Part shown: positions 1-64,000 of the stretch, one piece after another
Position numbering within the stretch: the first letter of the stretch is position 1
Layout: every line of letters starts with the position of its first letter
The notes under the pieces: model-generated
What the model was told of the DNA's origin: nothing
Databases searched by the model: none
Seen by the model: only the letters and a program-made list of their open reading frames with translations
Position numbers and translations under genes: made by a program
Origin: Phyllosticta citribraziliensis
Lineage: Eukaryota
Length of the DNA: 64,000 nucleotides
Direction: 5' to 3'
NCBI RefSeq assembly: GCF_038025025.1
Contig: NW_027117339.1
Coordinates: forward strand, 310,001-374,000

Positions 1-60
1 TCGTCTTTGCGTTTGCGCGGCTTCGTCCTCCTCGTCCTCCTCCTTCTCCTCCCAACATCT
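1..60 (-). other. Possible exon of a gene continuing off the left edge
   Basis: Minus strand shows a CTAAC branch point (72-76) and a CAG acceptor (61-63) followed by purine-rich sequence open in two frames to the window edge; no product assignable. Confidence 0.25.
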
Positions 61-3000
61 CTGCATATGTAGTTAGTCACCCTTTGCCGGTGCGGGACGC
101 GGACACGCGTAAGAGTGGGGCCATCAGTTCGACGCGCAAAGGGGGCAAGAATTCCCCGTCCGTTGCGCGTTTGATCGTCCTTTCATCTGCACGGTGTACG
201 TGCATGTTGGCGTCTGCTTCTTGTGTACCGACTTTGCACACGAACACGACGGCCGCCTTCATACATGAACTTTTTTCCTGTATACAGTATGTGTGCAGTG
301 TATGTGTGTGTAGAGGAAGGAGGAAGAAGGTGTTCAAAGGCGGCGCCGCTGTATGTCAGGTGTGTATAGTACGCATTACTCCACCCCTCATGGTACTCCC
401 CCCGCCACACTCGTACTATGCGTAGGTAGGCATCCAGCAAGCGCGCGGCACCGCGGCAAGTGGAGCCTGTCGTAGTAGTGGTCTACTCAAGCCCAAGCCC
501 AAGCCCACGTACCTAGGCAGACAGACAAGCAGCAGAAGGAGATGAGGAAGCAGCAGCACCAGCAGCACCAGCAGCACCAGCAGCACCAGAATCAGCAACA
601 TAAAAAGGGCCCAAGGGAGGCCGAACTACTCCTGCATGTATGTGTGCAAACTCAGCACGAGCCGAGCCGACGCCGCACACAATAGGCACTCAGTCAATCA
701 CAAGTCAGACCACCAACCACCACTATCCCCGAGCTCACCCCAACGGCCAACGGCTAACGCCGACAAAGTCCGAGGCAGGCAGCGCAACCAGTGATGGGCG
801 CTCGCGTCGATCTTTGCGCCGGGGCAAAACGAGACATGACAGGCCAGACCGGCTGTAGCCGTCGCGGGTACCAGCTGCCGCCGGTCACGGCCGTCGGCTT
901 GCCGAACGACCGACCGACCGACAGAGAGACAGACCAGCAGCGTCCGCCTTGTTGTTGAGTGTTGACCCCTGAACGCCGTTTCCCATGCCGGCCGTCTTGG
1001 GCGAAGGACGTTATGCGGGCGGGGCGGGGGCGGGCGGCAGATGCAGGGGGGAAGAAGGCAAGGAAGAAGGGGAAGGAAAACGAAAAAGAGGGGTCGTTGT
1101 TTTGTTGTGGGATGCTTTGCGGCTGGGGTTGGTAGTCGGTGGTCTGCGGTTCCACAGGCTCAGGGTCGAGACACGAGGCAGGGGTAAGCGAGTTTGGTTG
1201 TCGATCCCCATGCGCTGCTGCGGGACGTGTGTCTGTGGATCGGCTGGTTGGTGGATGTGACCGAGACGAGGCGTCGTTGACGGTGGGGAAGAGGAGGATA
1301 TTTGAGGGGAGGAGGAGAGGGCGGTGGTGGTGAGCAGCAGAAGAACCTCTGGAGTTGGTGGTCGTCGTCGTCGACAGGGGGTTGCGAAGCAGACACACGG
1401 CCAAGCCAGACCAGTCCCTTTGATCTCTCTCGAGGGGACCGTTACGGAGGGCATGATTGGCGTCTGCACAACGATGCTTGTGCTATAGCAAAAACGTCAA
1501 GGCGACCGCAAAGTATGTCGTAGTCTGTGACCCCCCTGCTCTGTTTTTTGCCCTGCATTTGTCACACGCTCGCGCGTCGTCGGGAGACCTGCAACGGGCG
1601 GGTCCCAATTCGCTTACTGGGCCATTCGTGGTCGGCCGGCCGGTAAGGCCAGTTCCGTATGCAGCTCCCGCATCCGAATGGTCATGTCAGGCGTGGAGGT
1701 GGAAAAGGGGAAAAAGTGACAGGTAACATGGAGATGGAAAACGGCCGTCGACAAGGGACGGACGGAAGTTATTGCGTCTCGTGCTTGATCAGCAATTGAG
1801 TTGCAGCAGCACGTTCAATCACTGGTGCTGCCACCAACTCCGCGGACGTTGATTGAGCGTTGAAGACTCGTGTATGCTGCAGAGGACCTGGGGGTCGCTC
1901 GTGTCTCGCGAGACGTATGTAGTTAAGACCGTTGAGGACAGCTGGGGTTGGTGTCTGCTGCTGCTGCTCACCGCCACAACCGCATTTCAAAACGCCCGTC
2001 TGCAGCGGATTCCAGAGGCGTCAGTCTTCCCTGGCACAGCGCCTCGTCGTTCACGCATTTTGCCGTCGGCAGCTGGCCCGCTCGCTTTCACCTGCGTCGT
2101 CTGTCTGCTAGCCCAAACGGAGAACGGGACCTGCAACCTGCACCTCATCGACGATCCGGCCCTTGCCCTTCCTTCCGTACCCTGCTCATTGTGGTTCAGT
2201 CCTGTCCTGCCGCCTGCCCTGTCTCGTCCCGCCGCCTTGGCTCTGGTTGGATTGGCCGCGTCCCAAGTGCCAGCCCTCGGAATCCGCTGGGCTGTGGCTG
2301 GCTGGCCGGCCGCGGCGGCGGTGGCGGCGGCTGCTGCTGCGCTACTGCACGAATGGACCGGAAGGGATTGCTCGGCATGACAACCACCAGTGACACCGTA
2401 ACGGGGCCGCGTATTGTTGCCCGTTGGTGACTGGCCCGCTGGACGCGCTTATAGTTGAGGACAAACTCGGCGCTGGCGGCGTCCAGCTGCAGAAGATTTC
2501 AATCATGGCGACGGCAACAGGGTCCTGCCATGCAGCAGCGTCGGGGCGGCGTAGTTGGTGTGGGCCATGACAGTCGATCTTGATTCGTGGGGAGGTGGCC
2601 TCGGTACAGCTGATGCGCGTGCAAAGAGCTCGACAGCAAAGATATCTCGACAGTTGCCGTTGCTGTAAAGACACGGGAAGGACCAGGATTTGCGTGGACA
2701 GTCCCTCGACCCCCTTGGCGAGTCAGACGGCTCGTCGGAACGAAGCGTGAAACGGGATGAAGCGGCTGGCTGACCGTTGATGAACGTCATGGGCACGCTA
2801 GGTGCTCTCTGGAGATGATTGTGATAAGCAACTGTTCAATGACTGTGAAAGAGCGCCGTGTTTGCATCTACCCACTGCGACGAATGCTGCCTGGTGATCA
2901 GTAATTGAACAGTTTGAAAAATTTCCCATCTCGCCACCATCGAATCCTCCATTTCGCAGGCTTGTCGTCATGCTCTCTGGCCCTGCCCTGCTTGACCACA

Positions 3001-3360
3001 TTTGTGACGTGTCGTTCGTTGTGACTGAGTCGCTAGAGAGCAAGCTTAATTGGTCTTAGGCAATTTCCTTCCGAGGGTTGGATGAATGCGTTGCCAGGAC
3101 GGGAAAATGCAACCTCAAAAGATGATTGGTCGGGACTTGCGTGGAGCTTTCGAGATTTCTTCTGCATTGAAAAAGTTTGATGATGTTTTTTCTCTTCATC
3201 TGCCTCAAACTTCTCAAGTCATGGCAATCTGGATGGTCGCCGCATCCTGGAGTGATACACTGCAACCCCCCTTGACACCTTTGACGTCATGTGTGGTTGG
3301 GTTATCAGAATGTTTTGCAGACCGAATCTCGCGGGAAGCCGTTGCTCCGTCGTGGTTTCT

Positions 3361-5158
3361 TCAAAGCCACCTGTTCATCAAACAAATGAATCCTTTTTTG
3401 CCCGCCCTATCCGAGTGCCCCTCACCCACGCTTACAACCCACTCTCCGCCGTTGCTCCAGGCCGTGGCTCTAGTCGTCATAACTCGATCTTGACGAATTT
3501 TGTTCGGCAGATGGAGGCTCTTATGCGCTGGGACCGGCATGAACGGATCCTGGTAAGTTTGACTCTTGGTCTTCATCGAAGGCTTTTCCCTGGGCCTCAC
3601 CGATCCGTTGCTAGCGACGGACATGGACCTGCCTCCAGGGCTGCCAAACCTGCTAGACTGCTGCGAAGGCGAGCGCTCACGATTTGCATCTCCATCGCGG
3701 CATTCTTCCTCAAGACGCTGCAAGTCCCAGAAGTAGATGACGCCGTCATTGGCACCGTATGCTAGGACTGGTCGCTTTTGGGGCATGTGAAAGAGGCCGA
3801 ACCTGAGCCAGATGTTGGAGTGGTGACCAGTCTTGAGAGTAATCAGGCGCTGAAAGCGAGGGCCAAATGCTGAGTAGGTCGATCCGTGGAATCCGTCGGC
3901 GTCTTCATCTTCACGGAAAAAACAGTCTTTGTAGTCAGCCGTGCTGGTGCATTGCGGGGGAGGAAGAGAGCCCTTGAATCCCTCAATTCTCCATATGAAG
4001 ATATAATCTTCCAATGCAGCTTTGGAAATAACCATGTCGCCGTAGAACGCGATGCTTTCAGGGTCAGCAGGTGAATCTCCCACGAACGTGTGTCATTCTC
4101 ACCTGTCTACCTCATTGGCATGGATTTCATTCGATTTGAAGTGCGGGACGTAGGTTGGTTTGACGTTGTCCGTCCCGGTGTTTTCGTTTGGCAAGTCTGG
4201 CAAGGCCCACTAACCAAATACTTAGCATGCCCTTCATGCAGTCTGCGCAGGAGATTCTTACCAATTGAATTGTCGAGTCATACCATCCAGATATTACGTA
4301 GCGACCCGAATCATGGAATGCCTATGTTTTCAGCATACAGTCGTCATTGTGTCATTCTCTGGGACATCATACCAGACAATGTCCCTTAGCGGCACCGTGG
4401 AACATGGCTGCAACTGGTATCTTCTGATATTTGGCACCTAAGTGCCAAATGTAAATCCTTTCATCTTCAGAGATTGAGGCCAGGATTTCAGGGCATGTTG
4501 GCGAGACTTTCAGGTCATTGATGTACTGGCAATTGTGAGCTTTGGTAAAGGTGTGTTGAAATTGAAGCTTACGCCTCCGTGGCCAACAAGATCCTGGGCA
4601 GAGTTAGAAAAAGTCCGGTTATGAGGTAAATGGTAGCATTGCTTGCCCTCGTATGTTTGTCCTCCAAGATGTCCAAGATTTTGATGATGGGTGGCTGAAC
4701 ACCAGCGACGCAAAGAAGCGGATTGTCATTCTCCATATCCTTTGTCCATGCGACGCTGTTCAGCTCAGTGGGCTTGTCCTACGAAAATAGGGTTAGTGAG
4801 TTGTTTGCAACGCGGTCTGATGGGCAGACATACATTTTCTTTGCTTTGATCATTGAACTCGCGGAGCATTTCAATTTGGTCGTTCTTGTCTTTTGAGAGG
4901 CGACAAACATAGACCTGTACACAGCATCATCAGTCCGAATCCGATGAATTGGGTTTGACGGCCAGACTCTTTGGAACCCCGTGGCTGCAAAAACGGGGTC
5001 TTCGCCAGGCGCGTCGTAAGGATAGAATTGGACGTCATAAAGGCACCTGGTTTTGTCGTCCTATTTTGAAAGTCAGTCCGGTTACACCTGAATTTGAAAA
5101 ATTGTTGTGTTTGTACCCAAACTACGCCAGCCGGGCGCGGCAGTTCTTTGGCTTGCAT
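3361..5158 (-). CDS. EED: WD40 protein, Polycomb PRC2 EED/ESC-like subunit (9 exons)
   Basis: Manual splicing (introns 5061-5116, 4915-4967, 4779-4833, 4594-4646, 4526-4572, 4322-4372, 4210-4261, 4055-4102) gives MQAKELPRP..LYDVQFYPYDAPGEDPVFAATG..DLVGHGGYINDLKVSP..AFHDSGRYVISG..WALPDLP..IHANEVDSIAFYGDMVISKA..IWRIEGF..WLRFGLF..YFWDLQRLE, motifs typical of fungal EED. Confidence 0.8.
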
Positions 5159-5958
5159 GGTGTTGTTGGTCAACCGGTAAAGAGAATTTCGTGAAACGCG
5201 AGGCCGTTGCTGCCACCCAAGACGTGTTCAGTCTTCTGGCGAGCTCTGGCGAGCTGCAATGATCCGTCGCTCCAAGTCATCGCCTCTGACGGTGGTGATT
5301 GTTCCAGGTTGGGTTGAGAGGTGAGGTCCACCCAAAGTTACAGTCGCGCCGAATTACGACCGAGCTCGACGCGGCTGCCTCAGGTCGACAGGCGGTGTTT
5401 TCATCGTCGCGTCCTCCTCCATCAACCTCTCCATCCTCTCCACAACAGCCCATCCCTCTTCTCCACACTCACTTTATCACGCGTCGATCGTGAAGCGAAA
5501 GGATTGTGCTTTGGCAGTCAATCTTCATTTCTAGCTTGCTCCTTGCATGCTTGAGGCCCTTCGTTCCACGGCGGGCAACGTTGCCCCAGATGGCCTGCGA
5601 GTTGCGACCTTTTGACACTCACCCTATTTTCTACGTCCTTTTCATTTGCAAGATATCTACGTATTTCATTCAGTCTTTTCGCTTTTTGCAGCCCGAAAAT
5701 ATCCATCTCCAGTCAATCCAATACTTTGCCACAACGCTGTTCCCCCGTCATTCGTTCAAAATGCAGCTTTGCGAGCCGCAACTATCTCATCTCGAATCCA
5801 AGAATGCTAAGACACCCGAGTTGCGCAACGCAAGGGCTGACAAGTGCCTCACTTCTGGCCGCCTGTACAAAATCGCGTGCGACCCCCGCCACTGCCTCTT
5901 TTTTCCCTGACATTTGTCTTCATGGTGGTTTGACTCGCCCTGGCCCCCTTGAGCCAAA

Positions 5959-7992
5959 ATGACTTTCTTCAACGACTCCCCAAACACGTCCCCTGGCTGC
6001 ATTAGCCGCGCCTATTCCAGGGTACCCAATGAAGAAGGGCGGGATGCCTACGAATCGAGGGCTTTTGCCCGTCGGAGCTGCTGCCGGTCGTCGTCGTCGT
6101 CGTCGTCGAGAAATCGCCTCCCCATGGTGGTGATTGGCGCTTGTGCCATGCTCCTCCTGCTCTACCCGCTCTTCAGGTTTTCAGAAGTCCCCGATATTCG
6201 AGAATACCGCGTGTACCGGTACTGGCAAAAGGGACAGCTGGCCGACAGGTCGTCCAGGATCCAGCCCATCCTCGGCAACTCGTCGAATCCCCTGCAGCTA
6301 TACTACCCTCCCATCGGAGACGACTTTCGCCCTCATGTGGCGCCCTACAACCACGCGCCTGAAGAACGTCCTCGGACGCCTCTGCTGATTCCGTTTACCC
6401 GCAACAATGACATGCTCAGGCAAGCTGTGCTTGGATATATTGCCGCAGGCTGGCCTCGCGAGGACATTGTAATCATTGACAATGGCGGCACTCTTGACGC
6501 CTCCAGCTCAGGAGTACTGTCCCGCGACAACCCGTTCTTCGTCGACTACGAACTGTACCGTAAGCGGTACGGAGTGGCAATCTTGCAGACGGCGACGCTG
6601 CAGAACTTTGCACAATTGCAAAACTTTTTCCTCCGCCTGGCCATTTCGCAAGGCTGGCCCTACTTCTTCTGGAGCCACATGGACGTCGGAATCATCGGCG
6701 ACGAAGCCACGTCGCCGTACAAGTCGTTTTACGAAAAGGTGCTCGACGTGCTCGATCAATCGACGGCGCCGCATCCAAACCACAACATCACGTGGTCCAT
6801 CAACCTGAACGAGACGCGAGCGACCATGGGCAACTGGGCCATCAAGTTCTTCCAGTTCGACAACCTGGCGCTCGTCAACGTCGACGCGTGGCGCACGATT
6901 GGGCAGTGGGACACGTTCGTGCCGTACTACAACACCGACTGCGACGCGTACGCGCGCGTCCTCTTCCACGGCTACACCAAGGACGACGTCAGCGCGGGGC
7001 ACATCTTCGACGTCGCAGACCAGCTCAGCGACGACCTGGACGAGATCGAAGCCAAGCTATTCCCGGCCTCGCAACTCTCGCTCAACGCGTCGGCCGCCGC
7101 GCTGCAGCTCGCCCAATACCGCGCCGAGGTGGCCGCGCTGCAAAACGAATCCTTCATCGCGCCCTCGCAGGCCGTGTACAGCCCCGGCCAGTTCCTCCTC
7201 AACGACCCGGACATGCGGCCCAACAGCGCGCGCTTCCAGCGCCTCTTCAACGACTTCGCCGCCATGCAGACCAAGAAGTACAGCACCGAGCGCAACTCGT
7301 GGCAGGACGCGCAGAAGGGCGGCAAGGGCCAGCCGTGGACGTACGACCCGCGCGGCTTCCAGCGCGCGTGGTGGGAGACGGCCGGCTACGGCCGCAACCT
7401 GTACACCAAGAAGTGGGGCACCCTCGACTGCCGCCTGTCCAATGTCAAGCTCGCGGATGAGTGGGCGAGCGAGTATCCTGAATTGCATCCGAAGCCGGCG
7501 CCTTCGTCGTCGTCGTCGTTGTCGGCCGCGGCTGAGCAGACTTCCTCAACCTCCGCTGAAGAGCAGGCATTGTTGACGACCATCACGGCCACGGCCGCAG
7601 CCACGACGCCCACCGACGCCGCCAGCAACACCCCTCAACAGTCGCAGGACCCTCAATCCCCCGACGCAGCCGCCGCCCTCGCCCTCGAGCACGAGCGCCT
7701 GCGCGTGCTGGCCGAAATGGCCAAAATCAAAGCCTTCGAAAAAGAACTCGAACTAGGCGGCGGCACGCACCACGACTGGGCCGTCGGGCTGGAGGATGAG
7801 GAGGAGGAGGACGCTGTGAGGGGCGCGACGGCGAAGAGGGAGAAGAGGGTCGAAACTGCTGGGAAGCGGGTGGCGAAGAGGGTTATGGGGAAGAGGGGTG
7901 TGGAGGAGAAGGTCGAGGGGAGGGAGGGGGCACCAAAGATGCAGAAGAGGTGGGTGCAGCGCGCGTCGAGTGGGGAGTGGTATTTGGGGTGA
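5959..7992 (+). CDS. Putative type II membrane glycosyltransferase-like protein (677 aa)
   Basis: Intronless ORF with strong codon bias; N-terminal TM segment (MVVIGACAMLLLLYPLF); RTPLLIPFTRN, YFFWSHMDV, WDTFVPYYNTDCD motifs seen in a conserved fungal GT-A-like family; low-complexity C-terminus. Confidence 0.7.
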   Translation: MTFFNDSPNTSPGCISRAYSRVPNEEGRDAYESRAFARRSCCRSSSSSSSRNRLPMVVIGACAMLLLLYPLFRFSEVPDIREYRVYRYWQKGQLADRSSRIQPILGNSSNPLQLYYPPIGDDFRPHVAPYNHAPEERPRTPLLIPFTRNNDMLRQAVLGYIAAGWPREDIVIIDNGGTLDASSSGVLSRDNPFFVDYELYRKRYGVAILQTATLQNFAQLQNFFLRLAISQGWPYFFWSHMDVGIIGDEATSPYKSFYEKVLDVLDQSTAPHPNHNITWSINLNETRATMGNWAIKFFQFDNLALVNVDAWRTIGQWDTFVPYYNTDCDAYARVLFHGYTKDDVSAGHIFDVADQLSDDLDEIEAKLFPASQLSLNASAAALQLAQYRAEVAALQNESFIAPSQAVYSPGQFLLNDPDMRPNSARFQRLFNDFAAMQTKKYSTERNSWQDAQKGGKGQPWTYDPRGFQRAWWETAGYGRNLYTKKWGTLDCRLSNVKLADEWASEYPELHPKPAPSSSSSLSAAAEQTSSTSAEEQALLTTITATAAATTPTDAASNTPQQSQDPQSPDAAAALALEHERLRVLAEMAKIKAFEKELELGGGTHHDWAVGLEDEEEEDAVRGATAKREKRVETAGKRVAKRVMGKRGVEEKVEGREGAPKMQKRWVQRASSGEWYLG

Positions 7993-8239
7993 GTGAGTGA
8001 GTGACCAGTGCGGTGTGTTGATCAGACTCAAGTGTGACGATGTCAATGTCGAAAGAAAAGCCGTTGCTGCCTGTTTCTCCTACCTACTACTACTACTTCT
8101 CCTTCTCCTTCTCCTTTTCCCACCGTCCCTCCCAGTCCCATGCTTTCATGTCCGTCGTAGAGATCTAGTCTTTCTCCTTCGTCTGTCTCTTTGTACCTCT
8201 ACTTCTTCTCACCCGTCAATAAGATACCCGACCAACCAG

Positions 8240-8261
8240 AAAAAAAAAAAAAAAAAAAAAA
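8240..8261 (+). repeat. Poly(A) tract between convergent genes
   Basis: Run of about 22 A. Confidence 0.9.
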
Positions 8262-8867
8262 GCACAAAGCCATAACCAAACTTCCTCCCTTCCTTTTTCT
8301 TACCATCCTCTAGATGGACGTGCGCGCGTCAGCCAAGGGGTATCCAAGTAAGTCCCTACGTACCTACGTCGCCACTCGCCATCGCGTGCGCGCATTCCAG
8401 GCACCACCGAAGGCACGCAGGGCGCGTCAATCTCTGCACGTGAGAGGGAGATTGGCATATCATTTGACTGAACAGCGGCATCGGATGGAGAGCAACATCC
8501 TGTTCAAGTGCTACCGCATGTAAGAGATGGATATGTGAGTGGTACGTGATAGGTATCTAGGTACGTTCCGTCGGTAGGTAAGGTAGGTAGGGTAGTTGAC
8601 CAGCAAGAGTGGACGAGTGGGAGGGCGAGGACCATGACGACGAACAAGACGCCGAGGACGAAAAAGAAGAAGAGTAGCCAGAAAAAAGAAGAAGAGAAGA
8701 AGAAAACGAGAAAGAGATCCCAAAAGCCGCACAATTGGAGTCCGTCCGTCCATGTCTTTCCCGTCTCAGAGACAAACGACAACGCCAACGCCGGCTTTCC
8801 CGCCAAAGAGGGAAATGTCGAGCCCCGAACCTTTGAAACCAGTTAACCGAGCAATCGCGCTCCAGGC

Positions 8868-11800
8868 TCACTTCAAGCCAAAGCCCTCGCTCTCCACAAC
8901 AGCGCGCCAAAGCATGCGCTCCAGCTTCTCGCGCGAGCGATAGCGATACAACAGCAGCGCATTGAAGCACGTGCGGGCCACGGGAAAGCGATCGCAGTCC
9001 TCACCCGCATAGACAATCTTGATGACGAGGTTGGTGGCGCCGACGGCCGGGATGCGGTCCGAGCCGGTGATGAAGGACAGGATGCGGCGCTGCGAGACGG
9101 GCGGCTGCGACGAAAAAAAGTCCCAGAACCATGTGATGGGCGGGCTCGACTGCGGCGGCAGGACGGGCGCTGGTTTGCGCTTTTGGAGTGACGGCGACGC
9201 GTGGTGGCCGTTTGTGGCGGCCGTGCCGTTGGACTGCGAGGGCGAGTACGGAGAGTCTTTCCATCCGTCGTAGCTTGCCACGAGACGCAGACTGGCCACG
9301 TCGAGTGGTTCGTCGGAGCCGCGGACGAGCAACTCGATTTCTTCGGACCGGAAGAGCGACAGCGCGTTGCCGCCGCAGACTGTAAAGAACCCGCGGCGAA
9401 AGGGGTCGAATTGGCGTGCTACGGCCGTGTCGAGCAGGTATCGGACGTACAAGTCGACAAACTCTTGGCGATTGGCGTTGGTCACTGGAATGTTGGCACC
9501 GTTGGGACACAGTGGCTCCTGTCTCACTGCGCCACAGTACTCCACCTCGGCGACGAAATCGCGACAAAACGTGCTCTCAACATCACCGTCAAACTCGAGA
9601 AGCTGGCGCAAGCCTTTGGCCAAGCTGGGCCGGAATTCGGCAAGATCTTCCAAGGTGTAGTGAATTGTGTTGCGAGACGCAGGGACGACACCATTTTTAG
9701 TCGGCGCTGAGGAGAGAAGTTTCTTAAAGGCAAACGGCGGCAGGGCAACGTCAAGAATGGTGCTGTTGTACAATGCAAGTCCCAAAACGGCTCCAACCAG
9801 GAAGAATTGGTCCGACTTTTCAAACGAATAGGGGTTGAAGTAGCAAAAGTGCGACTCTTCGTCGTAGACAAACATGGCTACAAGTGGTCAGCAAAATTCC
9901 AACAACTGCTTGGACGACTTACCGTGCATTGGGTCAAACAGCTCCCGCACCAATAGTAAGAACCATTCCTTCCTTAGCCCGCCGGCGTCGACGCCCTCCT
10001 CGCCGATAAACTGCACGCGTAGCCCCTTTTTGATGTCTTCTGATCCGGCCCCTACCACCTCGCTGATTCGGCGCAGGCTGTCGTCTGCCAAACACTCTCG
10101 CCTGACTTTTAGACTGAAGTATTGCTCCAGGTTCTTGTTGCTGAGTATGCTGTCGAAAAATGCTTCGCGGGCCTTGTTCTCCATTTGTCTGCGAGCGTCA
10201 TGCTCCATGATGCGAATCTTTGCGCCAATAGAAAGAAAAAACGGATACTGGCAGAAGGAAAACTTTGCTCTGCGCGACTCCCATGCCTCGAAGTCGGCAA
10301 CGAGGTCGTGGTAGTCCAGCAGGGTGTTGTAAAAGTCGGAGGTTGGCAAAAGCTGACCATGAGCCCTCGCACGCTCCTTGGCAGCGAGACCAGCACTGTG
10401 AACCGTCGAAGCGTGCGCCGTGTGTACAAATGGCTCCGTCTTTCGGTTGTGGTAGGTGTTGTTTGCCGCGAACAGAAGGGCCATGACCTTGGCTGCCGCT
10501 TTGAGCTGCCAGTCGTCGCTATACGGGGTATCCTTGCTATCGTCCTTTGGTTTCGAGCTAGAGCCCGACAGCCCTAGGGCGGCGTGGAGTTGCGCTGATG
10601 TTGCACCGTGCGAATCAAACTCTGGGATCAGGCCTGCAGTCGGGTTTCCACTGTTGCTTCGTTTCCGGCCTTGTTGTCTGGTGAGACGGTAGGTCACGAA
10701 ACGTCCGACAAGATCTACGGTCCGTCTAAAGTGATCCTCAGAAAATCTGGAGAACCACGTCGTGACGTAACGATGGCAATCGTTGTCCATGTTTGCCAAA
10801 AGTCCAAAAATGCGCTTGATGACGCCCGCATGCTGGCCTTGATCACGGCTGCTTGTAGACGTCGACGCGTCGACGGGAGGCTTGCCCGGGGATGGTGGAA
10901 CATGATGGGGAAATTGGTTTGGGTTAGAGCCTTGTCGGGGACGATTCTCGGGAGGAGGCCTAAGGGAAGCTCTCCTGGGCTTGGCACCACCGATCATGTT
11001 TCCATGCAGGAGCGGATTCTCAAGAATGATGAGTAAGAATCGCACGTCTTCCAATTCCTTTAGCGGACGATGAGGCCGTTTGAGTATGAGCTCGGAGACC
11101 TTGAGCAACGTCCGCTGGACAAGCATCCTTGCTTCGCGGATTTCATCGTCGGCTTCTTGATACAGGCTTTCGGGAAAGTCCAAATCGGGTATCTCGTCAA
11201 GCTTTTGCTTCCATGAAACTCCAGCTTGCAAGACCGCGTCGTACCAATGACGAAGCTCGTCCCAGTTGATGAGTGGAGATCGATGAGAGACCAGCTCTTT
11301 CGCGTCTCCAACGGATTTGCCTCGGACCGGGAGTTGTTGCTTGGGAGGATCATGCTCAGCATGTCCGGCCCACCAAGCTCCGTTCTCACCAATATCTCCG
11401 AGCATCAGCATCTTGGGATCTGACTCTGTCAAAAAGTCGGCACCGGGCGGTACTGTTGAAATGGGTCTCGAGTCAATCGGTAATTTTGGAACAGCGCTCT
11501 CGCTGCGTGTTCTGGGCTGGGGCCTCTGCCTTCCAATTAAGAAGGCAGAGTTCAACGTTTCAAAGGTGCCGAAGCTGTCTATCAGGTAGTCCTGGAGAGG
11601 TCTGAATATTGACTTGATGACGTCTTGACGACGCTTCTCAGCGGCTTCGGCGGGAGTCAGGGGCGGTGCGCGCTCAGGTGGTCGTGGGCCCACCGCAGGA
11701 GGAGGGTCTCGAGGTGATCCTGGACCTCTCCGAACAGGGGAATGATGGAGCCGGAGTTGACCAGGCGGCGGGGGCAGTCGTTTCGGCGGAGGGCCTCCGG

Positions 11801-12503
11801 AGGTTCTTGGCCTCTGAGTAGGTTTGGGAACGAGCGTTGGAGGCGGGGGTAGATACTCTCGCGGGCCCGTCGGTGGTTGTGGTGGTCCTCCATTGACTGC
11901 GGGCCGCAAAGGAGGTCCACCAATGCGGTTGTCTACGTTTATTGGTGGCGACACTGCAATCATTGGTTTCGATCCGCTGTGAGCTCGTCTCCTGATTGAT
12001 ATGGGCGGAGGTCGCATGTCCCCGGGTCGGCCACGCTCCACACCACCATTGAGTTCTGTGCTGCTCGAACTCTCTTGACTACTTCTTGCCTGCGTCTCCA
12101 GCTTGGCATGGAGGTATGAAACGATGCAGCGGTCGATAATGTGTCTGGTCCTCGGCACCGAAAGAGGGGCGGGGTTGTGAGGTTTTCCTGTAGAGGTCTC
12201 TTTGCGCACTGCAACCAAGTCGTTGATCATGAGACAGGCCGAACAGCGGAATGTGCGCAGGCCGGCGGGATATTTGACCTTGGAATCGCAGGTCATGCAT
12301 GTGCGGACGTCCTCTTGGACCCTGGGACCGGAGCCTTTCCAGGCGGGCGAATCCCCATAGCCGCTGAAGGCCAGATATTTGTCCTCTTCGGGAGAGCTGC
12401 AGTCGGGGTTGAGATTTGGGCCATTCCTACGCTTTGAGCTGAAGAGGGAAGGAAACGGGTGGCTGGCGGAACGGCTGTGCTGCTTGCTGCCCCACGAAGG
12501 CAT
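8868..12503 (-). CDS. HECT-domain E3 ubiquitin ligase (Hul4/Mug30-like)
   Basis: Two exons (intron 9878-9922, GTAAGT..CTGAC..TAG); FSFCQYPFFLS, GEEGVDAGGLRKEWF, FITGSDRIP and catalytic ARTCFN motifs; N-terminal CxxC-x14-CxxC zinc ribbon. Confidence 0.92.
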
Positions 12504-14245
12504 CGGGAGGGCATGGAGGAGAATGTGCGGAGTGGGTTGGGAGGAGAAGAATACGCGCTGTTGGCGAAGATGTCAGCGATGGGCGGTGGTGATGGAGTGA
12601 GGAATTCTGGGAACAAAGCAGAGCTGGGGTAGGGAGCTCGTGAGATTTGGAGAGCGCGTGCCATACCTTCTCCAAGCGTTGGCGTATTGGGCGGCGGCTT
12701 CTGGCTTACGGGGGCTTGCGGGGGATGCTCCTGCTTGTGGGGAAGGCGACGAGCGGAGGGTAGCGTAGGGTAGCGTAGCGCAGTCGGGTGGATGGAATGC
12801 GATGAGGGATTCTTTGGGGTCAAGGAGAGGCAGTCGTCGGGGATTTGGCGGACAAAGCAGGGTCGTAGGGAGAGAGGTGGGCGGGCGGGATCTGGCGTTT
12901 CAAAGAGTTGGTCGACCTTTCGAGGTTTCCGGGCGGTGCAGGGTTAAGTGACGCTGCAGGTACCGTGACGTGAGGGTCCGGGGGAGCCAGAAATTGCCTT
13001 GTAGCGCACCCGCGGCTGAGAGGCCCAGCTCACTCACTGGGTCCAGGCACAGGCACAGGCACAGCGACAGGCACCAAACAGGCGAAGGGAAACACAGCTG
13101 GACAGAGGCAGAGCGGTGACGATGCTGAGGTGAGGTGAGGCGAGGCGGAGCGGGAGCGACAAAGAAAGCCAAAGGAAGCAGAAGCGTACAAGAAGCAACA
13201 TGAACCCAGCCGCCCGGGTCCGGGTCTTGGGATGGGCTTTGGTGCAGCAGTAAGCTTGGGCTACGACATACGCTCCCGGCCTGAAGAGGTGCTTCCAGTC
13301 GGTTAGTGTTAGGTAATTGGCTAGCACGGTTTCCAGTGTTTCTTTTTATTCAATGCCGGATCCAGAGCAAGGTAGACGACGAGAAGGGAGTTGAGTTGAC
13401 CCTATACCGGTAGCGCCACACTTCACCTCGCAGATCCGGGACATGGCGAGCCACCGTGGCTGATCCTCCGCCAGCGCCACACGACACGCTCTCGCATCCT
13501 TCACTCACACACCACTCACCACTTCACCTCGGTGATCAACATCGTCGTCGCAATCCCCAATCTCCAGTCTCTCTCAACTTCCTCATCTACCTCGCCATCC
13601 ACCCCGCTCCCCGAGCACGTCAGCCCACGCAGTCCGCGCAGCCCACGTCAAACATCCAGACCCACATGCTGTCCACACAACGAAGCCCCATCGCCTATCA
13701 TTGCGTCAGATCGACTTCTGCATCTGCATGCCATCTGCAAAACCTCACATGCCCTGAAGCCTCCTTGATTCGTTGCTCATCGGCCAGCCTCGTCCAAGCA
13801 AACACCTCGTCTCGACCTCGTAAATGCCATCATGGCGCTTTGTCTGCAGAACTCCCCACTGCAAACAAGGCAGACGTCCCAAGGCGGCCAAGGCGCCGTC
13901 ACGCTGAGAGCCTCGTCGGGAGTCCTGCATTGCTGAACAAGAATAAGCGAGCACCAACCCTACGTCGTCTTGTCTCTAACCATGGCAGTACATCGCAATT
14001 TCCCTTTTCCTCACCATTCTCCTAGATTGAACCATGGTAGCCACCATGTCTTGTTGCATCCGTACAAGCGCCGGCTCGCTTCACTAGTTGCAGCCTGTCA
14101 ACCGTCTTTTGCGGGGAAGCTGTATGTCGGACTCGACATGCGGCCATCTTGTCACGAGCATCGAGGAACGCTTTTCCATGGCTGTCTTTGGTTCCACGAC
14201 GGCACCAACGGCCATCACCACCGCCGGCTAGTCTACCAGAGCCGC

Positions 14246-15711
14246 TCAGCGGGTCGTGATGTGGCCGCCCTTGATCGTTTTCCGTACTTCTGGAGGGTCG
14301 TACACTACCTCGGCCAGACGCTTCCTGCACCTCCACTCCGGCCCCGCGCTGTCAAGAAGCACAAAGTCGGCCGGATCCCCCTCTGCCATTTCGATTCCGG
14401 CAGCCGGTAAGCCCATTGCTGCCTTGGCCCTGTTGGACACGCATTCCTTTCAACCGTTAGAAAGACATGGTGGGTGAAAGAGTGGCAGAGTGCACCACTT
14501 ACGTAGAGTATCTCGGCGCCAGTCCTTGTCCCCGTCTGGTACACGCCAATGCCTAAGCTTGCGATGGCCAGAGGATCACAGCTGCCCTGAGGCGTGAATG
14601 CATTGCCAACATTATTGACAGCAATCGCCGCTTGGAGCTTGTGCTCCTGGATCAGCTTTGGTACATTGAGAGTGCCTCGAACATCTTCATTGGTTCTCAT
14701 CATGAAGAGATCGCTCGTCGGCAGTCCTACAAAAGACACTGGAACGTCACCGATGGCTTCCCTCAATCTCGACCATTCTTCGTTGTCAAAATGGGTGAGG
14801 CGCGTGCAATGGCCAAGCGTAATCATCTTGCCTTTTTCCTCCACCCATCGGTTTCTCTTGAACGTCTCGAGTGCCTCCCATACAAAGGGTTCCTTGGCTC
14901 GGTCAAGATGGTAGTCCAAGTGCAGATCTAGAAACTTGCCGTGCTCCAACGCGAGTGATGAAATCCACTCCACGTTTTGTTGCACACTCTCGTGCTTGCT
15001 CTCAACGTAAGGCGTGCTCCCTACCACGTCTACACCGTCTCTGACGACTGCCTCGGACATCAAGTTTCTAATGGTCTTGCCCTCGTCAGGCCCAGAAAAG
15101 AGCGGAAGTTGAGCAAACGCGCAAATCTGTACCTCGCACCGGGCTTCAAACTCGTGCTTGAGCTTGAGACCGGCGTCGAGGCACTTGAAGCCGACGTCGG
15201 CATCGACTTCAACAAACGCCCGCATAGCCGTGACGCCATATCGAATGCTCTCCTCGATCAATTGGCGGCCTCGTCTTAGAAGATCATCTTGCTCAAACCG
15301 TGCCTTTGCTTTTTGCGTCAATGCCAACGCCTCTGCAAAGTCACCCCGCTCGATTTCCAGATCGGCAAACTTGGGATCCTGCAAGAGGAAGCACTTGTCC
15401 AGGTGAATGTGGGCATGGCACAAGGACGGAGCAAGCAGGCAGCCCGACGCATCCAAGACACCAGGCAGATGGGAGAGGCGGGGCGCTCGTGGATCATGAG
15501 CTTCGATGGAGGCTACGCGGCCGTCTGAGATGGACAGGTCCCAGAGGTCTGAGACGGGTCTGGCTGGGAGCCGGGCGGCCATGATGCGTGCAACTGGGGT
15601 TGTGGCCGGGGATGCGGCCGACTGGGCGGCGGCGGCGTCTCGTCCGAACTGGATCTTTGCCATTTCGGCGTCCAGGTCCACGCCCATTGCGGCGAGGTAG
15701 GCGCCGGCCAT
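14246..15711 (-). CDS. Metal-dependent amidohydrolase, cytosine-deaminase-like
   Basis: HAHIHLDK metal motif, DLHLD, LGHCT, NNVGNAFTPQG; intron 14447-14502 joins EILY to ECVSNRAKAAMG..GDPADFV. Confidence 0.88.
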
Positions 15712-16085
15712 GGTGCAGGTGGTTGATGATGGAGTGTCGGCGATGTCTGGTGGAGGACGGGAGGAGAGAGGAGTGTCGCAGTGGTACCGATGAGAGCCGA
15801 CAGAATCACAGACGCATCACGGCGCAGCGCATCGCATCGCAGCGAGGAGTAGAATTGCAGTTAGTGCTTGCTGGCGGCGGCGGTGGAGTTGTTGTCTACC
15901 TACCCCGCCTCCTTTCTCTTAGCGAATTAAAAAGCATGCCAGCCTCTGCCAGTCCCAGTCCCAGTCCCAGTCCCAGTGCCCTTGTCTGAACGCGTCGCCC
16001 GTCCGCTGCCTCTCACTTTCCTTCGTTGCCCCGTTCCATCACGACCACATCGCTGTGCTGCGCGGACGCGTTCAGTCATTACAAC

Positions 16086-17777
16086 ATGCAGGCACAGTAC
16101 CGGAACTACCCGCCGCAGGCGACGACTCAGCGAGCGTCACCGCACGCAGCTCAACCTCGTCGTCCTGGTCCAGGTAAGGTCGCGCTAGCCGAAGCAACCA
16201 CTCGCGCCCTGCCCAACAACTCGTCCTCTGTCCGCAAACACACTCCCTCAAGCCATGATCAAACACGCTGACCTGGCCATCATGTTGCGCCGCAATCCAG
16301 GTCCCATCGCAGCACACCCGCCGCCCATGAATCCGCACCAGCTGCAGGCCCAGCACCAGGCCGAGCTGCAGAAGCGCGAGCTGCTCAAGCGCCAGTCGCG
16401 CAAGCCCACCGACAAGAACCTGCCCGATGGCGTCGAAGACTTGGCCATTGGCGACGGCGTCGCCCAGTACAAGGCCCTGCGCGACGTCGAGCGCAAGATT
16501 GATGCCGCCATGATGCGCAAGCGCCTCGACATCAACGACTTCATGTCCCGCAACCTGACGTGCTACAAGACGTTGCGCATATGGATCAGCAACACGGCCG
16601 AGAACCAGCCGTGGCAGCAGGGCACCATGGACGCCGACGCCTTCGACTTCAACACCGAGAACCAGGCCACATATCGCGTCACCATCTCGGCGCGCCTGCT
16701 GGACGACGAGCACGACGCCGAGGCCAAGAAGGATGCCAGCGCCGGCGAGCAAAAGGATCCGGATGCCATGGAAGAGGACAACAACGAGGCAAATAAAAAG
16801 GGCCCCCAGAAGAAGCATGCCGCCCAGCGCACCAAGTTTTCGCACTTTTTCAAGCAAATCACCATCGACTACGACCGGTCGCCCGCGCTACAGCCCGACG
16901 GCTTTTCGCACATCGAGTGGAAGAAACCGGAAAACAATGCCGCCGCGGGCGCCAACAGCGATTTCGATCTCCTCGTCTTTGAGCGCAAGGCTGACGAGAA
17001 CATCAACGTGACCATCAACTTGTACCGCGACGAGGTGCCGGAGCGCTTCCTGCTGAGCCGGCCCTTGGCCGAGCTGCTTGGTACCGAAGAGGAAGACCGC
17101 GGCGGCGTGCTCATGGGCATCTGGACGTACGTCAAGGCGAACAATCTGCAATCCGAGGAGGACAGCCGCAAGATTCGCTGCGACGCCGAGCTCAAGGCGG
17201 TACGTATCTTTTCCAAAAACCACGGCCATCCCAACAAACTAACATGCCCCAGATCTTCAACAACCGCGACTTCGTCATGTTCCCCGACATCCCACGCGAC
17301 ATCCTGCCGCACCTCTCGCCGCTGCCGCCCTACCAGCTCCCCTACACGATCCGCGTCGACAAAGCATACATCAACCCGCCGGCCCCAGGCAAGCCCTCAG
17401 CACCCACCGTCTACGACGTGCTCGTGCCGCTCGAGGACCCGCTGCGCACCGCCATGTCGGACCTGACATCGCCCATGTCGACGCTCAACCAGCTCTCGCA
17501 GCTCGACGACCAGCTGGCGCACCTGGTGCAAGCGCTGCACCACAGCAAAGCCAAGCACGCCTTCTTCACCAGCTTCGCCGCCGACCCCGTCGCCTTTGTC
17601 AAGCGCTGGAAGTCGTCGCAGCAGCGCGACCTCGAGGTCATTCTCGGCGAGGCGACGCGCGGCGGCGGCGAGGACATTGCGGCCGACGAGTGGCGTCGCG
17701 GCGGCAAGGAGGGCGTCTGGGGCAGCGACAAGGCGAATGAGGGCGTCGGCATTTGGCTCGCGAAGAATAAGCATTAG
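16086..17777 (+). CDS. SNF12: SWI/SNF-RSC subunit Snf12/Swp73/Rsc6 (SMARCD, SWIB domain)
   Basis: Introns 16174-16300 and 17200-17252; KPTDKNLPDGVE, LRIWISNTAENQPWQ, KFSHFFK, IWTYVKANNLQ..IRCDAEL, SQQRDLEVILGE. Confidence 0.92.
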
Positions 17778-18530
17778 TCGTGCCGACGGGTTTATGAAGA
17801 GGCGTTGCGGAAGGGAAAGGCGCCCGCTGTGCGAACGGAGCAGCAGCGCCCGCCTCAGCTGCCCCGCAGCCGGTTGAAAGTGCCATTGCCGAACCACGAA
17901 CGGACCGGGACGAATGTGAACGACAGAAAGAATAACGCGCATTATGGTATTGAGGACGAGGACGAGGACGAGGACGCGGAGGGCGAGGTAGTAGATGACG
18001 AGTGGGGACCGTATATGGAGCAGAAAGAAGGCAGAGAGTCGTACGAAGAGAGTCCGGAGAAGGCGGTGCAGCAGGCAAAAGACAGCGCGCCGGCACGACA
18101 GCAACATCAGCATAAGAGCAAGAGCAAAGGCAAACGCGTCAAGCGTCCAGCGCAGCGGCGGCGCCCGCGGCCCGTCATCGTCTCGTCCTCTTCCTCTTCT
18201 TCTTCCTCCCCTCTCTCCTCTCCCCCGCCCTCCTCGTCCGACTCATCATCAACATTCTCCTCCTCCTCAGAAGACGACGACGACAACGGCGGCGGCGGCG
18301 GCGAAGGCGGCGGAGACGACGACTCCCCCTTCTCCCCCTCTCCCTCCCCCTCCTCAGAACATCAACAAGAACCAGCCCCCGCTCCGACTTCCGCTCCCGC
18401 TCCCACTGCCCCAAAGCCGAAAACAAGAACGACACGAACGACACGAACGCCACGAACGCCACGGGGAAATCCCGTCGGCGCATGGCGACGGCGGCGGGGA
18501 AGCACACGCAGAGGTAGTTTTGGATTGTAG
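17778..18530 (+). other. Open frame of 250 codons in phase with and directly after the SNF12 stop; acidic/Ser-rich/basic low-complexity product
   Basis: No stop from 17778 to TAG 18528-18530 in the SNF12 frame; first in-frame ATG only about 80 codons in. Confidence 0.35.
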
Positions 18531-19338
18531 AAGGGCTCGGAGGGGTTGTAGGTTTAATCGAGAAACGGGGAAGGGTTGTAGGGGGGGAGGAGATTCAATA
18601 AGAGGAAGGCGTGACGGGGGGGGGGGGGGGGGGTGGGGGGCATGGCATAGGTAATGGACGGACGGCGTTTTATCACTCGGAAGGGGGTCGTTGTCATCAT
18701 CATTCTTCTCTGGTGTACTGGTGGGTGGTAGTTTGGTCTGGTCTGGTTTGGTTTAGTTAGGGTCGGACACGGCAAAAAGTCGTGCAATTCATTCACCTCA
18801 TCACCACACATGCACGCACTCACTCCTCCATCATGGAAGTAGGCTTGGTTTGATATAGGTATAATCTACATTGTGACTTGATTGATTTTTGATTTGTGTT
18901 GATTGTACTGTATTCAAAACTGTGAAAAGGGGAGGTCGAAAAAGGGAAGGGGAGGTCGAAAAAGGGAAAGGGAGGCTTTCTCAGCGCACACGCGCACGCG
19001 ACGACGACGATGACAACGACGACAAGATGACGGTCTGTAGAAAGACGAAGAAGTGAAGAGAAAAAGGTAGCAGACAGCAGACAGAGACGAGCGTAACAGA
19101 GGGCAAAAGGAAAAAAGAAAAGGTTTGGGGGTCCGTCCATCTGTCCATCCATGCATCAATCCATCCAAGCATCAATCGTCTGGTTTGGTCGACTGACTGC
19201 TTGCCATGCCTGCCATGTGCAAGTCACGTCCGATCTAGTTGGTGGCAAGCAAGCCATGCAGACAGACGGACAGATGGACGTAACCACCCGGTGCATCCAT
19301 CCCAAACAAAACGTACCCGGACCGGACCGTACCTACGT

Positions 19339-21119
19339 CTAGCTGTTCAGGTAGTTTCGAATGGCACCTGCAGACCCAACGTCAGACGTCAGTTGGCCAT
19401 GTAAAAGGCTAACACTCAGCTCGCGGACACGCAAAAAAAGGAAGACCTCAAATTCCAAAAGTCCAGGGACAGGGGGTGGGGACGAGGCAAAAACTCACCT
19501 TGCAGTCTCGTGGCGCCCTCGCCGAGCAGGTTGCTCAAGTTGTCCAGGTCGTCGCCGGCCGTGATGCCGAAGCGCCGGACAAAGTCCTTGGCCGCCGTCT
19601 CCAGGTCGCCGTAGTCCTCGGGCGGCTCGTCGTCCTCGGGCCGGCCGAAGTAGGCGTTGCTCGAGATGGACGTCGCGCCCTCGAAGCCCTGCAGCCGCGT
19701 CTTGGCCTCGTTTTGCGACGACGGGTCGAACTGCCCGCGGCCGAAGAACTCGTCTGACGAGATGCCTTTTTGCGTGCCAAACTTTTCGCGGGCGAAGCGC
19801 TCCGAGTCTGTTGAACATTTAGTGGGTCGTCTTTGGGATATGAGGGCAGACGTACCGTCTTCTGCGGCTCTGCTCGTTGAACCAAAGCCGCCCATCTTCT
19901 TCGGCGCTGAAGCGGCCGCCTTTTTCGCGCCCACCTGCCCAAAGCCCAATCGCTGAACGCCCAGTCCCAAGCGTTCCACGTCGTTGCTGCTCCTGTCCTT
20001 GCCTGCGGAACCGAGTCCAGAGCGAGCCGGGCTTATCGGCGTCGGGCTCGCAATCTCATCGGTCTTCTTCGCCTTGGATGCTGCCGCGGCAGCCTCCGCG
20101 GCTGCGCGCTCCGCCTCCTCGTCATAGCCCAATTTTTTGATACGCTCCTCTTCCTCCTTGGCCTTGCGCTCGGCAGCTTCAAAGTCTAGAGCATCTCCAC
20201 CTGGCGTAATCTTTTTAGCGCCCAGACCCTTCTTCTTGGCTCCTAGAATGTTGGTTTTGCGGGGCGCTCCAGTGGCCGTGCCCGTTTTGCGAACGGCGGC
20301 GGCCGGGACAGCACGAGGCGCCGCGGCCTTGTCGTCCGATGCGGAGAGGGGCGACTTGGGGCGCGAGCCGTTGCCATTGGCGGGGGCATTGAGGAAAGGC
20401 GAGCCGCTGCGCGAGCCAGAGGCCGGGGTGCCAGTGCGCGAGGGCGGGTTGCTGGGGCGCTTGATGGTAGGCTTGTCCCAGGACGAGAAAAAGTCGTCAT
20501 CGTCGTTGACGGGGGTGTTGGAGCCAGAGGTCTCCGGGTCGGGGATGTCGGTGATGGCAACCTCGTTGGGGTATCTAGCAACGTCAGAAATGTACCCCGA
20601 GAAGGGTCTCATGGGAAGCATACTGCTTCTTGTCCTGCGCCACTCTCCTGCCCAATTCCTCCTTGTACTTGGTTGCGGCGTTGGACGTGTATTTTATTTT
20701 GGGGTCCTTGCTGTTGAGAGCTGCGGTGCCGCCGTGCGTCTGGAAGTACTTGGTTGCAGACTCATTGCCGCCAACCTTCATGAGGCGGAGCTGATCCCAT
20801 TGCCAGACTGTGGCACATGTCAGTTCAATCCCCTATCCACTTGATCTCGTGTGTCGTACTGTCCAAGTTGGTGGAGCGCACAAAGGAGATGTGGACTCCG
20901 AGGTTGCGGTGGTTGGCCGAGCAGTCGAGGCACAGGTAGATTCCAAATGGCACCGAGGACCAAGTGGGATTCTTAGCACCGCAGTCGAAGCATACCTGCA
21001 GCAGGCGTTAGATGGCGAGGCCAGACGTGGTGCAGAGGACAGGGGCGGACCTTATTTGCGGGCTTCGTCTTGAGCTTGTCGAAGATTTTCTGCGACTCGG
21101 CCTTGGTAGCCTGGGCCAT
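19339..21119 (-). CDS. GLO3: ArfGAP Glo3 (COPI trafficking)
   Basis: N-terminal CFDC..CLDC ArfGAP zinc finger across several introns; [14 protein letters not shown]; Glo3 motifs [10 protein letters not shown] and [11 protein letters not shown]; last exon GAIRNYLNS*. Confidence 0.92.
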
Positions 21120-21743
21120 GATGGGCAGGCGATGGTCGCAGAGACGGTGGAGAGGGTCGGGTGGGGAGAGGTTGCACTGGCAGGCGGTTGATGGTGGGTG
21201 GATTTGCGATGCGCGGCGGAGAGCAGTGGACGATGGGGCGGCGGCCAACGCACCCTTGTCACTCTCTGAAGCCGCAAAGTGGCAGCAACACAATCGCACG
21301 TGACATGCAGCTCCATCAAGGGACTCTCTCTTACGTTTCCTCTTCATCTGAACTCCTTGCTTCACTGCTCCAATCCTTTGCATGGAAATATAGCCATCGG
21401 CCAGTTACCTCCACGCCACGCGATTCGAGGGTCCAGCTCTAGCCGCTTTGCCAGCATTGGCCAGAGCACTTCATAGGGCAAAAACGCGGCGCTTGCGTCA
21501 ATCTACATCAAGCTTTCTTTCTATTCTGTCGTCTGATACTTTCAGTTCCCTGAATCGCTTTGGTTCCTCGTCGATTGGCAGGCGCTCGCAGCATGTGGCA
21601 GTCCGAGATGCTCAAGAGGGAATGCTCACCTCATCGCGGGGCCAGAATGACATGGGTGTATATGAAGTAGCCAGAGTCACCGCGGGATACGTATAATGGC
21701 GACAGCTACTCTCACCGGCGAAGTGAATGCAATACACTCAATC

Positions 21744-22279
21744 ATGGCATGCTCCCAACAAGCTGGCATATTCTCTTCTCTCGGTCCATGGGGCCTACCA
21801 CTTACCCCGGTGTTGACCTTCATCCTGGTACAGCCACTCCACTCCCTCGTATATTGCAGCCCATCTAACACTTCCACAGACCTATTACATCGACACTTTC
21901 GTGACTCCGACCCAGTTCTTTGGCATCTCAACGAGGAAAAATGACAGCTATGAACAAGTCGTCGAACGCGCACGCCTCGCCGCCAAAAACCTCCAAGAAA
22001 GCATGCCGCTCTTCGTCTTCACCAGCCTGGTAGCCTGGTACGCAGGCGTCGATCCGCGAGTGCAAAACTTGTGCCATCTTGTGTGGTTTGCCGGCCGAGT
22101 GCTGTATAAGTGGGCATACATGCAATATATTCTCAGCCTGAGGACTCTTTCGTAGTATGGGCGTGTCTGTCGATGCGTGTGAATTCGCTGACGTTTTTTT
22201 GTGTAGTCTTGTCACCCACGTTGCTGTTTATCTGAATTTGATTCAGGGTTTTATGTTGCTCAGGTCTAGGTACTTGTGA
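21744..22279 (+). CDS. MAPEG-family small membrane protein
   Basis: Two 52-nt introns (21828-21879, 22155-22206) give an intact frame: ..ERARLAAKNLQESMPLF..WFAGRVLYKWAY..LRTLSYLVTHVAVYLNLIQGFMLL, matching the MAPEG R-x5-N-x2-E-x2-P / R-x2-Y pattern. Confidence 0.65.
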
Positions 22280-22604
22280 GGGGCACCTGCGGACGGCGGC
22301 TGCCATGGGGTTGCTCGGCTTGTTCATCTGCTTTGTGCTCAGATTTTCTTCTTTCGAGCACGCACTCTTCGTTGTTCGAACGCTCAGAGTTATGGCAGAC
22401 AGTTGTTTCCGTCTCCTGAACCAATACTCTATGTGCACGGCAAACTTGTTCGCAAATCGTTGCGTCGACCAGACTGAAAGACCTTCATTCATAGGATGCT
22501 CTACCGAAACTCCCAGGAGCTCTCACACACTCAACCGCAACCGAGCCATTCCAAGTACAAAAGAGAGACTCCAAAAATGAAACCTGCCTCCCGCATCCAT
22601 CCAC

Positions 22605-24239
22605 TCAATAAAAGATCTTGGTCCTGCCCGAAGAGCCCTGCAAATCACCCACCAACTGAGACAATTGGTTGACGCGCTCAAACCCATTCACGCCCATGCC
22701 CTGGTCCGCCTGCACCAGGTCGACATGGCCGCCGACGACGCAGCTGAAGACTGTGCTCCAGCCATTGACGGTGGCATTGTGCCACGCGCGCGCCAGACAG
22801 GCGTCGACATTGCCCGTCCGCTCCACCTTGTACACCTTCCTGCCGCCGGCCAACGCCTCACCACAGGAGCTCCTGGCACGGGAGCGAACTTCGTCCTCGT
22901 CGGCTTCGCCGTCAGCGGCACCGTCAGCCAGCTCGTCGTCGTCCTGGCGCTCCGGCGCTTCGACGATGGAGTAAAAGACGAGGAATTCGTTTTCGAGGCG
23001 GCGCTGCGTAGCGTCCGGGAACGGAGAGTAGCTGTTTCCTGGGTGCTGCGGGCTCGGCGACGTGACGCCCATGACCTCGCCCACCCACAGCTTGACAGTG
23101 CGCGCGCACGTCGCCGGCTGCCGCTCCTCGCCGTCGCCCTGTGCCACCAGGTCCGCGACGTCGCTGCCCAGCCCTTTGGCCTCGAAGCGGCGCAGGCGCG
23201 CCAGCTCGGCTTCGGCCGGCCGCGTGTACCACTGCTCCGGCTCGCCGTACTTGAGCAGCCAGAGCCAGTGGTGCAGGTCGAAGGGGCTGGCCCGGTGGTG
23301 CAGAAGGACGCCCGTGCGTGGTGGGTCCAGGATCGAATTGGTTTGGTGCAGCTGCAGTGTTCGCTCGATGGGAGTTTGGTTCCAGTAGCGCGTGCGGATG
23401 AGGTCCATTGCCGAGTAAGCCGCTGGTGCAACGATTGGCGGTGGAGGCGGCGGAGGGATAGGCAAATGATGAGGCCCCGGACCACAATGGAAGGGTGGAG
23501 GTGGCGGTGGAGGACCAGGAAGTCGAGGACCCCTCTTTCGATGGCAGACGTAGGCCGGTAACTCCCCACTAAGGCCATCGATAACAGGTGGCAGTGCGTG
23601 GAGACTATTGTGAACTGAAGGACCCGGGGATAGCGCTTCAGATGTGGCCGACTCCCTGGCGTTGTCCTCGCGTGTGGACCAGAATGCCGGTGGAGGTGGC
23701 GGCGGTGGTGGTGGATCATCTCTGATTCCGCAACGCCGACGTCGAACGTGGTTATACGACTTGCCATTGTGCAAGGTGATGGGATAGTTACAATCTTTCG
23801 GGGGCAGGTTCAACCTAGATTGAGGACCCGCTTGCAGTCCAGCTACAGAGTCGTTTGTGGGCATACAATCGCCCTCATCTGCCTCTTTGACCAGTTCAGA
23901 GAACGGTGGCGGCTCATCTCCCGGCAGTCCAATCGACGAGGTGTTGGGCTCGTCATTTTGCGGAGTAGGGGCAAGCGATTCTGAGGACGGGGGTGGAGGA
24001 GGCGGCGAGAAACCCCCAACAGCTGGGGGGAGCGGTATAGACGGTGGCTCCATGTCTGGAGCGTCAACATAGCTGACATGTCCGTTGTCCAAGTCTTTAT
24101 CGAACGTCCCCTTCTCCGACACCGAGGAAGAAGAGTGGCCGACGCTGCACATGGTCGGCGAAGCAGTTCGAGATAAACAAGGCCTTGAGGGCATGTAATC
24201 GTCGTCCTCGATCAAAACGAGGTCGTCCAATTCGTCCAT
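22605..24239 (-). CDS. Hypothetical proline-rich protein (544 aa)
   Basis: Long ORF with coding-like bias; poly-Pro N-terminal half, globular-looking C-terminal half (HHWLWLLKYGEPEQWY, NGWSTVFSCVV). Confidence 0.7.
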   Translation of the reverse strand: MDELDDLVLIEDDDYMPSRPCLSRTASPTMCSVGHSSSSVSEKGTFDKDLDNGHVSYVDAPDMEPPSIPLPPAVGGFSPPPPPPSSESLAPTPQNDEPNTSSIGLPGDEPPPFSELVKEADEGDCMPTNDSVAGLQAGPQSRLNLPPKDCNYPITLHNGKSYNHVRRRRCGIRDDPPPPPPPPPAFWSTREDNARESATSEALSPGPSVHNSLHALPPVIDGLSGELPAYVCHRKRGPRLPGPPPPPPPFHCGPGPHHLPIPPPPPPPIVAPAAYSAMDLIRTRYWNQTPIERTLQLHQTNSILDPPRTGVLLHHRASPFDLHHWLWLLKYGEPEQWYTRPAEAELARLRRFEAKGLGSDVADLVAQGDGEERQPATCARTVKLWVGEVMGVTSPSPQHPGNSYSPFPDATQRRLENEFLVFYSIVEAPERQDDDELADGAADGEADEDEVRSRARSSCGEALAGGRKVYKVERTGNVDACLARAWHNATVNGWSTVFSCVVGGHVDLVQADQGMGVNGFERVNQLSQLVGDLQGSSGRTKIFY

Positions 24240-26380
24240 GGATCACTCTGGTAAGTGGAGTGCAGAAGGCTTGAAGAACTCGCCCAAGAATGTAGGTCGG
24301 TCGATTTTATATCCCCTGGGAAGAGCCACGGACGTGTTTGCTTGGTGGGTGAGAAGGACGGGAGCAGGCAGACTGGTGTAGTACTGAGAGGACTCAAGGC
24401 GGACCGTGGAACGATCGTATGCAGCGTTAGTCGTGCAAGTACGCCAATCCGAAGCAATCCATCTTTTGTCATTGGCGGCAGGATGCTAGCTCCTGTGAGG
24501 TTGGCAATATACCTAGTTCCGAGGCAACGAAACAGAACGTCAGAGTTTGTTGCTCTTGGCAGACGTACTGGCTGATGAATACGAACTTGCAGGCTACATA
24601 AGATGCGTGTGTAATCATACAGCTTTCCGGCGTGGCTGCAAGCTGCACTGTAAATAATCGTTGGCCGGTGGTGGCCAGCGCGGATTTCCAGCATGAGTGG
24701 TCAAGATGAACACATGGATTACCATCCTGCGGATGCGCCTCATGGCAGCCTAACAGAAACCAAGCGATGCTTGGTAGAAGTCTTTGAGGCGAGCGATGCG
24801 AGTCTACGGCTGATGCCGTCTGGCGTATGATATGGCGATTGTGTCTGTTTCCAGTCGAAGCCGCCGCTATGTTTGTCTTGTTGAGCCGTCCCGGTGTGTC
24901 TTCCGTTGAGACATTAATTGCCAACATACAAATTCAATATTCGCGCGTTGCAATATTGGTTGTCAAAGCGAGAAGCGTAGGATTTGACCCGCGGTTGTGG
25001 TTGATGGGGCCTTGGATGGGAATAACCAAGCCTTGATTGATGTTTTAAGTTCGAGGTAGGCTAGAGTCGAGACTGTGCAATACACTCTGTGAAAAGTAGC
25101 GCATTGTCATCACTAGCTTTGAAAGATTGAAGCTTCTGGGCCGGCCTCGTACCAGATGAGTGGCTATTCTTCGAGTGCTTTGAGAGTGTCAGGGCAGGAT
25201 CTGCTTCTGGCATGCGTTGAGTGGATCCACGACCGTCCAAAGAGGCGTGACAGGGGCTACGAGGCCTTGCAGTAGCAGGACTATGCAGACTGATTTGACT
25301 GGAGTCTATTCGCCGAGGCAGCGGAGCCTTGCGCGGGGTACAGCTGTTGCCTTGCGTCCAGTATTCCGCTCACTTGAATGATGCATGGATGAACGAAAGC
25401 TTACTTGGAAGATTGTTCTGTGGAACAGGAGGGCAGCTAGTTTGGCATACAACATGTAGTAGCCGTACCGCACGCCGACGTGGGATGAGTCGTTGTACCA
25501 ATAACTCCGCTTGCAAGGCTTGATAGGTTAGCTTGAAACCGACAGATGGACGTGATTGTTGGAGCTGCAGTACGCAGGCGGAGAATGTCGCCTACAGCAG
25601 CCAAATCATCATTTTGATGCAACACAATCAATGATGTGTAGCAGGTCCATCAGTGGACTCTCCAGAGAAATGCAGGACTGGATTTAGATCTCAGGTATTG
25701 CTTATCAGTGCTGGTTTCTCTTGTGATTCTGGCTGACCTTGAAGGACAAACCAGTTGCAAAGGCCAAATACGAGTCGCGGCGAGAAATCTCAAGACGGCA
25801 TTCGCCTCGTGCCGGTGACGCCCTGTTGTTGTCGAGATAGATCAGCATGGCATCAAGATGGATCAGGGCATGGCCACCTCCTTGAGGCTCAAAGAGTTCG
25901 AAGAGGAAAAGATGAGTGCTAGGAACTGGGAGACGGAGAGAGGGACAGAACCAATCCACGGTAGAAGGCAGGTGTCAAACCCAGCGTAAGCCCGATTCGG
26001 CCTAGTCTCAACACCCTGCAAAGAACGACCCTGAGTCCGTCGGTTCCAAATTCCCTTCCAACTGACTTCTGGCATCTTCAACTCCATCGCAGCGAGCCCG
26101 GACATCACCGGACGAGCATTTGGTGAACAACGAGATGTTGTCCGAGCCAAGAGACGCAAAAGTAATCAGAGGCGGGACAAGGATACCTCGGCCCAGCATG
26201 GATGCGCAGACAGCTTCCCCACCCGCCCATGGCCTCAACACCAAAAGGCACCATGCGGGAGCATAATCCTTCAGCGTCGCCACGTCTGTATTCTCAATCG
26301 CCACCACATCTTGTCTCTCTCGCTTTCCGTTGACGCCGCCCTCGTCTCCGCCGTACGTTTCTGTCCAACAACTGTGCACA

Positions 26381-27384
26381 ATGGCAGCATCCCCGAAGTT
26401 CCAGTTCCCCCCGCCGCAAACGCAGTACAGTCTGCTGTCCTTTCCCGCGCCCTTTGTGCTGCTCGTGACGCTCAATCGTCCGCGCGACCTCAATTGCATC
26501 AACAGCGCCGGCAACGTCGAGCTGCACGCCGTCTGGGAATGGCTGGACCGGGAGCCCTCGCTGCGCGTAGGCATCGTCACCGGAGCAGGGCGCGCCTTTT
26601 GCGCGGGGGCGGATCTCAAAGGTTAGATGGACATCCCGTTGCATGCCCGTTCTCCTTCTTTGCAGTCCAGTTTCCCCTGTTTTAAGGTGGCTTGCCTGCA
26701 AAAGAGCTCGCATATCACGTTACTTGTTCTCAGTCCTGTCGCCGTCCGTTCTAACTCGCCACAGAGTGGCATCAAACCAACCTTGACACGACGCCCAAGC
26801 CGACCTTCGTGGGAGGCGGTTTCGGCGGCCTTTCGCGGCGGTCAGGCCTCAAGCCCGTCATCGCGGCCGTCAACGGGCTGGCCATGGGCGGCGGGTGCGA
26901 GATGATTGTTAATGCGGACCTGGTCTACGCGGCTCCGCGCGCCGTCTTCGCCCTGCCAGAGGCCAAGCGCGGAGTGCTGGTGCTGGCGGGCGCACTGCCG
27001 CGCCTCGTGCGCACCGTTGGCCGCCAACGGGCCATGGAGATGGCGCTGACGGGCCGCAATGTCTCGGCCCAAGAGATGCAAAGCTGGGGCGTTGTCAACG
27101 GCGTTGTCGAGGATGGGGATGCGCCTGATACGCCCGTCCTCGACAGGCGCGTTGTCAAGGAGGCGCTGAGGGTTGCGGGTGAGATTGCGGCGAACAGCCC
27201 AGACTCCGTCATTATCAACAGGGAGGGCGTAAAGATTGGATGGGAAGGGGTTGGTGTTGAAGAGGGAACACGGCTTTGGGTTGATCTCGTGGGATCCAGA
27301 ATGCAAGACAGGGAGAACATGGAAGAAGGAGTAAAAGCATTTGTTGAGAAGAGGAAGCCCGTGTGGAGGACCCCCAAGCTGTAG
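26381..27384 (+). CDS. Enoyl-CoA hydratase/isomerase (crotonase family), possible PTS1 (-PKL)
   Basis: TLNRP, TGAGRAFCAGADLK, KPVIAAVNGLAMGGGCE, FALPEAKRG, EGVKAFVEKRKPVW; intron 26622-26764. Confidence 0.92.
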
Positions 27385-27489
27385 TTTCGCTTTCGCGTTC
27401 GGTGGAAGAAAATCGGCCATTTTGTTCCGGTCAGATGCAGCAATCAAGACCCGCCATGGCGCGGAATCTGCCTGGCGTTTACGTCATGA

Positions 27490-28432
27490 CTATCTTAAAA
27501 TGCCAATGTGCACAATGAACCCCGAGTTTTCCTTCAGCTCCTTCGACAAAAGACTATCCGAAATCTTCCAAACCCTGAAACGCTTGTGAAAGGTTACGAG
27601 CCAGCGCTCAAAGACTTCGTACGTCCTCAGCTGCTGGGCAATGATGCAGTAAGTAGGCGGTGCTCCTTGGACTTGGGCGCGCTGAGCGCAAACCTCGGCA
27701 CACGTGTTAACGAATGGCTCGACTAGAGCCTCATTGTAGATGCAGTCGCAGGCAACTACTGCATCCACGCCACCATGGCTGACGCTACTTTTTGCCAGGT
27801 TGAGCTGGTGGAAGAGGCCCTCAACAGAATCCGTCTCCCAGTCCAACGTGGCCGTTTCAATCTTTCCGGCCGAAACATCCGCTGGCTTTGCCCGCTTACT
27901 GCCGGATGAAGAGCTCGTAGTGTTGGAGTTCTCGGCAATGTTCTGCCTCAGCAGCTTAAGTACGTAATCTTGGTCTGTGGCTATGTATCTGCCAATGTGT
28001 GGCGCCAAGGCTAGTGGCACTATGCCAGCGACGCCGCAGCCAAGCTCCAACACTGTCGAGGACGCTGTCAAGGCGTGAGACTGGAAAAGAAAATTGTCCC
28101 GGGCGGCAATGTATTGTGCAAAGAGGGGAGTGACCTTCCACACAACGGCGCCGGTGCTCCCCTGGGCTCGGTTGGAGGTCAACAGGCCTAGCGACTGTTG
28201 GATGGTGTAGTCTCGGCCGGCTACTGAAATGTCGAGCGTCGACGACTTGGGGTCGACGATTCCCAGCGCGTGCGACGGGATGTCCTGGGAGAAGACGACA
28301 AAGGCATCTGCCAAGGGAGCCGATTTAGCAGCCCTTGTAAGCTTTTTTGCGTCGCGTAGCTTTGTTACCTTCTTCGGGGTCAGAGACTTTGTCGCACTCG
28401 GAGTCGCAGAAGGCGCCGAGCGGCGAGTCCAT
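27490..28432 (-). CDS. RKM5: SAM-dependent protein lysine methyltransferase, Rkm5-like (Methyltransf_16)
   Basis: TGAVVWK, VLELGCGVAG, YIATDQ, LDWE, ACDCIYNE; likely start MDSPLGAFC..SDPEE joined by intron 28308-28368 to DAFVVFSQDIPS. Confidence 0.8.
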
Positions 28433-28913
28433 GGTGCAGATTGAGCTTCAAGAGAAGCTTCAGCTGACGGGTCCTCTGGCGTCGCGAGGTCCGGCGGGTA
28501 TCCGTTGGTGGTGAGCAGAGAGATGTGCAGCGAAGAGTCCAGGTCGACGTGTTGGCCGGGGGCGGCTGTTCCACGGAACGGAACCTCCATGGCTGGCACT
28601 CGACGTCACCGGATCCATCCAGTGCCAACCAACCGCAGCTCAGCCTGCCAGCCGGAAGCCGTTACCATCACTCATCCTTGCCCGGGCCTGCACCTCGACT
28701 GGACAACTACCTTACCTCACCTTACTTGACCTGCGCCCTCCTCCCTCCCGCAACGTTCCACCATTGCCCTCTGCTTCACCTTCTCCTCTCCAACTCGCCG
28801 CTTCAAGCGCCATCGTCTCCTGCTTCTCGCTCCGCAGCTCCTGCTGGCCCTTTTCCTCCCCCGACCTTGATCCCCGCCCTTCCTAGCTCCCCGCCTCCCG
28901 CCCTGTCGTCGTC

Positions 28914-31305
28914 ATGACGGACCTCAAGAGTCTGTATCCGCAGCCGCGCTGCTACAAGACGCCACCTTTCACCGTCGAAGTCCCCGGCTCTCAGAAGGTC
29001 GACGGCGAGACCGTGCCCCGTCGCAATGTCCGAACCAAGGACCAGCTCAAGATGCGGCCCCAAGAGGACATTGCAACCGTCTTCGACATTCTCAAGTACT
29101 CCTCGGCAAAGTTCGGCAACGCAAAGGCCGTGGGCTCTCGCAAGCTCATCAAGACCCACACCGACACCAAGAAGCTCAAGAAGTTGGTCGACGGCAAGGA
29201 GCAGGAGTTTGACAAGAAGTGGACCTACTTCGAGCTCGGGCCCTACAACTACTTGAGTTTCGTAGAGTATGAGAAGCTTGCTCTGCAAGTTGGCGCTGGC
29301 CTGCGCAAAATTGGGCTCAACAGCCCTGACAGGGTGCACATTTTTGCTGCCACTAGGTAAGCGCTGCGTCGTTGGTGCATCGAGAAGGCTGCTGACATCT
29401 CGGGAAGCGTGCATTGGCTTGCTACTGCTCATGGTGAGTGCATTTGGTGCATGCGCAATTTCGACTAGTCAAGCTGACATTCCCTAGGCTCCGTCTCTCA
29501 GTCGCTGCCAATTGTCACCGCCTATGACACGCTTGGAGAGGAAGGTCTCCGCCACTCGCTCGAGCAAACCCACGCCAAAGCCATTTTCCTCGATCCCCAT
29601 CTCCTCACCAAGCTCATCAAGCCCCTCGATACTGCCAAGGACGTTCAGCATGTCATTTACAACTCCCAAAGCGAGGTCAACGAGGGCGACATTGAAAAGC
29701 TCAAAGAGGCGCACCCTCACCTTACCATCAGAAGCTTCGAGGAACTGAGGAAGCTGGGAGAGGACAACCCGGTTGATCCCGTGCCACCCAGCGCAGACGA
29801 CCTTTGCTGCATCATGTACACCTCGGGTTCCACTGGCACTCCCAAGGGTGTTTTGCTCAAGCACAAGAACGTTGTCGCTTCCAGTGAGTGTTTTGCCTGC
29901 TTCCGCGCGACCAATGCTAACCCACGTAGTCGCCGGTGTCGACATCATTGTTGGCCCGTACCTCGGTCCTGGCGACGGTCTCCTCACCTACCTTCCGGCG
30001 GCGCATATTCTGGAATTCGTCTTTGAAAATGCCGCCCTCTACTGGGGTGGCACCATGGGCTACGGAAACCCCCGCACTTTGTCGGACCAGTCCGTCCGCA
30101 ACTGCAAGGGTGACATCCGCGAGTTCAGGCCAACCGTCCTTGTCGGTGTTCCCGCAGTCTGGGAGAATGTCAAGAAGGGCATCGTTGGCAAGGTCAGCGG
30201 CGGTGGATTCTTGGTTAAAAACATGTTTTGGGGTGCCATGGCCGCAAAGAACTTTTTGATGAAGACCAAGCTTCCCGGTGCTGGACTGCTCGACTCCATC
30301 GTCTTTAACAAGATCAAGGACGCGACTGGCGGCAGGCTGCGAATCACGATGAATGGTGGCGGCCCGATCGCGAAGGACACGCAAAACTTCATCTCCATGT
30401 CCATTACCCCGATGATCAGTGGCTACGGCTTGACCGAGACGGCTGCGTAAGTGAAGCTGATCCTGCATGTGAAGTTGCGTTGCTGATTACAATACAGTAT
30501 GGGGGCTCTCATGGATCCCCTGGCCTACACTCCGGACGCTCTTGGCGAGATCCCGGGCTGCGTCGAGCTCAAGCTCGTCGACTTTGCCGACGCAGGCTAC
30601 TTTTCTACCAACAAGCCACCCCAGGGAGAAATTTGGATCCGCGGCGGCGGTGTGTCTGACGGCTATTTGGACCTCGAGAAAGAGACCAAGGAGGCCTTTA
30701 CCGCAGATGGCTGGTTCAAGACTGGCGACATTGGCGAGTTTGACGAGAGAGGCCAGCTGCGCATCATCGATCGCAAGAAGAACTTGGTCAAGACTTTGGC
30801 GGGAGAGTATATTGCATTGGAAAAGGTATAAGTTTTTCAGCCCTGCACCGCTCAGGTGAGACGCTAATTGCGCAAACAGCTTGAATCAATCTATCGTTCG
30901 GCTACCGTTGTCGCAAACATTTGCATTTATGCGGCCCAAGACAAGCACAGGCCTATCGCCATCATCGTGCCCGCTGAGCCCGCATTGAAGAAACTTGCCG
31001 GCGAGAAGGGAGTTTCAGGCGAGCACTTGGAGGAGTTGTGCCACGACGAAAGAATCAACAACGCCGTGCTGCAACAGCTGCAACAGGCCGGCAAGCAGGG
31101 TGGCTTGGCAAGTTTCGAGATCATCGACGGCGTCGTGTTGGCCGACGAAGAGTGGACGCCCCAGAACGTGAGTAGTTTTCTCCGGGGAACAGATTCGATG
31201 CTAACTGATTTTCAGGGCCTCGTCACCGCTGCTCAGAAGCTCAACCGCAGGGGAATCTTGGACAAGTACAAGAAGGACGTTGAAAAGGCGTACGCGCACT
31301 CGTAA
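28914..31305 (+). CDS. FAA1: Long-chain fatty-acyl-CoA ligase (Faa1/Faa4-like)
   Basis: IMYTSGSTGTPKGV AMP-binding motif, GYGLTET, GWFKTGDIGE, IIDRKKNLVK; six introns including a 26-nt exon at 29408-29433. Confidence 0.93.
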
Positions 31306-31825
31306 TTTCGCCGTCTAGCCTAGTCGGCAGGTTGGTCAAAACAAGTCCCGGGCAAGGAATGCGGTCTGTGGCATTAGTTGGTTTCTTTTTTCCTAAGCTT
31401 TTTTTTCTTTCTTCGTTTGCAGTTGGAGAATCCCGTCCTTTTTTCTTCGCCATGGTGAAGACGGCGGCCTGGAGTTGAATGGAGAGGCCCGCTAAACTCA
31501 TATCCTTCTTTTTCTCTCGAGTGCTGCTGCTAGTTGGCTCGAATTTACAATTTTTTCTGACAGTGGTGACTTTCTCCTGACGGACAGTTGGTGATGGTCA
31601 AAAAAATTTCGTTTGGTATTCTTCCGGATTCCCTTGACACGTGTATCAAATCCACACTCAGTATTAGATGTCACGGCACCACAGTTTCTTCGTTTCTTCG
31701 TTTCTTCCCCACCAAATCGCCCATCACCACATCCACCACTGCTTTCCCAGCCTTCACCTCCTCTCTTTTCCTGACCACTCTCCCTCTCTTTCTTCTTCTT
31801 CCCTCTCATTCAATCACTCACTCGC

Positions 31826-32547
31826 TCAATCCTCCGGCCACGCACACGCCTGCCCCGCCCCCCACCGCGCCAGCCTCAAAACCTTGATCTTGCCGCCCTG
31901 CATCTCATACGTCGCCCAAAACCTCACGGCCACAGGCTTGCCCCTTCGCAGCTCCACGCCGTGCAGCGGTCCGCCGTCGGTGGGAAATTTGTCGTCTTCG
32001 TCGTCTCCCCCCTGTCCTTTAGGCTGGCTTTGCTCGCTTGCTGAGTGAGTTGAGTGAAGTGAGTGCGGCTCGCCAAACACAAACACAGCGTCCAACTCGG
32101 CCATGATGAACCGCCCGTCCGGACACCACGTCACGACGCGCGGGACGAGCTTCTCGCGCAGCTGCGCGGCGCGCGCGCCGCCGAAGAGCTGCAGCACGGT
32201 CGACAGGGGCGTGATGGCCATGCTGGGCTCTGCGGCTTCGTCTTCGTCGACGCCGCCGACTGCACTGGCGCCGGCGCCGGACTTCGGCAGCGCGGCGCTG
32301 ACGTAGGCTAGGTCGTCGGCGTAGTAGGCGGACATGGAGGAGAGGGGTGTGGGGGAGCTGAGGTGCGAGGTCGCGTTGTAGGCGGTGATGTAGGCGGCGT
32401 AGGAGAAGTTGGCGAACAGGGGGGGTGGGGGGAGGGAGAGGGTGGGTGGGGTGGTGGGTGTCCAGGGCTGTCTGTGATGTGGGTTAGATGCAAGGGTTGG
32501 TGGGTTGGTTACGTTGCGCACTTTTTGGGCGTTGCGGAGAGCGGCAT
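31826..32547 (-). CDS. Hypothetical protein, SnoaL/NTF2-like fold candidate
   Basis: ATG 32547 with intron 32472-32521 in frame; YAAYITAYNA..SAYYADDL..MAELDAVF..VRFWATYEMQGGKIKVLRLA pattern resembles SnoaL-like proteins. Confidence 0.55.
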
Positions 32548-33548
32548 GGTGTTGTTGGTTAGATTGGTTGTTGGCTCTCTGAATCTCGTGATATGGATCC
32601 GTTCGCTGTTTCTTTCCGCGCGGTCAAGTATTTCTGCAAAACAGACCATCTTCAAAAAGCAAACCGACACTGCCGCTGCTTCTTTTATACCTCCGTTTAC
32701 CTGACATACGCACGTCAGATGGTCTCAACCTAGGCGATCCTTTAAGCCATTCGGTCTCGCCAGCGTATTCGCAAACTTGCCTAGGTTCGTCCGCCGCCGC
32801 CCGCCCCCGCTGCTAGTGTGCGGTGGTGGGGCACGGCACTTGGTGGTACCTGGAGCTGCGGCCGGGATCTGGTGGTTTGCTTTTTCTTCGGTGCGGGCGG
32901 GAGGCGGGGTAAATTGGTCGGACGAAAGATGCGGTAGTGTTGCTGCGGACGGCTGGTGGTGGTTTGTTTTGTCTTGTTTGCCCCCGCTGGTTCGTTGGAA
33001 TGGGTGATGGGTCTGATTTGGTGTGGCTTGTGACAGTAGTGTGGTGGTGTTGTGGTTGGTGGGTGTGAGTTGGTTTGGTGCTCGATGCTCTGCTCGGTGC
33101 CGCGTCGTTCACGACATGCATCTTCTCAACACCAAGCCCAACGATTCGATGATGTGCATGTCATATCTGTCTTCCGACCATGAAATGATTCGATGAAGGT
33201 AGGAATCGCGAATGGAAGTCTTGAAAAGAAGAGAGGGAGTGCCATGTTTCAACATGGTTTGTCGAGCACTCATCCACGTCGCGTCAGTATATTTCCAGAC
33301 GCGTCCCCATCACGAAATGTACCGCATTCACGCGACAAAGTCAAACGCGTAAAAATTTGATGCAGATCAGATGTTTCTGACTTATCCGTGCTATGAAACC
33401 CAATTTTCTGGTGCATCTTCTTCTGTCCAACTCCATCCCATCGCAACTCCAATTCCTCTCCACCCCATCCCTGCCGATCTCGTACGCTCCATCCCTTCCT
33501 CTCCCCCAAGACATCTGCTAACACTTCTCTAACAGCACCTCACTCGAA

Positions 33549-34538
33549 ATGGCCCAGCCTCAGTCGCGTTGCGATGTCTGCGGTCCTTGCGATCGTCTCT
33601 TGCGATGTGGCGGCTGCAAAGTTGTATTTTACTGCAGCAAAGACCACCAGGCAGCCGACAGACGTGACCATAAAAGGCAATGCAACGACATCATCAACGA
33701 ACGCCTCAACTTCGAGGCCGAAGATGCCGCACTCCGAGCCAAGCCGTCGGACGTCTTCTTCACACAACCAATTTTTGAGAATGGAGTTGGACATTTTTGG
33801 GGTATCCACGAAACACGAGACTACATGCGGGCGAGATGTGCTTTTATCAACGCTCTCATCCCCGCCGGGACGGTCGAATCTCTGTCTCTCGCATTGGACC
33901 ACACGATGGACATGCTGCGCCTTTGCCGCGGCGACAATCTGGGCATGCGTTGGCAGGTTCCAGCTCTGCTCTTGCGCCTCGGAAAAGAGCAGCAATGCTA
34001 CGACTTCATCAAGTGGTGGGCCGCGATTGAAGACGACGGCAGCTACGACTGGGGAAACACCAGCCTTCCCTACCTTGACGTCAAGAACGCTGGCGTCTTC
34101 GAGCCCGTCGACATCTTTACAAAGAGATTTTCAGTTTACTTGACTTTCGACATGTTGCTCCTGAAGGTCAAACTCCTCCTGGACTTGATCGCACTGCAGC
34201 GCTCGCCGGAACGCAGCGACGGCTTTTCCACGAGCATCGTTCAGGCCAGGAAGGATGAGTTCCGGGCCGCGGGCCTCCAACCTTTGATCGAGAAGCTGGA
34301 ATCGCAAATCTCGCAGCTCTACCAGGCGGTCAAATCGTCGAATCCACACCTCTGGCCGGCGTTTATGGCTCCTGAGCCTCATTTGGGCACGAGACCGGAC
34401 TTCTATACCCCTGGAGATCTGACGGAGGCACAGATCGCTCTCCAACAATCATACCAGGCCTGGAACGAAACTCCAGGAGCGGAAGATGTGATTCATCGCC
34501 TGATGGCACAGGATCCGGACTTCCCCTCTCATGATTGA
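33549..34538 (+). CDS. MYND zinc-finger protein (329 aa)
   Basis: CDVC..LLRCGGCKVVFYCSKDHQAADRRDHKRQC MYND motif; fungal family motifs GHFWGIHETRDYMRAR, DMLRLCRGDNLG, CYDFIKWW. Confidence 0.9.
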   Translation: MAQPQSRCDVCGPCDRLLRCGGCKVVFYCSKDHQAADRRDHKRQCNDIINERLNFEAEDAALRAKPSDVFFTQPIFENGVGHFWGIHETRDYMRARCAFINALIPAGTVESLSLALDHTMDMLRLCRGDNLGMRWQVPALLLRLGKEQQCYDFIKWWAAIEDDGSYDWGNTSLPYLDVKNAGVFEPVDIFTKRFSVYLTFDMLLLKVKLLLDLIALQRSPERSDGFSTSIVQARKDEFRAAGLQPLIEKLESQISQLYQAVKSSNPHLWPAFMAPEPHLGTRPDFYTPGDLTEAQIALQQSYQAWNETPGAEDVIHRLMAQDPDFPSHD

Positions 34539-34939
34539 GCTTGTTGGGATTGGGGGTTTCGGACGCATTGACGCTTGGGAGTTGTACGTCGTGAACGAGG
34601 CAAGAAGAACTGATGAAACATTCTTTGTTTGAATTCGGGAATGTAGGCATCTGGCTTTCGTGGATGGTTGTTACAATCGTGGGGATAAGAAAGGTGTTGG
34701 CCTTGTGTGGGGTGAGAAGAGAAAACCTCAACTGACAAAATTGCCGTCGACTCTCCTATTCTGTGTCCACCGACACCTATTTGGCCTCGAGATAGCTGCT
34801 TCCTGGTCAGCATCGGAAGTTTCTGCGATCCCCCTTAGCCTGGCTGTCACGTGTATGGCCCTGGGCCTCAGATATAACCAAGTCGCGCCCGCAACCTTCT
34901 TCAAATCCAGCTCCATCTCCTCCAACCTTTGCTTTTCAT

Positions 34940-35626
34940 TTTTCGTTAGACATGTGTCCGTACTGGCCCGGAGAAATGATTTGAAGATCCAGTATCATCT
35001 TTCTTTCCTGCTGATACGCCTCGGGAGAGAGTCGGACCTGTATGAGTATCTCAAGTGGTATGAGACCAATCCATACTTTCCGACACTTCGAGAACCTGGA
35101 GGAAAGAACCGCGGACATCTTCGAACCGGTGGACGTACTCTGCGAAGCCATCACTGATCCATACAACCTGCAATGTCCTGATTTGTACATCATGTTTTGT
35201 GTCATGCTCCTAAAGGCCAAGCTCTTGCTGGATCTCCAAAAATCACCCGACTCACCCGACCGTCGCGATATTGCCCGAGTTGTGTACGAACGACTGAGCC
35301 ACCCCTCGATTCTCCACCATCCTTCTCAACTTCAGTGGCTCATCGACCATGTTGATGCGCAGATCAACCAGCCCATTCACGCTATCGACGAAACATGGCC
35401 ATGGATGTGGGCTTTCCTTTGGCACGAGCAGCACCTGAGGACGAATATTGTCGACTGGATGGAGGGAACCGAAGGAGAGGTCTGTTTCGCACTCCAGAAG
35501 ACTCATCAGCTCTGGAAAGCGATACATGAAGTCATCGGAATGGTCCGGCATCTCGTATTGCAAAATCCGAGGGCTCCAGTGCAAGGTCCGTTCGAAGATT
35601 TGGGTTCTGGACAGCAAAGTACTTGA
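34940..35626 (+). pseudogene. Degenerate tandem paralog of the MYND gene, lacking the zinc finger and frameshifted
   Basis: RRNDLKIQ..LLIRLGRESDLYEYLKWY (frame of ORF 34660) continues as ADIFEPVD..MLLKAKLLLDL..FALQKTHQLW (frame of ORF 35042); frameshift near 35085 with no intron signals. Confidence 0.7.
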
Positions 35627-38626
35627 TCCATTTCGGGGCTGGTTTTGAGCACAGAACAGCAGTCGTGGCCCGGGGGAGAGGCTCGGGGAAAACAGGAGGT
35701 CCGTCACGCGGAAACGATCGGTGTTACGCGTGACCTCCTCTACTGGTAGAGAAATACAGCGGAAATGATTTTTATTTCGTCTAAAAACGCATCAACGTCA
35801 TACATTTTCTCCAAGTATAAGGCAGACACTGACATGAGCTCCATGGCCATGTCGAGCAGAGGGGAAAGGGGAGGCCTTCAGCCCCTGAATCTTCCCACAA
35901 CATGGACATGTCCTACCACTGCGAGTGTCCCTGTCTTGGTGGAGCCGAGCGATCAAGCATGACCACCACTCCCAAATTTGATGGAGGCTTTGAAATCGAA
36001 TGCTGCCAGCTTGCGCAAAGTCTACCAAAGATTGGACCGCGTAACGTCTTTGGAGCCTGACACACTTGTGCAATGCACAGCATGAATTGCCTCTCCCCAA
36101 AATGATGCGGTGTCAGAAGAGAAACCAAGGAGCTTCAAGGTACGTAGTCATCCACGCGTTCTTTCGACGCACAGTTGAACGGAGACATCCAGATCATCTC
36201 CATAGACTCGCGAGCAACTCTGGAATCTCCCGCAGCCATGTCTCGAGGGAAATACCGCAGAACCAGGGAAAACCCCCGAAGAACACCTGCAGCCATCAAC
36301 ACCAACCCACCAGCTACCCCTGAGCATCTCTGAAACAAGACTCCAGCACGCGGTCAGCCATCTCAACGCCTTCCGTGCCTGCAACGCCTCCGCCCACGGT
36401 GGCTTCGTCCACTGGCGGATGAGGGGAGTCCACGCGATCAAGCTCGCCGCTTTGAGCCACGCGAAGAATGCCAGGAGCGAGATAAAACACTCCTGCGCCT
36501 CCCGACGAGTGGGCGTTTCGTCATCCATGCAATCACCTGGTCGGTGCAGCGCGTGATGGGCGACTGGCTGATGGGCTTTTGCGGTGGGCTGAGCAGAAAA
36601 AGAGATGGGCGATGCTGGGACGTCAAGGCTCGACAGCCGCGTAGCTGTGACTGGATGAGGCTGATGGGCACAGCGTGACGATTTGCTTCGCGACTACAGT
36701 TGCAGTTTTTGCAAACGCCGGCGGGTGCGACTTGGACGCTGTTCCGACTGGCCAGGTCAATCCGTAGGCCAGAGAACGACGGCGATGAGTAGATCAACGC
36801 GTCGAGTCAGAGTGACTGCGACTTTCAGTGGTTGCAGCCATGTCGATCGGACTTGGGAACCTGCCAGCCTACTTGCTGGCCTCTCCCCCCTCGCTCACGC
36901 AAGACTCATTATCACGCTCCGTCGGTCCACCCAGCGAGCAGCACCGCACTCTTCAGCCTCCCCGCACCATTGTGCGGACACAAAGCTGAAACCGTCCGCA
37001 TCACGCGTGCCAGCGCCGCCCTCTCACCACCGCGACGCCCCGAGGTTTCCGCTTCCACGGTCGTGGAAGCCAGCGTCAGGGCCACCGAGCACGGTAGCCG
37101 CGTCACGCGTCTGCTGTTGCGTCGTCAGCCGCTCGAGAGTTTTGGGTAACGAGCGGTCGAGGGCTTGGATTCGAGCCTCGCGCCTCAATCTTCCACTTTG
37201 TGCGCCCAGGCTGCTATGGCGGCGGCGTGCCGGCTCAGGGGGAGGGAGATGGGCGTGGGTTGAGGAGGCGTCGAAGCCAGCGCGAGCCAACGGCCGAGGG
37301 GAGAGCGGAGATGATGATGATGAGGGGCGTGATAGGTGGATGGGTAGACAGGAAGGGGCACAGGTGGGCGAGGCGAGTAGAGGTGCTCCTCTCTGACAGA
37401 CAACACCACGCCACTTCCCATCCCCATGTCCGTCTTTCTTATCCTCCTTCTCCTCACTCTCCCGCCTCGCCCGGAGAAGCGTCAGCTGTGATCGACCTCC
37501 AGCCATCCAGCGCAACGGAAAGCGCGCGAGACGAGCGCACCGGACGAACCCACGCAGTGCCCAAACTCTAATCGACCCGGCACACTGGGCGGCGTTTGTG
37601 CCATGGACTGGCCGGCCGAGGGCCCAGCCTATCCGCCGCCAGCACCAGACAGGGGAGAAGCGAGAGCGAGAAGGGGAGGGGAAAGGCAGGGCAAGACATG
37701 GAGGACGGAAGCCCGCCGCGTACGTACGCAGGGCACGGACGGGGGTCTGGCTGCCCTGCCCAGCGACCATGCAGGCAGCAAACCTACACACGCGCATGTA
37801 GGATGTGCAATTACAGTATGTATGTACGTATTGTGCTAGCAGACGCGCACCACGGGGTCGGTGGCAGAGCGGTACGGAGCGCGACACAGGCATGGACAGG
37901 CCCGTCTGCAGCTATCCGTCCCGTATACCGGGCGGCTGCTTGCGTTGCGTTCGTGCGTGATGAGGGGTTGTGTATTGTCTGCCTGTTTCTGCCTGCTTGC
38001 CTGCCCACCTGCGTGGCTTCTCGTCTTCTTCGTTGCATCGTGATGTGCCGGCTCGAGGTCCTGACAAGAATAGCTGTGCGGGTGGTGGGCGCATGAAAAT
38101 GGCTCCCACTGATGGTTGTACAAGTATGCGTACGGCGAGTCTTTTATGCGTGGGAAGAATGCCCTTTCCATCATCAGTGGACCGCAGTTCAATCATGCTG
38201 TTAGATGACGAATAAGTGGATGAAATTTTGGTTGAAAGTGGATAAGTGGTGAAGTGAAGAAGTAGAGGTCTGATATGAGCAAGTGAGACCAAAGGAGATG
38301 AACCCATTATCCATGAGGCTCCTGACACCAGACGCCTGGCTCGTATTCCAGTTTCCTGGTGCCGTCGAACCCCCCAGCCTGCTTGCCAGCAAAGAAACGT
38401 GACGCGACATACCCAAGGAGAACATGTGCGAGGAAAAGCCAGCACACCCCGAATAGGAAATGCCAATCTTTTTTCTTCTTCTTCAACGACCATCAGTCCA
38501 GCAGCCCGCCCGCATGCGCCCCACCAGGCATGGATGGTATCCTCGCACCAGTGCTGAAGCGAGGACCGGCCCCTGCCCATCTAATGCAATACATGCATGC
38601 AACAATCGAGTCGTCTGGAGCGTCAA

Positions 38627-39751
38627 TCACACCTCGCACTTGATGCCCCCTTTTCCACTGCCACCCGCCGACGCCGCCGCCTCGCTCGATCCAGCCGCGC
38701 CGCCAGCAGCCAGCTCGCCATTCAGAATCTCGACCAGCTTGCGCACTCGCTCCCCGTCGCGTCCCCTTAGAGCGGCGCCGCCACCACCTCCCTGCCCCGC
38801 CTCGACGATGCTCCCAATGACGCGCCTCAGCGCTGCCGCTTTGCCCTCGCCGCTGCTGCTGTCCATGTCGGCGAAGCCCTCGCCACCGACGTATGTTCCC
38901 TTGAGCAGCGCGTCTTCGTCGAGCGGCGACATGGAGCCCGACTCGACCGCTTCGTCCGATGTCAGGAGGTGGATCACGCGGCGCAGCTTCTCGTACGCGG
39001 AGCTGAGCTCGGCGTGCGACGTCTCCAGCTTGGTGTACTTGTCGGATAGCATGGCGAGTTGCGTTTCGAGGTCGCGGGCGTGCTTTTCTTTGCGTTCGCG
39101 GAATGCGCGTTGGGCGGCTCGATTCTGGGCCCGTCGGCGCTGGAAGTCTTGTCAGTATTTGACTTGAGATGTGATTAAGGGGTGGACTCACTCCGCTTGT
39201 TGTATGCGTCCTCTCCGTTGGAACGACACCATTCACGCTCCACGTCGCTTGCTGGCCGTAATTTTGTTGCGTTTGGATAGGCACCTGCTGGAATGACTGG
39301 TGTTCGTGGGCAAAATTGGCATAGTTCAGCTCCATGCTGCTGCTGCGGCGGGGACTGAAGCATGGACTTGTGATTTCGTCGGCGGAGCAAAACTCGCTGG
39401 GCGTGACGGGCTGATTGGGCTGATAGGTGACATTGCCATGGAACGGCGAGACTGGATTTTGAAAGTACTGCTGCTGATACTGTTGTGTTTGCGCAGGCGG
39501 TGCGTTGGGAGTCGGGACGTCGAAGGTTGTTGATGTCTTTGTCTTCGTAAGTTGAGATGCGCGATCGGAGGAACCGAACTGGACAAAACGAAAGAAGGAG
39601 GCAATGAACCACTGGCAGAAGAAAGACGTACAGGTGAGGCGCTAAGGCTAGGGACGCTAGCAGCGTCAGGGGTATAATCGTAGGCACCCCTAGCTGGAGC
39701 TGGGTAGTACTCTTGCGGAGGTATCCAATACTCGACCCGTTGGCCCTCCAT
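38627..39751 (-). CDS. bZIP transcription factor (AP-1/Yap-like basic region, no obvious Cys-rich domain)
   Basis: Three exons (introns 39537-39631, 39140-39191, both phase 0): MEGQRVEYW..TTSG|RRRAQNRAAQRAFRERKEKHARDLETQLAMLSDKYTKLETSHAEL. Confidence 0.88.
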
Positions 39752-41937
39752 ATCTCCGAAGAACAGCAAAAAGCTAGTGGGAATGGTTTGCGGACCAGGC
39801 TGACGGCGTCCTCTCAGGACTTTGGGCTAAATATTGTTGCAAGGCTGATGGAGGTGCGGGCCAGAACGTTGATCGTATGGGTCTCGAGCGGGTTTCCCAA
39901 AATGGCTTTGATCAGTTATATTCTCAAAGGTGGTGTGTCGTCAGGAACCGCGCACGAGGGACCAAAGTAAACTTAAATGATCCCACACGTCTACGCGTCG
40001 AGGCTCGGAATTACCCTGAGGGCGGTATGAAATCCATAGGGCTTGGTCTCCACACAACTTGGCAAGTTGCCGGAGCGAAGGATATTCAGAGGCACTCCAC
40101 CAGCGGGGGTCCTCAAGCGGCGAGCCGAGCGGCATGGATGGGCGTGGAAATGCGGGCTAAACTCCAGCGCCACGCAGTTGGAAACTCCGCTCGAAACCCG
40201 TGTACTGCTACTGCTGCTGTGTGCTGGCGCAGAGGTTACCTGAGCAGGGGACGGTGGTTGCACTGCGAGGCATATGATGAGGGCGAGTGGAGAAGTGATT
40301 GGATTCCAAAGCCACACGGCTGCGGCCCGCTCATGGAGACGTCAACGTGGGTTTCAAGGGCACGAGCTTGACTCGGCAAGTCTAAACGGCCCACGACGAG
40401 AAAAGCTGTCAGCCTTGCAGGAGGATCGACTTCTTCAGGGCTCGCCCTATTCGGCATATCGCTGGCCAAGACAGGCTGTCGAGAGAGGGCTCTTCCACGG
40501 GCAACGCGGATAGGGCAATCGCCCCATGTCAGCACCCATCACCAACTGATACGTGCCTGAATTTGGGCGCTCTTCAGTCAATGTCATCCATGCATGGCCA
40601 GTCTCGCCGGAGGAAGCTTGATCTGGTAGGGCTGAAGGTGAGATGGCGCTCCAAGCCGACAGTGGCACCCGCACAGGCGTGTTGCTGTCCCAAGCAGAGG
40701 CAGTCGCTGGTTGGTGGCTTCGGCACGGGACGTTGAGTTTCTGCTTAAAAGGCTGATACAATGCAACATTGCTTCCATCGAGAGCCTGACAAGGTGCAAA
40801 TTGCATTGCGCGGTCCCCTCCTTCAATGATATCAGAAGCAGGTTCCGCGCGGGGCCAAGTCTCGGGTATAAGCCAGTGGGCGGTGCTCGGGTTTTCGTCG
40901 AGTCTTGTATCCTCAATCAGGGGCATCTAGCGATTTTACAGGCTTGGAGCAATTTTACAGGCTTGAACTCGGCCGCGAGGAGTGCTGGGCACAACAGGCT
41001 GTCTGATCATCGATGGTGGAATCACCTCGACCCCTGGTCGATGATTACACCGGGCTTTGAGTCGGCGTTCTGCCCTGGTCCGCAGCAACATCCGGAATTC
41101 GGACGTTTTGATTCGCTGCAGGACTTTTTGGCGTGCCAGGACCCTCAACTTTGGCGAGGGGAAGCTGTCATGTGGTGGTGAGCAGCCGCTCTTCGCCTGC
41201 ATGCAGACGGCCCTTAGCGACGCGGAATACAACCAAAGGCAGTTCCTGTAGCCTATCTTGGTCGCACCAGCAGCGCGGAGAAAGCGCTCCGGCCTGCCTT
41301 TGCTCGTATTGCCCGACTTGGACGCTCGTTGGAGAGATTTCAGGAAATAATGCACCTGAAGCTGGATTTAACAATTCGACTTGATACCATGTCAACGGAA
41401 TGATCCATTCGGCAATGGCTCCTGGATCGATCGCCGTCTTGGAATGGCAAATAAGCGAAAAAACGGACAATGAGCGTCTGAATCTGTAGTACAGTTGCAA
41501 AGACTTTTTGCAAGGCTGAGAGGAGAGGTCAATTCGTAACCTTGGCATGATGCGTCTGATAGGCAAGAATCGCGTAAGACAGCCACTAGTCTGCAAATAG
41601 ACACCTGTGGTCACTGAATGGGGCCGACCGGTTGCCCGGCTGGGCTTCCCGTTGCGAGCATGTGCCGTCCGCCATGGGCGCGTTTTGATCGCCCGCTGTG
41701 AAGCAATCGCACATCGGAATCCGCGCGGCGGCATGCGCAACATATCATGACGCCTCCAACGCCCAGGTCTCGAGATTGTGCTTGTACTGAAATTGAAATA
41801 ATGTTGGTTCGATTTGATTGGTCGCAGAAGAGTCTTGGTGTTGGGCGGGGAAGCGAGGTCGACTTGGTCCAATACTTCATTCAGCTCGCGGCGCCCAAAC
41901 CAAAGGTTGATTGGCATTCTCGCTGAGAAGTAGCTAA

Positions 41938-43115
41938 TCAGTACAGACCCTTGACGAGTTCTGCAACCTTGTCGTAAAGCGGCCCCTGGTCCTGGCGCGT
42001 TGCCCTCTGGACGATGATTGGGAGCTGATCCTCGCCGACGTTGTACTCTCTCAGGCTTGTCTTTAAGCCAACAATTTCCACCAACTCCAGAATCGCGTCC
42101 CCCACCGCCGTGGCGTCCAATTGATCATTCCCGGTCCTTGCAAGGCCAACAAACGGCGCCATTCTCGCGATCTGCGCAGCAGCGTCGGGTTCTTGAGCCT
42201 TGAGCTTGATGACATGTCCAAGGGTCAAACAAGAAGTGATGCCATGCGGGATCGAGTATGGGCTTCCAAGAGCATAGCCCAGCGCGTGCGACAAGCCCAA
42301 TCCTCCTTTGACGTTGGTCCCAAGAAATCCTAGACTCCCAAAAGCAGAAAGCTGCAGTTGGGTAATGACATTTTCGTTTTTGGGGTCGGTTTTGTACTTG
42401 GGGAGATTGATAAACAGGTTTGATGCGGCTGACAGACACATTTGCCTTGCAGGGACTTCTGTTGCAGTTGGGTGGAACATTAATTCCATCGCGTGGTCTA
42501 ATGCACGAAATCCAGTCGACAGCCAAAGCTTCGGAGGTGTTTCCAAGGCGAATTTCGAATCATAGATGATGGCTGTTGGACGTTAGAAGGCCGCAGGAGC
42601 TTTCGGATTTTCTTACCGTGAGGAACCAGTTCGGGATGTCCGACGCTCGTCTTGACACCATCTTCTTGCGTGAAGCCGGCGCTGAAGGTGCATTCGGCAG
42701 CGCTCAGAGTGGTGGGAATCGTTATATGGTAGAGATATTTGCCAACTCGTTCATGCACATTGTAAGAAATGGCTTTGGCCGTATCGATAGGACTTCCACC
42801 TCCAATCGAGACCAACGTGTCAACGTCGGAATCTTTCAAAATCATGTCAGTCGCCTCGTTGAGCTGGGCGATTGGCGCATGTTGCTTGATGTTGGCAAAA
42901 GTTCCCGCATGCTTTTGTCCAAGCAGAGCTTCGACTTGTTTGACCAATGGCGTCTTGGTAGCCAGAGAAGAACCAGTAATGATGAAGACCCTGGACGATT
43001 CTTTTGGGAGTGACTCTATCAGATGCTTGTCAACTGACTTTGGCCCGTACCACAGCTTCTCGAGATGATTTGGTTTCCAAAGGCCTGAGAGTGGACGTGT
43101 GGTCGCGTCAACCAT
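41938..43115 (-). CDS. Iron-containing alcohol dehydrogenase / maleylacetate-reductase-like
   Basis: SIGGGSPIDTAK, IPTTLSAAE, RALDHAME, SHALGYALG..IPHG metal ligands; intron 42573-42616. Confidence 0.9.
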
Positions 43116-43518
43116 TTTGGACCTGTGTCTGGACAGTATTAACAATGCAGCTCGAACTCTGCTCGTAACGGTACTCTGCACTCACTTGATGGTCGTGGCT
43201 GACGTCAAAGATGCCGATAAGATGCCGCGAGGACGTCCAGGTCGCAAAAGGAGGGGTCGGAATGACGTAACGGCTCTGGTGATAATAGGTCTTGGGCGAA
43301 GGCGATGCATGGTTTATGAACCGGTGGTCGTGGATGCGGAGAAAGTCTAATGGCTACATTACAAAGCATCGGATGTATGGAGCTGACTGAAGTCTTGCCA
43401 CGGATCGCAAATCGACTGGCGTGCCGCCGCTGGCCCCGCAGTACCAGACCTCCTGCTGCCAGGAATACCAGACATCAGAGGAGCCCAGATGCAAACGACA
43501 TGGAGCTGCTCTGCCTCC

Positions 43519-44286
43519 TCAAGATTGACCGACTTCAGTAATGACTTGTCGCAGGTTTGACAGGTCGTGAGCGAAACGCCCGAGAAACAATCCATCCACT
43601 CCGTCTGCAAGCTTTGCAAATGTTCCTGGACCAGCACTCCCACCGTAGAGAATCCTTGTTGTGCCTTTTCTTCCGGCTACCAGCTTCCTCAATTCCTTTG
43701 TCACATTGACGACGTGGTCTGCGTCGGCTGGCTCCGCAGCGCCAATTGCCCATACTGGCTCGTAGGCCAGAATGACCTCTGCGTCATCAGGGACGGCCGT
43801 CAACACGGACCGCACTTGAGGACGGCATTCCTCGATGGCCGCCCCAACAGCGGCCGATGCAATGGCGCTGTGCTTCGTCTCGCCCACGCAAACCAGTGGT
43901 ATCAGACCGTGTTGCACGGCGGCTTGGACCTTTTTTGCGACCTGCTCGTTTGTTTCGCCAAATATCAGTCTCCTCTCAGCGTGTCCCAGTTCCACGATCT
44001 TGACGCCAGCCTGCTGTAGCACCAATGGCGATACTTCGCCCGTGTATGGCCCAGTCGATTCCCAAAAGGCATCCTGCGCGCCCAGCAGTACCGATGTGTT
44101 TTCCAAGAGGCGATGGGAGTCGACGAGGGATACAAAGTCGGGAATGACGAATAGGTCGACGTCGCTGGCTTGGGCGTGGGATGAGATGTCTGCGACGCCC
44201 TGGACATATGAGTGGGTGCGGGCTAGGTCAAAGTACATTTTGAGACTGGTGCCGACGAGGCGGCGCGGGCGCGGTGCGGCAGACAT
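43519..44286 (-). CDS. Triosephosphate-isomerase-family protein, non-canonical (TpiB-like)
   Basis: Intronless; SLKMYF, GAQD, GPYTGEVSP, ELGHAERR, AYEPVWAIG, YGGSAGP. Confidence 0.9.
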   Translation of the reverse strand: MSAAPRPRRLVGTSLKMYFDLARTHSYVQGVADISSHAQASDVDLFVIPDFVSLVDSHRLLENTSVLLGAQDAFWESTGPYTGEVSPLVLQQAGVKIVELGHAERRLIFGETNEQVAKKVQAAVQHGLIPLVCVGETKHSAIASAAVGAAIEECRPQVRSVLTAVPDDAEVILAYEPVWAIGAAEPADADHVVNVTKELRKLVAGRKGTTRILYGGSAGPGTFAKLADGVDGLFLGRFAHDLSNLRQVITEVGQS

Positions 44287-44954
44287 GGCGAATGGGAGGA
44301 GGAGGAGGAGGTATCTGGACGAGAGCAGCGTAAGGTAAGGTACAGGCAGGTATATAGAGCTGTTGTGTCAATGGTGTCTGGTGGTCAAGTGAGGGGCCCC
44401 GCGTGGGTGAGGTGGGATGCCTCTTGCGGCAAGCCGAGCTGCAGCGAGCGAAGTCGGCGTGTTGACGCTTGCGCTGCATGACGGCTAGTTAAATGGACCG
44501 GCGCGCAATAGGACAGAGCCGTCGTCGGCGACTTGTTGTATGTTGAGCGATGGTTCCCATGTCACGGCCGGTCGCTGCGGGTGCGGGCACTTTTGTGAGC
44601 TGGCCCCACCGCCCGCTGCGCTGCGCTGCGCAGCGCTGCGCTACCTTTTGCCAACCACCACTCCGACTCCGATCCACGCTTCTTTTCTCGCGACACTCGC
44701 TGCACCTCTAGCGCCCTCCGTTCCGTGGTTTATGCCGCGCCAGCTCGCCGACCGCTGGGCTCGCGTTAGATATTTCGGATAGCAGGCAATTGGCCTGGTG
44801 GAGGACTGTTTGTTCCCAAGAGCTTGGTCTACGTACGCCGTCCTTCATATTGTCCCCCGACCATTGTCCCCTCCTCTGCATGCCGCTAACGCCCGCCTCA
44901 GTTTCTTCTCAGCTCCAGTTTTGCGTCTAGTTGGCCTTCGTGCTCCTCGCAACC

Positions 44955-46974
44955 ATGCACATCTCTCAGAAATTGGCCGAAAACCACAAAAATGGCAAAC
45001 CATCCTTCTCCTTCGAGTTTTTCCCGCCCAAGACCGCCCAGGGTGTCCAGAACCTCTACGACCGCATGGATCGCATGCATGGTCTGGGACCGACCTTTAT
45101 AGACATAACCTGGGGCGCTGGTGGTAGAAACTCGCACTTGACTTGCGAAATGGTCAAGGTGGCGCAGTCGGTCTACGGCCTCGAGACGTGCATGCACTTG
45201 ACTTGCACCGACATGGAAAAGTCCAAGCTGGACGAGGCCTTGAAGCAAGCGTACTCTGCTGGCTGCAAAAACATTCTCGCGCTCCGCGGAGACCCGCCAA
45301 GAGAACAGGAAAAGTGGGAGGCTACCGCTGGAGGCTTCAGATATGCCAAGGACTTGGTCAAGTACATCAGGGACCAATATGGCAATCATTTTGACATTGG
45401 TGTTGCCGGCTACTCCGAGGGCTGCGACGACAACGACGACCCAGACCTGCTCCTCGACCACCTCAAGGAAAAAGTGGACGCTGGAGGCACCTTTATCGTG
45501 ACTCAAATGTTCTACGACGTCGACATTTTTATCGACTGGGCGAACAAGGTGCGCGCCAAAGGCATCAACGTGCCCATCATCCCGGGCATCATGCCCATTC
45601 ACACCTACGCGGCCTTTATGAGACGCGCAAACTGGACAAAGTGCCACATTCCTCCCGCTTGGCTCGAAGCACTGGAGCCTGTCAAGAATGACGATGCCGA
45701 AGTTCGGGAGGTGGGCAAGAACCTCATTTCGGAAATGTGCCGGCGGTTGATCGAGGCGGGCATTACGCATCTGCACTTGTAAGTGGTCGACGAGTGACTT
45801 TTGGAACTCTGCTAATTTTGTAGCTACACCATGAACCTGGCCCAATCAACGCGGATGGTGCTCGAAGACCTCGGCCTCACTCCGGACGTCCAAAGCCCCA
45901 TCGAGAAGCCTCTTCCCTGGCGCCAGTCTTTGGCTCCCGGCCGGCGCGAGGAAAACGTGCGCCCCATTTTCTGGAGAAACCGCAACCGGTCATACGTTGT
46001 TCGCACTCAGGACTGGGACGAATTCCCCAACGGACGCTGGGGTGATTCGCGATCCCCGGCCTTTGGAGAATTGGATCAGTACGGCATTGGCCTGAGGGGC
46101 ACCAACGAGCAAAACATGAAGCTCTGGGGCAGCCCCAAGTCTGTCCAGGACGTTGCGGATGCGTTTGTCAAGTACGTGGAGCGCAAGCTGGACAGTCTGC
46201 CCTGGAGCGAGCAGCCCATCACGAGCGAAGCCGATGAGCTCAAGGATGACTTGGTTGCACTCAACAAGCGGGGGCTGTTGACCATCAACTCGCAGCCCGC
46301 CGTCAACGGCGCCAAGTCTTCTCATCCCATTTATGGATGGGGCCCGCGTAACGGCTACGTCTACCAAAAGGCGTACCTCGAGGTCTTGGTCTCGCCGGAG
46401 CTCATTTCCGAGTTGATCACCAGAATCGAGCGAGACCCGGAAATGACCTACTACGCCGTCAACAAGAATGGAGACTTGAAGACCAACGCGCCCCCGGATG
46501 GGCCCAATGCCGTGACTTGGGGCGTCTTCCCTGGCAAGGAGATTGTCCAGCCAACCATTGTCGAGACCGTCAGTTTCCTTGCCTGGAAGGACGAGTTCTA
46601 TCGCCTGGGTCAGGACTGGGCCAAGTGCTTCCCTGCTGCGAGTCCCTCGAGACACTTGATTGGGAGTCTGATGGACTCGTGGTACCTTGTCAATATTGGT
46701 AAGTGCGTCATGGCTGCAGCCGTTCAAATCACTGATTGGTATTCTAGTACACAACGATTTCCACAACCCCAACGGCATCTTCAAGTTGTTTGAGGGCCTC
46801 CAAGCCCCGGACCTCGAAAAGGAAATTGCCATCACTGGCGAGACCGGAGTCATCAATGGCGAGGCGCACAAAGCCGAAACCAACGGGTCAACCCACTTGG
46901 CCGGCGCGACGACGAATGGCGAGTCAACCTCCGCCAAGACGAATGGCGCTACTGCAGTGCCCGTCGCCAACTAA
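44955..46974 (+). CDS. MET13: Methylenetetrahydrofolate reductase
   Basis: SFEFFPPKTAQGVQNLYDRMDRM, ITWGAGG, ALRGDPP, VTQMFYD, WDEFPNGRWGDSRSPAFG, NAVTWGVFPGKEIVQPT; introns 45779-45823 and 46699-46747. Confidence 0.95.
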
Positions 46975-48707
46975 ATTTCATCTACCTCTCGACGAACCTA
47001 ACGAATTCAACACGTACAAGTCAGTCCCATAACAAATAATGCGTTGCACACAGCGTCGGCGTTTTCTGGAGTTTCTGTCTTTTTCAACAAAAAGATGCTA
47101 GCTAGGCGTGGTAATCTGGGCGGAGCTAGCGAGCGAGGCGAGCGAAGCCAGCCGGCCGACGTGCAACAGCGACTACATTGGTAGCTGATTCAACACAAAA
47201 TCTCTTCTTACATACCCATTTCAACACCATGGCATACAAAATCGGGACGGAGGGTGGGGGGCAACTGGTTCAACAAAACAGGACATGGCTTCATTTTACA
47301 GAGACAGAGATTTGCGGTTTTGACTTCAACATCGGCGAATGATGAGTGGGAGATGGACGGCATGATGGGACGTCTACTTCAACATGCATGACGGTATGAT
47401 TTGGCTCTCTTCAGTTCGTCTTGTGCTTTGACGGCAGTAGGCAGATACGCGGGTACGGCCGCGCCGTGCTGAGAATTGAGAATGCGAGAATTCCATTGCA
47501 CGATGTTTCTCTGCCTCAGTGAGAGACACTGCGGCCGCAAAAAGTGACAGCACCTGACCCAACCAGGGCGGAGTGCGAAGTCTGTCAGAACTCTTCTTGG
47601 CGTCTAACCCTCCTTCCTCTACGGCGTCGGCATTTGAACCGCAGACTTGGAAACGCTGGAAGCTTATACTTTGTCAGTGAACCCTTGATCTGCGACAGCC
47701 GCTCTTTTGACCCTTCGTTCAGAATAGTCCGATTGGTGTCTTGCCGCACGTGACTTTTGACGGCTGTTGGAGCTGCGCTGCCTTCCCTGTTGCGGTGGCT
47801 CTGAAGTTGGTTTGTTGTCAGCAGCATTATATATCGACCTCGATGCTTCCTCTTTACATACACACACACCGCCGCCTTTCATGACGTACCATGGTGTTCT
47901 CCAAGTGGCAGCCTAGTTACCATCTACATCAAGGTCTTCTCCATCAATTCGATCAGCGGGGACTAGCAAAGACTCCAACGTCGGTCGGCTCTTACCTGCC
48001 GACTGGCATCCATACCAACGACGTAGACGACGCGTCGTTTTCGGACTGTGCGACCTATTCAAAGATTCCGGACGATGTGGACGGTTCGGAGATTTCTTGC
48101 TGGCGAGACGGCAGCCATCGCTCTTCCCTTCGATACTCTTCACTGGTGACTGGCCTGTCTCATTGAGAATTCGCTCTCGATGAACCAGACGAAAAGAAAG
48201 ACAGATATAATGAAGAGAGACGAGAATCCCTTTCTTTTTTTCCTTGGTCACTCATCAAACACACGACCACAACCCCAGCACTGGCCGTCCATGAACGAGC
48301 ACCATGTCGTCTCGTCTCGCCCCACCACAGCAAACCCTACAACAGTTGTGTCCGTCAGCGCGTGCTATCAGCGACAAGAAGAGCGCTGAAAGGCTAAACG
48401 CAAACGCTAACCCACCTCGACTGTTCCGTGCGCACGACACGGAAGCGCGTCCGCTTGACGCGAGGAGAAAGCTTGATTCACTGACTTTACTTTGCATTAC
48501 CCCACGATCAAGCTTGATTGAAAAAAATTCTGTCTTTACTCTGCTGGTTTACTCTCTGCTCTGTCTCTCTTCTCCACTGCCATCGCAGCACAGCAGCAAA
48601 ACGCGCGACACCTAAACACAGCAGCTCCTCCCTCACAAGCACCCGAGTTCCAAGAGACACCCCTCCACCACGAACTCAAACACTCGCCCACCAAAGAGAA
48701 AGCAGCC

Positions 48708-49174
48708 ATGGCCTCGTCCGCCCCCGCCGACCCACCCGTCACCGTCATGCTGACGTACCCCAACGTCGACGACGCCGTCTTCAACTACGACTACTACCTG
48801 CAGACGCACATGCCGCTGGCCGAGCAGGTGTGGCGGCCGCTCGGGCTGGTGGGGTATAGGGCTGTGAAGTGTGTCCCCTTTTCCCTTTCTCCCCCCCAAA
48901 TCCCAAAACCCCCATCATCCTGTTACCTACCTCTTACCTACCTCCTAACGATGTTGTTCGTAGAGTCTCTCTCGGCCCCACAGCCCACGAAGCGGGCAAA
49001 GCACCTTACAACGTCGTCTGCCTGCTCGAGTTTTCGTCGCGGAAAGATTGGGATAGGGCGTGGGAGGCGGCGCTGACGCAGCTGGTGCACGACGTGCCGA
49101 ATTTCTCGAACCAGATGCCGACGTTTTTGATCGGGGAGCGGTTTGCGGGGACGGTCGAGGTGGGGAGGGTGTAG
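48708..49174 (+). CDS. EthD-domain protein, copy 1
   Basis: YP..FNYDYYLQTHMPLAEQVW..DVPNFSNQMP; phase-2 intron 48869-48963. Confidence 0.85.
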
Positions 49175-49267
49175 GCTGGGGAGGGGTTGAGGGGGGAGTG
49201 GGATTGGGATGGGAGGGGGTGAGGGGGGGAAATTGAAGCGGACTTACAGTACAAATCTCCATGATGC

Positions 49268-49313
49268 CTACCTACCTACCGTACCTACCTACCGTACCTA
49301 CCTACCTACCTAC
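49268..49313 (+). repeat. Imperfect (CTAC)n microsatellite
   Basis: ctacctacctaccgtacctacctaccgtacctacctacctacctac. Confidence 0.8.
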
Positions 49314-49948
49314 GAGCCAAGTTCCAAGGAGGCAGGCAGCTGCTTAGCCGTCACTCTCATCAGCGAGCCCATCCATGCGTCGTCCGTCCGCTCCTCGTCC
49401 GTCCGTCCGTCCGCTCGACCCGTCCCGCCCGCATTGCTTGATAAACGGCTAAACACAAAAAACCAACAGCCAAGTCACCCCAAACTCACCCCAAACTCAC
49501 CCCAAACTCACTGACTGACAAAGCACGCACGGCCCCTCGTCTCGCTCTATCTTTCTCGACCCATCTGAGTCCATACGGGCGGGTCGGAAGCGCCCCCGGC
49601 CCTCCATTGCGCGCGTTGTGCTGCGCGGTTGCGTCGAGTTTAGATTGCTTGGTTTGCTTGGGTGGGTGGCGCGGGGGAGGGGAGGGGAGGGGAGGTTTTG
49701 CACTGCCTGGAGCAAGTAGTTGGTGCGCGTCGCACTCGCATTCGTATCGTAGATAGATGAAAGATTGAGTGCGGAGGGGGGAGGAGGGAGGGAAGGAGGG
49801 AGAGTTGCGGTGCCAGAACGGCGACTTACTTAGCTGCTGTATCGCCCACCTCCAGCCCACATCTTCTTCTGTCCTACACCTATCCACCAACCTACCCATT
49901 CAATCAATCAATCAGTCAGTCAATTGACCAACCAACCAACCATCCACC

Positions 49949-50377
49949 ATGTCCTCCTCCACGCCCATCACCCTGACCGTCTTCTACCCCGCCGACCCCG
50001 ACGCCACCTTCGACCACGACTACTACGTCAACACGCACATGCCCATGGCCGAGAAGCTGTGGCGGCCCATGGGCATGCTGGGGTATCGGACCTTCAAGTG
50101 CGTCTTCCTCCATCTCCTCCTCCCCCCCCCCCCCCCCCCTGTCCTACCCTCGCCCTTACTCACGACCCACAGAATCCAATCCCCCACGCCCTCCGGCGAC
50201 GCCGCGCCCTACAGTGTCGTGACCATCGTCGAGTTCAGCTCCGCCGCGGCGTGGGAGGAGGCGTTCAAGCTCGCGCCCGAGCACTTGATGCCGGACATTC
50301 CGAATTACTCGAATAAGCCGCCGCTGTTTTTTGTGGGGGAGAGGTTTGGCGGGAGTGTTGGGGTTGTGAGGGAGTGA
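49949..50377 (+). CDS. EthD-domain protein, copy 2
   Basis: YP..FDHDYYVNTHMPMAEKLW..DIPNYSNKPP; phase-2 intron 50098-50172 at the same codon as copy 1. Confidence 0.85.
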   Translation: MSSSTPITLTVFYPADPDATFDHDYYVNTHMPMAEKLWRPMGMLGYRTFKCVFLHLLLPPPPPPVLPSPLLTTHRIQSPTPSGDAAPYSVVTIVEFSSAAAWEEAFKLAPEHLMPDIPNYSNKPPLFFVGERFGGSVGVVRE

Positions 50378-52666
50378 ACGAGGGGGCGAGGGAGTTTGTG
50401 AGGAGGGGAGTAGGAGGGAGGGGGGAGAGAAATGGAGGTTTTGGTGGAGGACTGGGATGAGACGGGATGATGCACTCGCTGGGCTTTGCTTTGGCTGGTG
50501 GGGAGGTAAAGGGTGTGGAGTGAGGGAGTGGATGGGTCGATGGGCAAAGAAGAGAAGAGATGAGAGAGATGAGAGAGATGAGAAAGATTGACAGGTGAGC
50601 GCGGGAATGAGACGGACGAACAGATGGGAAACAGGAAATCAGACTGTACAATGCACTTGCGTTGGCCATCTCCATTCTCTACCACGTCAACATCGCGATT
50701 CGCGTCGTCCCACCCTGGCGATGCAGTCCATTCAGTGAGCCGTCCACTCTGCCCTACCGTCGGCGGCAATGAACCTCAGGACCAAGCAAGAAGCTCCGCC
50801 TCACTGGCGTCTCCTCTCATGGCTCGTTCCGGGCCAGGCGCGGCGCTGGTGTGAGTTGTGTGTAGCACGCAACCAAGTTGCGGCGATGCTACGTCGTCAA
50901 CGAGCCTACCTGGGCGACAGACGGAACAAACACACAAACGCAGTCGACGCCGTCCGAAATTTCCGCTTGACTAGTGCCGCGCCGGCGCACCTGCCACGAC
51001 GAACCGGTGTCGCGCCCGGCGACGCGCTGCTTGGTTTGGCGCGAGTCGGAGGCTTTGCAGGCACAGAGGAAAGGATAAGAGCGTGGGATAGATGCATACA
51101 AGCAAACAGGAGAAATGCGCTCAGCTGGCCGGCGCGGATGTGTTTGATCCGATCGACGGCCTTGGTTGCAAAAAGTCGGCGTACTGGATGGTGTGGTGTT
51201 GAGGCCGGTTTGTTGCGGGCGGCGAATTATTGTACGGACCAGGGTATCGGCGGATTTGGTGGTTTGCCACGGTATAGTCGACTGACTAGAGGATATAGAG
51301 CATCAGCTCGCTCAGAGGGGAAATTCAGGGTTGCCATGTGCGCCGCAGCAGCGCAACTCTGCACGCCATCTTTTTCCGCCTGAAGTCGTCGTCTGGCTGT
51401 GCGCAGCGACGTGGGCGATGCGGTCGACCTCGGCAACCATCATGAGGCGCTGCAGGCTGGGGCTGAGCTGTGTGCGACGCGACGAAAAGCTTCGCCGCCA
51501 TGTTTCTAGCTCGAGCAGCCAGTCTTGCAAGACTGTCGTTCGGGATGCATAAGAAAAGACTATTTTGGTTGCTGCTGCTGCTGCTCGAGCCAGAAACGAG
51601 AGACGGCTTGGCTTGTGCAAGGGAGAAATTGCGGTGGTGTGGTGCAGTGGCACGCCAGGCAGACACAGCGTCGCGCTATCGGGGCGACAGACGGGGTCGA
51701 CGATAACGACAATGGCAACGAGGGGTTGGAAAGGGTAAAGACGCAGGGCCTGTGTCAGAGAGGCGAGATGTTTTTGGCGCAGACGGGGAAAAAGGCGAAA
51801 ACGAGACGAGACTAGAAATCAAGGCCTTGTGGTCTTGCGGCTAGGTTCATGTACGAGGTGAGATGGCGGATGGCGGTGGTGGTGATGGATGGAAGCGGTT
51901 GCGGCGGGTCGTCAGCTTTCCTTCTAGAATGTTTGTTGGCGGGGAGCGAGCAGGGAGAGGCATGGTGCAGTACGAGAGGGAGTAGGGCAGAGACGACGCC
52001 AACATGTCATGTCAGCGCAGCGTTGATGCTATTTGAGAGTGTGCGATGTTGCAGTCGGTGGGAGATGGAGCTGAGCCGGCGTGTGCGAGATGAGCCGTGG
52101 TGTTGAGTTGGTTGACAGGGTCATGTCAGGCGCAAATCAAGCTTAATTTTGCTTGTTTTGCTTGCTTGGGTCTGGTGTCGTGTCGGGCCGGCCCTATATC
52201 TCTTTCGTGACGGCAGCTACACTACAGTACTGCGTGTTTGTCGTCGTCGTTCTCTGGTCAGCAAGACGGAGAGAATGAATGCACAGCAGGGCGCACTATC
52301 GACTGCAGGCCATGTCGGCCGGGAACCGAGACCAGTGCAACAATGAAGACGAGGACGAGGACGAGAAAAAAAAAAAAAAGAGGTCGGCCTCTTTGCCACG
52401 TCGCATCGCATGCCATGGGCTCTTGTTCCTGCATGGCCCGTCATTCGCTCGGGGCTGGCTATGAATAGACGCAGGGGCACAATTCCTCGTATATCTGCTC
52501 CTTCTCACCTTCTCACCCACCTCCAGCCTCTTCTTTCCCTTTGTCGACACACGTCATACCTTAGCAGTCAACCCCATATATTTGTCCTCCTCTCCTCCTC
52601 CCATTCAACTCGACATTGGATCAATCCCTCACCTCGACCACCTACAACCCCAACCAATCAATCATA

Positions 52667-53152
52667 ATGCTCTTCACAACAACCCTCCTCTCGCTCCTGG
52701 CGACCCTCACCACCGCCCTCCCAACCGCCAACACCAACGCCAACAAAAACCTCAACCCCCGCGCCGGCGGCCCCAGTTTCGTCCCCATAGAAGCCCCGTG
52801 CTACCTCAGCTACGCCCTCGCCGCCGACGCCTCGTCGGCCGCGCGCCCCATCGTCGACATCGCCTCGACGCAAATCTACCACTGGGACCGCGCCCTGGCC
52901 GACGCCCAGTACAACAACGAAACCACGCTGTGGACCCAGTGCGTCGAGCAGTGCAACGGCCTGTCGGGCTGCAAGGCCGCCTTCCTCGCCTACAACGTCC
53001 CCAGCGAGCCCATCTACTCGAGCCCCGGCGGCAGCCCCAGCATCGCCTGCCGCATGTTCAACACGGTCCTCTCTGCCGACAGCTTTGCCCCCGTCACCAA
53101 CGGCAGCTACACCCAGGCCATGGCCGCAAACATTGCTGGCTGCGCCAAGTAA
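52667..53152 (+). CDS. Small secreted cysteine-rich protein (161 aa), effector candidate
   Basis: Signal peptide MLFTTTLLSLLATLTTALP, propeptide ending LNPR, six Cys including CVEQC..GC..ACRMF (PAN/Apple-like spacing). Confidence 0.85.
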   Translation: MLFTTTLLSLLATLTTALPTANTNANKNLNPRAGGPSFVPIEAPCYLSYALAADASSAARPIVDIASTQIYHWDRALADAQYNNETTLWTQCVEQCNGLSGCKAAFLAYNVPSEPIYSSPGGSPSIACRMFNTVLSADSFAPVTNGSYTQAMAANIAGCAK

Positions 53153-54179
53153 TCGCCAAACTTGCTCCCACGACCTGTGACGACTTTTATTTCTTCCCTC
53201 CGACCCGTTGCGGCTCGGCTTGTACAGCACCAACGCACCGCCCCGGCACTCTTTATTTCTTCACTCTTCTCGCTTTAATTGGCTCGTTTCCTTTGCCGCA
53301 TGCATTACCTCTTCTCCTATATCCCCTTTGCCGCCACGCCGCGACTACACGGCCGTGGTGGTATAATGTCTTTGTTTATTTCACCCACGTCAATGGGCTC
53401 GGCGGACGGATGGAGCGACGGCGCATGGGCGCATGGGTAGATGAGAGGAGCGGGGCAAAGTCAGACGCCCGAGTTGGAATGGAATGGAATGGATTGCACG
53501 CATGCACAGCACCCTTCCACACACACACGGATTGTACAGCACAGTATATTATAGCACCGAGCTTGCTACCTTCCTTTAGCGAGCGAGCAGGGAAAAAAGA
53601 CAGAACAAACCGAATCAATCAAAAGTCTACTTGAACTACTAAACAAGTCATCCATTGTTGCCATGTTTGTGCTCTTGCCTGTCCCTCTTCAGCCGCTTCA
53701 GACGCGCACTATACGGCGCACGGCATACGTCAGTCAGTCACCCAGCAACATACCTAGAGCTTGGTCACTCTTCCCTGCCCGTTGAGTCGTCTGGAAGCGT
53801 TGCGCGGTGCCGAGTAAGTATAGTGTATTCCCCGCTGCCAGGTCGGCGGGACGCAAGAGCCTTGTCCTCCACGCTGTCGCTCGTCATCGAGGACCCATCA
53901 TGCTGACTGATGCGCACCTTTGTCTGGTCACGCTTGCCGTCTTTGCTGTACTATTTGAAATGGGGAGAGGAGAGGAGGCTGAGTGAGACGGACCGGCTGA
54001 ACCGACCACCCCAGTGTGGTGGTGTTGGTATTGTTGTTCCGCACGCCAGCAAGCCTCCCAGTTCTCGACCATTCGAAGCTTCTTGGTTGTGGGGATGAAG
54101 TTGGCGTGTTGGAGCCGTATGAGGAGTTGGAGCGGTTGACGGGGGGTTTTTGTATGCGAGGGGTTGGCGGAAGGGTATC

Positions 54180-57100
54180 AGATGCTAGGCATCAAATGCC
54201 AGACAAGCAGACACGTCGACGCCGCGTCACGAGCTGCCATTTCGCATTTGCTTCTGACAGACTGCACAGGCCTCAAGCGCCTCGCCGCCTCCCTTCCCTC
54301 CCCAGTCTCTATATTAAAGCACCCCGTCCTCGCTCCCAGCCGCTCATTTAAGCATTGCATTCGACTCAGCTGTCTGGCGCCAGAGTGTATGAAGCATGTC
54401 ACTGTTTTCTCCTTGTTCTTTCTTCCCAGCGCCCCTGCGGAACAGGCCATGCACTGGATTATTGCTTTCAGATGCCGGAGCTCTTCATGGAACGATGTCG
54501 TTGCTCAACATCCCCATATACGTTGTCGCGTGCAGCGTCAAAGCGCCGTCGTCTCTGCCTTGCGGCCCTCGCCACGAAATTAGACTGTCGACGCAAAGGA
54601 AAACGGAGAGAAAAACGAATAAGCGCCGAGGCACAGGCAGTGGAGAGTTTTAAGCTGTGTTGGCAAGGCAGACCGCAAAGTCAAATTCTTGTAGCGCGGT
54701 TCGTTCGTGGATCTTGTCGGCTTGTCGAGAGCTCTCAGTTGAGGATGAGGATGGGGAGGGAGAGGAAAGACCGGGTTTTATACCTAACCTGCGCAGAATT
54801 GACTGTCACATACGTCACGAGAACTACGAGCACAGGCAAAGCTGGATCGCCGCATGACGCGTCCGGCTGCGGCGTCAGTGGCGTCAGGGGCACGCCCTCC
54901 CTTCCTTCTCGCTGTATAAATTCCGCTGCTTTTGCCCTCTCGGGTTCTGCGCACAACAGTAAGTGAGCGACGGACCGTGAGAGACAAGTCCACGCTTGAA
55001 TATCTACTGTCGTAACCACATGAAACATGGCACTTGTTTTTGCTGGAGTTTCCGCCGCATCTTTTCCACAGAAAAGGGGCAGTGGAGGTTAAAATAGTCG
55101 AGAATCCTTTTCGATGCGGAGGATGATGGTGGGTGTCTACACTTCCAGGGCATGGGTTCAATTGGTGTCTTGTCGTTGTGCTGCTGACGTGTGAAAATCA
55201 GGATGTTGTAGGAAGTGGAGACAGACGGGAAGAAAAACAAAGCAGACAAAGACAGTACACACGGATGTAGATTCCGTTCAAGACCCGCCCAAGTGAACTT
55301 GAACCAAGATTGACTGCCTTGATGTCGGCGCCCTATCTTGTCTGGAGAGTCCAGTCAAGGGGGCGAGTCTGCGGAGTTTTTGTACTCAGCAGCGATCCAG
55401 AATCTGGAGAAGAGCAGCACATGCACTTTCCACGCGACAGTCACATGCAGTATCTGCCTGGAGTCAGGGTATGGTTTCCAGAAGGGTATATAACTCTGCT
55501 CCTCCCCCTCTTCACTCACTCTTCAAGCAGGAGACGGGTGAAGAGTGGGCACTCGACAATATCACGGACTCCCTGGCGCGCTGCTCTCTCCAGTGGTATG
55601 AGTGGGAGCATTCACTTTGGTGGGGTTTCTGGTTGGCGGACCTCGTAAGGGACTGGTGGAAATTCAGGGGTAGTATTTCAGGGGTATGCCGCTATTCTTC
55701 AATGTGACATGACGACATTTTCCGCCACCATGCCCCAGCATCTCTGACTATCTGTTAAAGGAAGAAGTAATCGAATCGTAGAACGCGAGGATGGGAGCTG
55801 GCATAGCGGTATGTCTCTTCCTTATTGAGAGGACGCATTACCAAGTGCTCGCATTCTGATTCTCCCAGGGCATATGGTCGCTGTTGCATCCGGCAAAAAA
55901 GCAAGCTAGGGGAATTTTCATACACGCTGAAAGCGACAGCCAGCCATGTGAAAATCTAGGAGTGATGTGTCAGGGGTGTGATGAAATTCTCTGTTTTGAT
56001 GTAATGATAGTGTCCTTCATCGTCGAGTAATCTTCTGAACGTTAGATGAAAAGAATGGTAAGTGGAAAGTGAAGATGCGAGGACAGGAGCCGGCGAGGGA
56101 GTAGGCTCATACTATGGTAGTAGTTAGCGCGCAGTATTGACTCACAGTGTGTCGGTTTCCCTAAGAGTAGAGAGTAGAGGAGCGCTGATGCATCGAGCAA
56201 TGCGCTAACCAGGCGAGCTTTTATACACGCCGAAAGTGAGTGCCGGCCACATGGCAAGGCACACAGCCCCTTCACATGTCTCACACCCATCTCCGCATGT
56301 GCCACAACCGCGTGGCCCCGCTCGTATATAAAATGTCCTACTTTCTTCCCCGTCGCTATCACTTCAACAGGCGAAACCAAAAGTGAGGACCCAGCGAAAA
56401 TGCCAATTATCAATCAAGAAGAAACTGGGGTGTCTGGCGCTGGTGTTGCGAGTGAAAGGGGGTTGAGAAGGCACCCGCGTTTCAGGGGCGACATTCTTTT
56501 CAGGGGCACATTAGCATCCTCCAACATTCCACAATGCTGCTCGTCATCATTACTCAACTTCTATAGTGGTCTGTATAGACAGCAAAGCGTGTAGAAAGCA
56601 GAGACGCGAGAGCAAAGCAGTAGAATTCGTCGGGTGGCATCGGAGGCGCGCAGTCGACTTTCCCCATGGCGCCGTTTCCCCGAGAGTATGGGGCTGCTGT
56701 TGGAAGACTAGGAAATGGGTGAAGTAGGGGAGTATTTCTTACACCTTGAGAGTGAGAACCGGCCACAAAGCACGCAAGACCTTCACATGTCTTGAGTCCC
56801 GCATGTGCTGCGACCGCGCGGCGGCGCTCGTGTATAAATTGCGCCACTTTCCGCTCGCTGTCACTTCCGCAGCTCGACACAGGCAGAGGAGTTGGAAGTT
56901 CGTTGCCCAAGCAACCGACACTGAGAACATACCGCAAAATGCTCTGCACTGTGTGGTTGGAGTCGGCGTGGAGGAAACAGGTCGTGGAAGCAATTGTTCA
57001 AAACGAGGAGAATTTCAGGGGCGACCTTCTATTCAGGGGTATGATGGCCTCCTTTAACACCATCAGACGCTGTTCATCAGCACCACATCATATCTCTAGG

Positions 57101-58150
57101 GATTCTGTTGTCAGAAGAAAATATGTGAAGACATGGGAGCGGGGCCCGGCCCGGCCCCGGAAAGTGAAGTTAATGTGTATGTCCGACAGCAGTGTTGCGT
57201 AAGCGATTGATTTTCGCGTTGACTCACCGTTAAGAACCCTGGAGGAAAACCAAGCATCTTGACATCAAGAGAGGAGATTTATATGCCTCCAGGCCGCTCA
57301 AATGCCACGCAGCTTTCTCGCTGATCAAATGCCCGCGTCTCACCACAAGCGTCTCGTGGAAGGGGGCGTGCGCTCTGCGATTTAGTACAAATACTGCGCC
57401 CTCCCCTTTTTCTTTGCCATCCACAACAGCCTAGTTCTGGCAAAATGATAACCACTGCATTGAATGAAACTTGTGGATGGGCACAACTCCTACCACGAAA
57501 GAATTGCTTCCTTTTGTCAGACAGAAGGACGATTCTTTAGTGTGAGATATTGATGTACGAAACTGCTCATCCTCGAATCGACTTCGTGCAGTCAATCACT
57601 ATCGCGCCATCACGGCGATTCTGGGAAATTACGCAAATCAAGACAGACCAAGCACAGCAGGAACAAAAAAACAGTCACTCGTTTTGTAGATCTGTTTAAA
57701 CCAGAGAGAGTTCCCCTTGTGCATGCCCATGATAGCAGGTAGGTAGACAATGTGTGGGAGTAGACCCCACGCCACTCAGAAGCATTTAAATACTCCAAGC
57801 CAGCGCCTCATGTGCAACACCACTCCACATGCCTAAGCCTCCACATACCAAGCTTCCATTAGCGCAAAGGACGGCTCCGGCTTTCTTTCGTATAAATACC
57901 GCCGCCTCGACCGACTTTTCTTATCACAGTCACAACTCCGGCGTGGTCCACGAAGCCCGCATGGGCCCAAGGCACCGCAAGTCAACTGCCTGTTGTGAGA
58001 AGTAGTGAACGGATAAACGCACTTTGGCGTTGGCGTTGGCTGGAGCGCAGCGCAGGCAGACGTGCTTAAAAGCAGGACGTCACGAGCGAGCGAACAGCCG
58101 GCGACATCTTAGGAGGATGGTGATACTCTTCAATATGACAAACCGGCGCC
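54180..58150 (+). repeat. Array of about 8 diverged tandem units (~500-600 bp), each with E-box-like motifs, seven with a TATA-like box
   Basis: TATA-like boxes at 54310, 54915, 55487, 56325, 56833, 57386, 57891; units at 56224 and 56740 align along most of their length; shared CACATG/CAAATG upstream and TTCAGGGG-type motifs downstream. Confidence 0.7.
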
Positions 58151-58788
58151 CATTATCGCCATCCTAGGCAGGCAGGCAGGCGTCTTGAGTACCTCCAAAA
58201 ACGAACCTTGACAACATGCAAGGCCGAAAACCATGTGTTTGAGCTGGACGTGGCGAGTGTCGGTTGCGGCGTTGCATGAAGGTGACAGTAAGGAGAAGGA
58301 ATCTTTAAGAGACGGTGATGTTTCGTTGCTTAAGTTACGAACGACACTCATCACAGTTCTCTCTGTACGAGGCAGAGCAGGGCAACAGGCAGGCAGCAAT
58401 TAGTGTATATCCAGACCTAGCCTGCAGAATGAAAGGAAAAAAGAAGCAGAGCAAGTTTTGAGCCCACCCGGTGGGCGCTGAAGCCTCCGAAAAACGCCGC
58501 ACCACCACCATCACCTGCGGATCCCGTCCATCCATCCGTCCGTCCATCCACCCGTTTGCCCGTGGTATAGAGCCAAGCAAGCAAGCAATCTGTGTATTGG
58601 CGCAAGCTGATCCCAGGAGCCCGAACAAAAACGAAAAAGGGCAAAGAAAAGGGAGAAGGAGAAGAAACAACGAAGAGAGACCGCCGGCCAGCCAGCCAGA
58701 AAGCAAGCACCACCAGCCACTACCGCACCTGGCGAGTGGACCTCCCATCCATCCCATAGCATCACCTCCGCACTGATCTGCGCCTCAT

Positions 58789-61700
58789 CTACTCGCTAAA
58801 CTCGTCCGCAAAGCCGTCGCTGGCATCGTGAAACGTGTCGCCCTCGTCTTCATCGTCGTCCTCGATCGTGTACCTGCTCTTGGCGGCCGCCGCAGCAGCG
58901 CGACCAGGCCTGGCCTTTGCGTATGCCTTGGCCGCAGGACTGAGCTCGGACGCTTTCTTCTCAACGACAGGGACGGCCGTGGGCTTGGCCTTGGCCTTGG
59001 GGGCAGGCTTTGCCTTTTCCTTGGGCGCCGCCGCAGCCTTGTTCTTGCTGCCAGCAGGGCGGCCACGCGGTTTGGCAGCTGCAGAGGCGGCTGGCTTGGG
59101 GGCTGCCTTGGATTTGGGCTTGACGAGGACCGCGTCGTCGCTGTCATTCTCGTCGGCCGAATCGTCAGACACGCCATTGGCCGACGTCTTGCGCGGGGCT
59201 ATGGTGCGCTGGGGCGAGGCTTGCGGAGCGAGCATTGTGTAGTCCGTGTCGTCAATCTTGTCGTCGTCCGTCTCCGGGCTGGGCTTGGACTTGGTCGTTT
59301 TGGGGAGAGCGGTGCTAGTCGTGCGGCCCTTGGAAGCGGAGAAGAGAGTGCGGCCGGCAGAATCAATGGAGGGACCATCGAGACCGCGAATCATGGTGCT
59401 GACATCGCCGAGGTCGTTGTCGACCATGTCCTCATCGCTGTCATCAGAGAGGACGTAACGCGTGGGCTTTGCGGCAGCAGCACGCCTGCGCGATGGTGCC
59501 TCCGTCTTCTTCTCCGTCTCTGCAACGGCAGCGAAAACGTCTTCGTCGCTCTCGTCGTTGACCTTGCGAGAAGGCTTTGCAGCGGCAGCCTTTGGCTTGG
59601 GGGCTGGCTCATCCTCCATTTCACTGTCATCGCTGATGACGGACTTCTTCGGAGGAGCCTTCCTGCCGTTGGTCTTGGGCTGAGGCTCTGGCTCGGCCTC
59701 AAAGTCGTCGGCCTCATCATCGCTAATTGCGAGTTTCTTGGGGCCAGCCTTTCTGCCATTCGCCTTTGGCTTAGGAGCAGGTTCAGGCTCAGGCTCGGCC
59801 TCAGGCTCAAAGTCGTCGGCCTCGTCCTCATCATCGCTGATCACGATCTTCTTGGGGGCAGCCTTTCTGCCGTTCGTCTTTGGCTTGGGCGCGGGTTCAG
59901 GCTCAGCTTCAGCTTCGACCTCGGGCTCAAAGTCATCGGCCTCGCTGTCATCGCTGATGGTAATCTTCTTGGGCGCGGCCTTCCTAGCATTGGCTCTCGG
60001 CTTGGGCGCAGGCACTGGCTCCGGCTCAAAGTCGTCGCCGTCACTTTCGTCGCTGAGAACAGTCTTCTTGGGAGCAGCCTTCCTGCCGTTGGCCTTGGGC
60101 TTGGGCGCGGGCGCGGGCGCCGGCTCCGGTTCAAAAGCATCGCCCTCACTCTCATCGCTAATGTCGATTGGCTTGGGTGCCGGTTTTACGGCGGCGGCTC
60201 TGGGCTTGGAGGCAGGCTTCTTAGCGACAGGCTCGTCGAATGCACCGTCAATCTCCATTGGAGTCGTCGAAGCCTCCTTCTTTTCGCGGGTCGCCAAAAA
60301 GTCCATGAGCATGTTTGACTTGCCCTTGGGAGATGATTCGGCAGCCTGAACTATTTGTTAAATCTCGACGGACAGATTGAAATTCAAAGGGAAGCTTACC
60401 TTTGGCTTCGCCGTGGCTTTGTTGACGACGCTGTCTGGATACTTGTTCATAAAGCCCGACAAGAAACTCTGCTTGGGTGCAGCCTTCTTCTTGGGCTTAA
60501 TCTCAAAGTCGTCGTCGCTCATGGCGTCACTATCACCAGCCTTGCGCTTCTTCGATGCCTTGCTACCAATCTTGAGCTTTGCCGACGCACGGCGACCCTT
60601 CCGGCGAGACTCTTTGGCCTCACTCTCCGCCAGCTTTTCCTGAGTCTCCCACTCTTCGACGAACTCATCCAAATCGGTGGTCCAGAGATCTTTGGGCGAT
60701 TTCTTGATGAGCACGTCGATTTCCGTCTCCTTGTCGCCAATCTGCCTGAGCAGCTTCTCGACACGCTCCTGCGTGAGGGACCAAATTGCCATGCCCAAGA
60801 GGTAGTCGTAGTCGTTGCTACCCGCCGCCTTGTCCTCCTCCGAGTCTTCTTCGTCGACAACATCTTCCTCTTCGCCCAGCCTCTTTGCGTCATTCTTCGG
60901 AATGGGCGAGAAGCCGAGTTTCTTGAGCTCAGCCACAAGGGCCATCTTCTTCTTCTTCGACACCACAAGCTTGTTGTCGATGATCATCTGGATGAACCTC
61001 GCCTGGTTGGTGAGCTTGTTCAGATCCTTGGACATCTCATCAAGCATGTACTGCTTGCGCTTCTCGTAGAACTTGAGGCGAATGTGATAAAACTCTTCGA
61101 GAATGTCAAGTTCAGTGGCGTACTTTTGGATGCGGCCCTGGGCATCGAAAGCAACAAGGTTGGACGTGGCCAAAGACTTGTAGAGCTTGAAGCGCTCCTC
61201 GAGGCCCATCTCAAGGGCCTGCTGCATGTTCTTGGCATCGGCCATCTTGATGATGAAGCTAACCTTTTGCAGGGTGTGGTATTCGTTGTAATCCTTGACG
61301 AACGAAGGGACCTTCTCAGCCTTGATGATGCCTTCGAGCTTGTCCTTGAAATCTTGAGTCCACACACGAATCGGCAGTTCCGTGATTTCAACCTCAAGCT
61401 CGCCAGTCTGTTTGATGATGCCCGTGAATTTGTAGCGGTCTCCGCCAACATCCTCAATGGTGCCCTTCCAACCCCTGAACCACGGCATCATGCGCTCCAT
61501 GTCTTCCTTGGAGCCACCGGCCATGCGGGCCTTGAGGTTCTTGACGATTTCCATGGGGTTGTAGTTGGGAATCGACGAACTCCAGCCAGTTCCAATACCG
61601 TCCGCGCCGTTGACAAGAATCATCGGCAGAACTGGGACGTAATTTGTCGGTTCAATCGTCTTGCCGTCGTCTTGGTCGTACGTGAGCAGCGGCTCGTCGG

Positions 61701-64000
61701 TTGTTTGGAAGATGCGCCGAGCAAAAGGCGACAACCTGGTGTAAATATAACGAGCGCTGGCAGCATCGCTGCCACCTTGGAAGCGGGAACCAAAGTTGCC
61801 GCTGGGTTCCAAGACATTGATGTTGTTCGAGCCGACGAAGTTCTGAGCGAGGCCAACAATGGTCTGCTGAAGAGATGCATCACCGTAGGCGTAGTTCGTC
61901 ATACCTCCGACGTGTCCAGCAAGTTCAATGACCTTGATGTCCTTCCTCACGTTTCTCTTGAAACAAGTGTACAGGACCTTGCGTTGACCAGGTTTCAAGC
62001 CGTCGACGACCGATGGAATAGAACGGTAGTTGTCGACCATGCTGAAGAGAATCAGCTCCTTGTTGACAAAATCGTCGTAACTGATTTTTGGAGCCCGCAT
62101 GTCGAGAAATGTGCCAGGAACAAAAGTGCGCAGCCACTCCTTGCGGGCGTCGGCCTTCTTCTTGGAAAAGGCAAGCTCAAAGAGCTCGGTCTCAGCATCC
62201 TTCATCGTGTGGAACTCCTTCAAGTGCCGGTCAAGATCCTGAAAGTACTCGACGGCGTCCTCAGGCCTAGAAGTACCCAATCCCTTGTAGTACTTGTGTT
62301 CCCATCCTCGTTGATGAGTTGGGTCCTGCTTCCACTCTTCGTACTCGGGCATTGTGAAGAAAGACTTGAGGCCTTTGGGCTTCTTCGGGTCGCCTTTCCA
62401 GACCTTGACAATTGGCGTAATAAACTCCAACAGGAAGCCCTCAATCTTGAGAAGACTGGGAAACTGAACTTGCAAGAAGTTGATCAGCAAGCCTTTGATG
62501 TGACTGCCATCGTGATCCTGATCAGTCATGATCATGATGTGACCGTACCGGAGGCCTTTGGTGTCGGTGTATTCCTTCTTGTGCTGCAATCCAATGAATT
62601 TCTTGATGTTTTGAATTTCTTCGTTCCTGGAGATCTGATCGATCGAGGCATCGCGGACGTTGAGCATCTTTCCACGGAGCGGGAATACACCAAAGAGATC
62701 CGGATCAACCTCTGCTCGACCAGCCAGAGCAAGCAAACTGGCCGAGTCACCTTCTGTGAGGATCAAGGTACATCTGTAGCCGTCTTTGGTTCCAGCTTTG
62801 TTGGCGTCTGTAAGCTTGGAGTGGTTCATGCGCGTTCGCTTGGCACCGTCGGATCTCTTGAGGACCTGGTCTGCTTTTTGCTGCGCAAAGTGAAGGATGT
62901 TGTTGACAACTTCCGTCTTGGCAATGTCTTTGAGGAACTTGTCCGAGACCGTACACTTGCTTCCGAACTGACTTGACTTGGTCGTCATTTGCTCCTTGGT
63001 CTGTGATGTGAAAGCCGGGTTGACAACCTGACAGTTGACGAAGAGGAACAGGTGGTTCTTGAGATGTTGTGGCTTGAGCTGAAATCCATTCTTGTTCTTC
63101 TTCTTGATGATATCGGTGAGCTTGTTGACCACCTGATCCGCAATGTAGTTGACGTGGGTACCACCAGAGGTGGTTGCAATCGAGTTAACGAACGAGACTT
63201 GCGAAAAGGCACCGTCCGAAACAGCGAATCCAATTTCCCAACGGTCATTCGGGTTGTCGGTGAGAATGACATCCGATTCGGTTGTCGAACCCTGTTCATG
63301 TTTGATGGCCTTGGTGTACATCTTCATGTACTCCTTGAAGTTCTTGACCTTGATGCGGTCGCCGTTGAGGAAGACCTTCAGGCCTTTGGTTGTGCCGGCA
63401 ATGTCGTAGACGCGGCGTTTCGCCAGAGCCTCAAAGTCGTCGTCCATCCCATCCATGCCAAACTTCTTGAAGTCTGGCTTGAACGTTACCTTGGTGAAGG
63501 ACTCGCCCTTGTGAGCTGTGATTTTGGCCTTGCCGCACTTTCCCATGTTGTCTGTCCAGGTCTGCTTGTACTTTTGGTGCACGCGCGAGTCGGCAGTCTC
63601 GAGGGTAAACTCTGTACTGAAAATGTTACAGAGCTTTGCACCGTAACCATTGCGGCCACCCGTCACTTTTTGCTGGTCGTCATCGTAGTTGGAGGAGGTC
63701 AAGAGATGGCCGAAGATCAGCTCTGGGATGTAGATACCCTCGGTCTGGGAACATGTCAGTGCTACACTCCCGCAGTAGGTGGGATAAGTGCACGTACTCC
63801 GTGGATCTCAATGGGAATACCCTTGCCGTCGTTCCTGACGCTGATTTCTCCAGACTCCCGGTCAATGGTGACTTTTATTTCCTTCATGTTCTGGTCATTG
63901 TGCTTGTTATCGGCAGCGTTGACCAGGATTTCGTCAAAAATCTTGTACAGACCGGGGACAAAGCTGACTTCGCGGTTCTCCATGGACTCGGTCTCGGAGT
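58789..64000 (-). CDS. TOP2: DNA topoisomerase II (5' end outside window)
   Basis: FDEILVNAADNK, GGRNGYGAKLCNIFS, LILTEGDSA, PLRGKMLNV, MTDQDHDGSHIKG, GLKPGQRKV, ASARYI active-site Tyr; introns 63745-63797 and 60346-60399. Confidence 0.98.
59590..60180 (-). repeat. Coding tandem repeat (~30-37 aa, about 6 copies) in TOP2 C-terminal domain
   Basis: KPKANGRKAAPKK(I/T)(V/T)(I/L)SD(D/E)..DDFEPEPEPAP repeated. Confidence 0.9.

Follow-up and report, generated by a model that had tools for sequence, protein, structure and literature searches.

Introduction

In various eukaryotes, the small RNA genes for snRNA, spliced-leader RNA and 5S rRNA are known to form tandem arrays in which each gene has its own promoter; to our knowledge, Pol II small RNA arrays have not been described for filamentous fungi. 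The locus analyzed here is like such arrays in having head-to-tail units of a few hundred base pairs, each with a (here putative) promoter in the same orientation and no ORF, but differs in that no Rfam match and no conserved fold were found, the copies are 50-60% alike and not homogenized, and the transcripts are putative. With the duplicated, pseudogenized orphan or small-ORF genes of plant-associated fungi it has in common that duplication was local and head to tail, that divergence was fast and that the short ORFs lie behind a TATA box and have no homologues outside the lineage, whereas codon bias is absent, the reading frame is broken in the best-kept block and the promoter is kept better than any ORF. 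Solo LTRs and other transposon relics can have the same unit size (about 0.5 kb) and a TATA box inside; unlike these, the array has no transposon domains, terminal repeats, RIP signature or further copy in the window (the whole 64-kb stretch of DNA that was analyzed). The disiRNA loci of Neurospora are an example of divergent or convergent non-coding transcription, and opposing inter-module transcripts could likewise arise here from pairs of TATA-like elements on opposite strands, spaced by about 100-133 bp, although the pairing is one of short motifs, with no significant dyad symmetry. No literature was found bearing on this locus. An earlier note on this DNA had described a hidden tandem array of promoter-bearing units at this place; the array is confirmed here, and the interpretation given to it as a whole is partly supported.

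Results

Coordinates of the units and flanking genes are given in Table 1. The array fills a gap of about 4 kb bounded by the 3′ ends of two convergent genes. The top UniRef matches of the left gene were from Phyllosticta citriasiana (85%) and P. capitalensis (72%), and the right gene carries the Pfam domains DNA_topoisoIV (7e-121), TOPRIM_C, DNA_gyraseB and Toprim. All plus-strand TATA boxes of the array point rightward, to higher coordinates and the 3′ end of TOP2; because the 3′ ends of both genes face the array, its promoters cannot serve either of them. Extension of the array into the flanks was rejected, since 52950-54179 and 58301-58790 had no similarity to any unit in the alignment test (z ≤ 2.53), and no further copy of a unit was found elsewhere in the 64-kb window, including by nhmmer profile. 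In metagenome scans, the double TCAGGGG pattern gave 0 matches, and a TOP2 piece gave 48 matched pattern stretches, 0 of which were confirmed.

Table 1. Array units and flanking genes. The array is based on pairwise local alignments against dinucleotide shuffles and 240 control pairs. The TATA column gives the position, the site and, in parentheses, the element assigned to the unit.
Feature	Coordinates	Strand	Plus-strand TATA	First-ATG ORF after TATA	Other elements
Left flanking gene	52667..53152	+			'Apple domain-containing' (UniRef name); small secreted-type protein; runs towards array
Whole array	54180..58300	+			7 full units and 1 truncated, head to tail
Unit U1	54180..54770	+	54310 TATATTAAAG (TATATTAAA)	64 aa, ATG 54389, no homologue	
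Unit U2	54771..55370	+	54915 TATAAATTCC (TATAAA)	25 aa, ATG 55020	TATAAA 54782 (-); TCAGGGG 54884; CAACAG +39
Unit A	55371..55860	+	55487 TATATAACTC (TATATAA)	16 aa	CACATG -69, -45; TCAGGGG 55664, 55678
Unit A' (truncated)	55861..56125	+			Upstream edge of module fused straight to TCAGGGG region (55970); no TATA, no start region
Unit B	56126..56645	+	56325 TATATAAAAT (TATATAAAA)	64 aa, 56400-56594	TATAAA 56225 (-); three CACATG/CATGTG; CAACAG +40; TCAGGGG 56482, 56500
Unit C	56646..57200	+	56833 TATAAATTGC (TATAAA)	87 aa, 56939-57202	Degenerate left element 56735; two CACATG/CATGTG; TCAGGGG 57015, 57033
Unit D	57201..57770	+	57386 TACAAATACT (TACAAATA, non-canonical)	31 aa, ATG 57445	TATAAA 57283 (-); CAACAG +38
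Unit E	57771..58300	+	57891 TATAAATACC (TATAAATA)	14 aa	Left element TTTAAATAC -106; CATGTG/CACATG -82, -65; degenerate downstream block 58100-58157
Right flanking gene, TOP2	58789..63807	-			Adjoining open frames 58789-60357 and 60358-63807; 3′ end faces array

Unit pairs were scored by local alignment with z-scores calibrated against dinucleotide shuffles, and, as controls, units were aligned with unrelated pieces of the window (240 pairs). Same-strand unit pairs had a mean z of 3.18 (n = 28), against -0.01 for opposite-strand pairs (n = 28, top value 1.91) and 0.13 for control pairs (maximum 4.53); z ≥ 3.4 was reached by 10 of 28 same-strand pairs and 3 of 240 controls, and all significant inter-unit similarity was on the same strand. 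Similarity beyond the closest pair, B and C, is thus present against shuffled controls, and being same-strand, in register and beyond chance it marks a diverged tandem repeat family. The TATA box fell on the TATA box in five of the seven unit alignments that were printed, the exceptions being U1-D and A-A′, the latter without a TATA, which agrees with the old head-to-tail family that had been proposed. Of the roughly eight promoter-bearing units in that proposal, seven are full units, and the eighth (A′) is truncated and lacks a TATA box.

The close alignment of B and C noticed earlier was borne out (z 24.5), with self-BLASTN matches of 56224-56365 to 56740-56867 (69% over 142 nt, E 1.4e-10) and of 56480-56506 to 57013-57039 (93% over 27 nt, E 1e-5). 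Plain BLASTN at E ≤ 0.002 returned only three inter-unit pairs, which were those of B/C and the truncated copy A′ (55879-55946 vs 56183-56249, E 0.002). The pieces said to be shared by other units did not stand up to BLASTN (54908/56827, E 0.82; 55680/58111, E 2.9) but were recovered by more sensitive tests: the 54389/55020 pair lies within the U1-U2 alignment (54194-54744 vs 54822-55360, TATA on TATA, z 6.55, a score reached by 0 of 100 shuffles), and the 55663/58100 pair lies within the A-E alignment (z 3.44). An nhmmer profile built from B and C recovered unit A (55499-55767, E 2.7e-4; first round, aligned in register from the TATA box), A′ (55855-55950, E 6.3e-8) and the downstream block of E, in register at E 0.06 for the whole window; unit D, in which the TCAGGGG block is absent, was not picked up. 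Further pairs were A-A′ (z 8.67), A-C (5.68), A′-B (5.39), A-B (4.93), C-E (3.42) and D-E (5.77), the last of which (57272-57765 vs 57778-58249) places TACAAATA of D on TATAAATA of E. The link of U1 and U2 to the remaining units was marginal (U2-C, z 2.38; U1-D, z 2.05). Tandem Repeats Finder reported microsatellite-size repeats only, the 0.5-kb period being below the similarity range of the tool.

The seven TATA positions in Table 1 and their spacings of 605, 572, 838, 508, 553 and 505 nt were as claimed in the earlier note; six of the sites are canonical or near-canonical, and that of D is not. TATAAA occurs four times on the plus strand of the 64-kb window, each time in the array, where 0.14 copies would be expected (p 1.5e-5), and six times on the minus strand; three of these six are in the array (54782, 56225 and 57283), which the note had not mentioned; TATA-like elements on opposite strands lie about 100-133 bp apart. 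The best-kept part of each unit is, as had been proposed, a TATA-centered promoter-like module. Its pyrimidine fraction at +8..+40 is 0.70-0.82 in all seven full units, a CAACAG-type hexamer is found at +33..+40 in six of seven, a T-rich upstream element at -98..-108 in five of seven, and CACATG/CATGTG within 140 nt upstream of the TATA box in four of seven. Filamentous-fungal promoters typically have a pyrimidine tract between the TATA box and the start site, and the TATA box, pyrimidine tract and start region common to the copies fit a Pol II TATA-type core promoter. The missing canonical TATA box in D and the missing upstream elements in U1 count against separately promoted units. TCAGGGG, TATAAA and CACATG were the enriched short motifs in the array.

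Identity between copies was 55-59% overall, with about equal numbers of transitions and transversions between B and C (101:104). It was uneven, ranging from 20% to 80% per 30-column window of the B-C alignment and peaking at the TATA module and at the TCAGGGG block, and its variance along the alignment was reached by 1 of 2,000 permutations. Patchy gene conversion could mimic this pattern. An exact TATA hexamer in several copies would be unlikely under neutral drift because flanking identity is only 55-59%. TCAGGGG occurs eight times on the plus strand of the array and not on the minus strand, against 0.32 expected (p 1.9e-9 among 3,478 7-mers), and the copies are not independent events because they are related by descent. 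It lies about 155-200 nt downstream of the TATA box in A, B and C, is double in these three units and single in A′, and occurs once 31 bp upstream of the U2 TATA box, in a promoter-element-like place.

No unit has a long or conserved ORF, as had been stated earlier. The longest ATG ORF of the array (164 aa, 54472-54966) crosses a unit boundary. The frame common to B and C is broken in A, which has a 4-nt deletion in the most conserved downstream block, between its two TCAGGGG copies (the gap is 4 nt shorter than in B and C), and no in-frame ATG; E has no matching ORF. The median best-frame codon score was -0.064 for the array, compared with -0.059 and -0.065 for two other non-coding stretches and 0.241 and 0.281 for TOP2 and the left flanking gene, so the array lacks the codon bias seen in the genome's genes. 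Protein searches covered the ORFs of B, C and U1: those of B and C had no homologue at E ≤ 10 in a word-indexed search and none among 1,835,955,588 representatives at E ≤ 0.001, and the search with the U1 ORF gave nothing.

The array matches no known snRNA, snoRNA, tRNA or transposon family, in agreement with the earlier note, as judged by Rfam, tRNA, Pfam and transposon-domain searches. Rfam (52000-60000, both strands, E ≤ 1) gave a single chance-level match outside the array, and ARAGORN found 0 tRNA genes. No conserved fold was obtained by RNAalifold (-2.31 and -1.07 kcal/mol on the two strands), and folding-energy z-scores of the 14 unit strands ranged from -1.94 to +1.79, which does not indicate a structured ncRNA. 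Candidates examined by eye were rejected: a minus-strand C/D-box snoRNA (TGATGA ... CTGA inside CCCCTGAA, in B and C), for which A has no box C, no terminal stem was seen and Rfam is silent; and a telomerase-RNA template, a CaaX pheromone precursor and a Pol III terminator, none of which had a motif consistent across units.

Discussion

Our tentative reading, to which we would give slightly less than an even chance, is that the array is an old, lineage-specific family of tandem units that are short, non-coding and transcribed by Pol II from promoters of their own. An ancestral unit of about 0.5 kb would have been duplicated head to tail; it may have consisted of a Pol II core promoter (T-rich or TATA-like upstream element, CACATG-type boxes, TATA box, pyrimidine tract and CAACAG-type start region) and, downstream of this, about 250-450 nt free of coding constraint. 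The copies would then have drifted to about 50-60% identity while keeping the promoter module and, in A, A′, B and C, the strand-specific TCAGGGG block. From its TATA box, each full unit would give rise to a separate short Pol II transcript at a low level, running towards TOP2, with a presumably non-coding product. Selection would act on promoter activity and on TCAGGGG, the latter as a site where proteins bind DNA or RNA, but not on a peptide or fold. A stronger version seems unlikely to us, in which there are at least seven separately promoted short Pol II ncRNA genes specific to a Dothideomycete lineage, with the promoter and the TCAGGGG box (tandem in three units) under selection and with either a decoy-type protein-binding RNA as the product or opposing transcripts from the divergent TATA-like pairs.

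The units could instead be a neutral relic, a small orphan gene or functionless stretch that was tandemly duplicated several times and is now decaying, with the conserved patches left by partial gene conversion and the TATA boxes as leftovers. Long decay is what the low identity and the near parity of transitions and transversions point to, and truncation of A′, loss of the TATA box in D, first-ATG ORFs varying from 14 to 87 aa and protein searches without a homologue all fit it, as does the in-frame start MKH.T.F common to U1 and U2, which resembles decaying small-gene paralogues. We nevertheless consider it somewhat doubtful, since the B-C identity variance exceeded 1,999 of 2,000 permutations, every plus-strand TATAAA of the window is in the array, and the TATA box, pyrimidine tract and start region recur in barely alignable subfamilies, so gene conversion would have had to hit the same patches repeatedly. 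That at least B and C are young micropeptide paralogues (64 and 87 aa, core FRGD(I/L)LFRG), the other units being diverged or dead, is quite unlikely. In both, the first ATG after the TATA box (context GC(G/A)AAAATG) reads the conserved block in the same phase, a coincidence with a chance of about 1% by a rough post hoc estimate; five codons within the shared block show synonymous differences only (hand count); and a 150-nt window on the C ORF (56921-57070) scores 0.036, in the lower part of the range of true coding windows (10th percentile -0.039). On the other hand, the 23 aligned codons after the block start have nine residue and five synonymous changes (hand count), which is near neutrality, and the 4-nt deletion and missing in-frame ATG in A, the non-coding-like codon usage of the array and the lack of homologues for the B and C ORFs also speak against it.

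A binding-site or boundary array, in which TATA, CACATG and TCAGGGG hold TBP and specific factors between convergent well-expressed genes as a zone of termination, insulation or distant regulation, is in our view very unlikely. It would account for the three enriched motifs, the pairs of TATA-like elements on the two strands (spacing about 100-133 bp), the position between convergent 3′ ends and the TCAGGGG upstream of the U2 TATA box, and AGGGG is the fungal stress-response element; however, pure binding sites need neither the strand specificity of TCAGGGG (8 vs 0) nor a single unit orientation, no factor was identified, and we know of no such downstream regulatory arrays established in filamentous fungi. 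A string of solo LTRs or other promoter-bearing mobile-element fragments is highly improbable. The LTR-like form of a 0.5-kb unit with an internal TATA box and a sub-threshold Pfam match to the Tc5 transposase C-terminal domain (55860-56027, E 0.017, 15.9 bits vs a cut-off of 27.4) favor it, but 0 of 86 ORFs (≥45 aa) reached any Pfam cut-off, the units abut head to tail without an internal element, and domains, terminal repeats and copies within the 64-kb window were all lacking. Foldback or MITE-like modules were rejected, as neither significant dyad symmetry nor terminal inverted repeats were present in the modules (z -0.69 to 2.03). RIP is indicated by TpA/ApT above about 0.89 and (CpA+TpG)/(ApC+GpT) below about 1.03; the indices were 0.67 and 1.29 for the array and 0.55 and 1.25 for the window, and RIP was rejected by the array values as the source of the TATA richness.

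If the array is transcribed and conserved in sister species, this filamentous fungus would offer a compact, natural example of promoter-bearing non-coding units in tandem, of a sort that standard annotation misses. It could then be used to study how core promoters outlast the drift of their transcripts and how orphan genes or lncRNAs are born and die. An array that yields a decoy-type RNA family or opposing transcripts would be, as far as we know, the first ncRNA gene cluster of its kind to be described in fungi. A neutral relic would be an ordinary tandem-duplication footprint and a matter of annotation only, a 4-kb gap that is neither gene nor transposon.

Two runs (X1 and X2) gave contigs over the array, which carry no strand or end information, whose RNA type was guessed and in which DNA may be present. 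Those of X1 cover the inter-module segments 54412-54724, 55723-56120 and 56392-56691, and those of X2 cover 54296-54464 and 55773-56015, which gives weak support to transcription of the array. Depth was zero in bins 55337-55603 and 56939-58006 for X1 and in most array bins for X2, which we count neither for nor against transcription. The X2 piece 54296-54464 starts upstream of the U1 TATA box and the X1 piece 55723-56120 starts 236 nt past that of A, and neither agrees with transcription that simply begins 30-60 nt past a plus-strand TATA box. On the right, the three X1 pieces each end 50-105 nt to the left of a minus-strand TATA-like element, and minus-strand or two-way transcription fits these pieces at least as well.

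Array structure

Window positions 54180-58300 hold a real and unannotated head-to-tail series of seven full units and one truncated unit, named in order U1, U2, A, A' (truncated), B, C, D and E. The array of eight units proposed in the earlier note was largely upheld by profile search and shuffle-calibrated alignments, and all of its coordinates were correct when checked against the sequence. Self-BLASTN bore out the similarity of B and C (69% over 142 nt, E 1.4e-10; 93% over 27 nt, E 1e-5) and gave a partial copy, 55879-55946 versus 56183-56249 (E 0.002). The other pairs listed earlier reached only E 0.8-2.9 by this method, but A-E and U1-U2 stood in the calibrated alignments.

An nhmmer profile of B+C matched 55855-55950 (E 6.3e-8) and 55499-55767 (E 2.7e-4), the latter in model register, with its start just past the 55487 TATA. 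Iteration added 58100-58157 only as a candidate (E 0.06), matching the downstream block in register, and gave 54913-54938, on a TATA, at E 2.3; unit D was not found by the iterated search, and the rest of the window gave nothing below E 0.9. All-against-all Smith-Waterman alignment was done with the stretch divided into the eight units and 100 dinucleotide shuffles each. The z-scores were 24.5 for B-C, 8.7 for A-A', 6.55 for U1-U2, 5.77 for D-E, 5.7 for A-C, 5.4 for A'-B, 4.9 for A-B, 4.0 for A'-C, 3.44 for A-E and 3.42 for C-E. The mean over the 28 same-strand pairs was 3.18, against -0.01 (top 1.91) when one partner was reverse-complemented. Among 240 control pairs of a unit with an unrelated 550-bp window piece, the mean was 0.13 (sd 1.17, maximum 4.53), with 3/240 at 3.4 or more and 0/240 at 5 or more. 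TATA was aligned with TATA in five of the seven inspected alignments (U1-U2, D-E, C-E, U2-C and A-E); in U1-D it was not, and the A-A' alignment contains no TATA, A' being a deletion copy without one. The flanks, 52950-54179 and 58301-58790, were unlike every unit (z ≤ 2.53).

By these scores and alignments the units fall into subfamilies, three in number: (U1, U2), (A, A', B, C) and (D, E). The link between the second and third stands near the 99th percentile of control scores, and that of (U1, U2) to other units is marginal (U2-C 2.4, U1-D 2.05).

Two short sequences were noted within the array. X1 and X2, two sequencing runs, each have a contig matching just the 45 bases 58018-58062, with both sides unlike the window, and another part of the organism's sequence seems to carry a copy of these bases. 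The sequence TTGACTCAC, which contains TGACTCA, the core of AP-1/Gcn4-type sites, occurs at 56138-56146 and 57220-57228, in equivalent positions left of modules B and D; unit C is diverged there.

Promoter-like module

The 499 ungapped columns of the B-C alignment show 58.9% identity, 101 transitions and 104 transversions, a pattern that indicates an old duplication. Identity is uneven, ranging from 20% to 80% in thirty-column windows and peaking over the TATA-centred module and the TCAGGGG block; the observed variance was reached by 1 of 2000 permutations. The recurrent elements are listed in the table.

Features of the array and of the gene to its left (signed positions are counted from the TATA)
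Feature	Position	Strand	Occurrence or basis
TATA or TATA-like boxes	54310, 54915, 55487, 56325, 56833, 57891	+	sequence
TACAAATA (in place of TATA, unit D)	57386	+	sequence
T-rich, TATA-like element	-98 to -108		5/7 units
CACATG/CATGTG boxes	≤140 nt upstream		4/7 units
Pyrimidine fraction 0.70-0.82	+8 to +40		7/7 units
CAACAG-type hexamer	+33 to +40		6/7 units
TCAGGGG pair	+156 to +200		A, B, C
Left gene (161-aa protein, small secreted type)	52667-53152	+	

In filamentous fungi, the usual core-promoter layout is a TATA box, then a pyrimidine tract, then the start site. TATAAA is scarce in the 64-kb window, with four plus-strand and six minus-strand copies; all four of the former (0.14 expected from the rest of the window, p 1.5e-5) and three of the latter lie inside the array. 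TCAGGGG, which contains AGGGG, the fungal stress-response element, has eight copies in the array, all of them on the plus strand, against an expectation of 0.32 (p 1.9e-9 among 3478 7-mers), its copies sharing descent and so not being independent.

In B and D the upstream T-rich element is a minus-strand TATAAA, as it is in U2, at -138. These minus-strand copies (54782, 56225 and 57283) lie 102-133 bp left of a plus-strand TATA or TACAAATA and form divergent pairs with them; A, C and E carry related T-rich elements at -98 to -108. The minus-strand TATA-like elements may be a second promoter set of opposite direction.

Coding, RNA-family and fold tests

The absence of a conserved ORF, as claimed earlier, was confirmed: the first-ATG ORFs are 64, 25, 16, 64, 87, 31 and 14 aa, in a frame not common to the units. 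With a codon-usage score trained on 6824 codons from long ORFs of the window, the median best-frame value was -0.064 in the array, -0.059 and -0.065 in two other non-coding stretches, 0.241 in TOP2 (the gene to the right, minus strand) and 0.281 in the left gene. The array is not typical coding DNA. A homologue search with the U1 ORF found nothing, a word-indexed search with the B+C alignment gave no protein homologue at E ≤ 10, and HMMER gave none at E ≤ 0.001 among 1.84 billion representatives.

Rfam at E ≤ 1 gave nothing in the array and a single chance-level match outside it, and a tRNA scan found none. RNAalifold, run on the downstream block of four units (A, B, C and E), gave -2.3 kcal/mol for the plus strand and -1.1 for the minus, and the folding-energy z of the 250-nt predicted transcripts ranged from -1.94 to +1.79 (14 unit strands); by both measures the array is not a structured RNA.

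Sequencing-run contigs

X1 and X2 are available as contigs only, without strand or true ends, and their RNA type is guessed. We infer that both are RNA because the left gene, TOP2 and the gap have depths orders of magnitude apart, and because a contig in each departs from the genome at 60347, which adjoins the break between two TOP2 frames. The array segments covered by contigs lie between modules (54412-54724, 55723-56120 and 56392-56691 in X1; 54296-54464 and 55773-56015 in X2); two of the array contig records have about 20 unaligned letters at either end. The X1 left ends lie 102, 236 and 67 nt from TATA, only a loose fit to plus-strand TATA starts, and each right end has a minus-strand TATA-like element 50-105 nt away, so that either direction of transcription is possible.

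An X1 contig of 733 letters (depth about 1700, strandless) covers 53503-54211, extending to the edge of U1; past about 53735, depth in X2 is about 3 or 0. The contig represents either the left gene's 3' end, extended under some conditions, or an independent transcript that abuts the array.

Interpretation of the array

The most economical reading, held tentatively and at somewhat less than even confidence, is that the units give short, separately promoted non-coding transcripts. A short unit with its own Pol II promoter would have been duplicated locally in tandem long ago, the remainder drifting around a retained promoter module and, for one subfamily, a retained TCAGGGG pair; selection would then act on initiation and a short sequence motif. 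The 4-nt deletion between the two TCAGGGG copies of unit A argues that this block is conserved as nucleotides. Tandem arrays of small RNA genes, each gene with its own promoter, are known elsewhere and have the same layout, but the units match no known RNA family and the copies have not been homogenised. Another likeness is to clusters of orphan genes duplicated in tandem, whose coding signals the array lacks; a neutral relic of such genes, with patchy gene conversion, is unlikely, while still carrying some weight.

A frame shared by B and C encodes FRGD(I/L)LFRG, and the first ATG of each unit reads the common block in phase, which has a chance of about 1% by a post hoc estimate; residue changes against synonymous changes are, however, near the neutral ratio, and a young micropeptide pair is quite improbable. 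The left gene and TOP2 are convergent, so the 5.6-kb gap between them (53200-58788), of which the array is the middle 4 kb, needs no promoter for either; that the units are a DNA-level binding-site or boundary array between these genes is very unlikely. A transposon relic has hardly any probability: none of 86 ORFs (≥45 aa) reached a Pfam cut-off, the best sub-threshold match being the Tc5 transposase C-terminal (E 0.017), no further array copy was found in the 64-kb window, the modules are without dyad symmetry, and a RIP signature is absent.

Flanking genes

The left gene had no Pfam family match at E ≤ 0.01; its best relatives are 'Apple domain-containing' (UniRef), with 85% identity in Phyllosticta citriasiana and 72% in P. 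capitalensis, and its contig depth far exceeds that of the rest of the examined stretch in X1 and X2 alike. Domains of type II topoisomerases are present in the TOP2 frame at 60358-63807 (minus strand), namely DNA_topoisoIV (7e-121), TOPRIM_C, DNA_gyraseB and Toprim, and its C-terminal tail reaches its end at 58789. By its two flanking genes the window is fungal, and its source is probably a Phyllosticta-like Dothideomycete (Botryosphaeriales). The TOP2 tail (58789-60357, minus strand) contains several copies of a motif of about 40 aa, first basic and then acidic (PKPK.NGRKA.PKK..ISDD...DDFEPE), and in this tail an X1 contig has five differences from the window within 58954-58990 that could be an allele or a mis-joined repeat. 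The neighbouring plus-strand frames 48522-49076 and 49928-50377, neither with a Pfam match at E ≤ 0.01, look like tandem paralogues, since a similar stretch (..YP...D..F..DYY...HMP.AE..WRP.G..GYR..KC) is common to both.
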